Source of the DNA: Sphaerodactylus townsendi
Lineage: Eukaryota
Assembly (NCBI RefSeq): GCF_021028975.2
Contig: NC_059425.1
Span: 111,910,001 to 111,974,000 of the forward strand
Length of the DNA stretch: 64,000 nt
Direction of reading: 5' to 3'
Part shown: positions 1 through 64,000 of the stretch, piece after piece
How the letters are laid out: each line of letters begins with the position of its first letter
Position numbering within the stretch: position 1 is the first letter of the stretch
Program-made: the position numbers and the translations under genes
Notes under the pieces: generated by a model
Seen by the model: only the letters and a program-made list of their open reading frames with translations
What the model was told of the DNA's origin: nothing
Database searches by the model: none

Positions 1-2038
1 CTCTGGATCATTTGCATATCTTTGGCAGTTATGCCAATGTGCTGGTACCTTGGCGTAAAGGCGGAAGGGGGATCAGAGGTGGGTGAGATTGAGGTTTCTT
101 GGTTATGAATCTGAGACAAAAGGTTTTCGTTTTGCACATTCCTATGGAAAGGTTGTGATCTCTCGAAGTGCAAACTTTGAAAAGCATGCAGGATGGGAAA
201 CTATCCATGCTAACACAGAGGTTTTGCTACCTTTCACTCAGCATGAAGGGGTTAACAGAACTGCCAGGCAGCAGCCTGCAGCAGCTCAAGGTCAACCAAC
301 TGCTTCCAGTAGTGGCAAACGTCCAAGGAAGAAAGCTGAGAAGGGGGAAGGGCTGCAAGACAGTGACACTAGCAGTAGTGAAGAAGATGAGAAACAAATT
401 AAGGTGCCTCGTATCTCTGATAGGTCTACAAAAGGGATACCTCCCTGACAGGTATGGGTTTTCTCAAAACGTCTATGTTTGTCAAGCACAGGTATCAGAG
501 CCAAGCTCCTATAAAGAGATGTTAAAGCTACCGCCAGCTGAAATAGAGCTCTGGCGTGAAGCTATGGCTGAGGAGTATAATACCTTAGTGCAATAACAGG
601 TGTTTACCAAGACTGTTTTGCCAGAAGGAGAGGAGGCAATTGGGTCAAAGTGGGTGTTTCGGAGGAAAGAGTTGCCAAATGGTACTCAAAGGTATAAAGC
701 AAGGCTTGTCGCCCAGGGGTTTGTACAAGACCGTTTGCTGAATAATGACCAGACCTATTCTCCCACGGCACGACCTTGAGTCTTTGAGAGAGCTATGCTT
801 GCATTAGCTAGTAAGAAAGGCTTTATGGTGAAGCATTATGACTTTCAGTGTGTTTTTTTTAAATGCTAAATTGAAGGAAGCAATTTATCTGAAGCCTGCA
901 CCAGGGTATGAAGAAGGAGACCCAAATAGTGTGTATCTTTTGCATCGTTCTTTGTATGGTTTAAAACAAGCTGGTGCTAACTGGTATGATGAACTGAACA
1001 GTACATGGCTTAAACGGGGGGTTAAGAAGTCTGTTTCTGATGCATGTTTATGTATCAGGGAACTAAAAGAATCAAGAGGTCATTCTTCTTTATGTTGATG
1101 ACATATGTGTGTGTGCAAGATCTACACAACAATTTGACAAATTGTATAAACAACTCAGTGACATGTATGTTCTAAAGGACTTAGGTTTTATCAAACATTA
1201 CTTGGGTATTGATGTCATATCTACACCAAAGCAAGGTTATCTCCTGAGTCAGAAGAACAAAATAAATGAGTTGGTGCGCAAGACTAGATTGTCAAAGGCA
1301 AGGGTTGCCACAACACTAATGTCCCTAGACTTTCAGAAAGTTAGTGAAAGTGAGGAGTTCAACAATCCTGAACTGTATAAATCTGTTGTAGGTAGTCTCC
1401 TACATATATCTAACTGGACACGCCCAGATATAGCGTTTGCTGTTAGTGCACTAAGCAGAAAAGCTAGCAAGCCCAGCAAACATGATTGGGAGGGTGTTAA
1501 ACGTGTGGTTAGGTACTTAAAAGGAACTGCTGATCATGGTTTACTGATCCAGTCCACGCAAAGCACAGAGTTGCATGCTATTGCAGATAGTTCATTTGCA
1601 GACTGTGGTGACAGGTCCTGTACTGGTTTTGTCATTCAGTATGGTGATGTAGCTATCACCTGGTGTTCTAGAAAACAGACCACAATCAGCCTGTCCACTT
1701 CTGAGGCTGAGTTCTGCGCATTGTCCGAAACGTGTTCAGAACTACTTTGGGTTGAGACACTGCTAACTGAGTTAGGTGAATCCATAAAGAAGCCTATAAC
1801 CGTGTTTGATGATTCACAGACCTGCATCGCATTAGCAGAGACTGCAAACATGAAGACAAGAACTAAGTACATAGGAGTAAAGTACCAGAATGTTAGAGAG
1901 CTAGTACAGAATGGAACTATTCAACTTGCCTATGTTGAGACAGAGCGAAATGTTGCTGATGTTTTTACTAAAGCTGTGTCACAGAATAAGCATCAGACAA
2001 TGTTAGAACAGCTGAAAGTAATAAAGGTGCTGTCATAG
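1..2038 (+). pseudogene. Ty1/copia retrotransposon pol, 3' part (post-integrase SH3-like region, RT, RNase H), with frameshifts and stops
   Basis: Motifs across frames: LDHLHIFGSYANVLVP; FLGYESETKGFR..VVISRSANF; EPSSYKE..W.EAM.EEY; SKWVF..RYKARLVAQGF; LYGLKQAG; YVDD at 1091-1102; TRPDIAFAVS; STSEAEF; NVADVFTKA. The order IN-RT-RH is copia-specific. Confidence 0.95.
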
Positions 2039-2045
2039 TAGTTTT

Positions 2046-2054
2046 GGGAAGGGG
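2046..2054 (+). promoter_or_regulatory. Polypurine tract of the copia element
   Basis: GGGAAGGGG between the pol stop (2038) and the TGTT LTR start. Confidence 0.85.
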
Positions 2055-2419
2055 TGTTAGGACTTGACAGTTAGATCACCAAAATCTACTTGACAGCTTG
2101 GCTGATGCAATACTCTACCTTTCACCTAGTTTCAGTGGGTGATGCAACCGTGACTAAGCACATCTAGTGTGATTGCATCACTGCTCCCTGATTGGTTGAA
2201 TGTCTCTATATGTATATGCACAGAACAGTTTGGTCTATGCGAGCTTTGGTTATACAGTTGCTGCGCTGCACTCTGTCAGACTGTTTTGTGACTTTAGAAA
2301 CAAGGAATAAAACCCTTCTGTTCTTTGAAGTGAACAACGCCTGGGTTCCTGTGTTTTCTTTTCCTCAACTGCTTCTGCTGTTACCACGACCGCTGCTGAG
2401 TGGATCCTTCTCAGAAACA
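2055..2419 (+). mobile_element. Copia 3' LTR (end at 2419 or 2429)
   Basis: Starts TGTT directly after the PPT; TATA-like TATATGTATA near 2206; AATAAA at 2306-2311; ends ...AACA. Confidence 0.8.
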
Positions 2420-2429
2420 GCTTGAAACA

Positions 2430-3100
2430 TATCCACAGAGAATTCACAAAAGACCAAATTGCAGTTTAAACATTTTTATATAAGTTTTGGTTGCAAACAA
2501 TCACACAGTGAGACGTCAAGGCACATACACAGTTCCTAAGTATATAAACAGGGAGGAAAAGATAGGTTGGATGATAGAATGGGAGTTGGGGAAGCAGGGG
2601 ACTTATACGTTACTGAAAACCTGCAGAGAAGTTCCATAAGAAGGCAAGGATCTCTATGCAGCATAGCAACCCAAGGGAAGGACGATATATCATGTCTCAC
2701 ACCAACTTGACCAAGGGATGTTCAGGTTAGAAATGAGCATTGAGGCTGAGGTGAGCAGAACTTTTATACCCCTTTGCGCAGGTAAGGCGGGAAATTCAAA
2801 CTTAGGTTTTGTTTCTTTGCAACTGCTTGGGGTTTCCTTGCTGGACTTGCGGGGATAGCTAATTAGCAGCTCTATCTATTATCTCTACTCCCTGGGACAA
2901 TGGGGTCAATTGGTCCTAGATTATATCAGTGAAACCTTGAATGGTTTATGCAGAGGTGCTTCCTAAAGTCTCTGCCTTAAGTATTCAAATTTGGCTGAGG
3001 CTTGAGTGAATCAGGAAGGGATCATTTTGCAGCATACAGTGTAAGGAATAAAATGAAAATCCAATATTTCATAAGGCAGGGGATAAAGGCCATGCTAACA
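2430..3100 (-). mobile_element. Probable solo LTR (ERV/gypsy-like), minus strand
   Basis: Minus strand starts TGTTAG at 3100; GGTATAAAAG TATA box near 2761-2770; ATAAAA near 2474; LTR-like size. The other boundary is unclear. Confidence 0.4.
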
Positions 3101-4049
3101 CTATGCACATTAGTGTAGTATGCACATTAGTGTAGTCCATTCTAAGTACCTTCTTGAATTACCGCATCATAATATAGTCCTATTGCCTTTATAAAAATAT
3201 GTTTTACATAGCTTATGGAATGCCTGAAGTATGGGGCCCTCCAGATCTTCTAACACAGGCCATCCCTTAATGGGGGCCACAACAGGGAATCAATGTATAT
3301 GGGCATTTGTTGATCTCATCCCTTTGCAGGTAACTAAAGAAATCTCTGGCTAGATGAGAGAAGCTGTTATGATGGGGAGTAGAGAAAGAGATGTTCCTAC
3401 AGATATGAGAGTCCAATCCCATGAAGGGCTTTTTACATGATAGCTTGTAGTTTGAATTGAGTTTGATAACTGATGGGCAGTCTAATAAAGTGAATATTTT
3501 TACCATGAAACTAAATTGGGCTTCCGCAGTTCCATGGTTAAAAATGTGGGCAAATTTTCTAAAGTGATAGGCTGCTTTTCTTAAAAATACGTTGGTCTAC
3601 TTTCTGTCGTCTCACAGTTTTCACAATCACAGCAGTAGATCATTGAGTGTCTGCTTTACGCTAATAATGTGAAGTCTGTGACACGCACTTCAAAAGCCTA
3701 GCTGTTTAGAACAAAGGGAGATGCTGTGTGTGTGTGTGTCTGTAAAAGGCAGTATATTTGGGGATTAGCAGTGTTGGACAGAAACAAAGCAAATGCATTT
3801 TGATGCTTATACCATTAAAAGAAGGCATTGTTTCATGCAAATAAACAGTGATTAGTCACAAGTGATCCTGGTCAGAGACAAAGTGAAATGCTCATTATGA
3901 AAATTGTTCTAAATGCTTGAGTTGTACCATACGATTAGATTTTTTTCTCCAAGTGCAGTGTTTATCCAAAACAATGAGTTACAATAGCATCAATATTTAA
4001 ACAGTATAATTGCTGAACAATTTTTCAACTACTCAGATGTGTTCCCACA

Positions 4050-5137
4050 CTCATACATTCCTGCTGGGTGACCTTGGGCTAGTCAAAGTTCTTCGGAACT
4101 CTCTCAGCCTCACCTACCTCAGAAGGTGTCTGTTGTGGGGAAAGAAAAGGAGAGGAGTTTGTAAGCCACCTTAGCTGTTTTTGCAGTGTCAGAATATCCT
4201 GAGGTGACCATGGAAAATATCCCTGTGCAGCAGGTAATTCTGCACAATTCCCAAAGCTGCACAGGGTCTGCCCCGATGTCGCCCCGCGATATCTACCTTA
4301 GCCAGGGGTTTTCAAAAATCGCCAGTTTGGAGATTGGTTTTAAAAATTCCAGTGTGACCCTGCCTGTGCCATGCAAAAACCAATTAGGAGCAGAACTAGT
4401 TTATTTTTCCTGCCCAGCTGCCTGATCTCTGTGCCTGATGTTCATTCAAGCTACTAAAAAACAACAGCCAATCAGAAGGTGGGACGCCGGGCAAGCTCAC
4501 AGGTGCTTGCAGCTGCCACTCAAAAGCAACAGCCAATCAGAACAATCACTTGGTATATTTTCCTCAGTACAAGCTTTATTTTAAATCAGTTGGCAGACCC
4601 ATTCACTAGTTTTCTCCCTCTAACAGCAAAATCTTACTTTAAACCATTAAAAACACAGATCAATTTCTTCCATTCCCACAGTACATCCACAAAAAACACA
4701 AATCGGAAGAGACAAAGTTTATTTTTCCCACCCACCCACCCGATCTTCATTCAAGCTGCCACTCAAAAACAACAGCCAACCAGAACGCAGGACGCCAGGC
4801 AAGCTCACAGGTGCTTGTAGCTGCCATTCAAAAACAACAACCAATCAGAACACAGACACTGGGCATGCTCAGACATGTAAATTCAGAAGTCTGGCTCGTG
4901 CAGAGCAAACTGGAGCATTTCCTACTCTGCTCCTGGGCAGAAGCGGGGAGACGTGCAAAGGGAGAAACTGGGATTTAAAAAGCTCCAGGGTCTCCTTACA
5001 GGAGAGAAAGGTGGGGTATGAATCCAAACTCTTTCTCCTCCTCTTTGACCTCCTCTTTGACCACCTCCTCCTCCTTCCTCCTCCTCCTCCTCCTCCTTCT
5101 CTTCTTTCTCTTCCTCCTCTTTCTCCTCTTCCTCTTC
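4050..5137 (+). mobile_element. Gecko-type tRNA/CORE-like SINE (Squam3-like) 3' part, split by an ~815-bp insertion, with CT-rich tail
   Basis: gctgggtgaccttgggctagtca...gtaagccacctt (to ~4172) resumes as gtctccttacaggagagaaag...aatccaaactct (~4989-5035), then a (CCT/CTT) tail; same family as 50635-53770. Confidence 0.8.
4172..4987. mobile_element. Unclassified non-autonomous insertion (possibly Harbinger-like) with internal direct repeats
   Basis: Interrupts the SINE; 4435-4550 and 4742-4870 repeat each other and contain four AAAAACAACAGCCAATCAGAA-like units. Confidence 0.45.
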
Positions 5138-7901
5138 AATTTCTATTTCTGTTGAGCAGGTTACTATGCCCTATTGGAATGATATCTAGTTGGGTACATC
5201 CTTAAGTTGTGGAAGAAAACTGCAAACTGGTTGTAAGATGTAACACTATACCTTTTCCCATTGAAAGATCTAATTGTGGTCAGTAATTCTTCAGCAGAAG
5301 AGAGAGAGTAGTATGCTTCCACCGTTAAAAACAATCCCCTGATGTTTAGGGTGGGATAATGTTGGAGGAGACTTGGGAGGGCTGCTGCTGGGCCTGGTGG
5401 GGGAGCAGTAGCTTGCTGCCATGCCACACTGAGCCTGGCTTGGTGTTTGGGGTGGGGGAGGGTTGGAGAGGGCTTGGGAGGGCTGGTGCCGGGCCCAGTG
5501 GGTAGCGAGCAGCTTATATTCTTCCTGGGATTTTTCTGGGCATGAAACCAATTATTAACATCTCATTTTGACAGTGAATGGTAGGTCTGGTTCACTTTGA
5601 CTGGGAAACTCTGAATCTATGAGAAAATACAAATGTTGGCAATTTTCACAGGAAGCCTGATATGCAATTCTAAGAACCAAATTTAATTCATACCTACCAG
5701 CAAATAAAAGTTAGAACCTAAAGGAATTCATCAGTGAACTATACAGTGTATGTGTAAATTCACTGCAGAGTGGTGCACGAGAAAGAGGAGTTTGGAATCT
5801 CCCAGGATTTGAAGCTAGTGTTTCAATTTCTTCACCAAACCCAAGGTTCCTTCTGCGCACTCATTTAAAAATCTCTTACGAAGTAGATGTGAAATATACC
5901 TGCTAAATTCCCAGCTTGTTTCAGACTCCCAACACCAAGTAGATACCCTTTACATAAATGGTTTGTGGTATTGCGCACCTTATAACCAAGAGGGAATTTT
6001 CATGAAATTTGGCTACATTTCCTTATGCAGATAATTGCACTGATTACTACTGAGATGAATAGGAGTCACAGGTGCACACTGGGATGGATTTTGCCATTTC
6101 ATAGAGCAAAGTTAAATAGCCTTTGTGCTTTCTTTAGAGAAAGGCTTCTGGGCAGTCGTTGGATCCACTCAATCAGTTCAAGTCGAGGACTATTGATGTT
6201 TGATGAAGGTTGGACTAGATCCTAAAAAGGATTGTCCCTGAGGAAGCTGGAAATCTTACGTGATCTGATCTTTCTATAGTTGGGCAAAGACCTGAAAGTG
6301 GGAATATATACTAAGTGAATCAATACATACACTATCTCCATAAAGAATTAATTTCCCTCCCAAATCTTCTTGCTTTGTTTTGTTGAATATGGTTTTTCTT
6401 TACTAGGTTGGTACTTTGATAAACACAGAGTTAACCAATAAAATGTATGCAGTGGCTGCATTGGTAGCAATAAAGGAGCTCTTTGCTGCATATAAGATGT
6501 CTGGATTGGATCTGAATGATTGGGGGAATCTTTTGGTGCAGTTGAAGGCCCATACAGGTTTATTTCAGCCTTTTTGATTCTTGAGTGATACACACATAGG
6601 AGCACTGTATTAAAACTAAAGTCAAAAGTTAATTTAGTGTCGAAATTAATTTTAAGAGATGCATATAAATCAGGTAGGCAAATGTATTTTAGAGTACAGT
6701 TACAAAAATAACTTTGAAGTATGTACTATTAGCATGTAGCTTGTACAATCTTTTAACTTGGCAGAGGCATCAATTGCCTCTCTGTATAAGCACTTTATAT
6801 AAGCACTCTGTATAAGCACTTTTCTATAAAATATTCTTTCTCTCTTCCATGCCAAATGCACATAAAGAGCAGTTCAGTGCCAGATGCACATGCTATGATG
6901 CAAGACACAAGTTCACAATGGCCATCCCTGTGTAAAGTTCATCTTCATATAATATCAGTTTAATTTTTTCTCTCGTTATTACATCTGCTAAAGTTATTCA
7001 TCCAGTGAAAACTTAATGTTCCTTGCCAATGTATGACTATGATTAATTTTATGACAATAATTAATCAGCAGTTCTGCTTAAGTTGGCAAATTGTCATCTA
7101 GATAACCTAAAAGAGAAACTTTTGGGGGCATCTGATACACAAGAATTAACATTTTGTCCATTACACAAATACCCCTTCCCCAAAGTTGAGAAATACTTTT
7201 ATTGTCTATGCAGCAATTTGAGTTCTCGTTATTTTAGTCAGAAATTAAAATATCATCTTTACGGGAGCTTGAAATAGGCCTCAGATTTCCTTGCTCTTGT
7301 AACCTCTAAATATTCACATCTAGCTCAGTGCTAGTGTTGTATTTTTTAAAAGGGCTTTATTCTCAGTGTCATGGAAGAAAATTTTTTTCCTGTCCTTTAG
7401 GCATAATTTTGGTCTATCTAAAAGTAATATGCATGACTTGGGTCTCTCTATAAGAGCTTAACTACCTGGTATGGTCTTTTGGACAATGCCTTTCAGAGTA
7501 ATTATTGTTTTGTATATTTTATATCTTGATATCGCTATATGTAATGAGGACCAATTAGATCTGCATTTGTTTTTGAATGCCATTAAAGGTTTCTGATTTC
7601 CGAACAAGTTTAAAGAAATGTTATACAAGAAATCCATGAAGAGTATATTGCAATATTGTAGCCTTGAGGTTACAGAAACATGGAATGCAATGCTAAAGTG
7701 AGTGGAGATGAGGAAGAAAGACAGTTCTTGCAGCATGGATAACTGTTGAGGCCTTTAAAAAAGCATTCTGGGTAGAGTTCCCACAGAACTTGCCCCCAAA
7801 TGCCTCTAATCTGTTTCTATTTGCTGCTCAACTTGCTGTTGTAACAAACAAAGCTGAATAAAAACCATTAATTACAGATGAAGCCCACAGTTTTCCAAGA
7901 G

Positions 7902-8055
7902 TACGTATTTACTTGTGTATAAGTTGACCCGCATATAAGTCGAGGCACCTAATTTTACCACAAAAAGCTGGGAAAACTTAATTGACTTGCGTATAAGTCG
8001 AGGGTGAGAAATGTAGCAGCTACTGGTAAATTTCAAAAATAAAAATAGATACCGT
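7902..8055 (+). mobile_element. Tc1/mariner (Tc2/pogo-like) non-autonomous end fragment
   Basis: TACGTATTTACTTGTGTATAAG terminus with repeated TATAAGTCGA subterminal motifs. Confidence 0.45.
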
Positions 8056-10240
8056 ATATCTGGATACTTTGGTTTAAAAGAATCATTAATTATATGGGAT
8101 ATGAATTCAAACTTGAATTCAAACTAACAGCTTGCCCCTGAACAGTAGAGCCCATGTAGCTTCCTTATAGTTGCTATACAGCCCGCGATGAAATATTTCA
8201 CTATTTAAATTAATGGGGATATGAGCCAATTTATTCCAACAAGGGGAAGTCCTCATTAAATTCCTTGTGGCATTGTTAATTTACCATATAGAAAGCTAGC
8301 TGTCCTAGTGTGTGTGTGATAAAACTTTCTGGCGGCTTGGATTTCAGCAACTGAAGCAATTCTAAAAATGCTGTAAATAAATAATGTACTCTCACTAAGT
8401 ATAGTCATAGCGCATTACAGGGGTTTTTTTGGGGGGGGGAGGTTTGGGTGGTGTGGAAAGGAGGAAAATGTGTAAATTCACCTATTGCCTAAATTCTCCC
8501 CATAGCCAAAACAGGCTTACACCACACTCCTAGGAATGTCCTGGCCTGCCCCCTGCTCCACCCATGGGAATACCCCACCCCCTGCACCAGCATCTTCTCA
8601 GATGCCAGTGTAGCTCCTTGTGGTATCCACTTCCAAGTATGCCCATTGCAGACCTGTGGGGTGGCTGGATACCAGCATCTTTGCTCTCCCTGTTGCTGTG
8701 GGTGCCCATTATGTCAGCAGAGGGGGCAAACACTTCAATACAGTGCTCCACTGCTCCTAAAGCCCATTTATGCCCCCCTCATCTGGATTGGGCTGTTAGT
8801 AAGCCATGTCAGTATAGGTCTGGAACAATCTCTGAGGTTATAGTTGATATAGAACTCTCAGCACTAATGACTGAAGGATGTCTTGGCAGACCATGGGGGG
8901 ATTAATATGATTGGCTTTGAGATTATGAAGAGCTGAGAGAATGTTGTTGTTTAGCAATCTATCTACCCTACAGAATCCTACTGTACAGTTCTCTTGGACT
9001 GCATGTTAAAATTTAGATGAGGAATTATATATAATGTGAATACATAGAAAGAAACCATTGCATATGAAAGTACTATACTAAATTTCTCTTGCAGTGTGCT
9101 GCAAGACATTTTTGTGTGAAGGATTCCCATCTACAGTATGATGTTGTACATTGGAAATGGTAGCCTTGAGTTACTGAAGCATTGCTAATTCCAGATCTCG
9201 CAAGGTTAACGTGGTTTCATTTAGATAAACTTCCAGTTTCATTATCCATCCCATGGATGTCACCTTTTAATGTCTGGACACTTCAGCCTTTGAGTTTTCT
9301 GGTGGTGGGAAGACTATAGGTAATACTGTTGAAAGCTGTACCATGAATGAAGAAAAGTTTTGAAAAACAATTCCACTATCCAAGTTCCATGATGGATCTC
9401 TGTTATTGAGGACTGTATGTGCATCTATCACATTCATATTCAGCTCTTCTTCCAAGGACCTCAGGGTGGCATTCATGAGTTTCATTCATTTTTGACTGAT
9501 AACTGCTCTTTGATGTAGAGTGTGTGACTGGCTAAAATCATCCATTAATGTCTGTGTCTGGGGAGCTGAACTCAGATTCACACATTCAGCACTCTAGTCA
9601 TTCTGTGCACATTATCAACTTTTATCTAGTAATCAGGACAGACCTTTCCTGTTTGCCATCCCTGCCTTTTGGAGTCTCTTCAGTTCCCGTGACACATTTC
9701 TATACTCTCTTCTACAAAAGGATGACAGTAAATTTGTATATTAATTGGCCATTTCTTGGATCTTCTTTGTAGTAGACTGCTCTGCAGGGGTTCTAGTTCC
9801 TACGTAGAACTAGGTAAGCACCAGGACCCCTGTGGAGTATTCTGCTTCAAAGAAGGTCCAGGAACTGGCAGATTAATATACAAACTTACTTGTCATATTT
9901 TTGTGGAAAAGAACATAATCACATGCTAATTCAATAACAAGGCTTCATTACAGCAGTTTTTTAAAAAAATGGTGGAAGGGTAAAACGATTTGAAGGATTG
10001 CCTGAAAAATATAATTTTTAAAATGCAGTTCTTAGTAAGATATTGTTTACCTGGTGAGGCAGAAAGACCTAAGAACAGGAGAAGCCACCTGATTGCCTGT
10101 GGCCCCTGTACTCTGATTGGGCAAGTAACTGCATAATGCACAATAGGGAGGAGCATTGGAGATACAACAAGCTGAGTTACAACGAGCTGAGAGGCTTTTG
10201 GTATTTTGAGTTCCTGACATGAACATCTATCTGTCCTTGC

Positions 10241-10881
10241 CAGTACCCCTTGTCCCCGGGCGCCACACTTCTGGTCACGTGAGGGCGCAAAATCGGCCTC
10301 CCAGGTGACCTGGAAGTCCTGCTGTCTCGTCGTTTTCGCGTGCTTCGACCCCGTCCGGAGGCATGCAAAAACGAGGAGACAGCAGGACTTCCTGCTGCCT
10401 CCAAGCACCCTCAACCCCACCCTGGACATCCCCTCCCTCCCCCCTCCGCTGGGCTCCCAGCCGGCAGCCTGCAGTATCTTCTGACCTCCCCTCCGGGCAG
10501 GCCAGAAGAGACTGTAGTCCTGGCCTCGGAGACCTTCTTTTGTAAGCATTGAGGCCAGGGGGGTGGGGCATGGGGAGCAGGAAGGGGTGGGACTTACTGC
10601 TCCCCAAGCCCCACCCCCGGCCTCAGTGCTTCTAAAAGAACATCTCCCAGGCCGGGACTGCAGTCTCTTCTGGCCTGCCAGGAGGGGAGATCAGAAGAGA
10701 CTGCAGGCTGCTGGCTGGGAGCCCAGCCAGCAGGGGGAGTCTGGGGGGGGGAGGTGGGCACCCTAGACCTTGCCCATGTCCATGGTGACGTGGGCGGGGT
10801 CAAGGGCAGTGGGGGGTGGAGCCTGGGGGCATCCTGGAGACAATTTGTCTCAGGGCGCCATTTATCCCTGGCATGCCTTTG
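10241..10881. mobile_element. Non-autonomous hAT element with internal palindromes
   Basis: 8-bp TSD GTCCTTGC at 10233-10240 and 10882-10889; CAGT start; GCATGCCTTTG end; shares the TGTCCCCGGGCGCC subterminal motif with the 50877 element. Confidence 0.8.
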
Positions 10882-13704
10882 GTCCTTGCTGTGACAAAAC
10901 ATTACCTCTCTGAGGAAAGTAATGGCATTCAGTGTGAGATTGTGTCTGACCCTACTGTTGTGATAGCACTGCTATAGTTAAAGCACATATACACAGACCA
11001 GAAGATCTGGGTGGTTTTGGGTAACTGAGGAGCTCAGGTTGAGATACTATATATCCGAGGGTTTTTCCTGCCTTTGAGCAGCAGTGGTGTAGTAGTTAGG
11101 TAGTTAACATACTTTTTTTCATTACTCTTCTTGTGGTGCCTGGTTTAGTTCTGTTTTGTCTGTCTGTAGTATGTTTTTTGATTCTCAAAATTTGAAATAA
11201 TTGTGCTGGGTTGGATCTTGCTCACAGCATGGAGTTCGTGGAAACAAAATCCTGTGACCCTTAAAATCTTGTGATTATGTTGAGAAGATCATTGTGCCCC
11301 ACCTCCATGAAATATCAGTTATGTGGCAAAGGGGAAAGCTGAGAATACTAGTCTCAGCATGATCCTTGTGTTATGTAGTAGCTAAAGAGGTATTCATTTC
11401 CTTTTTCCATTAATGAAGACATTTTTTGAAAACAAATCCATTATCCAGGTTACGTATCTCTATTAATGAGGGCTGTGTATAGGGTATTGTTAATTTCTGT
11501 TTCCTAGTATTATTGTAGTTGCATTTTGTGTGAACAGATATTGTTAATTTTTTTGATGTCTGAGCTGCATAAGGGGACATGGACATATGAAGAAGGCTTG
11601 GACATGTAGCTTTAAAGGGAGGCAGATGTCCTATTTTTAGGATATGGAAACTTACTGGGAAAATTATTCCAATAATTATAGGACACCTTTCACCTGTGAG
11701 AAGTGAAGGTCTTGTTTTGTCTGTATCTTTCTCAGCAATATATGATTGGGAGTTAATTCTTTCAGTAGGCAACATTTTGAATAAAATATGACGTACTCTA
11801 GAATGTATTTTTTTTAATCATATGCATGCTTGTAGAGGCAGAGTACTCCTCACAACTGCTCTTGGACTTTGGTGCAACTCATGGAACTGTGAGAAAAAAT
11901 TTCCCAAACTCATTCCAGTTATTGTTTGTGGTATGGTGACTAGGGAGGGTAATAATTGTTGGTATTATTGTGGTGAAGGGATTCTGATTGTTCCTCTAGT
12001 TAAAATGTATTACAAGCCAACATATTCTACTCATTAGCTGACTGTGACTTGAATTTCTATGCTTTGCGCAATAATTTTTTTCTCCCCAATTAGTCATTAA
12101 GGTTACTGATTGTTATTTAATGGATGTGATAATGATGGACTTCTCTCCCTAATTACTAAAAATTGGTGTCCTGCAAATGTGACAGTCAGTGCATTAGAGT
12201 TATTGGATCTTGCACTTCTCTCCATCCCCCCGCCCCATGTTTCCCTCTTAGTAATCTGCTCAGCAGTTTCAGTGTGTTGATACACCACTGAGCTCAGTCC
12301 TCTCTCCTAAGGAAAAAACTTTGGCACACTATTTGCTGGTCTCATGTGCACCTCCGACTGTTAAGACCTCTGTTAAAATGCTTGCGTGGAATGTATCACA
12401 TTTATGTAAACGCAACTGTAGTTTTAAAAAGTGAAAGGAAATGTGGGTTGTGTTATTTTGTAAATGATCCTATTGAATTCCATGCTTTTGGGGTAGGTTT
12501 GAAGAAACTGAACCTGAACTTCACCACAAAAATACCAATAATTGCTACCCTGCTTAGTCATTGTATTGCAAATAGTAATTGGAATGACTTTGGGAAAACA
12601 CCATAATCTTTCATATACATCCATGAGTTGCACTGCAGTCCATAAGCATTTGTGTGGAGTGTAATGCCTGTTACTGTGTCTTAAACTGAGATTTAGTTTG
12701 TGCTGTGCATTATAGGCTGTTGCCAACAGAATCAGTGGGGATACATATGTGCCTCCTAACCTTGATGTGAGATTTAAAATCTATATATATGCAGGTGTAA
12801 TCTTGAAGGTGATAATTCTGGAGGAAGTGTTGCTGGGTGGAAGAAGACAACCCTGAATTGAACTAGATGTATTGAACTAGATGTATTGAACATAAACAGG
12901 AGGAAAAGTGAGAAAGGAAAACAGACTGAAAGACAATTCAATAAAATGTACATATTGGAGACTGTAGTAAAACCTAGTAAATTAGGCAGATGGGGAATAA
13001 GCAAGTAAATCCCATCAATCAGGGAGTAACCAGACAGCAAGTAATTAAATCAGTCCTAGTGGATGCTGTCCTGCTAAACTAGATATATCCACCCACATCA
13101 AGTCCATTTGTGTAGAATCTGCCCCAAGAGAGAAATGAAAAAGGGCAAGGAATAGCAGTATTGTGAGGGAGGAGGTAATCAGGGTTAACAAAACAATAAG
13201 AGGAAAGATGAAAACTTGCAGGACAGCTTTTTGGGGCTTAGAAGATTAAGGCTAGAGCAGTGTGGAGCCCAGGAGCTTGTGGGGAGAGGATCCCTGGATC
13301 ACGATTCTGAGTAAATCAAGGGAAAGTGGTGGAAGCACTGAGATGAGGACAGGAGCGCCAAGCTGGGGGTGGGCAAGGGAGGGGAGGGAGATGAAAAAAT
13401 AAAACAGAAAGTCTGAGGAACTGTGGAAGAGAAATATCCTTAATTGCCTGATTTCTGTAGCATGAGTAAAGTATAGCACTGTGATAGTGAAGTTGTTTGG
13501 AGAAAGATTGTACTTTGGGAGAAAGGTTTGCTTTGTTGTGGTGGAATGGCAGCTTCTAGGCAGAACTGAATCTAAGTGCCAGCTGAAAGGGGGTTCTGAC
13601 ATACTTAAAATTTGCATCCTTTTCTGACATTTTACAGGAACCAGATTTTTAATGTACTTACTTTGAAAGGGTGCCTCTTGGGCAACAGAAGAGGTTATAA
13701 TGTT

Positions 13705-14315
13705 AGAACATAAGTTAACCCTGTTGGATCAGACAAGCAGTTCACCTAGTCCGGGGGTCTGCAACCTGTGGCTCTCCAGATGTTCATGAACTACAATTCC
13801 CATCAGCCCCTGCCAGCATGGCCAACTGGCCATGCTGACAGGAGCTGATGGGAATTGTTCATGAACATCTGGAGAGCCACAGGTTGCAGACCCCTGATTT
13901 CTAGTCCAGCATCCTGTTTCACACAATGGCCAACCAGTTGCCCTGTAGGGGCAAACACAGCATAGAGGCCAAGACCCTCCCCTACTGATTCATCCCAGTG
14001 CTCATATTCAGAGGTTAACTGCCTCTGGATATAGAAGTTCCATTTGGTTACCATGGCTAGTAGCCATTGATGGACCTCTCGTCTATGAATCTGTCTAGTC
14101 CTCTTTTAAAGCTATCTTTGTTTCTGGTTATCACCGCTTTTCCTGGCAGTGAATTCCACTGTTTACTTGCTGAGTAAGAATCTATTTCCTTGTGACTATT
14201 ATGAATCTGTATCCCAACAATTTCATTGGATGCACCCAAGTTTTAATATTGTTGGGACAGGAGAAAAAGCTCTCTCTATCCACTTTCTCCAATCTGTCCA
14301 TAATTTTATAAATCT
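13705..14315 (-). mobile_element. CR1 LINE 3' fragment, interrupted by a MITE
   Basis: agaacataag...ggatcagac 3' end; the minus strand translates as QWNSLP..KDSFKRGLDRFIDERSINGY, the CR1 ORF2 C-terminus. Confidence 0.8.
13752..13896. mobile_element. Palindromic hAT (Charlie-like) MITE
   Basis: Near-perfect hairpin with C(A)GGGGTCTGCAACC TIRs; degenerate TSD around CTAGTC. Confidence 0.9.
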
Positions 14316-15959
14316 TTGTGGATAAAATTTGTGTTGTAAGGAACATTCATGATAGGATTGAAATGTTGGGTTTATTCTGCAAACATTGGCTGTTCACTTG
14401 GGCCTAGATATGGGGAAAGGCTCCCATTGAGTTGGAAAACAAGCTCTTGATGAGATGTGTGAAAATTTTTCACGTTATCCTGTCTGTTTCATTGTGGAAT
14501 GGTATTTTTTTTGCCTTTAATCCAAAGAATGATTCCATGTTTTGATTAAAGATAAAATCTGTGGACTTCTGGTTCAGAATGGCAGCTGGTGGACGTCTCC
14601 TGAGTCAGCTCTAGAGAATCGAGTCCCTTTCTTAACAATCTCCAGCAGGGGGTCAATAAGTCTCCACTTGCGGGGTAGAGGAGTCCCAGATTAGGAGCTA
14701 GAGAGTTAACTGAAATATCTCCCACACAAACATGCATTCCTTTTTTTCAGTGGAAAAGGTGTCTTTGTTTTAGTAACATGTCCTGGAGGATCATAAAATA
14801 GTGAAGCTGGAATATGGTTGCTTTTTAAAGATGTGTTCCAGAGTGTTAGTTTAAATAAAGCCTCTAAAGGGATCCACGCTGAATGTGTTCCTTTATGAAA
14901 ACAGCCATTTGTGTCTTTCCTTGGATAGAAATTTGTTCCCTATGCTGGCACTCATTGTTGCCCTTTTTTTAACCTCTCTCCATTGTTTTATTTCAAGTAC
15001 TTGAAATTCCTGCTAGACTGCATCTATAAAGGGGAAAGTGGTAATAGAATAGGTATGCGGGGTGGATAAATCGGTGACTGGATGTTTTTGATTTTCTTTC
15101 ATGAACATATTTCTTAATATCTGATATAATTGTGTGTTGTGTTACAGTACTTTGTAATGTTCTACTTTATTCATATGGGAAGGGCTCACAATACATAAGA
15201 CTAAACAAGACATTATCAGCAGAAAAACTGGAAAAATACCTTTAATTATTTTTACCCAATAACTTTTTTCTACTTTACCAATTTAATAACCAGGAACTTT
15301 TAGGGATACTGAGAAACTCCTATGAAATGTATATTTTCTTTTTGCAATGAGGGAAATGAGGAAAGGGTGCATTTTATAGTTCTTACTTCATTTTGGGGGT
15401 GTATTTGCACTTTTGTGGAAAACAAAGGCATTTATAATTTTAAATTCTGTAAATCTGACAATTAATTAAATTCTGTATTCTAACTAAATTATACATTATG
15501 CTTTTCATTATGATAAAGCAGCAAAATAGTTTGGTAGGAAAATAACTTTTTAATATATCATATGAAAGATTTTTCATATTGGAGATTTTAATATCTCCAA
15601 CATTTCAATTTCTTCTAGAAAATAAACAAATCTGAAGTGTCCCCCCCCCCCCAGTGGTGTCAACAGTTCTAGACATTTCAGATTTCTGATCTGATCTTTT
15701 TCTTAGTGTAGTATTAAAGGAACTTAGTTTAAAAATGATGGTTTCTAAAACTGCTTACAATGTCCGGAGGTGAATTTTAGTTCAGAGAAGTTGGCAGAAA
15801 GCTCTTTAGTGCACAGAATAAATGTTTATTTCGGCTTTAGGAACAAAATACCTGAATCATTTGTAAAAGCAAAGGGATTTTCTGCAGTAGAAAGACTAGC
15901 AGTGCATTGTGATATAAAGTTTAATTAGTCAGAGCCTGTGTTTCCAAGTATTTCAGGTT

Positions 15960-16080
15960 CATGCATCTGGTTAAGTGGGCTTTGGCCCATGAAAGCTCAG
16001 GTCACAATAGATTAGTTGTATTCATTTTTAAGATGCTTGTGTTTTCTTCAGCAAGCTAACATGGCAACCGTTCTAGAATT
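15960..16080 (+). mobile_element. Penelope-like element remnant with a degenerate hammerhead motif
   Basis: CTGGTTA-AGTGGGC-TTTG-GCCCAT-GAAAGCTC followed by ...GCTAACATGGC, resembling reptile Penelope terminal repeats. Confidence 0.6.
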
Positions 16081-17292
16081 TAGAACAATATATTGAAGAA
16101 TAAAGTACAGATTTTTGAGTGAAGAAGATCTGTCCATAAGTATGTATGAGTTATTTGGAATGGCAGAACAAAGGGCATTGTTGGTGTAATATATGCATCA
16201 GTATAATGTCCATCAGGTTTCCATTTAAAAATAACAATCTTGAAACACACCACAATAAAAATCCTTATTGTGTTCCACCATTTCCCAGACTTTCGCTTAA
16301 CTGCTTAATGGAATTAAGCATGCTTCACAGACTAGTACTCTGGACAAAATTGTGTAGTGTCAGCTCCAAGACTTTAATAACCATTTTTAAGTAAAGAAGC
16401 CCTAGACCCAGTACTTACGAAATTGCAGCAGAAGGCAGCTAGTCTAAAAATTATATGTTTGTCACTTTCCTATATACAGATGACCAGTGAGCATCATTAA
16501 TCTTCTAATTGAATTCACTTTTCAGAAGAGCGGTCATTTACTATTTTAAATTTTACTGTAAAGCATTTTGAAGATTTTAAAAATGCAGGAGAAGTGATCC
16601 AATGTTGTCTAAAATTTGTCTAGTTTAGTTTTTTTTTTCTGTACTACACAGAATTACATCTTTGGAAAGGAGCCCAACATACAATCCATTCCTCTGCCCA
16701 AAGGCAGGATCCTCCAAATAAATCTAAACCCCATACTTAACTTTTTTTCTGTACAGATTAATCCATATAATTAGACTAGAGAAACAAGACACTCCTTTCC
16801 AGAAGTTTTGAACAGGACTGAAATGCACCTTCTTAGACACACTAACTGATGGTCCAACTGGCTGTATATATTTCTTTCTTTTACTAATAAGCACCTATGA
16901 AAATGTGTGTTCTCTTAAAAGGTTTTGTTCTTAAAGATTCATCTGATGAAACTTCAAATCCCTTTCCTCCTCTGCTAAATTTGTTTTAAGCCTGAATGCC
17001 AACCTTGTTATATTGTAAGTATCTGAGGGCTCTGTGTACAACTGAGTGGACAACTGTTACAAACTTCTTGCCTTTGCTTCCTTTGCTTACCATTGTAGAG
17101 CATCTTTCTGCATCAAGAATGACATGTTTTTGTTGTTCAGATTTAGAAGGCTTCTCCATTTCTTAACTCATGATTAAGATGTCTTTCCAAGATGCTTCTC
17201 TGTCTTCATGAATGTGAACATCTCACCAAACAGTACTTTTCTTTGACCTTTGTTCTGGAATGGCAGTGCTATCTTTAATTTATTTTTTTTAA

Positions 17293-17535
17293 ATGGTAAA
17301 GGTAGTTCCCTGACCCATGTCACATCACAACATTTACTAGGCAGATTATATTTACAGGGTGGTTTGGCATTGCCTTTCCCAGTCATTTACACTGTGCCCT
17401 GATCTTGGAATGTTGGAATACTGAGTCAACCTTGAACTGGCTACCTGGAACAGACTTCCATCAGGATTGAACTCAAGTCATGAGTGGAGCATTAACTGTA
17501 GCACTGCAGTTTACCACTCCGTGCCACAGGACTCT
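17293..17535 (-). mobile_element. Sauria SINE
   Basis: ggtaaaggtagttccct tail; ggtttggcattgcctttcccagtc; gagtcaaccttga; tRNA B-box on the minus strand (gattgaactc). Confidence 0.8.
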
Positions 17536-17636
17536 CCTAAAGTAAATGTAGTCCCCGGTACAGTTGGAGAGGGGGGTTGAACCCCAGACACTGCTTCTTC
17601 AGTATGCATTGCAGGGCTACCCCCTAACTGGCCCTC

Positions 17637-17748
17637 TTCTCCTGGGGGTGGAGTCCATCTCCGCTGGGTGTTTCTCAACCTTCTATTAGGGAGGCAGGCC
17701 TAAACTTTTAATTTCCTGTCCCTGGCTCCTCCTCCGCTTAGGCTCCAG
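17637..17748 (+). repeat. DIRS left inverted terminal repeat
   Basis: Reverse complement of 22924-23038 with 2 substitutions in the inner ~98 bp and a variant outer end. Confidence 0.95.
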
Positions 17749-17943
17749 ATACTTTCCTGCCTAGCTAGGGAGAGCACCTATAGCGTTTGGCTCCGCTATT
17801 TTACTCACTCCTACCTGGACTTTTCTCTTACTCTTTATTCCTTCAACTTACCTTCAATCTGAATTCTACTTCACTGTGGTAGGTAGGGTTCTTTCCCTTA
17901 AACAACCTCCCCCCCCACCTTTCCCGCCAAAACTAAAAACAAA

Positions 17944-19626
17944 ATGGCGGACGGCTCATTTTCACCTCCCAGGCCCCAATTCGCTAAGTCCACAGCGGAG
18001 GCCACCAGATCCTCCACCTCAAGGTCCCTCGACCTAACAGGAGGAAAGAAACCACCCACGAAGGGAAAATCCAGAGAAAAACGTAAGCCGGACGAGGAAA
18101 CCTCCGGCGCATCCCTTGCCACTCCCGTTTCAAACGCGGAGGCAAAGAAACGACGCACCGAGCAGATGGAAGCGCCGGCCCCTCACGAGCTTCAACGCTC
18201 CCAGAGCGAGGCATCGGCTGCTGCTCCTCCCTCCCCACGAGCCTTCTCGGAACAAGACTCTGAAGACAACTTCAGGCAAGATATTAACGACGAAGGAGGG
18301 AGCGGGATGGAAATAGAACCGAGGGAGGATTCTGGGGACGAACCCTTCAACCTCCAAAATATGACCGCTGCACAATTTTCCCAAATACTCAAGGCGGCAG
18401 TAGCAGAGCAGATGCAATCTATTAATGCCCCCACAACACGGCGCTCTCTTCATAAGAGTAGCACAAGCTCCAATAGAAAACACACTTCCCCAGATCAAGA
18501 AGGGAACCCTCTAGCCTTCCCAGGGGAGGAAACATTTAGCGGAGAAGAGACTCTGGAGGAACCAGAGCACTTCTCAGATCAGGAGGAATCTGCCCCTGAA
18601 ACACCAGATCATTTCACCAGATTTTTCAAATTAGAAGACCTGCCCATGCTTATAAATAAAACCATCTCAGCCCTGGAATTACAGGATGAGGAGGGAGCCC
18701 AAGACGCATCTGCCCCATCCACCTCCACCAAACCCGTTAAAGGGAAACCTAAAGGAAACAAAAAAAATTTCCCTCACCAGGACTCAGCCTCCAACTATTT
18801 TCCCATTCCGGAATATTTAGAAAGAAAAATTAGAAAGGAGTGGCAACAACCAGGGGCAGCGAGAGGCTTACCCTCCACCATCAAAAAATTATACTTGGTG
18901 CCAGAATACATTAATTCCATGCTAAAAGTGCCCCTAGTGGACGCACCGGTAGCAGCACTGCAATCAGGAGGTCTGGTCTCCAAAGACGGAGACGGCTCCA
19001 TTAGGGATGCCATGGATAAGCGCTCAGATGCTTCACTAAGAAGGGCCCACGAATGGACAGCCACCGCAATGAAGGCGTTAGCCCCATCAGCAGTAGTCGC
19101 ACGCGCTCTCTTAGTTTGGTCAAACAGAGTCATGGCAATGATACCACCCGAAAGCACGGCACTCAGGGAGGGCATCCAAAGAATTCTTTGCGGAGTCTCC
19201 TTTCTAGCCGACTCAAACCTGGATGCCCTCCTCCTCTTGGCCAGATCCATGGCAGCATCCATAGTAGCCAGACGCAACAGCTGGCTCAGGGCTTGGCAGG
19301 CAGACCCCCACTCTAGGGTACTGGTGGCAAACTACTCCTTCCAAGGGGAAATGCTCTTTGGCAAAGAGTTGGACCAAGTGCTCACAGAAACAAGAGACAA
19401 AAAGAAAATCATGCCCAAATTTGTGAGAGCCGACCGGCTTCAATTTCAGAGAAATACATTTAGATCACACCGCACATTGCCAAGAGCTCCAAGAGACCTC
19501 CCCCGACAGAACTGGAGACCCCCCAACTCCTTTCGTGGCCGTGGCTCCTTTCGAGCCCACCACTACCAGTCCACACAAACCAGAGCAGACAAATTCGGAA
19601 AGTTTGACAAATCAGGTAAACAATGA
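17944..19626 (+). CDS. DIRS gag-like ORF1 (560 aa; LAP2alpha-like C-terminal domain)
   Basis: Uninterrupted ATG-initiated ORF; acidic disordered N-terminus; EW..P...KLY...VPLVDAPVAAL...D.MDKR..; RR..WL..W.AD; F.G..LFG.ELD, typical of vertebrate DIRS gag. Confidence 0.9.
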   Translation: MADGSFSPPRPQFAKSTAEATRSSTSRSLDLTGGKKPPTKGKSREKRKPDEETSGASLATPVSNAEAKKRRTEQMEAPAPHELQRSQSEASAAAPPSPRAFSEQDSEDNFRQDINDEGGSGMEIEPREDSGDEPFNLQNMTAAQFSQILKAAVAEQMQSINAPTTRRSLHKSSTSSNRKHTSPDQEGNPLAFPGEETFSGEETLEEPEHFSDQEESAPETPDHFTRFFKLEDLPMLINKTISALELQDEEGAQDASAPSTSTKPVKGKPKGNKKNFPHQDSASNYFPIPEYLERKIRKEWQQPGAARGLPSTIKKLYLVPEYINSMLKVPLVDAPVAALQSGGLVSKDGDGSIRDAMDKRSDASLRRAHEWTATAMKALAPSAVVARALLVWSNRVMAMIPPESTALREGIQRILCGVSFLADSNLDALLLLARSMAASIVARRNSWLRAWQADPHSRVLVANYSFQGEMLFGKELDQVLTETRDKKKIMPKFVRADRLQFQRNTFRSHRTLPRAPRDLPRQNWRPPNSFRGRGSFRAHHYQSTQTRADKFGKFDKSGKQ

Positions 19627-21514
19627 CGCCGACACCATACCAGTGGGAGGGAGACTCTCCCACTTCTCCAAACAATGGAGAGGGGAACACACAGACAATT
19701 GGGCACAGGAAATCATTTCCTCAGGCTACCTCATAGAATTTGCTCACATTCCAAAACCACGCTTCTTCCAAACCTCAAATTCCAAGAACCCTCCCACACT
19801 GTCCCGCAACCAACTAGCAGTTCAACACCTACTAGAGATAAGAGCAATAGAAAAGGTCCCCTCACAGGAGAAATCATTAGGCATATACTCACATTTTTTC
19901 ACAGTCCCCAAAAAGACCGGGGACTGGAGAGCCATTCTAGACCTAAAATACATCAACAGGCACATCAAACTCCGTCATTTCCGTATGGAATCCCTCTGCA
20001 CTATCACGGAGGCGCTTTGCCCAGGGGAATTCCTCACATCCCTGGATCTAACGGAAGCTTATCTTCACATAATGATCCACCCATCACACCGACAATACCT
20101 AAGGTTCGTCTCAAACAACCAACACTATCAGTTTCGTGCTTTGCCGTTCGGCCTCTCCACCGCACCCAGAATATTCTCAAAGGTCCTACTAGGTCCCATA
20201 ACACTCCTATGCAAACAGGGAATTCATGCACACCCCTATCTGGACGATATCCTGGTCCGATCTCCCTCCAGGGAACAGGTGCTCAAGGACATCCAGATAG
20301 TGCTCCTCACCTTGAGACAACACGGGTTCTTGGTAAACATAGCCAAAAGCTGTTTGACACCATCACAAGAAATGGAGCACTTAGGCGCCATCATTTCAAC
20401 AACAAAAAATCAACTTTTCCTTCCCCCATTCAAGATTGCATCGATTCAAAAGAAAACGACAGCAATTATCCTAGCCAGACAATCCTCTCTACTTTGTCTC
20501 ACAAGCCTCTTAGGCCAGTTCATAGCAGCAATGGACATGGTGCAATGGGCAAGATTTCATGCACGTCAGCTACAAATCTTTCTTCGCCCATTCCAATTAG
20601 ACATCATGAGAAAGAGAGACCGCTCACTGACCCTGAAACCATCACTGAAGTCCAGCCTTCGATGGTGGACCATTCAAAACAACCTATCACAAGGGAAGAC
20701 CTTCCTATTCCCCAAACGTCCATAAATATTTTCGGACGCCAGCCTCAGGGGCTGGGGAGCAACACTGAACAACAACTTCGTACAAGGGACCTGGAACAGC
20801 ACAGAATCTGCACTTCCAATCAACATCTTAGAAACTCGAGCCATTCTCCTCGCTCTCATACAGTTTCACCCACAGATAAAAAATCAACACGTCCTCATAA
20901 GAACGGACAATGTCGCGGCCAAAGTATACTTAAACAATCAGGGAGGATCCAGATCCTCAAGCCTATATCGAGAGTCAGCAAAGATCCTCACATGGTCAGA
21001 GAAAAACCTAAAATCCATGCAAGCAGACCACATACAAGGAAAACTAAACATCTCAGCGGACTGGCTGAGCAGATCCACAATCCAAGAGGTGGAATGGTCA
21101 ATCAACAGAGAAACCTTCCTTCTCGTATCCCAATACTACGGAATACCAGAAGTCGACCTGTTCGCTACAGCGGACAATGCACAGCTCCCATCTTTCATGA
21201 CAAGATACTTTCACCCAAGAGCAATAGCAGTGGATGCAATGACAGCTCCATGGCCACACACACTCTTGTACGCCTTCCCACCACTCCCACTCCTCCCCAG
21301 ATTCCTCAGGAGAGTCTATCTAGAAAAAGCAAGAGTAATACTCATTGCGCCACACTGGCCCAGGAGGCCCTGGTTTTCGACCATAACCGAGATGTCCAGC
21401 AGACCTCCACTGAGACTCCCATCGATACCAGAACTACTTCACCAGGGCCCGATAGTGCACCCAGACCTCGGCTGGTTTCAACTAACTGCCTGGACATTGA
21501 ACGAAACAACCTAA
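19535..21514 (+). pseudogene. DIRS pol: reverse transcriptase, RNase H and DNA adenine methyltransferase-like domain; one in-frame TAA at 20723-20725
   Basis: VGGRL; LDLTEAYLH; LPFGLSTAPR; PYLDD. Same frame after the stop: IFSDASLRGWGA; INILE; RTDN; N..ADWLSR; VDLFAT..DAM..W....YAFPP; APHWPRRPWF. Confidence 0.93.
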
Positions 21515-22542
21515 GGAACAAAGGCTATTCCAACAAAATAACTAACACCCTATTGGCATTACGTCGCCCCTCTGCCAACAGAATATATAACTACACCTGG
21601 AAGGCCTTCCACAGATGGTCTAGACGTAAGAAAGTCAATCCACAACACCCATCTATAAACAACATCTTAGAGTTTCTTCAAGATGGTGTGGATTCAGGCC
21701 TTAAAAGCTCCACACTACGTAGACAGGTGGCCGCGCTCACTACAGTATGGCCACTATTCGGGGGAATCCCGGCATCCCGACACCCAGACCTACTCAGATT
21801 TCTAAAGGGAGTTCAACAACTACAGCCTCCAACAACCCACAGATTTCCATCCTGGCGCCTACACTCTGTTCTAACCGCTCTCACCAAAGCACCATTTGAA
21901 CCGGTACAATCTATCCCTATCAAGTGGCTAGGCATGAAAACTCTGTTCCTCATCGCATTAACATCGGCCAGACGGGTCTCAGAAATAAGATCCTTATCGG
22001 TAAACAAAAACCTCTGCATCTTTCACTCAGACAAAGTCATACTTCGCACAGACCCAGCCTTCTTACCGAAGGCAGCATCTCGATTTCACCTAAAACAGGA
22101 AATCGTAATTCCAAACTTCTGCGCCAACCCCAAACACCCACAGGAACATCTGTGGCACAATCTGGATGTAAGGCGCTCCTTGAAGGCCTTCATAATTAGA
22201 ACAGAGAACATTCGCAAAACTGAAAGCCTCTTCATCAATGTGACAGCTCCAAACATAGGTCACCAGATGTCCTCGGCCGCTATCAGTTCGACCCTTAAAA
22301 ACTGCATGGCAGAAGCCCACAGAGCTCTGAACTCACCAGTGCCTACAGGAATCACGGCACATTCCATTTGATGCACTGCAACCAATGCTGCCCTACTGCA
22401 CCAGGTCTCAGTAGAAGACATCTGCAGAGTGGCGATCTGGTCCTCACCATCTACATTTACCAGACACTACAGACTTCACTCCTGGTCTGCAGCCCAAAAG
22501 GCATTTGGACAGAGAATCTTGGAACACATCATAGGAGAATGA
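19675..22542 (+). pseudogene. DIRS ORF3: long overlapping N-terminal region plus tyrosine recombinase; nonsense TGA at 22369-22371
   Basis: LTSARRVSE (catalytic R); HSI* where HxxR is expected; the same frame continues CTATNAALLHQVSVEDICRVAIWSSPSTFTRHYRL...GE* to 22542. Confidence 0.93.
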
Positions 22543-22579
22543 CAGTCCCACCCGCATCAGGGACACTGCTCTGGAAGGT

Positions 22580-22670
22580 CCCAGCGGAGATGGACTCCGC
22601 CCCCAGGAGAACGGTCCATTGGACACTTACCGTGAAGGGCCCTTCTCCTGGTGGGCTAGGAGTCCATCTC
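22580..22670 (+). repeat. DIRS internal complementary region (ICR)
   Basis: 22580-22611 is the reverse complement of 17637-17668 (1 mismatch); 22610-22670 is the exact reverse complement of 23011-23071. Confidence 0.96.
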
Positions 22671-22923
22671 GACCCTTTCCTACCGCCTATTCAATTGGAT
22701 GTGTTCCAAAATTTCTATTTCTCTGAATACCAGATAACGCTATCTCAGAATTCTAGCCCTATCACACTTGTTCATAAATTTGCACTTAGAGACACAGTTA
22801 CAGTTACAGTTCCACTTTTTCTGTCACCTAAGTACACTCCAGTTACCGGAGTACTGTTTATATTCGTTATTCCTGTTCCTAATTCTTTTTTCGCTATTCT
22901 TAAACACTGCTTTGACAGTCGTA

Positions 22924-23071
22924 CTGGAGCCTAAGCGGAGGAGGAGCCAGGGACAGGAAATTAAAAATTTAGGCCTGCCTCCCTAACAGAAGGTTGAGAA
23001 ACACCCAGCGGAGATGGACTCCTAGCCCACCAGGAGAAGGGCCCTTCACGGTAAGTGTCCAATGGACCGTT
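22924..23071 (+). repeat. DIRS right ITR plus right extension
   Basis: Inverted copy of the left ITR, then a 33-bp extension complementary to the ICR. Confidence 0.95.
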
Positions 23072-23114
23072 GTGAACTCCCTGTGGAGTGCTGGCCCCAC
23101 CATTGAACTCCTGC

Positions 23115-23268
23115 CTCTGTATAAGCAGTGGATTGTTATTGACCCATGGGGTGATGTCACATCATAACATTTACTAGTCAAACTTTGTTTATAAATAGCT
23201 TCCCATTTCTTTCTCCAATCATCTACAGTTTATCCTCAGCAAGCTAGATACTCATTTTATCAACCTGG
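23115..23268 (-). mobile_element. Sauria SINE body (its tail appears to lie at ~17538-17562, before the DIRS)
   Basis: gacccatggggtgatgtcacatc...cagcaagctagatactcattttatcaacct; the tail-like aaagtaaatgtagtcccc lies on the other side of the DIRS. Confidence 0.65.
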
Positions 23269-23271
23269 TAC

Positions 23272-23332
23272 ATGGAAACATTAGATGCAAAAAACACTAG
23301 ACCACAGCCCAGAAATCCCACAACAACCAGAA
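23272..23332 (+). mobile_element. Penelope terminal-repeat remnant
   Basis: gaaacattag...agaccacagcccagaaatcccacaacaaccag resembles the reverse complement of 62335-62400. Confidence 0.55.
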
Positions 23333-23779
23333 TTTATGATTTGTCTCTACCATTCAGTTTAGAAAAAGGAAGGCAGCCAATGAACTATCAAGGCCTGTCC
23401 AAATTCAGGATATTCTGCTGAATTAATGTGGGTACTGCCTTTATGTATAGGGCTTGCACTTTCACTGGTTTCAGAAGATTTTTAAATTACATCTTGATAT
23501 CAAGTTTGATTGACCTTGTTTTTCTTTTCCCATTCTTCTACTCCACTTTTTATTTTGGCTTAGAAATAGTCATATGAACTCATCAGTAATGTCTCTACCT
23601 GTTAAAAAAGTCAGTTAAAATAGGAGTTGGTTCATTTGTCACCATTTGTAGCAGTCCCATCAAATAGGAAAGACTTTGCAATAAGTTGCAGAATTTAGCA
23701 CTTTGACCAGCCAATAGAAAAGACATGGATAATACCTGGACAATCTTTCTTTCCCCAGAGAGTCAGTGATGATAGAGCC

Positions 23780-23962
23780 TTAAGAACATAAGAATAAGCC
23801 TGCTGGATCAGACCAGAGTCCATCTAATCCAGCACTCTGCTACTCGCAGTGGCCCACCAGATGCCTTTGGGAGCTCACATGCAGGATGTGAAAGCAATGG
23901 CCTTCTGCTGCTGCTGCTCCCAAGCACCTGATCTGCTAAGGCATTTGCAATCTAAGATCAAA
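23780..23962 (-). mobile_element. CR1 3' UTR fragment
   Basis: Near reverse-complement match to 52800-52990; taagaacataagaa tail. Confidence 0.85.
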
Positions 23963-26835
23963 GATTATGATTATGATGTTGTTTTGATCCAGCACCTTCC
24001 CAAAAAGAATTAAGATTCTTCTCTTTAATATTTGCAACCTGCAAATGCTTTTATAGAGATAATTTTCTGGAAATTCAACTCTATTTTTGTGTGTTTTCCA
24101 AATTAAGAACCCTCAGCTTTTTTCTGAGTATCTAATTTTGAATATCTTGGATATAAAAGTCTCTCTGCTTTTTTTTTGCCCTGGTATAAATGCCACAACA
24201 GTTTACAAAAAAGCAAGGGAGTGAATAGTTGAGCAAAAAGTTTATAACAGTTACAGAGCAAAGAAAAACCAAAATAGGTGATAAATGCAATGATCTCTCT
24301 CTAGGTCTAAAATTTACTCCTCCATTACTGTCCTGTGCTGCCCCCGGCACAGAGCCTCTAACCCCTACTGACCCCCCAAGCACTTCTGGACCCCTCCAGT
24401 CTGGTGCCCCCAACCTAATTTGTCAGGGCTATAGACAGCTATGGGGAAAACCAAACCAAAGAGCAGCGTCCAAGGAAGGTGGCTGCACGAAGATGGAGAT
24501 AGGAGACAAGCTGGCAGCAGGTAAGTGGACAATGCTGCAGCAGCTACACACATTCATCCAGAGTTCTTGCACTGAGGACAAGGCCCAGTGGGGCTGTGGG
24601 GCCAGGAAACAAGTGGCTCTTGCCAGGACACCCACAGGATTTGGCATCTAAGGACAGTGTCAGGGTGGGGCAGAAGGGGGTTGGTGCAGAAGGTGGGACA
24701 CATCAGGGAGAGTCAAGGCTGGAATCCTATCAGAGCCCTGAAGGTAGGGTTCAGAGGTGACCACAGGGATAGGGTTGGCTGTGGAGGAAAAAAGGGGTGA
24801 GAAATCTCCATAAAGAGGGAGAGGTCAAGCCAGGGATGAAGCAGGCAATGGAAACCTATGAAACTGGGTGATCTTCCTGCCAGGGACAGAGAGAGTTGGG
24901 CAAGAATCTTTTCTCCTGCCCATTCTGAGGTGAGCCCCTCTCATCCCAGCCTCGACCACGGGGAGAGGAAGCAGGAGCCTTGGGAAAGATTATTGCTGGC
25001 CAAGAATGCCTCACAATTAATTTGAATTGACTAAGTGTATAATCTGAAAATCATCAGATGCCTGTTTGAAACTTTTATCATAGTTCTTTATTCCTTGTCC
25101 CCACCACTACTATTTATGCAGCTTTGTTCAGTCAAGTCTATATCTCTTTCTCTAGCTATTCCTTTGCAAAATGGAAAATTACAGACCTTTCCTGTGGAAG
25201 GGTTGTTATGAATTTATTACTCAAGACTTCTGTGACCACTGAACAAATCTTTTTTTTTCTTGTTGAAGGCTATACTCTGTTTTACATAAAGGTGTTAGTA
25301 GATTGTGTATCCCTCCACCCTAGAACAAAGCAAGCTTGACCTTCTTTGTTATGGAATGTCCCCCCTGGGCCTAGTGCTTCTGGCCCTGATCTCCTTAACT
25401 GTTTGAAAAGTTGGAAGTAAAAATACATTTTTTTACAAATACAAAAATACATAAATGCTCTTGTATCAAAGTGCCATCTTCAATAATGCACAAAATAATG
25501 GTGCTCTCCTTTCTTACATCTTGGTTAAAATTTTATCCATGTCTTATGAGTTTCTGTTTACAAGTTAGGCAGGATCCCCTCCCTTCAAGTAATTGGAATT
25601 TAAAGCCTGATTAGGGCACGGGCAGGAGGCCAATGCACATCTGAGACCAAAAATAAGCAAAGGAGTTACACATTTTTCCTTAATTCCATGCTTAAGTATG
25701 ATCTAAATTCAGCTAAAGTCTATTAATGTTCTTTGGGGGAGGGGTTCTTTTGTGTTGTGTATGGATGTCCTATTTCTCACCATGAAACAGAATGTACATT
25801 CTCACCTTTGTGGCTTTTACATGCATCATTTCAAGAATGTGCTATTTTTGTATTTTACTCTACAAAGTGCTTCAAGAATAACATTCTGCATTTACATTAC
25901 AGATTTGGCTGAAGGACAGCAGTTTGGGCAGAGTGCTGCAGTGTACTTTGTAGTTGAGTGAAAAGCCAGTGAACTCTGAGTGAATTTGAACGGAACCCCA
26001 ATCTAGGCATTGTCCAGCAGTTTAAGTATTGTTTCACACTGTCTCTTTGTTAAATTCATGTGTGAAAATGGTTGAAGCATTCCTTGTTTTCCAGTAAGCA
26101 AAATCAGTTATAAAAACCCATACTCTGCATACTAGTAAGTGGTGGCTGGTGCCCAGTGGGGCTGATAGGGCAGAGGGCTGGGGACCAGGTGGGTTAGGGT
26201 TGATCAGGATCAAACAATCTCTGATCTTTTGCTCTATCCTTATCCCTTTCAACACTAAGAGCACTCTAGTGCAATAATTAGTTTCTTAACAGCTGTCATT
26301 TAAATGTGCTTAAGAGGAGTCTCTGTCCTTGGTTCAGTATGCTTGTACCGTACTCAGTTCTCTTAAAGGGAGGGGGGTATGGCCTCCACTGCCAGTTCCA
26401 AACACCTTAGAGTTTGGGGTTTTTTTCTGTTTGTGAATTTTTTTTAAAGTCCCTGTCTGGCAAACAATGAAAGATTGGGAAGGCATGGCAGACAGCTGCC
26501 AGTGACAGTGTGACATCACTTTTGGGGAAAAAAACCTTCTTCCACTCAAGACATGAACTATTTGATCATACCATTCAGTCTTACCCTCTTGTATAGGCAG
26601 ATGATAAACTGTTATTGCTAGATTACCATAAATGTATGTGGTTTTTTACAGAAGAAAAATTGAGGAGGAAGATTCCTCATACTATCTAATGGTGGAAGGA
26701 TGAAATATTCACAGTGTAATTCTAAGTAGGTTGTTGACTAAAAAGTAAATCCAGTTGAGCTCAATGGATCTTATTAGTGAATGCGCTTAGGACTTCAGTA
26801 TTTGTACACTATATATATAGAGAAACAGACTATAT

Positions 26836-26958
26836 CCATGGTGGCGAACCTATGGCACTCCAGATGTTCATGAACTACAATTCCCATCAGCCCCTGGCAG
26901 GGGCTGATGGGAATTGTAGTCCACGAACATCTGGAGTGCCATAGGTTTGCCACCACTG
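26836..26958. mobile_element. Palindromic hAT MITE (CAGTGGTGGCGAACC-ended variant)
   Basis: Hairpin with the same core as the other MITEs; TSD GACTATAT/GCCTATAT. Confidence 0.88.
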
Positions 26959-29900
26959 GCCTATATGGTTGGACACATGCATACACATCCTTATTGCACC
27001 AGAACAAAAAAGCAAAAAAAAATTGCTGCCATATTTCTAGATAAAGTATTCTTGCTTTAGCAGGAAAAGCACAGTAAAAAGTCAGCTCTGCTTAGATCAT
27101 CATGGGATCACTTTACGTGAACCTACCCAAAAGCCTGCATCAAATAATAGATCAAGTCAGCGACCCTTACCTTCATCTATAGCATAAAAGTCATATCAGA
27201 CCCTCCATCAGATACTACTACCATTAGAAGCTGGGTATCAAGTTCTGTTTCCTGTGTGAGTCTCTGGTCAGTTATTTCCACAAGAGTTAATTGGCCAATG
27301 CAAACCTTTTCATATTTGCAATATACCTCACTCTGTTTTTCTAGATTTTTCCAAGAGCAGCCACAGGATGTGCCCTGGAAAAAGGTTCTGAATCTTTAAG
27401 AGAAATGTGGTGGAAAAGTCCTCTAGCTATGAGTGTAGGAAGGAACTTAGCTAAGGTCCAGGAAGACTAGGATTGTTTAAGGAGGGAGGTGACAGCCTGC
27501 AAGTTTTGGCTAATAGTCAGGGGCGGAACAAGGGGGAACTGCACCCGGGGCACATGTGCATCCTGCCATGCCCCGTCTGTCCCCGCCGTGGAATGCCCCT
27601 GCCATGCCTCCAGAATGCCCTTGCCACATCCCTGCATGTCTGGTGTGTCGTGAACCCCCCCCCCCATCCCCTTGGTGCTACACTACTGCTGATAGTAAGT
27701 CTGGGATGGCCATTTCCTTCTGCCCTATTGTTACTGTTAAGGAAGCAAGGAACTGAAGTTGGTGAGGCCCTGTCTTCTTTTTCTTAATGTTGTATCTGCC
27801 CTGATACGAATTGCTCCTGTAGTAAGGGGAAATTTTTAAAATTGGTGGTTTGTATGAATATCTAGTTTTGTGATGGTTCCCTGGCCCTCAATAGTGGTTT
27901 TTGGAAGGGGCTACAGTATTAACTGGGAAGAGAGCATGGATCTTTGCCATGAGCAAAGATCAGTTTTGTGGGTCTTTAGGCATAACTTGAATAATGTACA
28001 AAATTTGCCTTAGAATGCAAAATTTCTGTAAAATAGCACAACCTTTCCTGTTTATGTAGCTGTTTTTGTATGTTTTTCTGAATAAGAGCTTCAAAAGAAT
28101 ACAGCTTGAATTAGATTAGGTCCATTTTATGCTCCTAGCAAAAGCATTTCTCTTGGCCAGTAGAAACCATGTGTACATTTAAAAAGATTAAATGCTCTGT
28201 ACCAAATCAGAAATGCATATGTCTGAGTAGTTTCCTTGGTTCGTTACTTGGACTGAAAGTGTCAGCACTGTAAGATTAAAACCTTCATTTACTACTAATG
28301 TTTCTAGTAAATGTTCTACTTTTAAATTTGAAACTGCAGATCTGGCTATAAAACAGACCCATTTGTTTTTCATTCACAGACTTAGTGATTTAAGGTGGTT
28401 AAACTCTTGAGCATTGCTAAGCAACATACATGTCTATTGTTTGCACAGAGCTATCACTATGAATTATGATCTATTAACTTATATGGGTAGGGTGTTTTTA
28501 CAAGCCTGTCAGAAGAGTAATTGGATCCAGACTGCTTAATATTCTGTGCAGGGAGAGGGCATGTTGCATAAATGCGGGTTTGGAGTTAGTTTTATTTCTT
28601 TGTCAAGTTGCAAGTCTCTCCAGATGACCATTGTACATATTTTCTTTTGAAGTCCAGCTGTGGTTTAATGTTTTCTGGTACTTCACAATCTTTCTGTATA
28701 CCAAATCTGAAGTCATACTCCTGCAAATCAGTCCCCAGACTAAAACTGTGGATGGTGATGGACTTATTAGCAGGTTTGCATGTAACCCTTTCATGCCATA
28801 CGAAGTGCATGGACAGATCTTGGATTTTTGCAAACATGTCATGACGCACACGCACAAATTGAGACATGTCTCCTCTTTCTGGGTGGCTGAAAATAGTGTG
28901 TGTTCCGGATAGCATAGGTAACTGGTAAGGCACCTCATGGTATCTCTTGCAAAAATGCCTGTTTCAAAGATTAAAGTTGTTCCAGCACAGGAAACCTTTG
29001 TCATCTACCAAGTGACCAGTTCTTGAAAGGAATTTAAGATGGTTCTTTTCTCTGAGTCTGTGTTGGTGCTTTTCTGCTCCTGTGAAATGCTACTGCTTTT
29101 CGTTATTTTTTTCTGGAACCAGCTTTTTGTGATGAAAAAGGTGCTGGCATAAGGGAGGAGTATTCAAGGAGGATCCACATGATCCTTCTGTTCATGCCTT
29201 GTATGATCCAACCCATAATGTGAGAACTATGTTGTTTATATTAAAACAGTGAGCACAGATAGTAACTATCACTTTGTTAAGGTTTCTTCCTTTTTCTGTT
29301 TTTTTAAAGTGGGTCACTTTGTTGCAAGGAAAGAGAGATGAATTTAAAATTTGCTTAGTTGCCACTTTCTCTGGATGTTATTAAGATCCTAGTATTGTAT
29401 AGCAGTTACAATTCAGTTCTCTACATTATGGGGAGAAAAAAGAGAGCGATCTATGACTCCATTGTTGAAGGTGTTCTTTCTCTCTTGGAACCTTCACATT
29501 CTGCTCTTGGCCTTTTATGACTACAAAATTGGATGGAATTTCTTGTTTGGGAATGTTTGCATTTGTCTGAGTGATTACATTGTTGATAAACAATAAGGTT
29601 GGGTCATTTGAGGAAGGAAGCATTAAATACAGATCTCTTGATACTTAATGTACATGGCTACGTGTGACAGTCTGATAGATTAATATGGGATCACTGACAA
29701 AGAGCGGCTAAGATTTACCTTGGCTGCCGTTGCTGTCCAGGGGTGGGGCAGGAAGAGGGATAAGCTCAGCACCGGCATCCAGCCCAGCGTGGGGCTGGGC
29801 TGCCCAGCTGCCGGCTCAAGTGAATGATGTGCCTGGAGGAGGTGGGGCTGTGATGGCAGGCTGGGCCATCCTGTGCCTCTTCTCATCCGAGCTCCGATGG

Positions 29901-32900
29901 CTTTTCTTCTGTCTCCCTCATGTCACCTGGCAGCTGTTTATCAGGCCACATGGAGCAGAAAAAAACAACTTTTTAGCTTAGTTCCTCTAGGCAATGGAAG
30001 GAGGCCTGAATTGAACAAGATAGCAGCAGCAGACTTTCAGCAGCAAGTGATTGGGAATTGGTGGATTGGGTCCAGTACAATCTTGAGCGGCACACAAGGG
30101 AGGACGACAAGGGGCCTGCTGCATTAGGCCCAGTGGTAACAAGGATCCCTCCCTTTTCTTTTTGGAGCTTGAGCAGGAGATTCAAGGGAAAAGAGCAAAG
30201 AAACTGCAGCGGGGGAAGGAGCGCTGCGTAGCATGGGCAGTAGGGGCAGCCCACGCAAGTACCCCCTAGGCCACAGGCAGCACCAGGCATCGTAAGAGCA
30301 GGGGCTAGCAGCGGCACCAAGGGTGGAAGAAGCACAACTGACCCAGCATGGGCTGCACTACACACATTCTCGAGGGGCCCTCTACCATCTAGTGGGGATG
30401 GGGGAGCCTGCCCAGCTCAAAGCCCAAGGGTCGCTCTGCACAGGTCCCTGTGGTATGATCCCCCAGCGGGAAGAAGAGGGCCTCCCTTAGTCGGGGGGGG
30501 GGGCGGAGGAGGAGCAGCACCAGCCAAGGTTTCCAGGGCCTCTGGGCCCAGTGGCGTCCCTGTGAGTGGCCACCAGTTAGAGATCTTGGGGGATGGGATC
30601 AGTTGGCAACCATCAGCCAGCTCCAAGATGCTTGGGCCCCAGGTGCCTGGTGTCCAGTTACGGGGGTGGCCCACAGCAACCAAGTTAAGTTGAGGGCCTT
30701 TCCAGCAGCATCTGGGGGGAACTGGAGCAACAGGCCCCACCCCAATCACCCACTGGCGGGTGGACTTTGGGCCCCCTAGCAACAGGGCAGGTGGCAGGCC
30801 AAATGGCCAAGTCAGTATGCCTGGGCCAGCCCCTATCTGGCATGCCACAGCTCATGTGTCAACAAGAAGGGGACGAGCATATGACTTCACCAGTCCAAGA
30901 CAGACCAGTACCTGTGTGGGACCATGGGGGTCCTTAGGGGTTCCCCCTCAGCATTGCCCTGTCCATTTAGGCACACGACCTTTCCATCTGGCTGTGGCCA
31001 AATTTTATTCACTCAGTGGGGTTTTCTGTGTCTCCTTCTGCACCCTCGGACTGCTTCCTCCCCTTCTCGTGCTGCAAATACTCGTATGGTTCTCTCTCTG
31101 GCAATCAGTACCTATTTGTATGAGGAGATCCCTTCCTTTCTATGCCAACATCCAACAACATTTTTTTAAAATAGCCTTTTCAGTCATTAAAGCATTTTCT
31201 CACAACTCAACTTTAAATAAGTCTAGCTCATAGCAGCAAGCACCTTTTAAATTTGTGTCATCTTCATTCCTTTTTACCAGAGATGAATGTCAAAATGCTA
31301 TAACTGCCCCAGGCAGAGGTAAGTCTATGAGGTTGTCTGAGTTGGGTCCCTTGACTTTTTACTCATTGCATTTTAGCTGACATTTTACTTTTTAGTATTC
31401 TGTACTTCAGCAGCTCCTTGATAGTTTTAACCCTGAGGCCAAGAGACATTGTTTCCAAAATTGGAATGACACTTTTTTTCCTCAGCTAATCACTGGAGAC
31501 TGCTGGTGAGAGATGCTTATATCTGTTATTTTACAGTGCCAGTGTGTGTCATTGTGGTGCGGGTTGGAGTTGGCAGCAAGCTTTTATATTCATGCTTGTG
31601 GATAAACTATGAAATATGCTAATCTAACCTAGAGCAATGGACCTCAGGACTTCTCAAATTCTCTTTCCTAAACTTCTGCTAATATGTGACTTCACAGCTT
31701 TCCATGTGAATGTGTGATATATGTAACTATCCTTTATCAGAACTTGTGATCCAAGTGACTGATTCTACCTATCAATATTTTTCAGTCTGTCATCAGCATT
31801 ACATGAAATGCCTTCTGTTTCAGGTACAAAGAGTGTGTTCTTTTTTTCTTCACCCTCTCCATTTTGCTATCCGTTATAGCACTGTTGAATGGAATAATCC
31901 AAATATGAAGTGATCATTTAAGTACCAGGAATGGAGTAGCAATGACATGTCCATTAATTAATCTGATTTGATTCTACTGGTCTACCTGAGAATAGAAATA
32001 TTGTTCATGGATTGGTATCATTAACCAGAAAAGTATAGTGACAGACAGAATACATGAAGTTTAACTATCAAGCAAGCGGCGGGGGGTGGGTGGGTGTTCT
32101 AATTCTAATCCCTAGCCAGGCTCCTTTGTGTTCTTTTAGTATTAAAACTATTTTTTTCTTTTTACATTTGGGGATTAATGGATCCAGAAACTCAGCTTTA
32201 AGAAATATCAGAAATGCCGAGGAGATTCAATTGTGAACAAACCTTTGTGTCAGGAAATGTGTCTGTGATATCACTGTGTCACCAGCAAGATAGTAACTCA
32301 GAGGCAGCATGCGAAGCATGTATGGGTAATTTTGAGCCTAGAGGTTAGGTATAGGGGATTTTAATTTCTAACACTTCCAGTTATGACATGTCTTTGCTTT
32401 TTGTGGAATCAACTTTTACAATATAAACCAACAAGAGAGAGGCTACTTAGCAGCAAGCCCAGATACCATGAAAAGTATTTATTTTCCCTACTTATTATGG
32501 ACAGGGTAATTCCTACTTACAGCTGACATTTGAATGAAGAAAATGGGCATATTTATGATACAGATGTATGAAAATGTTGTATCTAGTTATAATGACAGGT
32601 TTGAGAAGTGTGGCCTGCATGTCCAGCACTTTACCACAGACTATGTCATATTGAGATGGCCTAAATATAAATTAATGTTTAAAAGTTTTAATTTCCCAAA
32701 TATTAACTAATAAAGTTTTGAGAGAAGTAAGAGAATGAACTGGAAATCCCAGTTCAGATATCTCCCTCCCGCAAGTGGTTGGGTTTTTTTGGCTGAAACA
32801 TAAATTTACTTAAAAATAGATAAATGTGTTTGACAGATAGGTATTAGTGAAGTTTAGTGCAACTGTCAACATAATTTTTTTTTTATCAGTGCTGTATAGG

Positions 32901-33684
32901 CAACATATGTTGCGGCCAGCCAACTTGATTAGATGGCAACTCTAAGCATACTGGGAGCACTGCCTGACTTTCAACTGAGCATGTTGTACCTGTACCCTCC
33001 TGTGTACATTTCTCCTAGAATTTGTGTACATCTGGATTGCTGTGCTCATACTTAGGAAAATGTGCATAGGCAAGAGATAGGTGTCTTGAGTTCATGGTTT
33101 ATATTTTTAATAGACTTTGGTTAACAGGGAACATTTAATGTAACAAATAGTGAGCTTTGAAAGCCAAAGTATGGATTTAATCCTTTTTTTAAACATTCTC
33201 TTCTGTGCCATATTTCCAATGCATGATGTAGCAGTTTATTAAATATTGATTTTTATACAGTCTTAAACAGGTTTTATTGTTTGGGGGTTATTGCAGTTTA
33301 TGAAGCATTTTCTTTATATTTCTTTCTATTTCATCAGTTTGATTCGTCACTCTGCTGTTGAGTTTAGTAAAACTAAGAAAATAGCTTAGTGTTGTATATC
33401 TGAGGCTGTCTGCAATTGCAAACTGAAGTATTTTTGTATATGTGTAGTGACAGGGAATACAAGCTCCAGGACCCATGCTGACCACTGAAATAATTTGCAT
33501 TTTTGTCTTGATGAATGTAAACTGAAAAGCTTCTTTTTCATTCTTTCCCCAAGAGGGTTTTTTGTACTAACTTAGTAAACTGAGTTGCTTTTCAATTACC
33601 CCTATTTGTTGTTGCAAAAATTAAAATAATCTGCAGCTGATGTTGAATGGGATGGGTTGCCTGAATCCACTGTGATTTGTCTAC

Positions 33685-33828
33685 AAGCCTAACCTACCTC
33701 ACAGGGTGTTTGTTGTGAGGGGAGAAGGGAAAGGAGTTTGTAAGCCCCTTTGAGTCTCCTTGCAGGAGAGAAAGGGGGGATATAAATCCAACTTCCTCCT
33801 CCTCCTCCTCCTCCTCCTCCCTCCTCCT
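33685..33828 (+). mobile_element. Squam3-like SINE 3' fragment with (CCT)n tail
   Basis: cctacctcacagggtg...gtaagcccctttgagtctcc...ataaatccaa followed by (CCT)n. Confidence 0.8.
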
Positions 33829-35172
33829 CGTGGTTTTGCTCTTAAGATCCAGAAGGAGGTGGTAGGAAAACTGAGCTCTACTTGCAGGAGTTCTTGAGAG
33901 TTCCAGAGGGTTCTTTTCTAACCTTTCAGCTACATGATATGTCTTGGGAAAATGTCATTACTATGCTGATGAGTCTCTAGGTTATTTCTGCTTTTCCACT
34001 TAAACCAATGCGCCAGTAAAAGTGAGCTTGTGTGGCATAGTAGTTTGCTGAACTAGAATGTGGAAGATCCAAGTTTAAATCCTTCACTCAGCCATGAAGA
34101 TTGTTGTCACTTTCTGTCAGCTTAATCTACCTCAGAGGTAGTGTTGTGAGGATAAAGTAGACAAATACTGTCCTGAATTCCTTGCATATTAAATCTAATA
34201 AAGCAAACACACAAATAAACAAATGGTGGGAATTGTTCCTCCTGCAGTGAACATTTTATTGTTATGGATGTGCACAGATATGATTCAACTAAACTTTTAA
34301 CCACATTTGAAATTAATAGCATTTTCTTCATGGCTGGAATCCCAGGGAACATGCAGTATTGTGACATAAACAAAAAGGAAATGTTTATGCTTTCCCAACT
34401 TCAGCCTCCCACATTCTCTAATAAAACTGCATCCCAGGGCAATCTAAGTGTCAGTGTGGAGCAGTGGTTAGAGTGTCAGGCTAGGACTTCACTCTGCCAT
34501 GGAAACTTGCCAGGTCTCTCAGCCTAATCTACCTCACATGGTCATATAAATGTATGAGAAAATTGTTTATGTGATTTGTTAGATCTCAGACAATATAATT
34601 TCATTTTTAAAAAATCTTAAAGGAAATTATTATTTAATCACACTGAGACTAACAAAGCAACCTGCTTATAAAAAGACAATTCTACTGAAGGGGATTGTGA
34701 CTGACCCTCTCATTGAAGTGTGACACACAGGATAATTCATTGCTACAGATTTTTAAGGCTAGTTTGAAATTGCTTGTGAGGAGTAGCTAGGTTTTGATCA
34801 GAAAATGCGAATTAATGTTGGCACCAATGTAATCAGTTTCCGATAAGACTATTTGACATTCTCCACTGATCATCTTGAAACAGAAACAAGCAGACATAGA
34901 TTAAATGGGCTTTGCAAACTGTGCAGTAAAGCTGAGATCCTGTTGCATACTTATGTTGAGCAAAATATTAATCCCTTTCATCCTCAGTGCAGTGCTGATG
35001 AAGATGTGACTTGCAAACAAACAATACACTAAAAGAGTCAATTTCTAGTTTCTTTTCTGCCATCGCTAATCAGGATATGAGCAAATTTTTCCACAGTAAG
35101 AAGTTTGGCCAAACTTGTCTAAAATGCTTTTGACATCCTTCAACGGTACATTGGTACAACGGTACACTAGAC

Positions 35173-35296
35173 CAGGGGTCTGCAACCTGCGGCTCTCCAG
35201 ATGTTCATGAACTACAATTTCCATGGCCATGCTAACAGGGGCTGATGGGAATTGTAGTTCATGAACATCTGGAGAGCCGCAGGTTGCAGACCCCTG
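35173..35296. mobile_element. Palindromic hAT MITE
   Basis: TIR CAGGGGTCTGCAACC; perfect 8-bp TSD CACTAGAC (35165-35172, 35297-35304). Confidence 0.93.
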
Positions 35297-36788
35297 CACT
35301 AGACTAATGAAGATATTGCTTGAATGTGAAATCAGTTCATTATGTGTGATGTTTGTCTTTAGTGAATGAGAGAATTACTAGATACGAGGAAGACACAGGT
35401 TAGCCTTTGGTAAATGTAAAAGTATCCATACATTGTGAATCAGTAAACTGAGGTGTGTATTTGCTGTTGTTTGATACATGTTACACTGTTTCCCCATCTT
35501 TTGGGAATATTCAACATGTTGAAAAAACAGTGTATCATGTGAGTGTCTTTCACTATTGGAAATTGTATGCAAATGAAAATAACTTTAGGTTTACTTTGTG
35601 CGGAGTGTTATATAAAATCTCTGCACCTCCCATTTCTATCAGTGCTTTCATCAACTTTTCATAAATTGCAGGGTTATTTTTAACCTCAGCTATGGATTGA
35701 AGGCATGGATCTGGCTTGAAATAAAATATGCATCAGATATGCCATGTCATAGATAATTTGTCATATTAATTTCTGATTAGCTGGCATTCTGCCCAGATTT
35801 TCACATGAGTTGCTTATTTCAGTAATGGTCACTAAAGAATAAGAATTCTCTCAGAAGAACTCGTGAAGAGACCAAATGAAAAGTTAAGAGACAAAGTAAT
35901 CTGTAGGTCGTTTTTTTCTCGTGTTGCTTTCAGTGCTGTTTGTTGCAGTTAGTATTGTTTTATGAGCTGGGTGATTTTTAGTACCTCTTTGAAGAAACAA
36001 GATGTAACATTTAATGTTTCTGAGCTGGAAATCTGTCTTACTCTTTGATTGCTGCCTTATCTTTATTTACTTGGGATCATGTGAATTGCTGTTAAATTTG
36101 AGAGGGCATCTGTTATTTGAGCTGTTGGAATATTGGGATTAGATGTGGGAAACCCCTATTGAAGCATTGATCAAGTCACTTTTCCATAGCCTTCCTATCT
36201 CATGAAGTGCTTTGAGAAAGATTGGGGGTGGGGGGTGGGGTAATCTAATATGGTAACATTTAAATAAATATCTTTTAAAATGTACCTTTACATTTCGTGA
36301 GATTGCCAAATGAAATTTGGTCAATTATTGAATGTATTGATCTTGGTCAATTATTTGATCTTGGTCAATTACTTAAATCAATTGAATTTGGTCAATTATT
36401 TCACAAGTGTGTATGTGTGAAAAAACACACATTTGTATCCTATACTTTCTCTGAGAAGATATTCTGAGGCTGAAATTGTCAACTACTCCTATGAAGTAAT
36501 TAGGTGTCATACATTGTGATTTGCTTAGTGAAGTTTCATTCTGAGATTAAGGGTTGGAATGATCAAAATAGGTGTTTCTAGTCCAGATCTAATGCTGCAT
36601 ATATTGTATCACACTTTTTTAAAGAAGAAAAGCATTCATATATGCATATTTTTTAACATTTTAAAATTCAAAATTTAAGCTTTTTGGAATGCAGAATTTA
36701 AGCAAAATCAAAAACATGTTTTGAATAAGTAGGTGGTGATCTGGTTGAGCAATTCATGCTTGATAGCTAGAATTTCCAAACTCTAGGT

Positions 36789-36936
36789 CAGGGGTAGGGA
36801 ACCTGCGGCTCTCCAGATGTTCAGGAACTACAATTCCCATCAGCCCCTACCAGCATGGCCAATTGGCCATGCTGACAGAGGCTGATGGGAATTGTAGTTC
36901 CTGAACATCTGGCGAGCTGCAGGTTCCCTACCCCTG
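36789..36936. mobile_element. Palindromic hAT MITE
   Basis: TIR CAGGGGTAGGGAACC; perfect 8-bp TSD CTCTAGGT (36781-36788, 36937-36944). Confidence 0.93.
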
Positions 36937-37139
36937 CTCTAGGTGATAGCTGTGGATATCCTGCTATTGCCAACTGATCTCCCGGCAATAGAGATAAGTT
37001 CACCTGCAGAAAATGGAAAGTGGATTCTGTGGCATTATATCCCATTGAAGTTCCTCTTCTCTTCAAACACCACCCTCTTCAAGCTTCACTCCCAAAATCT
37101 CCAGGTATTTTCCAACCCAGAGCTGACAATCCTATGGAT

Positions 37140-38774
37140 AAGGGTGGGTAAAACTCAATTAAAATAGTGAAAAATCAGATTTTTAAAAAATAAATCTGAT
37201 TTTTAAAAAAAACAAAAAATGCTTTTTGAGGGGGAAAATCTATGTAAATATTGCTTGAATAGTTTTATATTTAATATATATTATACTCCATTACAGTCTC
37301 AAGGTTATTCATCATGAAATAAGGGTTAGTTTTTAATTATGTACCAAATGTTTTGATAAATGAGTTCCATTAATCCATTCACAATGTTATGCTTTTCCAG
37401 AGGTGAATTTGTGTCTCCAGAGATAACATGTTTCTTACTCAAGGGAAAATGTTATAAAATAAACATATAGATCTTAATTTCCTTTTTCCTTTGCAAATTC
37501 GAGTGCACAGAATCAACCCTTTACCTCTAAGTTTCAAGAAGTTGGAAAAATAGAAGACTCTTTGGAGTGGATAGAGCTGCACAAGGAGCTAAGTGTGAGG
37601 AGGCAGGTGAAAGTCATAAAAATGAAAGTGAAACCTTTTAAGCAGATGTTAAGAGACAATCTGTTTTGTTTGCTAAAGGCCTAATAAAATCCTTTTGCCT
37701 TTCTCATGAGCTAAGAAAGCCCAAAAAGCAGGTGCTGTTAGTTGGGAATGAGAGTTCATTCTCTTCAAGGTCACTGTGCTTGTTAGAGAGATAAAGTCAT
37801 CTTCATTAATTTCAACAAGCTGGGAATGGCTAGTTGGAGAGTGTTTGAAAAGGTTTCAATTTAGAGAGGAGGGGTAGGCTCGCTCATAATCTAGAATATT
37901 CTGATTGAAATATGCTATGAAATATGAAATATGCTGATTGCTTAACCAATGATCACCTATTTTGACCAGCCTAAACCATAAATTAGTTTAATCATTGTTA
38001 GCAACTACTTTCTTCTTTGTTCTATGCTTTTACCTCCACTCTACCTGAAATTCTTTTGCAACTTTGCACATGTACTAAAAACATCTAGTACCTTTTTGGC
38101 TGCAAGTATTTCTTTATGGTATGTATAGCCTTGTTGTTGTTTTTTTGGTTTAACTAAATTGTTCTCTGATTTGTGTTTCACTGTTATTTTTTAATCCCAT
38201 GTTTTACTACCTTTCTAAAATAAATTTCTTTAAAACTATATTTTGGTGTCTTGAGTTCTAGTTCAGAGCCCATGACTTGGTGTTGCTGCCACACTAAAGG
38301 CCAGGTTAGGTCTTTGACAGAAGACTACTCCACAGGCATTGTGGATAGCCTGAGGTTTATTATATTATTTTCTCCCTGGAGGAGAAAATCTATGATCACA
38401 GCAGTCTGTAAAAGTTTGGGAGTATTTTAATGAAGTTCCTCTACCTATAGGTAAGACTGACATTCATGCAAAATGCAAACACTGCAATAAAGAAATGCAA
38501 GGCCTTGGAGCCTGAACAAAACTGGAGGTAGATAATTATTAAATCATTGTGAGGTGAACTAGATTATATATTTCTGATAATTTAACCAGTATCAGTAAAA
38601 CTAATCCAAAAAGTTGTCTAATACTAATCCAATTATTCTAAAAATGAAACCTTCATCTAGTTGTAAATATCAAGATTGCACCACCAAGAATGAATCATTA
38701 CGCAGAATACCATGATTTAAATCTAGTCTTACTAACTAGTGATTTAAATTGTGATTTGATTTAAATCCACCCTG
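37140..38774 (+). mobile_element. Internally deleted hAT transposon with a BED zinc-finger remnant
   Basis: Termini AGGGTGG...CCACCCTG; GATTTAAAT subterminal repeats; TSD CTATGGAT/ATATCGAT (6 of 8); 38414-38515 translates as VWEYFNEVPLPIGKTDIHAKCKHCNKEMQGLGA*. Confidence 0.75.
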
Positions 38775-40299
38775 ATATCGATAACCTTAGGCTCTTGGGC
38801 ACACATGACTAATATATTGGGTCATCAATGGTCAGTGGACTCATCTGATCAACATTTCATGTTTATATCATGCTATTTTTCATTCACGTTTCTGTGAGGG
38901 TTGAGCATTAATTCAAAAGCAAAGGAACTACTTGAAGGAGCAAAGAACCTGTGTAACTATCTTGAATGAGACAGATAATAGAGAACAGAAAGTTCTCTTT
39001 CTGTTGATTTCATCATATTCCTTTGAATAAGTTGTGCCATTATATTTCTGCACAAACCTTTCTTAAAAGGAAATAGAAACCGTTATTGGCTGGGATCCAG
39101 TGGCTTAAGGTATGCCCGAGGGCTTGCACTTGGACAGTGCGATTTTTAAATATCTTATTTCTCTGAACAACAGAGATATCTTGGAGACTGCTTTGAGAGA
39201 CTTGTGTCTCTTCAGGAAGCAGTTTCATGTAGGGATGTGGATGTGCATCTGCATATATTCTGCCTTTAAAAGAACAAAGCCCCCTTGGGCAAGTGGAACT
39301 AGTAGTGGAGTTCTATGGCTGCTGGCAGTATTGTTCAACCACATTCAGTTTTTCCCGAGTGAGTTCTCTCTTTTCCTTTTTTCTAGGTTTTACTATGCAG
39401 CGTAAACTCAGTATATAATGATCTCATGACTCGCACAGAACTTCATAAAAATTAAGTCATCTTGTACTTTATTCTACTCAACAGAACAAAACCAAATCCT
39501 GCTTATTGTTAACTATCATTTTTTGTGAAAGAGAATCACACATAACAGTCCAATCAATTTATATAAGTTCTGTCCAAATGAATGTACTATATAAGATAGA
39601 TTTGTTTTGGAAAAGATGACATGTCCTAAATTATTATTTCACCTAGTTTTGTTCTATATGACTGAGGTCACTGTTGCATGGGCACGTTCAAAGAATGTCC
39701 TGAATATCACTTTTCTTTCAACAGTCTCACTCTTCAATGCAATAAATTGTTCTCTGGGTTTATTAAACCCATTTGGTTCATGGAATAAGGTTGCCACCTA
39801 TCTGTTTCACTTTCTTTCTTGTAATTTATTTAAATGTTTATAGCGTAATTACCTATAAAGTTTTATTTGGTGGTAATGGTAGAAACTGATTGGGTTTCCA
39901 ATTGTAACTTCAGACTAGACATATGCATAACCTATCACCTTTTTTAAACACTTAATTCACTGAGCTATGGTACTGGGGAAGAAGAACCCAATTAAATGGA
40001 AGATGGAAAAAAAGAGCATATGGAAATGGGTAGTAAAGCAGATCCAATTTACTGAGTATAGTGTAAATGCCCCCCTTCTGTCTATGCTGGTTTTTCAAAG
40101 ACAAGGTACAATAACTGTCTGAATTTATTTGTGCGAATATAACCACTAGTTAGAGCTGATCAAAATAATTATTAATGGGGCTTTGAAGAACACCAGTGGT
40201 TATCAGTCATATTCCAAACGACTCAACAGGACACCAATTGGTACTTTATATTTAGATACTTGAGGGTATTTAGGGCCTTGAAAAACGTAATGGCTGCCC

Positions 40300-40490
40300 A
40301 GCCAAGACCAGGATGACCCAGTCTAGTCCAATCTCATTAGATCTCAGTTGCTAAATAGGGTTGGCCATATTTATTTGGATGGAGACCACAAAGGGATTCC
40401 AGGGTCATTATGCAGAGGAAAACAATGGCAAAAGGTCTGAATGTCTCTTGCCTTGAAAACTCTACTGGGGATCTTGGCTGCAACATGACA
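40300..40490 (+). mobile_element. 5S rRNA-derived SINE (5S-Sauria-like), degenerate
   Basis: caatctcattagatctcagttgctaaataggg...tttggatggagacc resembles 5S rRNA boxes A/C; followed by a Sauria/BovB-like 3' part. Confidence 0.65.
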
Positions 40491-42384
40491 GTACTTTACA
40501 TGCAAACAGCGGCTGCTCTAAAAGCTTGTCCGTAGACAGTGATAATAACTTAAAACAAAAAGTTATTCATTTATTGTTTTAGTGTCAACAGAAATGGACG
40601 GCTTTGCTGTAGAGTGATTATAGTATTATTCTAATCTGAAAGATGTCAAGATTTTGAGTATTAAAATTTCTCATGACAGATGTAGATTAAAGAGGCCCTT
40701 TGGTAACAACATCATTGCATCTTTCAAAGGCTGAATGTTTCTCAATTCCCCCCTCCCCACAATCTGCTATCATTGGCAGTTAATCTAATACTAAAAGCTG
40801 CTCAGTAGAAAATCTAACATATTGCTGTTTTGTTTAGTTTGTCACAGCAATGCTTTCTATGGAAAAGAACCTTACACAGGTGAACACAGAACTGATTTCA
40901 GGCACTTTTCAGCCCCATCCACACGGCTGGGTGCCTGGGTGTGGTAATGCAGCTAAGCTGCCATTTCCAAGGGGGATTTCCAGTGGCACGGGGAGGCAAA
41001 AAACACAACAAAGCCTCCATGAAGCCACCCAGCCATGCCCGTGGAATGTCTCCACTACACCGGCAGTGACAGTGGTAGTGAAAGTTGCTGGCGCAGCAAT
41101 CTGCAAAGCCACAGTGGCTGTCTACTTGCAGATCTGACCTCTGCCGGGGCAAGTGCCCTGAGCCACCTCCAGCGGTGGATTTGCCCCTGACTTTGGATGT
41201 AGCTATTAGAAAAGCAGGCTAGCATTGGCAATAACATCTGGTTGTTTTTGAAATTCCTCCACTCATTCCTATATGAATTATTTTCTCTCCTCATTCCTCC
41301 AGAACATTTTAGGTTCCCTGTCCACCCACACACTGTGAGTAAATGCTAACTATAAACAAACAAACAAACAAACAAATAAAACTCTGATGCATAATAAAAT
41401 ATCCAAATCAACCATGATGCTTGTTCACCGTGTTGAATGCAGTTACTGTTATCACTGACATGGTTCAGCTATAATAGCAAACTGTTACCTGATGAGCTTA
41501 GACAATCTGCTGGCTTGCATACACCCTTCTACTCCTTTTGCGCACTTAAAAACTTCACAAAAAACAGGCTGACAAGCTGGGATGTTTTCTTCCCTGATCA
41601 GCCTTTCATTTGTTCTGAAGCTCCTCTCTGAGGATTAGAAGAGCTTTTTAAGCAAAATGAGTTGCAGTCAAGGGGGAATACAGTAAAATCACCCATATCC
41701 CCCTTTTCTGTTTGTAACCTGGCATCTGTATTTATTTATTTTTATTTATTTATTTTTTTCGATTTATTATACCGCCCCATCCCTGTAGGGCTCTGGGCGG
41801 TGTACAATACAATGCACATATACAGATAAAAATGCACGTATACAAGTAAAATAACTAAAACCATTAAAAGCAGCAGTAAAATAAAATAAAAACTAGTAGA
41901 AAGATTAAAACTAACACGCAATGGCGTCCGACAGATACTGGCGTCCTGTAGAAAACAGGAGAAATTTCATTTGATTCCCTGTTGCTGTTGTTCCTTGCCC
42001 TTTGGTGCATTTCGCTTGCAGGGCTCTGCTGGACCTCAGAGACATGTTTCAGGGTAAACGGCAAGTTGTTGCAGGAAGGGGAAGGCAGGAGAAATCCATT
42101 TTGCCAACATCTTTCATCCAGTTGATCCACACCGTGATCATTACATGTTTCTACAAGATACTTGGTTGTCATTTTATCAAAACTACAAATTATTATTTTC
42201 TTCCCTTCAAATTTGGATTGTAAACTCTACTAGATAGAACATTAGTATACCCTGGGTATGTTCTTTTCATTTTGTTGTACTAAATGTCAGTACCCTGCTC
42301 TTAAAATTCTTTGTAGTGCTTTAAAAATATTTGTGGTGAAAAATAATCATGAAATCCAGCAATTGCATTTCTATCACCAGTACA

Positions 42385-42566
42385 GTAAAGTCAAAGGTAG
42401 TCCTCCTGAGCAAGCACTGAGCTGTTATTGACCTGAAGGGTGAGGTCACATCATTACGTTTACTAAGCAGACTATATATATGTGGTGGCTTGCCATTGCC
42501 TTCCCCAGTCATCTACACTTTGCCCCCAGCAAGCTGGGTTCTCATTTTACTGACCTCAGAAGGATG
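42385..42566 (-). mobile_element. Sauria SINE 3' part
   Basis: aaaggtagtcctcctgagcaagcac...gccattgccttccccagtcatctacac...cagcaagctggg...gacctcagaaggatg. Confidence 0.85.
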
Positions 42567-42716
42567 ATATAGTAAGCCTGTATATTTGACATAAAATTAT
42601 AGTCTCTGTGCTTACCTTGTGGGAACAGTGATTGCAGGGAGGGGGAGAAATGTTCTGTCCTGCTCCTTCCCACGCACATTGCCCTTTTCATGTTTATGGT
42701 ATGCTTGTGGGACTTT

Positions 42717-43174
42717 GGACCTTTCTGCACAGGCCAATAAACACGGGTTTAAACTGGTGTGTGTGTGTGTGAACTTCACACGGTTCCCACCCTGCATCGG
42801 GCCTGCCCTGCATTATCTGCTCCAACCTGGTTTAAACAAGAACCGTGTTATCTGTGATTCTTTTTAGGAAGCCCGGGTTGGAGCTGCTGCCAAGCAAACA
42901 GCTCCGCTTGGGAGGCACATTACTCGGACGCGGTTCTATTGTTTCCTACCCCCAGGCCCTCTCCTGCATAGCCATGCAGGAGAGCACTGACATCCAGAGA
43001 CGTCGGTATGACTGCAGGGGTAGTCTGTGGTCAGCTATGTTGCAACACAGCAGGCGTGCTTCTGTACAAAGGTGCATCACCCAGCCACGTTGGCTCTGGG
43101 GCCGCCTGCACGGAGGCGCGCGAACGTCCCAGGGCTGCACTGGGCTCGTTTACTTTTGCCATGTGGAAAGGACC
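42717..43174. mobile_element. PIF/Harbinger-like MITE
   Basis: TIRs GGACCTTTCTGCAC / GTGGAAAGGACC, flanked by 3-bp TTT on both sides; GC-rich interior. Confidence 0.6.
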
Positions 43175-43812
43175 TTTGAGAGAGCAGGTTTTGACAAACT
43201 GGTTGTAGCAATTCAATGAACAGCAAGCAAAGTAGTTCTCTTTTCAAACTGTGAAAAGGCAGCCTTTCTATATTAGTGGGTTAATATTTTTATCTAGGCA
43301 GATTTTTTCTCTTGTCCTATACAGTGGTGATTGTCTTGTGTTCATACTTATGCTATTCATTTTATTTAGATGGTCATATACCAAGTTTATAGATAGACAT
43401 TATTGTCTTAGCAATAATCACAGATGATCATTCTGATCTTGCTTTTCATTTTCAAAGCTAAGCAATACATTCAAGGATTTCTAAATCCAAATATAGTCTG
43501 AGAAAACAGCTGTCACTAAGTTTGTAATATGATTAATATCTGTTGCTCTCTTTAGAAAAGATCTGTTCCATATGTAATATTATAACTTTTTTTTGTTAGG
43601 GTCATCATTGGCTTTATAAAAAGGATATTGCATCCATTCTTGCTCTGCTGTTCATTTTTCCTAAATTACTACTTTTGTTTGCCGTTGTTCATCTGTTCTC
43701 TTAAAGTTGCCTGTTCCTGTTACCCAACTCTTCATTGTATTTCTATTGTGCAACTTACTCTGAGGAGGTCAGGGCAGCAAGAATACTTATCCCCACAGTT
43801 ATCCTGTAAGGC

Positions 43813-44270
43813 AGAATAGAATCATAGAATCATAGAGTTGGAAGAGACCACAAGGCCATCAAGTCCAACCTCCTGCCATCCAGGAATACACGATCAAAGC
43901 ACTCCTGACAAATGTTCATCCAGCCTGAGGCAGGGAATTCCACTTTTGAACAGCCCTGACAGTCAGGAAGTTCTTCCTAATGTTTAGGTGGAATCTCTGT
44001 TCCTGCACCTTGAATCCATTACTCTGTGTCCTAGTCTCTGAGGCAGCAGAAAACAAACTTGCTTCCTCTTCAACATGACATCCCTTCAAATATCTAAACA
44101 TAGCTATCATGTCCCCCCTTAACCTTCACTTCTCCAGACTAAACATCCCCAGCTCCCTAAGTCTCTCTTCATAGGGCATGGATTCCAGAACTTTACCATT
44201 TTGGTTGCCCTCCTCTGGACACGGTACAGCTTGTCAATATCCTTCTTAAATTCTGGTGCCCCGAACTGTA
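43813..44270 (-). mobile_element. CR1 LINE 3' end
   Basis: (ATTCTATG)n tail on the minus strand; FKKDIDKLYRVQRRATKMV and MIAMFRYLKG..NGFK..FHLNIRKNFLTVRAVQKWNSLP. Confidence 0.92.
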
Positions 44271-46149
44271 CAAGTAACATCACAGAGGCCCCTGCCACTG
44301 GCCTCCGTGGCCCAATCTGAAAGAGCATGGTGTAGTCCAGGAGGGCTCGACAAAGCTCAGCAGAAGTTGACCCCCTTTCAGACCCCTCTGTCGGCGCTTC
44401 CTCTCTCACTTATGGCGCCTTCTCCTGCTGTCCCACAGAGGCCTCTGCTACTGGCTTCCACTGCCTGATAGGGCTCTGTTCAGTTCAACCTTCGGTGTTT
44501 GCCTCGGTGCCTTTGGGTGTCTGCTTGGCGCATCCAGATGTCTGCACTGCTTGGTGCCTCTGGGCATCATCTGCTGTTGCACAGAGGCCACTGCCACTGA
44601 CCTCTGGCCCTCAGCCCAGCATGGCATCACCAGTCTTTCCCAGATATTCTCAGCAACTCCCATGGCCACTGCCCTCACAGTCACTCATGGAGCGTTCCCC
44701 TTCACTCGATGCCCCATGGGGGTCTCTGCCACTGCCCCCATCCACTGGTACAGCAAGAGCAGCTTTGGGGTGCTGCTCCTCCCGTCAGCTACTCCTCAGT
44801 GCAAATACAAATGGCACACATAGCTGGTTGCTCGTAGAGTTTCCAGATCGAAAAACTGCTCTGGGCCCCATCTTGACTTAGATGGACTCTCCCACACATA
44901 AAGGGCTTTACTGGGGGTGTAGTGGCCCCCTGCTTCCAACACAAGTACATGGTCCTGGGTCTGTGCCTGGGAATGGTCGAGTTTGGAAATGTTTGGCTTG
45001 GGGTCGGAAGGTGAAGATTGGGGGAGGGTGGAAGTGTGGGTGGGGGAGGTTGGTGAGGTGTGGGGTAAGAGGAGGGAGCCAGACTGAGGCTTAGCACGGG
45101 GGAGCGTGGAATGGAGAGGCTTGGGTGGGGAGAGGGTAGGTAGGAGAAACTTGGGTGGGGGGAGAGTAAAAATGTGAGGCCTGTGGTGGGGCAAGGATGG
45201 CAAGGGAAGGCCTGGGGTGGTGGAAGGGTGGAATGGGTAGTCTTGGGGTGGGGGATTGTTAGAAGATGTGGCTTGGGTGGAGAGTTTGAAGGTGAGTACT
45301 GAGGTGGAAAGGGTGGAAAGGAGAGGCTTGAGGTGAGGTAAGGGGAATGGGGATGGTTGAGATGTGGGGGAGGAGGCAGGAGGAGTCTTCTCAGCCCAAG
45401 GAGCAGCAGGTGCTCAGGTGCCACTTCTCTGGTGGCCAGGGCTATTTAGGTGGGAGGGAGGTGGGTCAGGGAGAAGTAGGTGCCCGGGTGCTGCTGCTCC
45501 ACAGCTGGGGAGGTACCGTGTTAGGATGGGGGAGGCAGGAGGGCTTTTGTGGGCAGAAAGTGAGGGCTGGGGCAAGCTGTTGGGGTGGGGGCAGGTTGGA
45601 GGCCTTCTGCCAGACTGGGGAGTGTGGGTGGCAATGTGCTGCTGCTCTGCAGACCTGGGTGCCCTGTTGAGGTGGGGGGGAGTGGGAGGTCTTCTGTCAA
45701 GTCGAGGAGTAGCAAGTACTGAAGTATCACTGCTTCATGACCCAGAGGTGCCCAGTTGGAGGGAAGTGAGAGGGTTTCTGTGGATCCAGGAGCAACAGCC
45801 AGCGAGGCTCCGCTGCTCCACAGGTGGCCTTTGGGGTGGAGGGGACGTTGGAAGGCTTCTTCAGGCCTTGAGAGTAGTGGGCAACAAGGTATCACTGCTG
45901 CACTGGCTGGGGGTGGGGTGTTGGGTTGTGGGGAGCCAGGAGGGTGTCTGCAGGCCCGGGGAGCCATGATACTACTCTGGGAAGGGGATGGAATATCGTG
46001 ACATTCCATCCTTTAGCCTTTTATTATGGTTAAGATATCAGTCCTTCCACATTTCTTTCCATTTTCCTCTACATTTTTTAAATTAGATTACTACTTTTTA
46101 TATTATACAGGTAATAATTGCTAATTGGTTTTGGTGAATCTTTTTATGT

Positions 46150-46168
46150 TGTTTTGTAACACACGCAT

Positions 46169-46202
<34 letters not shown>
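46150..46202. repeat. (GA)n microsatellite
   Basis: About 16 perfect GA units. Confidence 0.95.
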
Positions 46203-46204
<2 letters not shown>

Positions 46205-47124
46205 CCACTGAGTTTGAATCAAATTCAGAAGAAAAGAAACCTTCAGGCTCCTGACTGCACGAAGGGCGTTCCATAGCCAAGGCAATGTAACAGAGCAGAC
46301 TCTGTCCCAGTGGGGCCACACAGAAAATGGCCTCTGCAGTAGATGTTAATTATTGGGCAGGCTCATACTGAAGAGAAAAAAAATCCTTCTCTCAGATTGT
46401 TCAGGGGCTTTAAAGGAAATAACCAGCTGTTAAGGTTGTGCTCAACGGTGATTCTGAAGCCAGTGTAGCTTTTTAAAGAAAGGCAGAAAATGTTCTTTAT
46501 AGCTTATGACAGTCACCAAATTGACTGCTGTGTCCTGTGTCAATTGGAGCTTTCAAACGGTTTTCAAAGGTAGCCCTGTGAAGAGTATATTTCAGTAATC
46601 TAACCAGGATGCATCCAAACATGAGTAACTAAGGCAAAATATGTAGAGTAAAATAAACAACATAAATAGGCCTTCAAGGAACTTGGAAACATAGGTCACA
46701 ATATATCAAAATTTTTCTAAAATGTTTTGTATATTTCTGTATACAAAACATTGTCATCTTTTCACAAATAAGCCTTTAATTTCCTGCCTATTTGTGGTTA
46801 TTTTTTTACCAGTGGAGTTTAATCATGTGTGTATTTTTGACCAGCTTAATGGAGGCTGGGTGAGAGTTCCTCCTAATTTTGTGTGGTAGTAACAATTGTC
46901 ATAACTGTAATATCACTGCTGTTAATGATTAGATTTTTTTAACACCCACCTGGATGTCATTTTCAAAAAGGTTATTTAAAAATAATGTGGTGAAAAAATA
47001 AAACTTACAGTTAGTACACTTATTAATTATGCTTATGATCATCGGGAATGCATGAAGAACAGCTGTAATTTATTCATAGTTTAAACACAAGTTTACTCTG
47101 TCTTTACGTAAAGTACCACTGAGA

Positions 47125-47340
47125 TTTTTTTTCTGCTGTCAAGTCACTGCTAATTAACAGCAACCCCATAAGGTTTTCAATACAAGGTATGTTTGGAGGT
47201 CGTTTGCCATTGCCTGCCTCTGCATCACATCCCTGGTATTCCTTGGAGGTCTGCCATCCAAATATTTCCCAGGATCAATCCTGGTTAGCTTCTGAGATCT
47301 TACAAGATCAGTCTAGCCTGGGCTACCAAGGTCAGGGCAC
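47125..47340 (-). mobile_element. 5S rRNA-derived SINE (5S-Sauria-like)
   Basis: Minus strand reads gatcttgtaagatctcagaagctaaccagg...tttggatggcagacc (5S-like), then gcaatggcaaacgacctcc and aaaacct tail. Confidence 0.75.
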
Positions 47341-47989
47341 ACTGCTGAGATACTAATGCTTAAAATAGTACTTGAATGCTGCATTTCTTGTAACTCCCAT
47401 TCTGTTTAACAATTACATTTTTTACCTGTTGATCAGAAATAACCATCTGACAATCTTTGTCTCCATTGTTTCTTGTTATTGTCACCATTTTTGCTGGATT
47501 TGGAGATGCTTTGTGTGTTGGATTAATAAATCAACAGCAGCAGATGTAGACTTTGGTGCAGAAAGCAATAATATGTTTCACTGTTTTGAGTTTGTTAAAT
47601 CAGAATATAAGTTGGTGTTAGGAATGTTTGGAATTTAGCCTTAATTCAGTTTGCTCTGATACGTTCCTTTAAGTAAATACCAGGCTGCATTCTGCTTGGG
47701 ATTGAGTTGCTTGGCCTGTAAATTCTGAATCTGATAGAATGCCCTGTTGAGGGAATTTGTATGTAGCAGACAAACAGTAAGCAAATAGTGATAAATGAGT
47801 TTATTCAGATAGAAAAAGAAATGAAGGGTAGCAAGGGAAAGACCCCCTAGTACTGGAACTCATGGACTGTGTGCATGACTGCCATGATATTAAGAAAAAA
47901 ATGTGGGTGAAAAGTAAATACTTTTTTGATTTTCCTTAATGCAGCCTCAAATTTTAAGACCATTACAAAAGTTTTTTTTCTTCTATTAG

Positions 47990-48112
47990 GTGGTTGCACT
48001 TTTGAGGATGGCCCAGGGCCCTGTGATTACCATCAAGACCCATATGATGATTTTGACTGGGTTCATATAAGTGCTCAAGAGCCCCACTACTTGCCACCTG
48101 AGATGCCTCCAG
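47990..48112 (+). CDS. PTPRK: Internal coding exon of receptor-type tyrosine-protein phosphatase kappa (start of the MAM domain; probably exon 2)
   Basis: Polypyrimidine tract plus TAG acceptor (47988-47989), GTAAG donor (48113); 123 bp, phase 1/1. Translation GGCTFEDGPGPCDYHQDPYDDFDWVHISAQEPHYLPPEMPPG closely matches the PTPRK sequence as I recall it (GGCTFDDGPGACDYHQDLYDDFEWVHVSAQEPHYLPPEMPQG). Confidence 0.93.
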
Positions 48113-50876
48113 GTAAGAGTTGCTGAAATAGCTGAACAATCAGAGTAACATTATTTCCTGGGAAGGAGGATGGCTTACTTTTTTTAAACTTGAGGGACTT
48201 TTTTTAAACTTGAGGGATGCAGTCTGTTGAGCCATAGATTGCTGTTGTTCAACTGCAGTCTGCTGTCAAGGAGTAAGCAAGTTTTGGGGCAAGTGCATAT
48301 TCTATCTGTGTTAACTGGAGCAAAGTAAACACTTGCTTAAAAATGTCTAACGTTGCATACATAATCAATATGAAGTTCTATGATTTTTGTACCAAATCAA
48401 CATAAATTAATATGATGATGATGATGATGAGTGTTTTCTCCATTTATACTCCACCTGTGTTCCTAATGAGTTTTTAGATCTGTTTAAAATATTCTTCTAT
48501 TCTCCATTTTAAAATACAATAAAATATTAAGATCCTCATGCTCTCAAAAGCCAAACGAAACCTGAGATTAAGTAGACAAGGTGCTGGATTCAAATTAAAC
48601 TTGATGCTGACACTGATAAGGGCTTGCCTATGTAAGTTTTTAATGTACACCAGCGGTATAGCTTCAGAAAATGGCACCCAGGGCTAGCACTGAAATTGTT
48701 CTCCCCTTCACCCAGACTGTGCTGCCCAGAAATCTACTTAATGGGGGTAACTCTCAGGAAAGTGTTCTTGGTCATGCACACATTTGCCCTTGGATTAATA
48801 GTACAACTCTAAGGTTGCTTTGTTACTTGGGAGTAAATTCAACTGAAATCAGCAGGACTTATTTCTGAGTAAACATGGATGAGATTAGAGTGTATGTATG
48901 CTAGATGATCACACAACTGCACAGTGAGATTCTGCCTTAGTGCCACATTCCCAAGCAAGCATGCATATGACTAGAGTGGACTTGTACAAGAATAACATGC
49001 AAATTTAGAATTACTTTGAAAGCATTCCAATAGTTTTGTGCTCATTAATCCTCATTTTCAGTGTTATAAAGATCAATTGGTGCGATTTGCAAACATTTAT
49101 ACCATTCTCACTGTCAGCTAAATTCTTTTAAAAATAAATATTGGTTGCTAACCACAAATACCCTTTCTGTCTCCTAAAATCCAGTTCAAAGTAGTTACAC
49201 AAAAGTAACTATGACCTTGAAACATCACAGAAAAACACTAAAAATTCTACATCAATTTATTGTCGAAGGCTACAATTATACATCAGTTGTTTTTCTTTTA
49301 GGTAAAGACTAGGTGGAAATCATTTTCCAAATGCAATGTAAAATATACACACTATTATTTATTTATTTACTTTTAGAAACCAATGGTTTTGCTCATTTGT
49401 AGAGAATATTTGTCACTGATGTAAGAACTGGAAATGCCTAACAATTTTTTAATATTAAAATGACAAGGGAACATTTTCTCTTCTTTGGGATATCAAATTT
49501 TTGCCATATAAAATACAATTCAGCTGAATATGACACACTGTAAAGCAGGCTATGAAGATTCAAGTTATGTGGACAACATTAAACAGTATACCATAGCAAC
49601 CTGGTTCACAAGATGATTCTTTTCTATAGATTTCTTTACAAACTTTATAAACATTAAGGATTGCAAGATGTTCCTGTTTTCTTTCCCATTTATAAAGACT
49701 TTAGGCATTACAGATTTTTTTTTACAGACCACCTGAGATCTTATTAATAGTTGGTTACAATGTGAAGTTTTATCATCTATTTCTTCCTCTTTTCTGATTG
49801 GGGCTTTTAAAAAATGCCCCACTAACAACTGTTTTGGAAACCCCTGTAAAGCCTCCCCCAAAGAAGCTCACTGAGTGATCTTGGATCAGTTGCGCATTCT
49901 CAGCCTAACTTATTTGATAAAATAGAGGGCCTTGGGCACCCACTGGACTGGAAAGAAAGGTTGGATATAAATTAAGTAAATTAAGTAAATAAAGGGTTGT
50001 TGTACTGTTGTTATGCCAATAAAGGCTTGCTGAAATATTAAAGTAAATAAAGGGGAACCTTATGAAATTGAGAGGTGCCTCAAGTTGTTTCCCACCTCCC
50101 CTGTGCTTCCTGGGGACACACAATTCTACAGTTTGCACACACTCAGAGAGCCTCTGGATCACACCAGTGATGTGCAAAAAGTGATGTAGTCTTTCCCCCT
50201 GGCTTACCAGACCAAAGTAGTATCTTTCTGTGCACCTCAGCCTGCGAGTTAGGCAAGGGGCTGGGGGTACCTGCCAGGAGAGAGGAGGTAAGAGCTGGAG
50301 GGGTGGCTGCTGAGGGCACTCCTGGCCTTCCACACCCATGGGACTCCCTCCCTACCTGGGGCTCTCTCTGCCTGGGCCTTAGACCTCCTGGCCAACCCCT
50401 GTGCTTTTGGTTGTCAGCCACTTTGCAAAGGGATGGCATGTCCAGCCACTCAGGGGTGCTCTGCTGCTTTCACTTCCTAATCCAGGGTAAACTTTGACCT
50501 TCTGGTGTCAGGCCCAGCTCCTCCCCTTTCTTCTGGGTGGGAGATGGTGACCAGCCGAATGTGCCCCCGCATGACCCACGGGAGTGGCAGTTTGGGGCTT
50601 CCACTCCTCCTCCTCATTATTATTCGTATGTGTACAGCATCAGTGGTGTAGTGGTTAAAAGCAGGTGCGCTCTAATCTGGAAGAACCGGGTGTGATTCCC
50701 CATTCTGCCACTTGAGCTGTAGAGGCTTTTTTGGGGAACTAGATTAGCCTGTGCACTTCCAACACATGCTAGCTGGGTGACCTTGGGCTAGTCACAGCTT
50801 TTTGGAGCTCTCTCAGCCCCACTCACCTCATAGGGTATTGTGGTGGGGGAGGGAAAGGAGATTGTAAGCCCCTTTG

Positions 50877-53287
50877 CAGTGGCGTATCTGCCTAGGGATA
50901 AGGGGGTCAAATGTCCCCGGGCGCCCTTTTGTGGGGGGCGCAAACATTGCAGGCTCGTTTGTGTGTATTTTGAATTTTGTAGTGTTTTTTCAGTGTTTTG
51001 CCTGCAGGGGGTGCTGGGTTTTGGCTAGCAGCACCAGAAGTTCAGGGATTCTTTGACAGACTACCAATGGGAGCTAATAGAAGATGGGGGCTACACCTTT
51101 GGGAGTCCATACCTTTGGACCTCCTGAACCAAACATCACCAAACCTGGGTGGTATCATCAGGAGAGTCTCTTACTGATATCATCCAGGTTTTGTGAAGTT
51201 TGGTCCATGGGGTCCAAAACTATGGTCTCCCAAAAGGGGTGCCCCATACCCCATTGTTTCCAGTGGGAGCTAATAGGAGATTTGGGCTACATCTTTGAGG
51301 GTCCATAACTTTGGGTTCCCTGAACCAAACTTCACCAAACGTGGGTGGTATCATCAGGAGAGCCTCCTAAAAATACCCTGAAATTTTGGTGCTGCTAGCT
51401 TAACAATTACACCTCTGACAGCAGGTACCCCTCAAATTTCTCCAGATTCTCCTTTTAAATCCACCCCCTTCAGCATGAGTTTAAAGGCAGAATCTGAGGT
51501 CCCCAGTTTAAACATGGAAAGTGATGTTGTTTCCAGGTTGGGGAGAATCTACTCCAAAACATCATCACTTTCAATGTTGTTTTAACTGGGGACCCCAGAT
51601 TCTCCCTTTAAGGTGGATTTAAAAGAAGAACCTGGGCTCCTTAGTTTAAACACCATTGAAAGTGATGCTGTGTGGGGTGGATTCCACTTGAGGTGTTTTG
51701 TGAGAGATGATGCTGACATTTATTTGGTAAATGTTTTGCTGGGGGTGATTTGTGAGAGATTTACATGATTAATACCCACTTTCACTGGCTTGGAGCTGTT
51801 TCTCAGGCTAACAACATGCCTCATAGGGTTGGTGTGAGGTCAAAATTAGGAAAGATAGTTGGTGGGGAGAGAGCCATGTATGTTTTTCTGGGGGTGGAGG
51901 GTGATTTGTGAGATATTATACTGACAAATCACTCCCCACCCCCAGCAAAACATACATGGCTCTCTCCCCACCAACTCTGTTTCCTAATTACCAAATTATG
52001 TAGGGTGGTGAGAACCACAAAGGATTGTGAAGAGTCTGAGTGGACCTTTATAAATTAGGTGAGCGGGCTAAGAAATGGCAAATGCAGTTCAACGTAGCAA
52101 AATGTAAAGTGATGCACATAGGGGCAAAAAAATCCAAACTTCACATACACGCTACAGGGGTCAGTGCTATCAGTCACAGACCAGGAAAGGGATTTAAGCA
52201 TCCTAGTTGATAGTTCCATGGGAATGTCGACTCAATGCACGGCAGCTGTGAAAAAGGCAAACTCTATGCCGGGGATAATTAGGAAAGGAATTGAGAATAA
52301 AACTGCAAAGATTGTCATGCCCTTATATAAAGCAGTGGTGCGACGGCACTTGGAGTACTGTGTTCAGTTCTGGCTGCCACATCTCAAAAGGATATCGAAG
52401 AGATAGAAAAAGTCCAGAGAAGGGCAATGAGGATGATTGAGGGATTGGAGCACCTTCCTTATGAGGAGAGGCTGCAGCGTTTGGGACTCTTTAGTTTGGA
52501 GAGGAGACGTCTGAGGGGGGATATGATTTAAGTGTATAAAAGAATGCATGGGTTAGAAAATGTTGACAGAGATAAATTTTTCTCTCTCACAATACTAAAA
52601 CTAGGGGGCATACATTGAAAATGCAGGGGGGAAGAATTAGGACTAATAAAAGGAAACACTTCTTCATGCAACGTGTGATTGGTGTTTGGAATATGCTGCC
52701 ACAGGAGGTGGTGATGGCCACTAACCTGGATAGCTTTAAAAAGAGCTTGGACAGATTTATGGAGGAGAAGTCGATCTATGGCTACCAATCTTGATCCTCC
52801 TTGATCTGAGATTGCAAATGCCTTAGCAGACCAGGTGCTCGGGAGCAGCAGCAGCAGCAGCAAAAGGCCATTTCTTTCACATTGTGCTTGTGAGCTCCCC
52901 AAGGCATTTGGTGGGCCACTGTGAGTAGTAGAGTGCTGGACTAGATGGACTCTGGTCTGATCCAGCTGGCTCTTTCTTATGTTCTTATGTTGTTTGGTAA
53001 ATGTTTTGCTGGGGGTGATTTGTGAGAGATTTACATGCTTAATACCCACTTGCACTGTCTTGAAGCTGTTTCTCAGGCTAACAACGTACCTCATAGGGTT
53101 GGTGTGAAGACAAAATTAGGAAAGAGTTGGTGGGGAGAGAGCTATGTATGTTTTGCTGGGGATGGGAGGTGTTTTGTGAGCTGGTGTATTGTTTGGTCAT
53201 GGTGGGGGAGGGTGGCTGCCCATATCGGGGGGGGGCGCCAAACTCAGGTTTTGTCCCCAGGCTCCAGTTTGCCTAGATACGCCTCTG
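50877..53287. mobile_element. Non-autonomous hAT element inside the SINE
   Basis: TIR CAG(T/A)GGCGTATCT; perfect 8-bp TSD CCCCTTTG (50869-50876, 53288-53295). Confidence 0.92.
51990..52991 (+). mobile_element. 5'-truncated CR1 LINE inside the hAT element
   Basis: WQMQFNVAKCKVMH; ERDL.ILVD; [16 protein letters not shown]; EKVQRRA; ttcttatgttcttatgtt tail. Confidence 0.95.
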
Positions 53288-53315
53288 CCCCTTTGAGTCT
53301 CCTTACAGAAAGGGG

Positions 53316-53742
53316 TGTTATCATGAAAGCAAGCCTGGGAGAGCCACGCTTGTTTCATTAAAACCTGGGTTCTTTTCTCCAATAACTCCAACCAGCTGAG
53401 GTCTCAACGATTTTTATTGAAAAACAGAAAACAAAGAAATAAAACATGATTGCAGTTAAGGGACTGCTTAGCTGGTTATGTCCCTTTTGGTTCTTTGTCC
53501 CCGTTCTGGGAACCCATGGCCCAGAGATGTTTCTCTGACCACGTCTCAAGATGGAATTCCAAAACCTTTGTTTTCCCCTTCCCAGGAAAACTCTGTTTAG
53601 GCCATGAGGTAACTTAGGCCTTTGAAGTTGCATCCTAGCACCTCTGCATAGTTTCCTGTCCTCCCTCCAGGAGATCAAAAGGCAAAGATGCTTTTCACAG
53701 TCATGTGTGATTTTGCTAGTTTTACAGTACTATTCCATCACA
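53316..53742 (-). mobile_element. Solo LTR inserted in the SINE tail
   Basis: TGTTAT...ATCACA termini; 4-bp flanks GGGG/GGTG; AATAAA on the minus strand near 53415; the SINE resumes after it. Confidence 0.75.
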
Positions 53743-56700
53743 GGTGTGTATAAATCCAAACTCTTCTTCTTATGATCCTTAGATTCTTTTGCCATTAATC
53801 ATTATGTGTGTTGAGTTGGCATTTCAGTTTCAGTTCCGTTTGGGCTGTTCAGTGCTGGCATGCTGACTCTGTATGCTGATTGGGTAACTTGAATGATGAA
53901 GTACAGTACTTACAGAAGAGATTGTTTGACAGCTACCCTCACAACTCTTCTGCCAGCCAGAATAATAGGTTAAAATACTTTAAAAATAAAATACAAAGTA
54001 CAGTGCAAATGAAGCTGTAAGATTGCATGTTTCAAAAATGTTAATGGGTCCTTTGAACATACAGGAAAAACCAGTTATGTGATTTTCCTTGATCTGTTAA
54101 CTTTCAGTCAGATATAATTGTGCCACCAGGAATCCTGTGAACAAACTTGATTGAATCAAAAGGAAGTTGAGCAACTTTTCTTTGGATTGATGGCTTGACC
54201 TAAATTCTCGTATTTTAGAGTGAGGGAGCAAAAATAATGAAATTTTAGTTATGCTTTTAAGTGCAATTGTGTGCTATCTTATTCTAGTATAAGTAGTAAT
54301 TAGTTTTCTAATATTCCTAGTGAATACATATTGTATTTTCAAAATACACAGAATTATTTAATTTTTTAAAATGTGTTAATAGGAACAAATTCATTTAATC
54401 TAAGAATAAGTGATGAATGAGGACAGCATACAAATTATTTATCTTCCCGTTGTACCCCATTTAGTTCGTTTGCTAGCATGTTTTTTCCACCACTCCTTTC
54501 CATACTCCTTTAGTTGATGATTTGTATATGTTGAGTTATAGCTGTGAGTTAAGTAGCAAAATAAGCTAATAACTTATGTGTAATAATAGATCCAGACTAT
54601 ACATGCGAAATATTAAGTACAGTTATTCAAACTATCTACATATGCCATCACTTTTAAATATTAAAATAGGAACAACAGATCTCTCATTTGAGCAACCAAC
54701 AAGAGATTCCAAAAGAGGTCAGCGTTTGGTAATACAAAATATTTGAATAAATATTTATGTTCTTGTACATCAATACATCTGTTCTTCAGTAGTTCCTTTT
54801 TAAGCAGTTGGGTTTAAAAATAAGATTCAGCTGAAATGGTTTCCTGGTTAAAAGAAAAGGCTGAAATTCCACCATGCAGTGTATGAGTTACTAGTAAAAT
54901 AAAGTATCTTCGGTCTTTCCATCAGCTGGGAATATCAGAAGGGTTCTGATTTATGGAAACGTTTCCATTGTTAATTACTACTGTGGACAAGATAATGAAT
55001 AACTGAAGAAGTACAGTGTAGATGACCTTGCCTGTTCACCTTTGATGAACAGCTTAATCGGTGCTTTCTAGTCAGAATTATCTGCCAAGTGAAATGAATT
55101 CTTCTGAAATTCAAGAACATATTTCAATTAATAGAGTATTGAATAATTAATCATGCCAAAAGAGGAAATAAGTTTGAAGCTACTTTATTTGTATGTCTGA
55201 TCAACCTGTGTCTGTTTTGAGGGGAGAAAAAAGATCTTTTTACTTTAAAATAAGACTAGCCTGCTCACAATCTCTTTTACTTTTTCATCTATTTTCCATA
55301 AATAATTTTTAAAGTGGGTGCATTCTGATTTTTTTGTAATTAGCAACTATGTTTGCACAATTACATCACTACAGTTGATAATGATTGAATGCTACAGTGT
55401 ACTTTCCTTGTTAACCAATAACATTTTTAGCATTCAATATCCCTTGCAAGCTGCCTGAATTTTTTCCACACCCAGCACCCAAATTTAACAAAGGAAAATA
55501 ACTGTCCTCATTTAAAGGTAAACAGGCAAGGGATTTATTATGTCATAAAGAGACCTTTTACTTATAGTGCAGAAAACACACATTCTATTTAGTCATAAAA
55601 TATTGAGCATGTTTTTAACTGTTGTGCAACATCAAAATTCCCTTTCAAGAATTTCAAAATTTAGTACACTCTCTAAGCCAACTCATAAAACTGAAATTTT
55701 AAGTTAGTTGGACTTTATTTGCTCATTAATTAGGTACAACTGGAGTCCTGGGTTGGATTATAATTCAGTACATACTAAGAATTTGTGCATGCAGTGAGAC
55801 TGAAGTCTTCAGACTCAGAGGTTTTTTGAGCCTACCTGAAAAGAAGAAACAATAACATTTGGAACATCTTCAGCTGAAACCAAAGATAAGGGAGGCCGGT
55901 TGATCTGCTTAACTGTTGCTGCTTCATCCATGTGAAATATAGAGCTTGGTGTCATCTGCATTTTGCTGACACCCAATACCAAAGTTCTGGACAGTCTCTT
56001 CGTGTCAGGTCAGGCAGGAAAGAGTGAAACCATTGTGGAAGAAAGTTTATCATACTCTGAGAAATCTAATTGATTCCTCTTTTTTATTTCGTAGTCTGAC
56101 CTGATGAAGAGTTCTGGGGAAATTAAGAGCTTGAATATTTTGTATCACTGGGTTGGTCCTTATGAAATGTATTACATGGATGTTCTCACAGTTCGCAGTA
56201 TTTTAGTTAAAATGGGTCACGTGATCAAGCAGTTAAAGAAAAATAGATTATATGGAATGTCATGGGAACAGTGTTTTTACTATTGAGTATCATTTTTTTA
56301 AAATATAGAAAACATTTATTAGGAAATTAATGCAAAGTCCAGGAAAGTTGGATAGCTAATTTGAATAAAAGTTCAGCCTAGTGTTCTACTACAACCACTA
56401 TTACCAACATTTCTGTTCATACAAACACTGCATAGTAAACAGAAAACAATAAACAAATTTGCGGGGAAAATGATATATATTGGGTACCTGAAAACATTTT
56501 TGTTTTCAGAAGTAAAATTGTGTGTATGCACAATGTTTGAGAGTTGTAAACTGCTGCATCCTATGCTACCTTAGTTTGTGTATATCATTGACAAAGCTGG
56601 TTTCCTTGGTAATGTATTGTCATTAAACACATACTATATTAATTATTGCCAAAATATTTAATTTAATTTAAACAAAGAAAATTTTGTTGAAAATTTTATA

Positions 56701-56766
56701 TATGCCTATAGTATACATACAAATATTATCTGATACTGTTGATTATCATAAAAAATTCATACTACA

Positions 56767-57742
56767 CTAGCGGGCCCAGCCACGCGTTGCTGTGGCAATT
56801 GTCCTTCTCATCACAGTCTGCAACCCACACAGATGTCCATGCAGGTCCAATGATTCCCAGCATAGCCTTTTGGGATGGTCAAATGGAATCCCTCTTTCCC
56901 TTTTCAATGCACATTGTTATATGATGCTGTATTGTTTTTTTTAGTATAAGGTAACCCTTCCCATTCCACAATGGAACTGTCCAGAGTGCAAATCCCGCTG
57001 TCCATGGGGGTGGTTGACACACACAGTCCTGGCTTGGGTAAGGCAGAACTGGGGCAAGCAGGCAATCCCAGTCAGGCAGCAGAGGCAGGGTGGTGAGGTG
57101 CTGAGATCGAGGCCAGCTCCCTGGGTTCTTAAAAAGCCATGTGCAAAAGAAGCGGAGCTGGTAGTGTAGTTTTGCCCCCACCCGGCGGATTTTCTTAGAA
57201 GAAAACGGCAAACTCCAGCTCGCTTTTAGTAAAAGAGAGCTGTGGTGAATATGGGTGAGGAAGTGGGTAAGTGGTGTTTGGATGTGAGGGAGGGCAGAGT
57301 GAGGTGTGTGAGGATGAGCTGGATGTGTATTGTGTGGTAGCAGTGGGTGAGGCACAGAGAGTGAAAGTTACCTGCATATGAGGGGGGCAAAGTGTGTATG
57401 TGTCCCACTTCTACTCGTATTACCTGACAGTATTACCTATTTACTGTTTTTATTGCTCATCTCTGCCCATCTGCACGAACATTCTAAGTCCTCAGGCCAC
57501 AGACAGACAGGCTGCATGAACATTCTAAGGGTAACAGTTAAACAGAGGCAGCTTCATGGCCTGGTGTGCCAGGAAAAAGATGTTTTACCTGGCTCAGGTA
57601 TGGACTTTCGGCGGTTTGAACGTCCGAGTACCTGCCAGCAACAGGGAGAGACGTCCTGTGAAAATTTGGGGGCGATCCGTCCAGCAGCTTTTGAGGGACA
57701 CCATCAGGGACAAACACACTGTTAGATTTTTATATATATAGA
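56767..57742 (-). mobile_element. Non-autonomous Helitron (976 bp)
   Basis: Minus strand: A|TCTATATATATA... 5' end; GCCAC-N8-GTGGC hairpin (56779-56796) just upstream of the CTAG|T 3' end; A|T target and no TSD. Confidence 0.88.
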
Positions 57743-58439
57743 TAATTTGAATAAGTACTTTCATTTCATTCATTCTGAAAGGAGGGTGAAAAGCCTTTTC
57801 ATGCTGCATTTTTAAAGAGAAACCTTCCGTTAAGAAGCATTTTGTTCATTCTGAACGGGAGAATAGTTCATGGGAATTTGAGTGCTCCCCCAAATTTCCT
57901 GTTTTTATTGTAAAAAAAAAGGTCCTAAAAAAACTTACTGCAGGATTAGGACTTTTTTTTCCTGGGCTGTTACATCCCTAGTCTCATTGATCTTTTTGTT
58001 TTATAGCCACCACTGTTCATCTGAGAAACTTCCTTAGAAATTTACTATCCTGTTTCCTGCCACATACCCTGAAGTTGAAAGTAGAATGTAGAATAATTCA
58101 GACTATCTGTTAAATTTCTTCAGTGTTTTCGCTGATTGTGTTGAAAACAAGGCCTAATTCATAGATGCTTTGCAATGTTAAGGGAAATGATAGCTGCTAG
58201 TAAGATAGACATAATCCCTTCAGAATTTGCAATATTTGTAATAACACCTAGATCATGGCACTTTGATCTAGGTGAGGGGTTCATAACCTTGTTGAGCCTG
58301 TGGGCATCTTTAAGAATTTTGACATAGCATGGTAGGCACAGCCACAAAAGGGCTGCTACAAAATTATTTTTTTTTAATGTCACAGCTGCCAGTTCTTTAT
58401 TTGGTTGTTGGCTTTTCATTACAATTTGAGTCTCACCCA

Positions 58440-59807
58440 GAGGTCTAGGATGTACTGTGGCAGTAAAGAAGGGCAAGATCACTGAGAGTGACAGCATATA
58501 AATGCCTGATGGCCAACTAATCAAGTGAATCAAAAGGAAGCTTCTAAATACCTGGGCATTTTGCAGCTGGATATCATCAAGCACAGGCAAGTGAAGACTG
58601 TGGTCAGCAGAGAATACACCCGGAGGGTTAGGAAAATGTTGAACTCCAAATTAAATGTCGGGAATACTATTAAGGCCATCAACACCTGGGCCATACCCAG
58701 CATCAGGTACACCACCAGAATCATAAACTGGACACAGGCTAATTTGGATGCATTGGATAGAAAAACTTGGACGCTTATGACACTGCACCATGCCTTACAC
58801 CCACGTAGTGATATGGATAGATTATACCTTCCCCGGAGATCAGGTGGCAGAGGGTTACTGCAAGAAAAGCAAGTAGTGGGAGTGGAGAAAAATGCACTGG
58901 GCAATTAAGTGAATGAAAGTCATGAATAGGCATTGATTGCAGTGAAGAACAGACATTTACTGAAATGTGGTTAACACGAGGACTGAAAACTGGCACAACA
59001 AAGCATTGCACAGCCATGGAGATGATCAAGGACAAGGTGGACAATGAAAAGACCTGGCTGTGGTTAACATCTGAAAAAGGAAACTGAATTCCTGATGTTA
59101 GCTGCTCAAGAGCAAGCCACGAGAACAAATCCAATCAAGGCCATAATTGAAAAATTCTTGGATGATGCAAAGTGAAGATTGTGCAAGGAAGATGAAGAAA
59201 CTGTAGATCATGTACTCAACTGCTGCAAAAAGATCACCCAGGCTGAATACAGAGGCACAACTCAATGGCCAAGATGATCCACTTAGGACAACATTAGGAC
59301 AGCTAAAAACTGGTGGGCACATTGTCCTGAGAAAGTCAAAGTGAGAAGGTCAAGATCCTGTGGGACTTCAGCATCCAAACAAAGTATTGGCACATAATAC
59401 ACCAGACATCACAGTGATTGAGGACAAGAAAGTGAACATCATTGACATAGCAGTACCTGGTGACAACAGTGTCATTGAAAAAGAACATGAGAAGATCACT
59501 AAATACCTCAATCTTCAAACTGACATACAGCAAGTATGGCACCAGTTGAGTTAATCCGAGTTATAATTGGCAACCTGGGCGCCATTCTGAAAACCCTAGG
59601 GCAGCACTTGAAACATCTTCAAATCACCAAAATCAACATTGGTCAGATTCAGAAGGCAGCCTTGCTGAGATCTATCTGTACGAATACTATGCCGAAACAT
59701 TACAATGTCCTAGGCCTCTGGGTGAGGCTCAAATGGTCATGAAAGGCCAACAACCAGCTAAAGAACTGGCAGTTGTGATATTAGACAAATTAAATAATAA
59801 TAATAAT
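58440..59807 (+). mobile_element. R4/Dong-like non-LTR retrotransposon 3' fragment (restriction-like endonuclease clade), decayed
   Basis: KYLGI; INTWAIP..RY; RLYLPR..GGRGL; C(R)LC...ETVDHV...C zinc knuckle; NTPDI.....IIDIAVP endonuclease motif; (TAA)n tail. Confidence 0.88.
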
Positions 59808-62334
59808 TTATGCAAGAATTACAACATTAGGACAGCCAAAAACTGGTGGGCACATTGTCCAGAGAAAGTCACAGAAAATGAGAAGGTCAAGATCTTGTGG
59901 GACTTTTGAATCCAAATGTTGCAAGCTTTTAAAGATTTGATATTTTGAAACACAGGTCCACATTGTGCCTGAGTCGTAAATAAAATAAAATTTATGAAGA
60001 AAACATTGTGCCCATCCTCACAGACTTATTTAAGTTTAATTCTCTTATTTTTCATGTGCTCTTTGACTTGGAGCTTCTCTTTGCATGCCCTTCATTGTTC
60101 TGCTGCACCATATCTGTTTCAGGTATCTTACTTGCTGCCTTGCAGTGACTTCCATAGAAGACAGGAGGATGCAGTTCTGCCTGAAGGGGTTATAAGATAA
60201 GGGTGAGAGTGATGTAAGTTTTTCCTCAAAAAAAAACACGCTCTTGTCTTCTACAAGACATTTTAAATTGCAGAGGCTATCTTTGTCCTTTTTAGCAGTA
60301 GTTGCTCAGTTCATTCTCTGTCTCTGCAGAGTTAATTTTCTGCTCAAGCCTGACTAATTGAAAATATGCTTGATAGGAAACCTAGGTTAAAGCCATGATA
60401 CATATTTAAGGTTAGGACAGTTTTGATCTCTCTGCTCAAGCAGTTTGTAAGCAGTACCTAAGATTCTATACAAAAAAATAAACCCATATATATCATAAAA
60501 CTGCTAGGTTTTCTTAACTTTTTTATTTTTACCAAATTAATGTTACTTTAAGCACATGCTAGTAGAAAATGAGATGGCTAATATAATAAGAGGCCATGAA
60601 ATTTAGAAGTGTACTTGTTTGGATAAACCTGGTTATATTATTAGACCAATTGGTGAGGAAGACTTTACCACATATTTGTGGTAGAATATGTGGCTAAATG
60701 GTTATGTGTAAAAAAACAATTGGTTTTTTGGGAACTCTGATATTATAAGTAAAAGTCCTGGTTCTCTTAAGTTGAGTTGCATATTTCACTAGAAGGTAGT
60801 ACCACAGTAAAATACAGTGGAATGGTTGAATTTAAAATCCTAAAACCTCAGTTAAAACTTTTGAAACATTGATCTGTTTAATAGCTGTTGGTGCAGGAGA
60901 CAATGTTTTGTACTTTCATGACTATAACTTCCCACAAACTTATTGTTTAAGTCTACTGATGATAATGAGAAATATTCAAAGTCTGTAGTTCTTTGCTAAC
61001 TTTATAGTTTTCTAGCATAAAGCATTATGCATCGAGTAAATTTCTCTCTAGTCCTGGGTATTCATTGCTAAGTGATCTTACTAGATGTTGAGATTAGCTT
61101 TGTGGTTGCAAATATTTGATAAAATTGGCATGCTGCTGTTCATTTTGATGTGCGTGTCTATGGCCGCTCTTCATGGCCCCAAAACAGCGCCCTAGGGATG
61201 ATAAAAACACAGTACCTGGGACGCTGTTCGCACAGCTGCTGCAGCGCAGCAGTGTCGTTCTCATCCCCCAAATGGTGCAAAAACGCTGTTTACAAAACAT
61301 GCTCCATGAGCATGTTTTTTGAAAAGCGGCGTCTTCCCGCTGGCATGGTGCAAAGGTCACCAGCATGAGAGCACCGCTTTCAGGTGCTGCCTATTTGCAT
61401 GTGTTGTTTACCTTGTCTCCACCCACTATTTTAAGGTATGGTCTGTCACATGGAGGCACCTTAGGATGCGTTAGTAATTGAAATTCCAGACTGTTTAATA
61501 GTTATCTTCAGAACTGGTTTCTTCTTAATTGAAGGAGCTTGTTAGATCAGGACAAATATTCATCTAGTTCAGCAGCCAGCAGTTAGCCATTTGTTCACGG
61601 ACACATGACAAGCAAGTCAGTAAGATTCTGGAAACTTACCTCCCATCCATTAACAGTGTGTGAATTCTTGTAACACAGTATTCTTTCTGAAACTGCAACA
61701 TTGCGTGATGGGTATGGGTTCCCTTTAACAGTTTACTATCCTTGCTGCTTGCACATGAACACATTTGTATGCCTGCTCTTTTGCTACTTTGTAATACTTG
61801 TGGGAAGTAGAGAGGTGATGGTAGCAGAATGGGAGCATTGAATATTCCAGTGTACATCCTGTTGGTTGGTTCTCAGTATTGAAGCTATTATATGGAAGTT
61901 GCTTCATTTCATAAGACATAAGATCTGGATAGGGGTTGTGTTTGAATGATTTTTTAACAAGCTATACTCATTCACAAAAGCTCATTTTAATTTACAACAT
62001 CTTATAAGCAACCATGGCTGTTCAATGTATGGATGGAATTCCTGTATGGACGGGAAAATTTGCCCTTCTTCTGCCCCATTACTTTGGTTTTTCAGAGCTT
62101 TGAGATGTACTAAACACCCAAACTTGCTGGTTTTTTTAATTTGGTAGTGTATCTTTTAAAAAGTCAGGATAACGGATTGTATCATCTTGTGCTTTATTTG
62201 TTCTGTAGTTGTTCTGTAGTTGTGCATTGTTGTGTAGTTGTGATACTAAGTGCCTTGTTAGTAGAAGAAATAGACTCTCTCAATCAAAATAAATCTCCAG
62301 GGCTGACTAAGCTACTTTTTCAATCATATTAAAA

Positions 62335-62440
62335 CCTGGTTCTGGTGGGTTTTCCGGGCTGTGTGGCCGTGGTCTGGTGGATTTTGTTCCTAACGTTTCA
62401 CCTGCATCTGTAGCTGGCATCTTCAGAGGTGTATCACAGA
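62335..62440 (-). mobile_element. Penelope-like terminal repeat
   Basis: Minus strand: cctctgaagatgccagctacagatgcaggtgaaacgttagga...agaccacggccacacagcccggaaaacccac. Confidence 0.85.
62388..62429 (-). ncRNA. Minimal type I hammerhead ribozyme motif of a Penelope element
   Basis: CCU-CUGAAGA-U-GCC(loop)GGU-GAAAC-GUU-AGG: conserved core, stems I and II, and palindromic ACGU in place of helix III. Confidence 0.7.
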
Positions 62441-62739
62441 GAAAAGACGTGTTTCCTCTTTTTGAGTTAGTTGTTGAATCAATGCTTCATGGTGTCATGT
62501 TGCAGTTCTCTACACCTGGTATATTCAATTCTTTGAAGATTGAACCCCAACCAATTAAAACAAACAAACAAACAAACAAATGAGGCATTAAATAGGCAAG
62601 GGGTGAGCTCAATGACATGATAAAATGGTGCTATTGTATATTTAGGAGTAACAACAATGGCCTTTATCGGGCACAATAAAAAAAGCAAAAAAAATTGCAA
62701 AACAGATGTGCGTGAATAAAGAAAAAAAAATTACAAGTG

Positions 62740-63100
62740 AGAAAAAAAAACATGATTAGAAATTACTGATCTCAAGAATGAAATTTGCAACATTCTCACC
62801 CAAAAGTGCATCAACAGAACCATTCGAGATATGGAATGTTATAACATTCTTGCCATTGGGAATGCAAAAAAAAAATAGAGTTCATATATTTCATCCGGTG
62901 AATCTCATCATATTTGGGGCATACAAACAGAGTAGAATGGTCAAGGTTTCACAGTAACCAAATCACAAGAACAAACTCCTTTAGAACATTCCACATTTTG
63001 TGATCTCCCATCCAAAAGGGCTGATGGTAACACATTACATCGCAGGTAGCCCAGACTCTCCTCTGGGTGCTAATCAAGATGTGAGCATGCTGGCACCCAC
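62740..63100 (-). mobile_element. Old LINE (RTE-X/L2-like) ORF2 C-terminal remnant
   Basis: Minus strand gives ..GVCSCDLVT / ETL / LFVCPKY, a frameshifted zinc-knuckle pattern. Confidence 0.35.
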
Positions 63101-64000
63101 TACATGGAATTAACAATGGGCAGGAGTTAGGGTTAGGCTAGGAGTTTTACACAGTATCAGAAATTTAAAGAAACATACTTTGTTTTTTGTAACAAGAGAG
63201 TTAGTCTTGGGTGTAGAGGATTGATTGGTATAAAAAACTCCAGGCGTGGCTAGAGATCTCCTGATTTACAACTGGTCTTCAGATGACAGAAATCATTCCT
63301 CTCAAGGAAATTATGGCTCTCTCGAGGGAAGCTCTCTATGGCAGAATAGCTTGAGGTCCCTTCTGTCCTCCACAAACCCTCACACCCTATTAGGATCTGC
63401 CCTTTAAACTCCAGGAATTTCATTAACCGCTGGTAACCTACAACAGAGCCACCTTATTCAGTGGATACAGTCATTAGAGCCTGTTACCTTGGCAGCTTGT
63501 GGGGGGTCCTTCACATCGTCCACAGATTCTCCTAAAGCTCAAAATAAAACAAAAGTTTATCAATCCACACTTCTTCTCCTCATATAGTATAATATCGCAG
63601 CAGGGCCAAATATGAGTGGTACTCTGAGTGAGGCTGCAAAAAATCCATTTTGTAGTGGTTGCCTCTGCATGAACACTTTCTTCAGTGTTACAGAAGTACT
63701 TCCTAAAGATTACAATGTCAGTGGTTATCTCCAATCTAGCTAACTGTGCTAAGTAAAGACTATGATGAATACTTAACAGAGATTTCAATGGGCTGAGCAT
63801 CAAATTCAATGTAATCATAATTTTAACTATTATTATTGTTGTTGTTGTTGTTGTTGTTTGATGATAGGTCACTACCCCCAAAGGGCTCCTCGAGTATGCT
63901 CACAATACAGCTGTTCCAATAACAGCACATAAAAAACATAACTAAAACTAACCACATTAAAACAAATACAGCAGCAGTTTCTAAAATTTAAATAACAAAG

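What the first reader, a model, noticed from the sequence alone, without database searches (positions are those of the whole stretch)
17637..23071. Young, complete DIRS1-type retrotransposon, two point mutations from an intact ORF set
Seen: all cis elements are present, the ITRs differ by only 2 internal substitutions, gag is intact and there are no frameshifts. The only visible lesions are a TAA at 20723 (between RT and RNase H) and a TGA at 22369 replacing the HxxR catalytic Arg (consistent with CGA>TGA at a CpG). Established: DIRS elements integrate circular intermediates with a tyrosine recombinase and are absent from mammals and birds. Inference: active relatives probably exist, and this copy is a template for reconstructing a vertebrate YR retrotransposon.
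Basis: partly seen in the sequence, partly recalled or inferred. Interest (0 to 1): 0.7.

Follow-up and report, generated by a model that had tools for sequence, protein, structure and literature searches.

The report
DIRS transposon with three-way stop codon
This is a full-length but broken copy of a known kind of jumping gene, common in this genome, and nearly all relatives examined end their first gene in the same stop codon, which likely lets ribosomes stop, read through or slip one base and so make three proteins from one message.

Summary
The anatomy is confirmed: a complete DIRS1-like retrotransposon (17637-23071) with ITRs, ICR, open gag, no frameshifts and two premature stops found in no aligned sister. 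'Two mutations from intact' and 'template' are overstated. Ten more private substitutions hit conserved residues, the YR stop is not a CpG change, and 16 of 40 picked relatives in this genome have all three frames open.

Comparing copies showed something else. Gag ends in TGA-C in 40 of 41, then 39 of 40 further genomic copies, and in 6 of 6 distant metagenomic elements. The ~970-codon YR frame starts in frame right after that stop and stays open across all of pol, although its sequence is not conserved. Pol starts there in the +1 frame. Neither frame has a conserved ATG or splice acceptor. The likely reading is one weak stop giving Gag, Gag-YR (readthrough) and Gag-Pol (+1 shift).

This rests on DNA only. 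The scan noted UGA readthrough earlier in protist Ngaro elements (gag-pol in frame), not this three-way layout. Two key reviews could not be read.

The parts
17637..17748 (+). left terminus / inverted terminal repeat (core 17650-17748)
17944..19626 (+). gag-like ORF1, 560 aa, open, LAP2alpha domain
   Evidence: PF11560, E 4.5e-16
19618..19632 (+). gag stop TGA-C; candidate site of termination, readthrough and +1 shift
   Evidence: function inferred
19625..21514 (+). pol frame (+1 to gag; open from 19427): RT about 19904-20392, RNase H from about 20726, methyltransferase-like region about 21090-21325
   Evidence: Dam hit (E 6e-5, below cut-off) in relative L023
20723..20725 (+). premature stop in pol, just before RNase H; private to this copy
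19627..22542 (+). ORF3, 971 codons, in frame with gag: about 630 low-conservation codons overlapping pol, then the tyrosine recombinase (about 21500-22539)
   Evidence: (PF00589 E 0.005, below cut-off)
22369..22371 (+). premature stop inside the HxxR motif of YR; private to this copy
22580..22670 (.). internal complementary region (left part 22580-22611, right part 22610-22670)
22924..23071 (+). right inverted repeat and right extension; holds a donor-like GTAAGT at 23051-23056

Best explanation
This is a full-length DIRS1-like retrotransposon copy with broken pol and recombinase frames, and its family keeps an invariant TGA-C at the end of gag that likely acts as a three-way switch: stop (Gag), readthrough (Gag-linker-recombinase) or +1 slip (Gag-Pol). 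Shown: the anatomy, the private lesions, the conserved stop context, the frame layout, the open overlap, and the lack of conserved ATGs or splice sites. Inferred: both recoding events; that Gag fusion serves to package RT and YR with the RNA; that this copy cannot move on its own but could be moved in trans because its ends and ICR are whole (trans action is shown only for Dictyostelium DIRS-1, PMC7192593). Part confidences: ordinary dead DIRS1 copy about 0.93; YR by readthrough about 0.75; pol by +1 shift at or just before the stop about 0.6.
For: Stop context: TGA-C in 40 of 41 sequences (40 picked for long ORF3 plus the window; 1 has an N gap), which fall in 22 clusters at 80% identity, median identity 61.5%; in 39 of 40 further copies taken in RT-hit order without regard to ORF3; in 6 of 6 metagenomic elements that hold the junction, 36-40% identical in RT (7 loci found; YR confirmed for two). 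The pol and ORF3 stops of the same copies vary freely. TGA-CTA in 22 of 40; UGA_CUA(G) is a measured readthrough signal (PMC9841425, passages). Codon before the stop TCC in 23 of 40 and 19 of 39, the antizyme +1 site UCC_UGA; the metagenomic elements have TCC (2), TTT (2), CCC, GTT. Overlap frame: 98 stops against 751 in the third frame over 16,359 codons in the unselected set, 20 of 39 with none; 0 against 9-30 expected per element in the 6 metagenomic ones; yet dN/dS about 3 there against 0.05-0.08 in gag, pol and YR, so openness, not sequence, is kept. No conserved Met in ORF3 before the YR domain; the commonest first pol Met is codon 117-119, inside RT, while the conserved PVGGRL-type motif begins a few codons after the stop. 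The pol frame is closed 32 nt upstream of the stop in L105. No conserved donor or acceptor.
Against: No RNA, ribosome or protein data. The window's own context is CAA-TGA-CGC, and UGA_CGC reads through less than UGA_CUA in PMC9841425. The codon before the stop varies (11 kinds in 40), and several would re-pair poorly after a +1 slip. No consensus stimulatory structure (RNAalifold -0.5 kcal/mol); a stem picked by eye has 68% of cells paired. The C after TGA is also the third base of a pol Asp codon (76% GAC in pol), so it is partly explained by codon use. The pol frame is open about 250 nt upstream in most lizard-type copies, and acceptor-like sites occur there in 20 of 31; donor-like sites lie in the 5' leader of about a dozen of 31 copies. 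Exceptions: TGG in 1 of 40 and, among 18 sisters shown, 12 TGA-C, 3 TGG (indel-rich copies), 1 TGA-T, 2 unaligned. The reshuffling tests used copies chosen for an open ORF3 and are biased.
Confidence: 0.55

Rival explanations
1. YR is made by readthrough, but pol is reached by splicing from the gag start or 5' leader to an acceptor in the last 250 nt of gag.
For: Pol frame open 245-285 nt upstream in most copies; acceptor-like sites in 20 of 31, several near -160 to -175; the scan's notes infer splicing for Ngaro elements (unchecked).
Against: Sites scatter in place and phase and coincide with Arg AGA codons of a gag motif; 11 of 31 have none; no conserved donor after the gag ATG; a leader donor gives pol no ATG; L105 leaves only 32 nt.
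Confidence: 0.2
2. Pol and ORF3 are translated separately, by reinitiation after the gag stop or from shorter RNAs, at non-conserved or non-AUG starts.
For: About half the copies have an ORF3 ATG in the first 25 codons, the window at codon 16; ORF2 and ORF3 GFP fusions are expressed in Dictyostelium mutants (PMC5633606, passage).
Against: Many copies have their first ORF3 Met at codon 270-490 with the frame open all the way; no shared near-cognate start in the pol frame; it does not explain an invariant TGA-C.
Confidence: 0.15
3. One reading: the copy is two point changes from functional and is the best window on an active vertebrate DIRS.
For: Only two stops and no frameshift; both stops private; ends and ICR whole.
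Against: Ten further private changes at conserved residues; 16 of 40 picked relatives have all frames open; a tighter subfamily lies 9-10% away.
Confidence: 0.07
4. One or both premature stops are assembly errors and the copy is coding-competent.
For: Many sister copies carry insertion-rich indel noise; a single-depth contig of organism B that is 97% alike lacks the YR stop, though it may be a paralogue.
Against: The window copy has no frameshift, and short-read contigs of organism A match other parts of it at 99-100%; about 1% private change makes two stops unremarkable.
Confidence: 0.08

Closest known systems
DIRS1-like retrotransposons of vertebrates (Anolis AcDIRS2, Xenopus XtDIRS2/3 and DIRS-like families; PMC3266345, PMC9210276)
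   Same: 5.4 kb, ITRs, right extension, two-part ICR (32 + 61 nt; 39-60 in AcDIRS2, 43-61 in XtDIRS2), LAP2alpha gag, RT-RH-MT pol, YR ORF with long overlap, NTT ends.
   Different: The passages read describe the overlap but not how pol or YR is translated. The match to the target here is TT plus Y-T rather than a fixed trinucleotide.
Dictyostelium DIRS-1 (PMC7192593)
   Same: ICR complementary to both ends; three ORFs, two overlapping.
   Different: Longer ITRs; mobility shown by assay there, not here; its gag stop context was not examined.
Antizyme +1 frameshift (UCC_UGA) and UGA_CUA(G) readthrough signals (PMC9841425, PMC5009743)
   Same: The commonest context, TCC-TGA-CTA, joins the antizyme P-site codon to the readthrough 3' motif; both outcomes compete at weak stops in reporters.
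   Different: In those genes one outcome is the useful one; here both alternative frames hold essential enzymes. No conserved pseudoknot or stem was found.
Ngaro-type YR retrotransposons
   Same: RT/RH and YR without integrase; frameshifting proposed for YR (Poulter and Butler 2015, as quoted in PMC13003380).
   Different: Split direct repeats, short RT-YR overlap in the -1 frame, no MT; not this layout.

Membership tests
DIRS1-like superfamily | inverted terminal repeats | tested here: met
DIRS1-like superfamily | ICR complementary to both ends, halves overlapping at the junction | tested here: met
   joined ends match the ICR with 1 mismatch in 91
DIRS1-like superfamily | gag ORF1 (LAP2alpha domain in vertebrates) | tested here: met
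   PMC4495291 passages
DIRS1-like superfamily | pol with RT, RNase H and methyltransferase-like domain | tested here: met
   RVT_1 above cut-off, RT_RNaseH just below; YLDD, SDAS, ADWLSR, AFPP motifs match the table of PMC3266345 S3; Dam hit in a relative only
DIRS1-like superfamily | tyrosine recombinase, no DDE integrase or protease | tested here: met
   weak PF00589 and SAM-like hits, R..HxxR..HY motifs in relatives; no integrase or protease hit; no NCBIfam or PDB match
DIRS1-like superfamily | no target-site duplication; NTT ends | tested here: met
   flanks unrelated, only TT shared; empty site not examined
DIRS1-like superfamily | replication through an ICR-dependent cDNA | not testable with these tools
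   needs RNA or cell assays
Ngaro / PAT | split direct repeats | tested here: not met
   terminal repeats are inverted
Programmed stop-codon readthrough | single conserved weak stop between two in-frame ORFs, downstream frame kept open | tested here: met
Programmed stop-codon readthrough | measured readthrough product | not testable with these tools
   needs reporters or proteomics
Stop-dependent +1 frameshift (antizyme type) | conserved shift-prone P-site codon before UGA | tested here: inconclusive
   TCC in about half; 11 codon kinds
Stop-dependent +1 frameshift (antizyme type) | conserved 3' stimulatory structure | tested here: inconclusive
   no consensus fold; weak stem; pseudoknots not modelled

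The most novel reading that the evidence does not exclude
DIRS1-like retrotransposons with a long overlap, from this vertebrate to distant marine eukaryotes, make all three proteins from one mRNA through one stop codon that is purposely decoded three ways (stop, readthrough, +1 shift), with a 630-codon overprinted linker kept open only to tether the recombinase to Gag, and this has not been described.
Probability: 0.35. Interest if true: 0.75.

Novelty: new variant of a known kind. Interest (0 to 1): 0.5.

Why it matters
The copy itself matters little: it is one dead member among thousands of candidate DIRS matches in this genome. The conserved stop matters more. It would explain the long-noted but unexplained overlap of the YR and pol frames, say how DIRS elements without a protease or internal start codons make RT and recombinase, and give a natural site where readthrough and +1 frameshifting are both needed. 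A short reporter cassette can test it directly.

Tried and rejected
RNA: no RNA holder listed, so splicing, expression and circle junctions were not tested. Short-read contigs: no piece at 97% likeness or more from organism A covered either stop or bridged the right junction; insertion polymorphism was not shown, and summed depths are no copy numbers. Conserved RNA structure after the stop: no consensus; shuffled-fold z about -1.2, like one control window; no synonymous-site peak. Conserved splice sites inside the element: none (weights approximate, recalled). CpG origin of the YR stop rejected. ITR identity as the only clock rejected: one ITR is copied from the other in each cycle (model in PMC7192593). 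PDB, NCBIfam, Rfam and tRNA scans gave nothing. No host gene was identified from 11 other long frames of the window. Literature: searches and term searches in PMC3783388, PMC6681497, PMC2685390, PMC5941688 and PMC5009743 (first 300,000 of 449,034 characters, no mention of DIRS) found no account of how DIRS1 pol or YR is translated. Poulter and Butler 2015 and Goodwin and Poulter 2001 are not held and may already discuss it. Supplements of PMC9210276 (ORF coordinates) could not be read.

Full report
1. Observation. The element runs from 17637 to 23071. The ITR cores (99 bp) differ at 2 sites, and the ICR (22580-22670) matches the right end at 61 of 61 and the left end at 31 of 32 bases. gag (560 aa) is open and hits LAP2alpha; pol hits RT and, weakly, RNase H; the YR frame hits the phage-integrase family only weakly. 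Each enzyme frame has one premature stop, at 20723 and 22369. CpG observed/expected is 0.52 in the element and about 0.19 in the flanks, as expected for a fairly recent insertion in a methylated vertebrate genome (inference).

2. Sisters. Two DNA searches of the own genome (40 candidates scored each) gave no near-identical copy. Of 20 loci fetched, 19 were analysed. Both stops are private. The nearest copy is 4.8% away; a group of 8 copies is 1.2-4.3% apart among themselves and 8.9-10.6% from the window. Many copies carry insertion-rich indels that look like long-read errors (inference), so their frameshifts were not counted as real. The window copy has 54 strictly private substitutions (1.0%), an upper bound on change since insertion; at recalled reptile rates that is a few million years at most. 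Ten of its residues depart from highly conserved columns and occur in no close sister. No sister has a CpG at the YR stop. Fixed differences between two subfamilies give dN/dS of 0.05-0.08 in gag, pol and YR, so their source lineages were under selection.

3. The wider family. Protein searches gave 5567, 4730 and 5530 first-look candidates, of which 136-150 were scored. Of 40 copies picked for long frames, 16 have all three frames open, 15 with both ICR halves. This copy is an ordinary dead member.

4. The gag stop. In these copies ORF3 begins on the base after the gag stop, in the gag frame, and is 963-973 codons long; pol is in the +1 frame and 626-629 codons long after the stop in most unbroken copies. 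The stop is TGA followed by C in 40 of 41, in 39 of 40 copies taken without regard to ORF3, and in 6 of 6 metagenomic DIRS-type elements from three assemblies. The other two stops of the same elements vary. ORF3 stays nearly free of stops across pol (98 against 751 in the third frame; several of the 98 come from frameshifted copies), while its amino acids there are not conserved. It has no shared Met before the YR domain, and pol has none before its conserved start motif. No donor or acceptor is shared in place and phase.

5. Mechanism. Most ribosomes would stop and make Gag. Some would read through the UGA and run down the overprinted linker to YR; some would slip +1 at the stop and enter pol at the Asp codon formed by GA-C. 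The commonest context, TCC-TGA-CTA, combines the antizyme shift codon with a measured readthrough motif, and reporters show that these outcomes compete at weak stops (PMC9841425; abstract and passages). All of this step is inferred. Against it: no RNA or protein data, a variable P-site codon, no consensus stimulator, a weaker context in the window itself, and scattered acceptor-like sites upstream that keep splicing alive for pol. Downstream steps follow PMC7192593 (abstract, Introduction, first part of Discussion, passages): the ICR is needed, cDNA is mostly linear and single-stranded, proteins act in trans, and the circle remains a model.

6. Comparison with what is known. All testable defining features of DIRS1-like elements are met, and size and repeat layout match Anolis and Xenopus elements (PMC3266345: passages, section 10, supplement S3; PMC9210276: passages). 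The long overlap is known. I found no account of the in-frame TGA-C or of how pol and YR are translated in seven searches and five term look-ups (see Tried and rejected), but the two main reviews were not held; one of them proposes frameshifting for Ngaro YR (quoted in PMC13003380, passage) and may cover DIRS1 too. Earlier notes of this scan report gag-UGA-pol readthrough or splicing in Ngaro-type elements and the terminal donor motif in this genome; none found describes this layout.

7. Verdict. The finding as stated is real but ordinary and overstated (about 0.2 alone). The conserved three-frame stop is a well-supported sequence pattern with an untested mechanism and uncertain priority. Overall interest 0.5.

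Noticed in passing
window 23072-23075 and flanks of L001-L060: The base after the right-hand TT is C or T in 19 of 19 sisters and 36 of 36 diverged copies, and the next is T in 18 of 19 and 26 of 36, so targets resemble the element's own TTCT start; the window copy (G) is the exception.
   Followed up: partly
window 18537-19436: The window copy is 4-10% from subfamily member L006 here and 13-25% elsewhere, suggesting recombination between subfamilies in gag.
   Followed up: no
window 23051-23056 and the right ends of L021-L060: A donor-like GT(A/G)AGT followed by CCAAT lies about 20 nt before the right end in the copies with both ends found; noted earlier by this scan.
   Followed up: partly
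window 18177-18636, 21097-21381, 22651-22951: Single-depth contigs of a second organism label (B) match at 98.6-99.3%, like its flank divergence of about 1%, so the insertion may be shared; no listed contig bridges a junction.
   Followed up: partly
5' leaders of about a dozen of 31 copies (window near 17880): Donor-like GT(A/G)(A/G)G(T/G) sites 40-135 nt before the gag ATG, not at a fixed place.
   Followed up: partly
last 6-8 codons of gag in 22 lineages: Biased bases upstream of the stop (G-18 in 20, A-17 in 19, C-11 in 18, C/T-7 in 22, A-6 in 20 of 22) could be a 5' stimulator or a Gag tail motif.
   Followed up: no
window 1067-2038: Frame with an RVT_2 (Copia-type RT) hit, E 1.4e-10.
   Followed up: no
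window 17317-17354, 23154-23191 and 23780-23960: High-copy repeats flank the element on both sides, and a very high-copy repeat lies at about 23.8 kb.
   Followed up: no
G000:C963: A small contig holds three RT matches with 716-codon frames in alternating orientation within 12 kb; nested copies or an assembly artefact.
   Followed up: no
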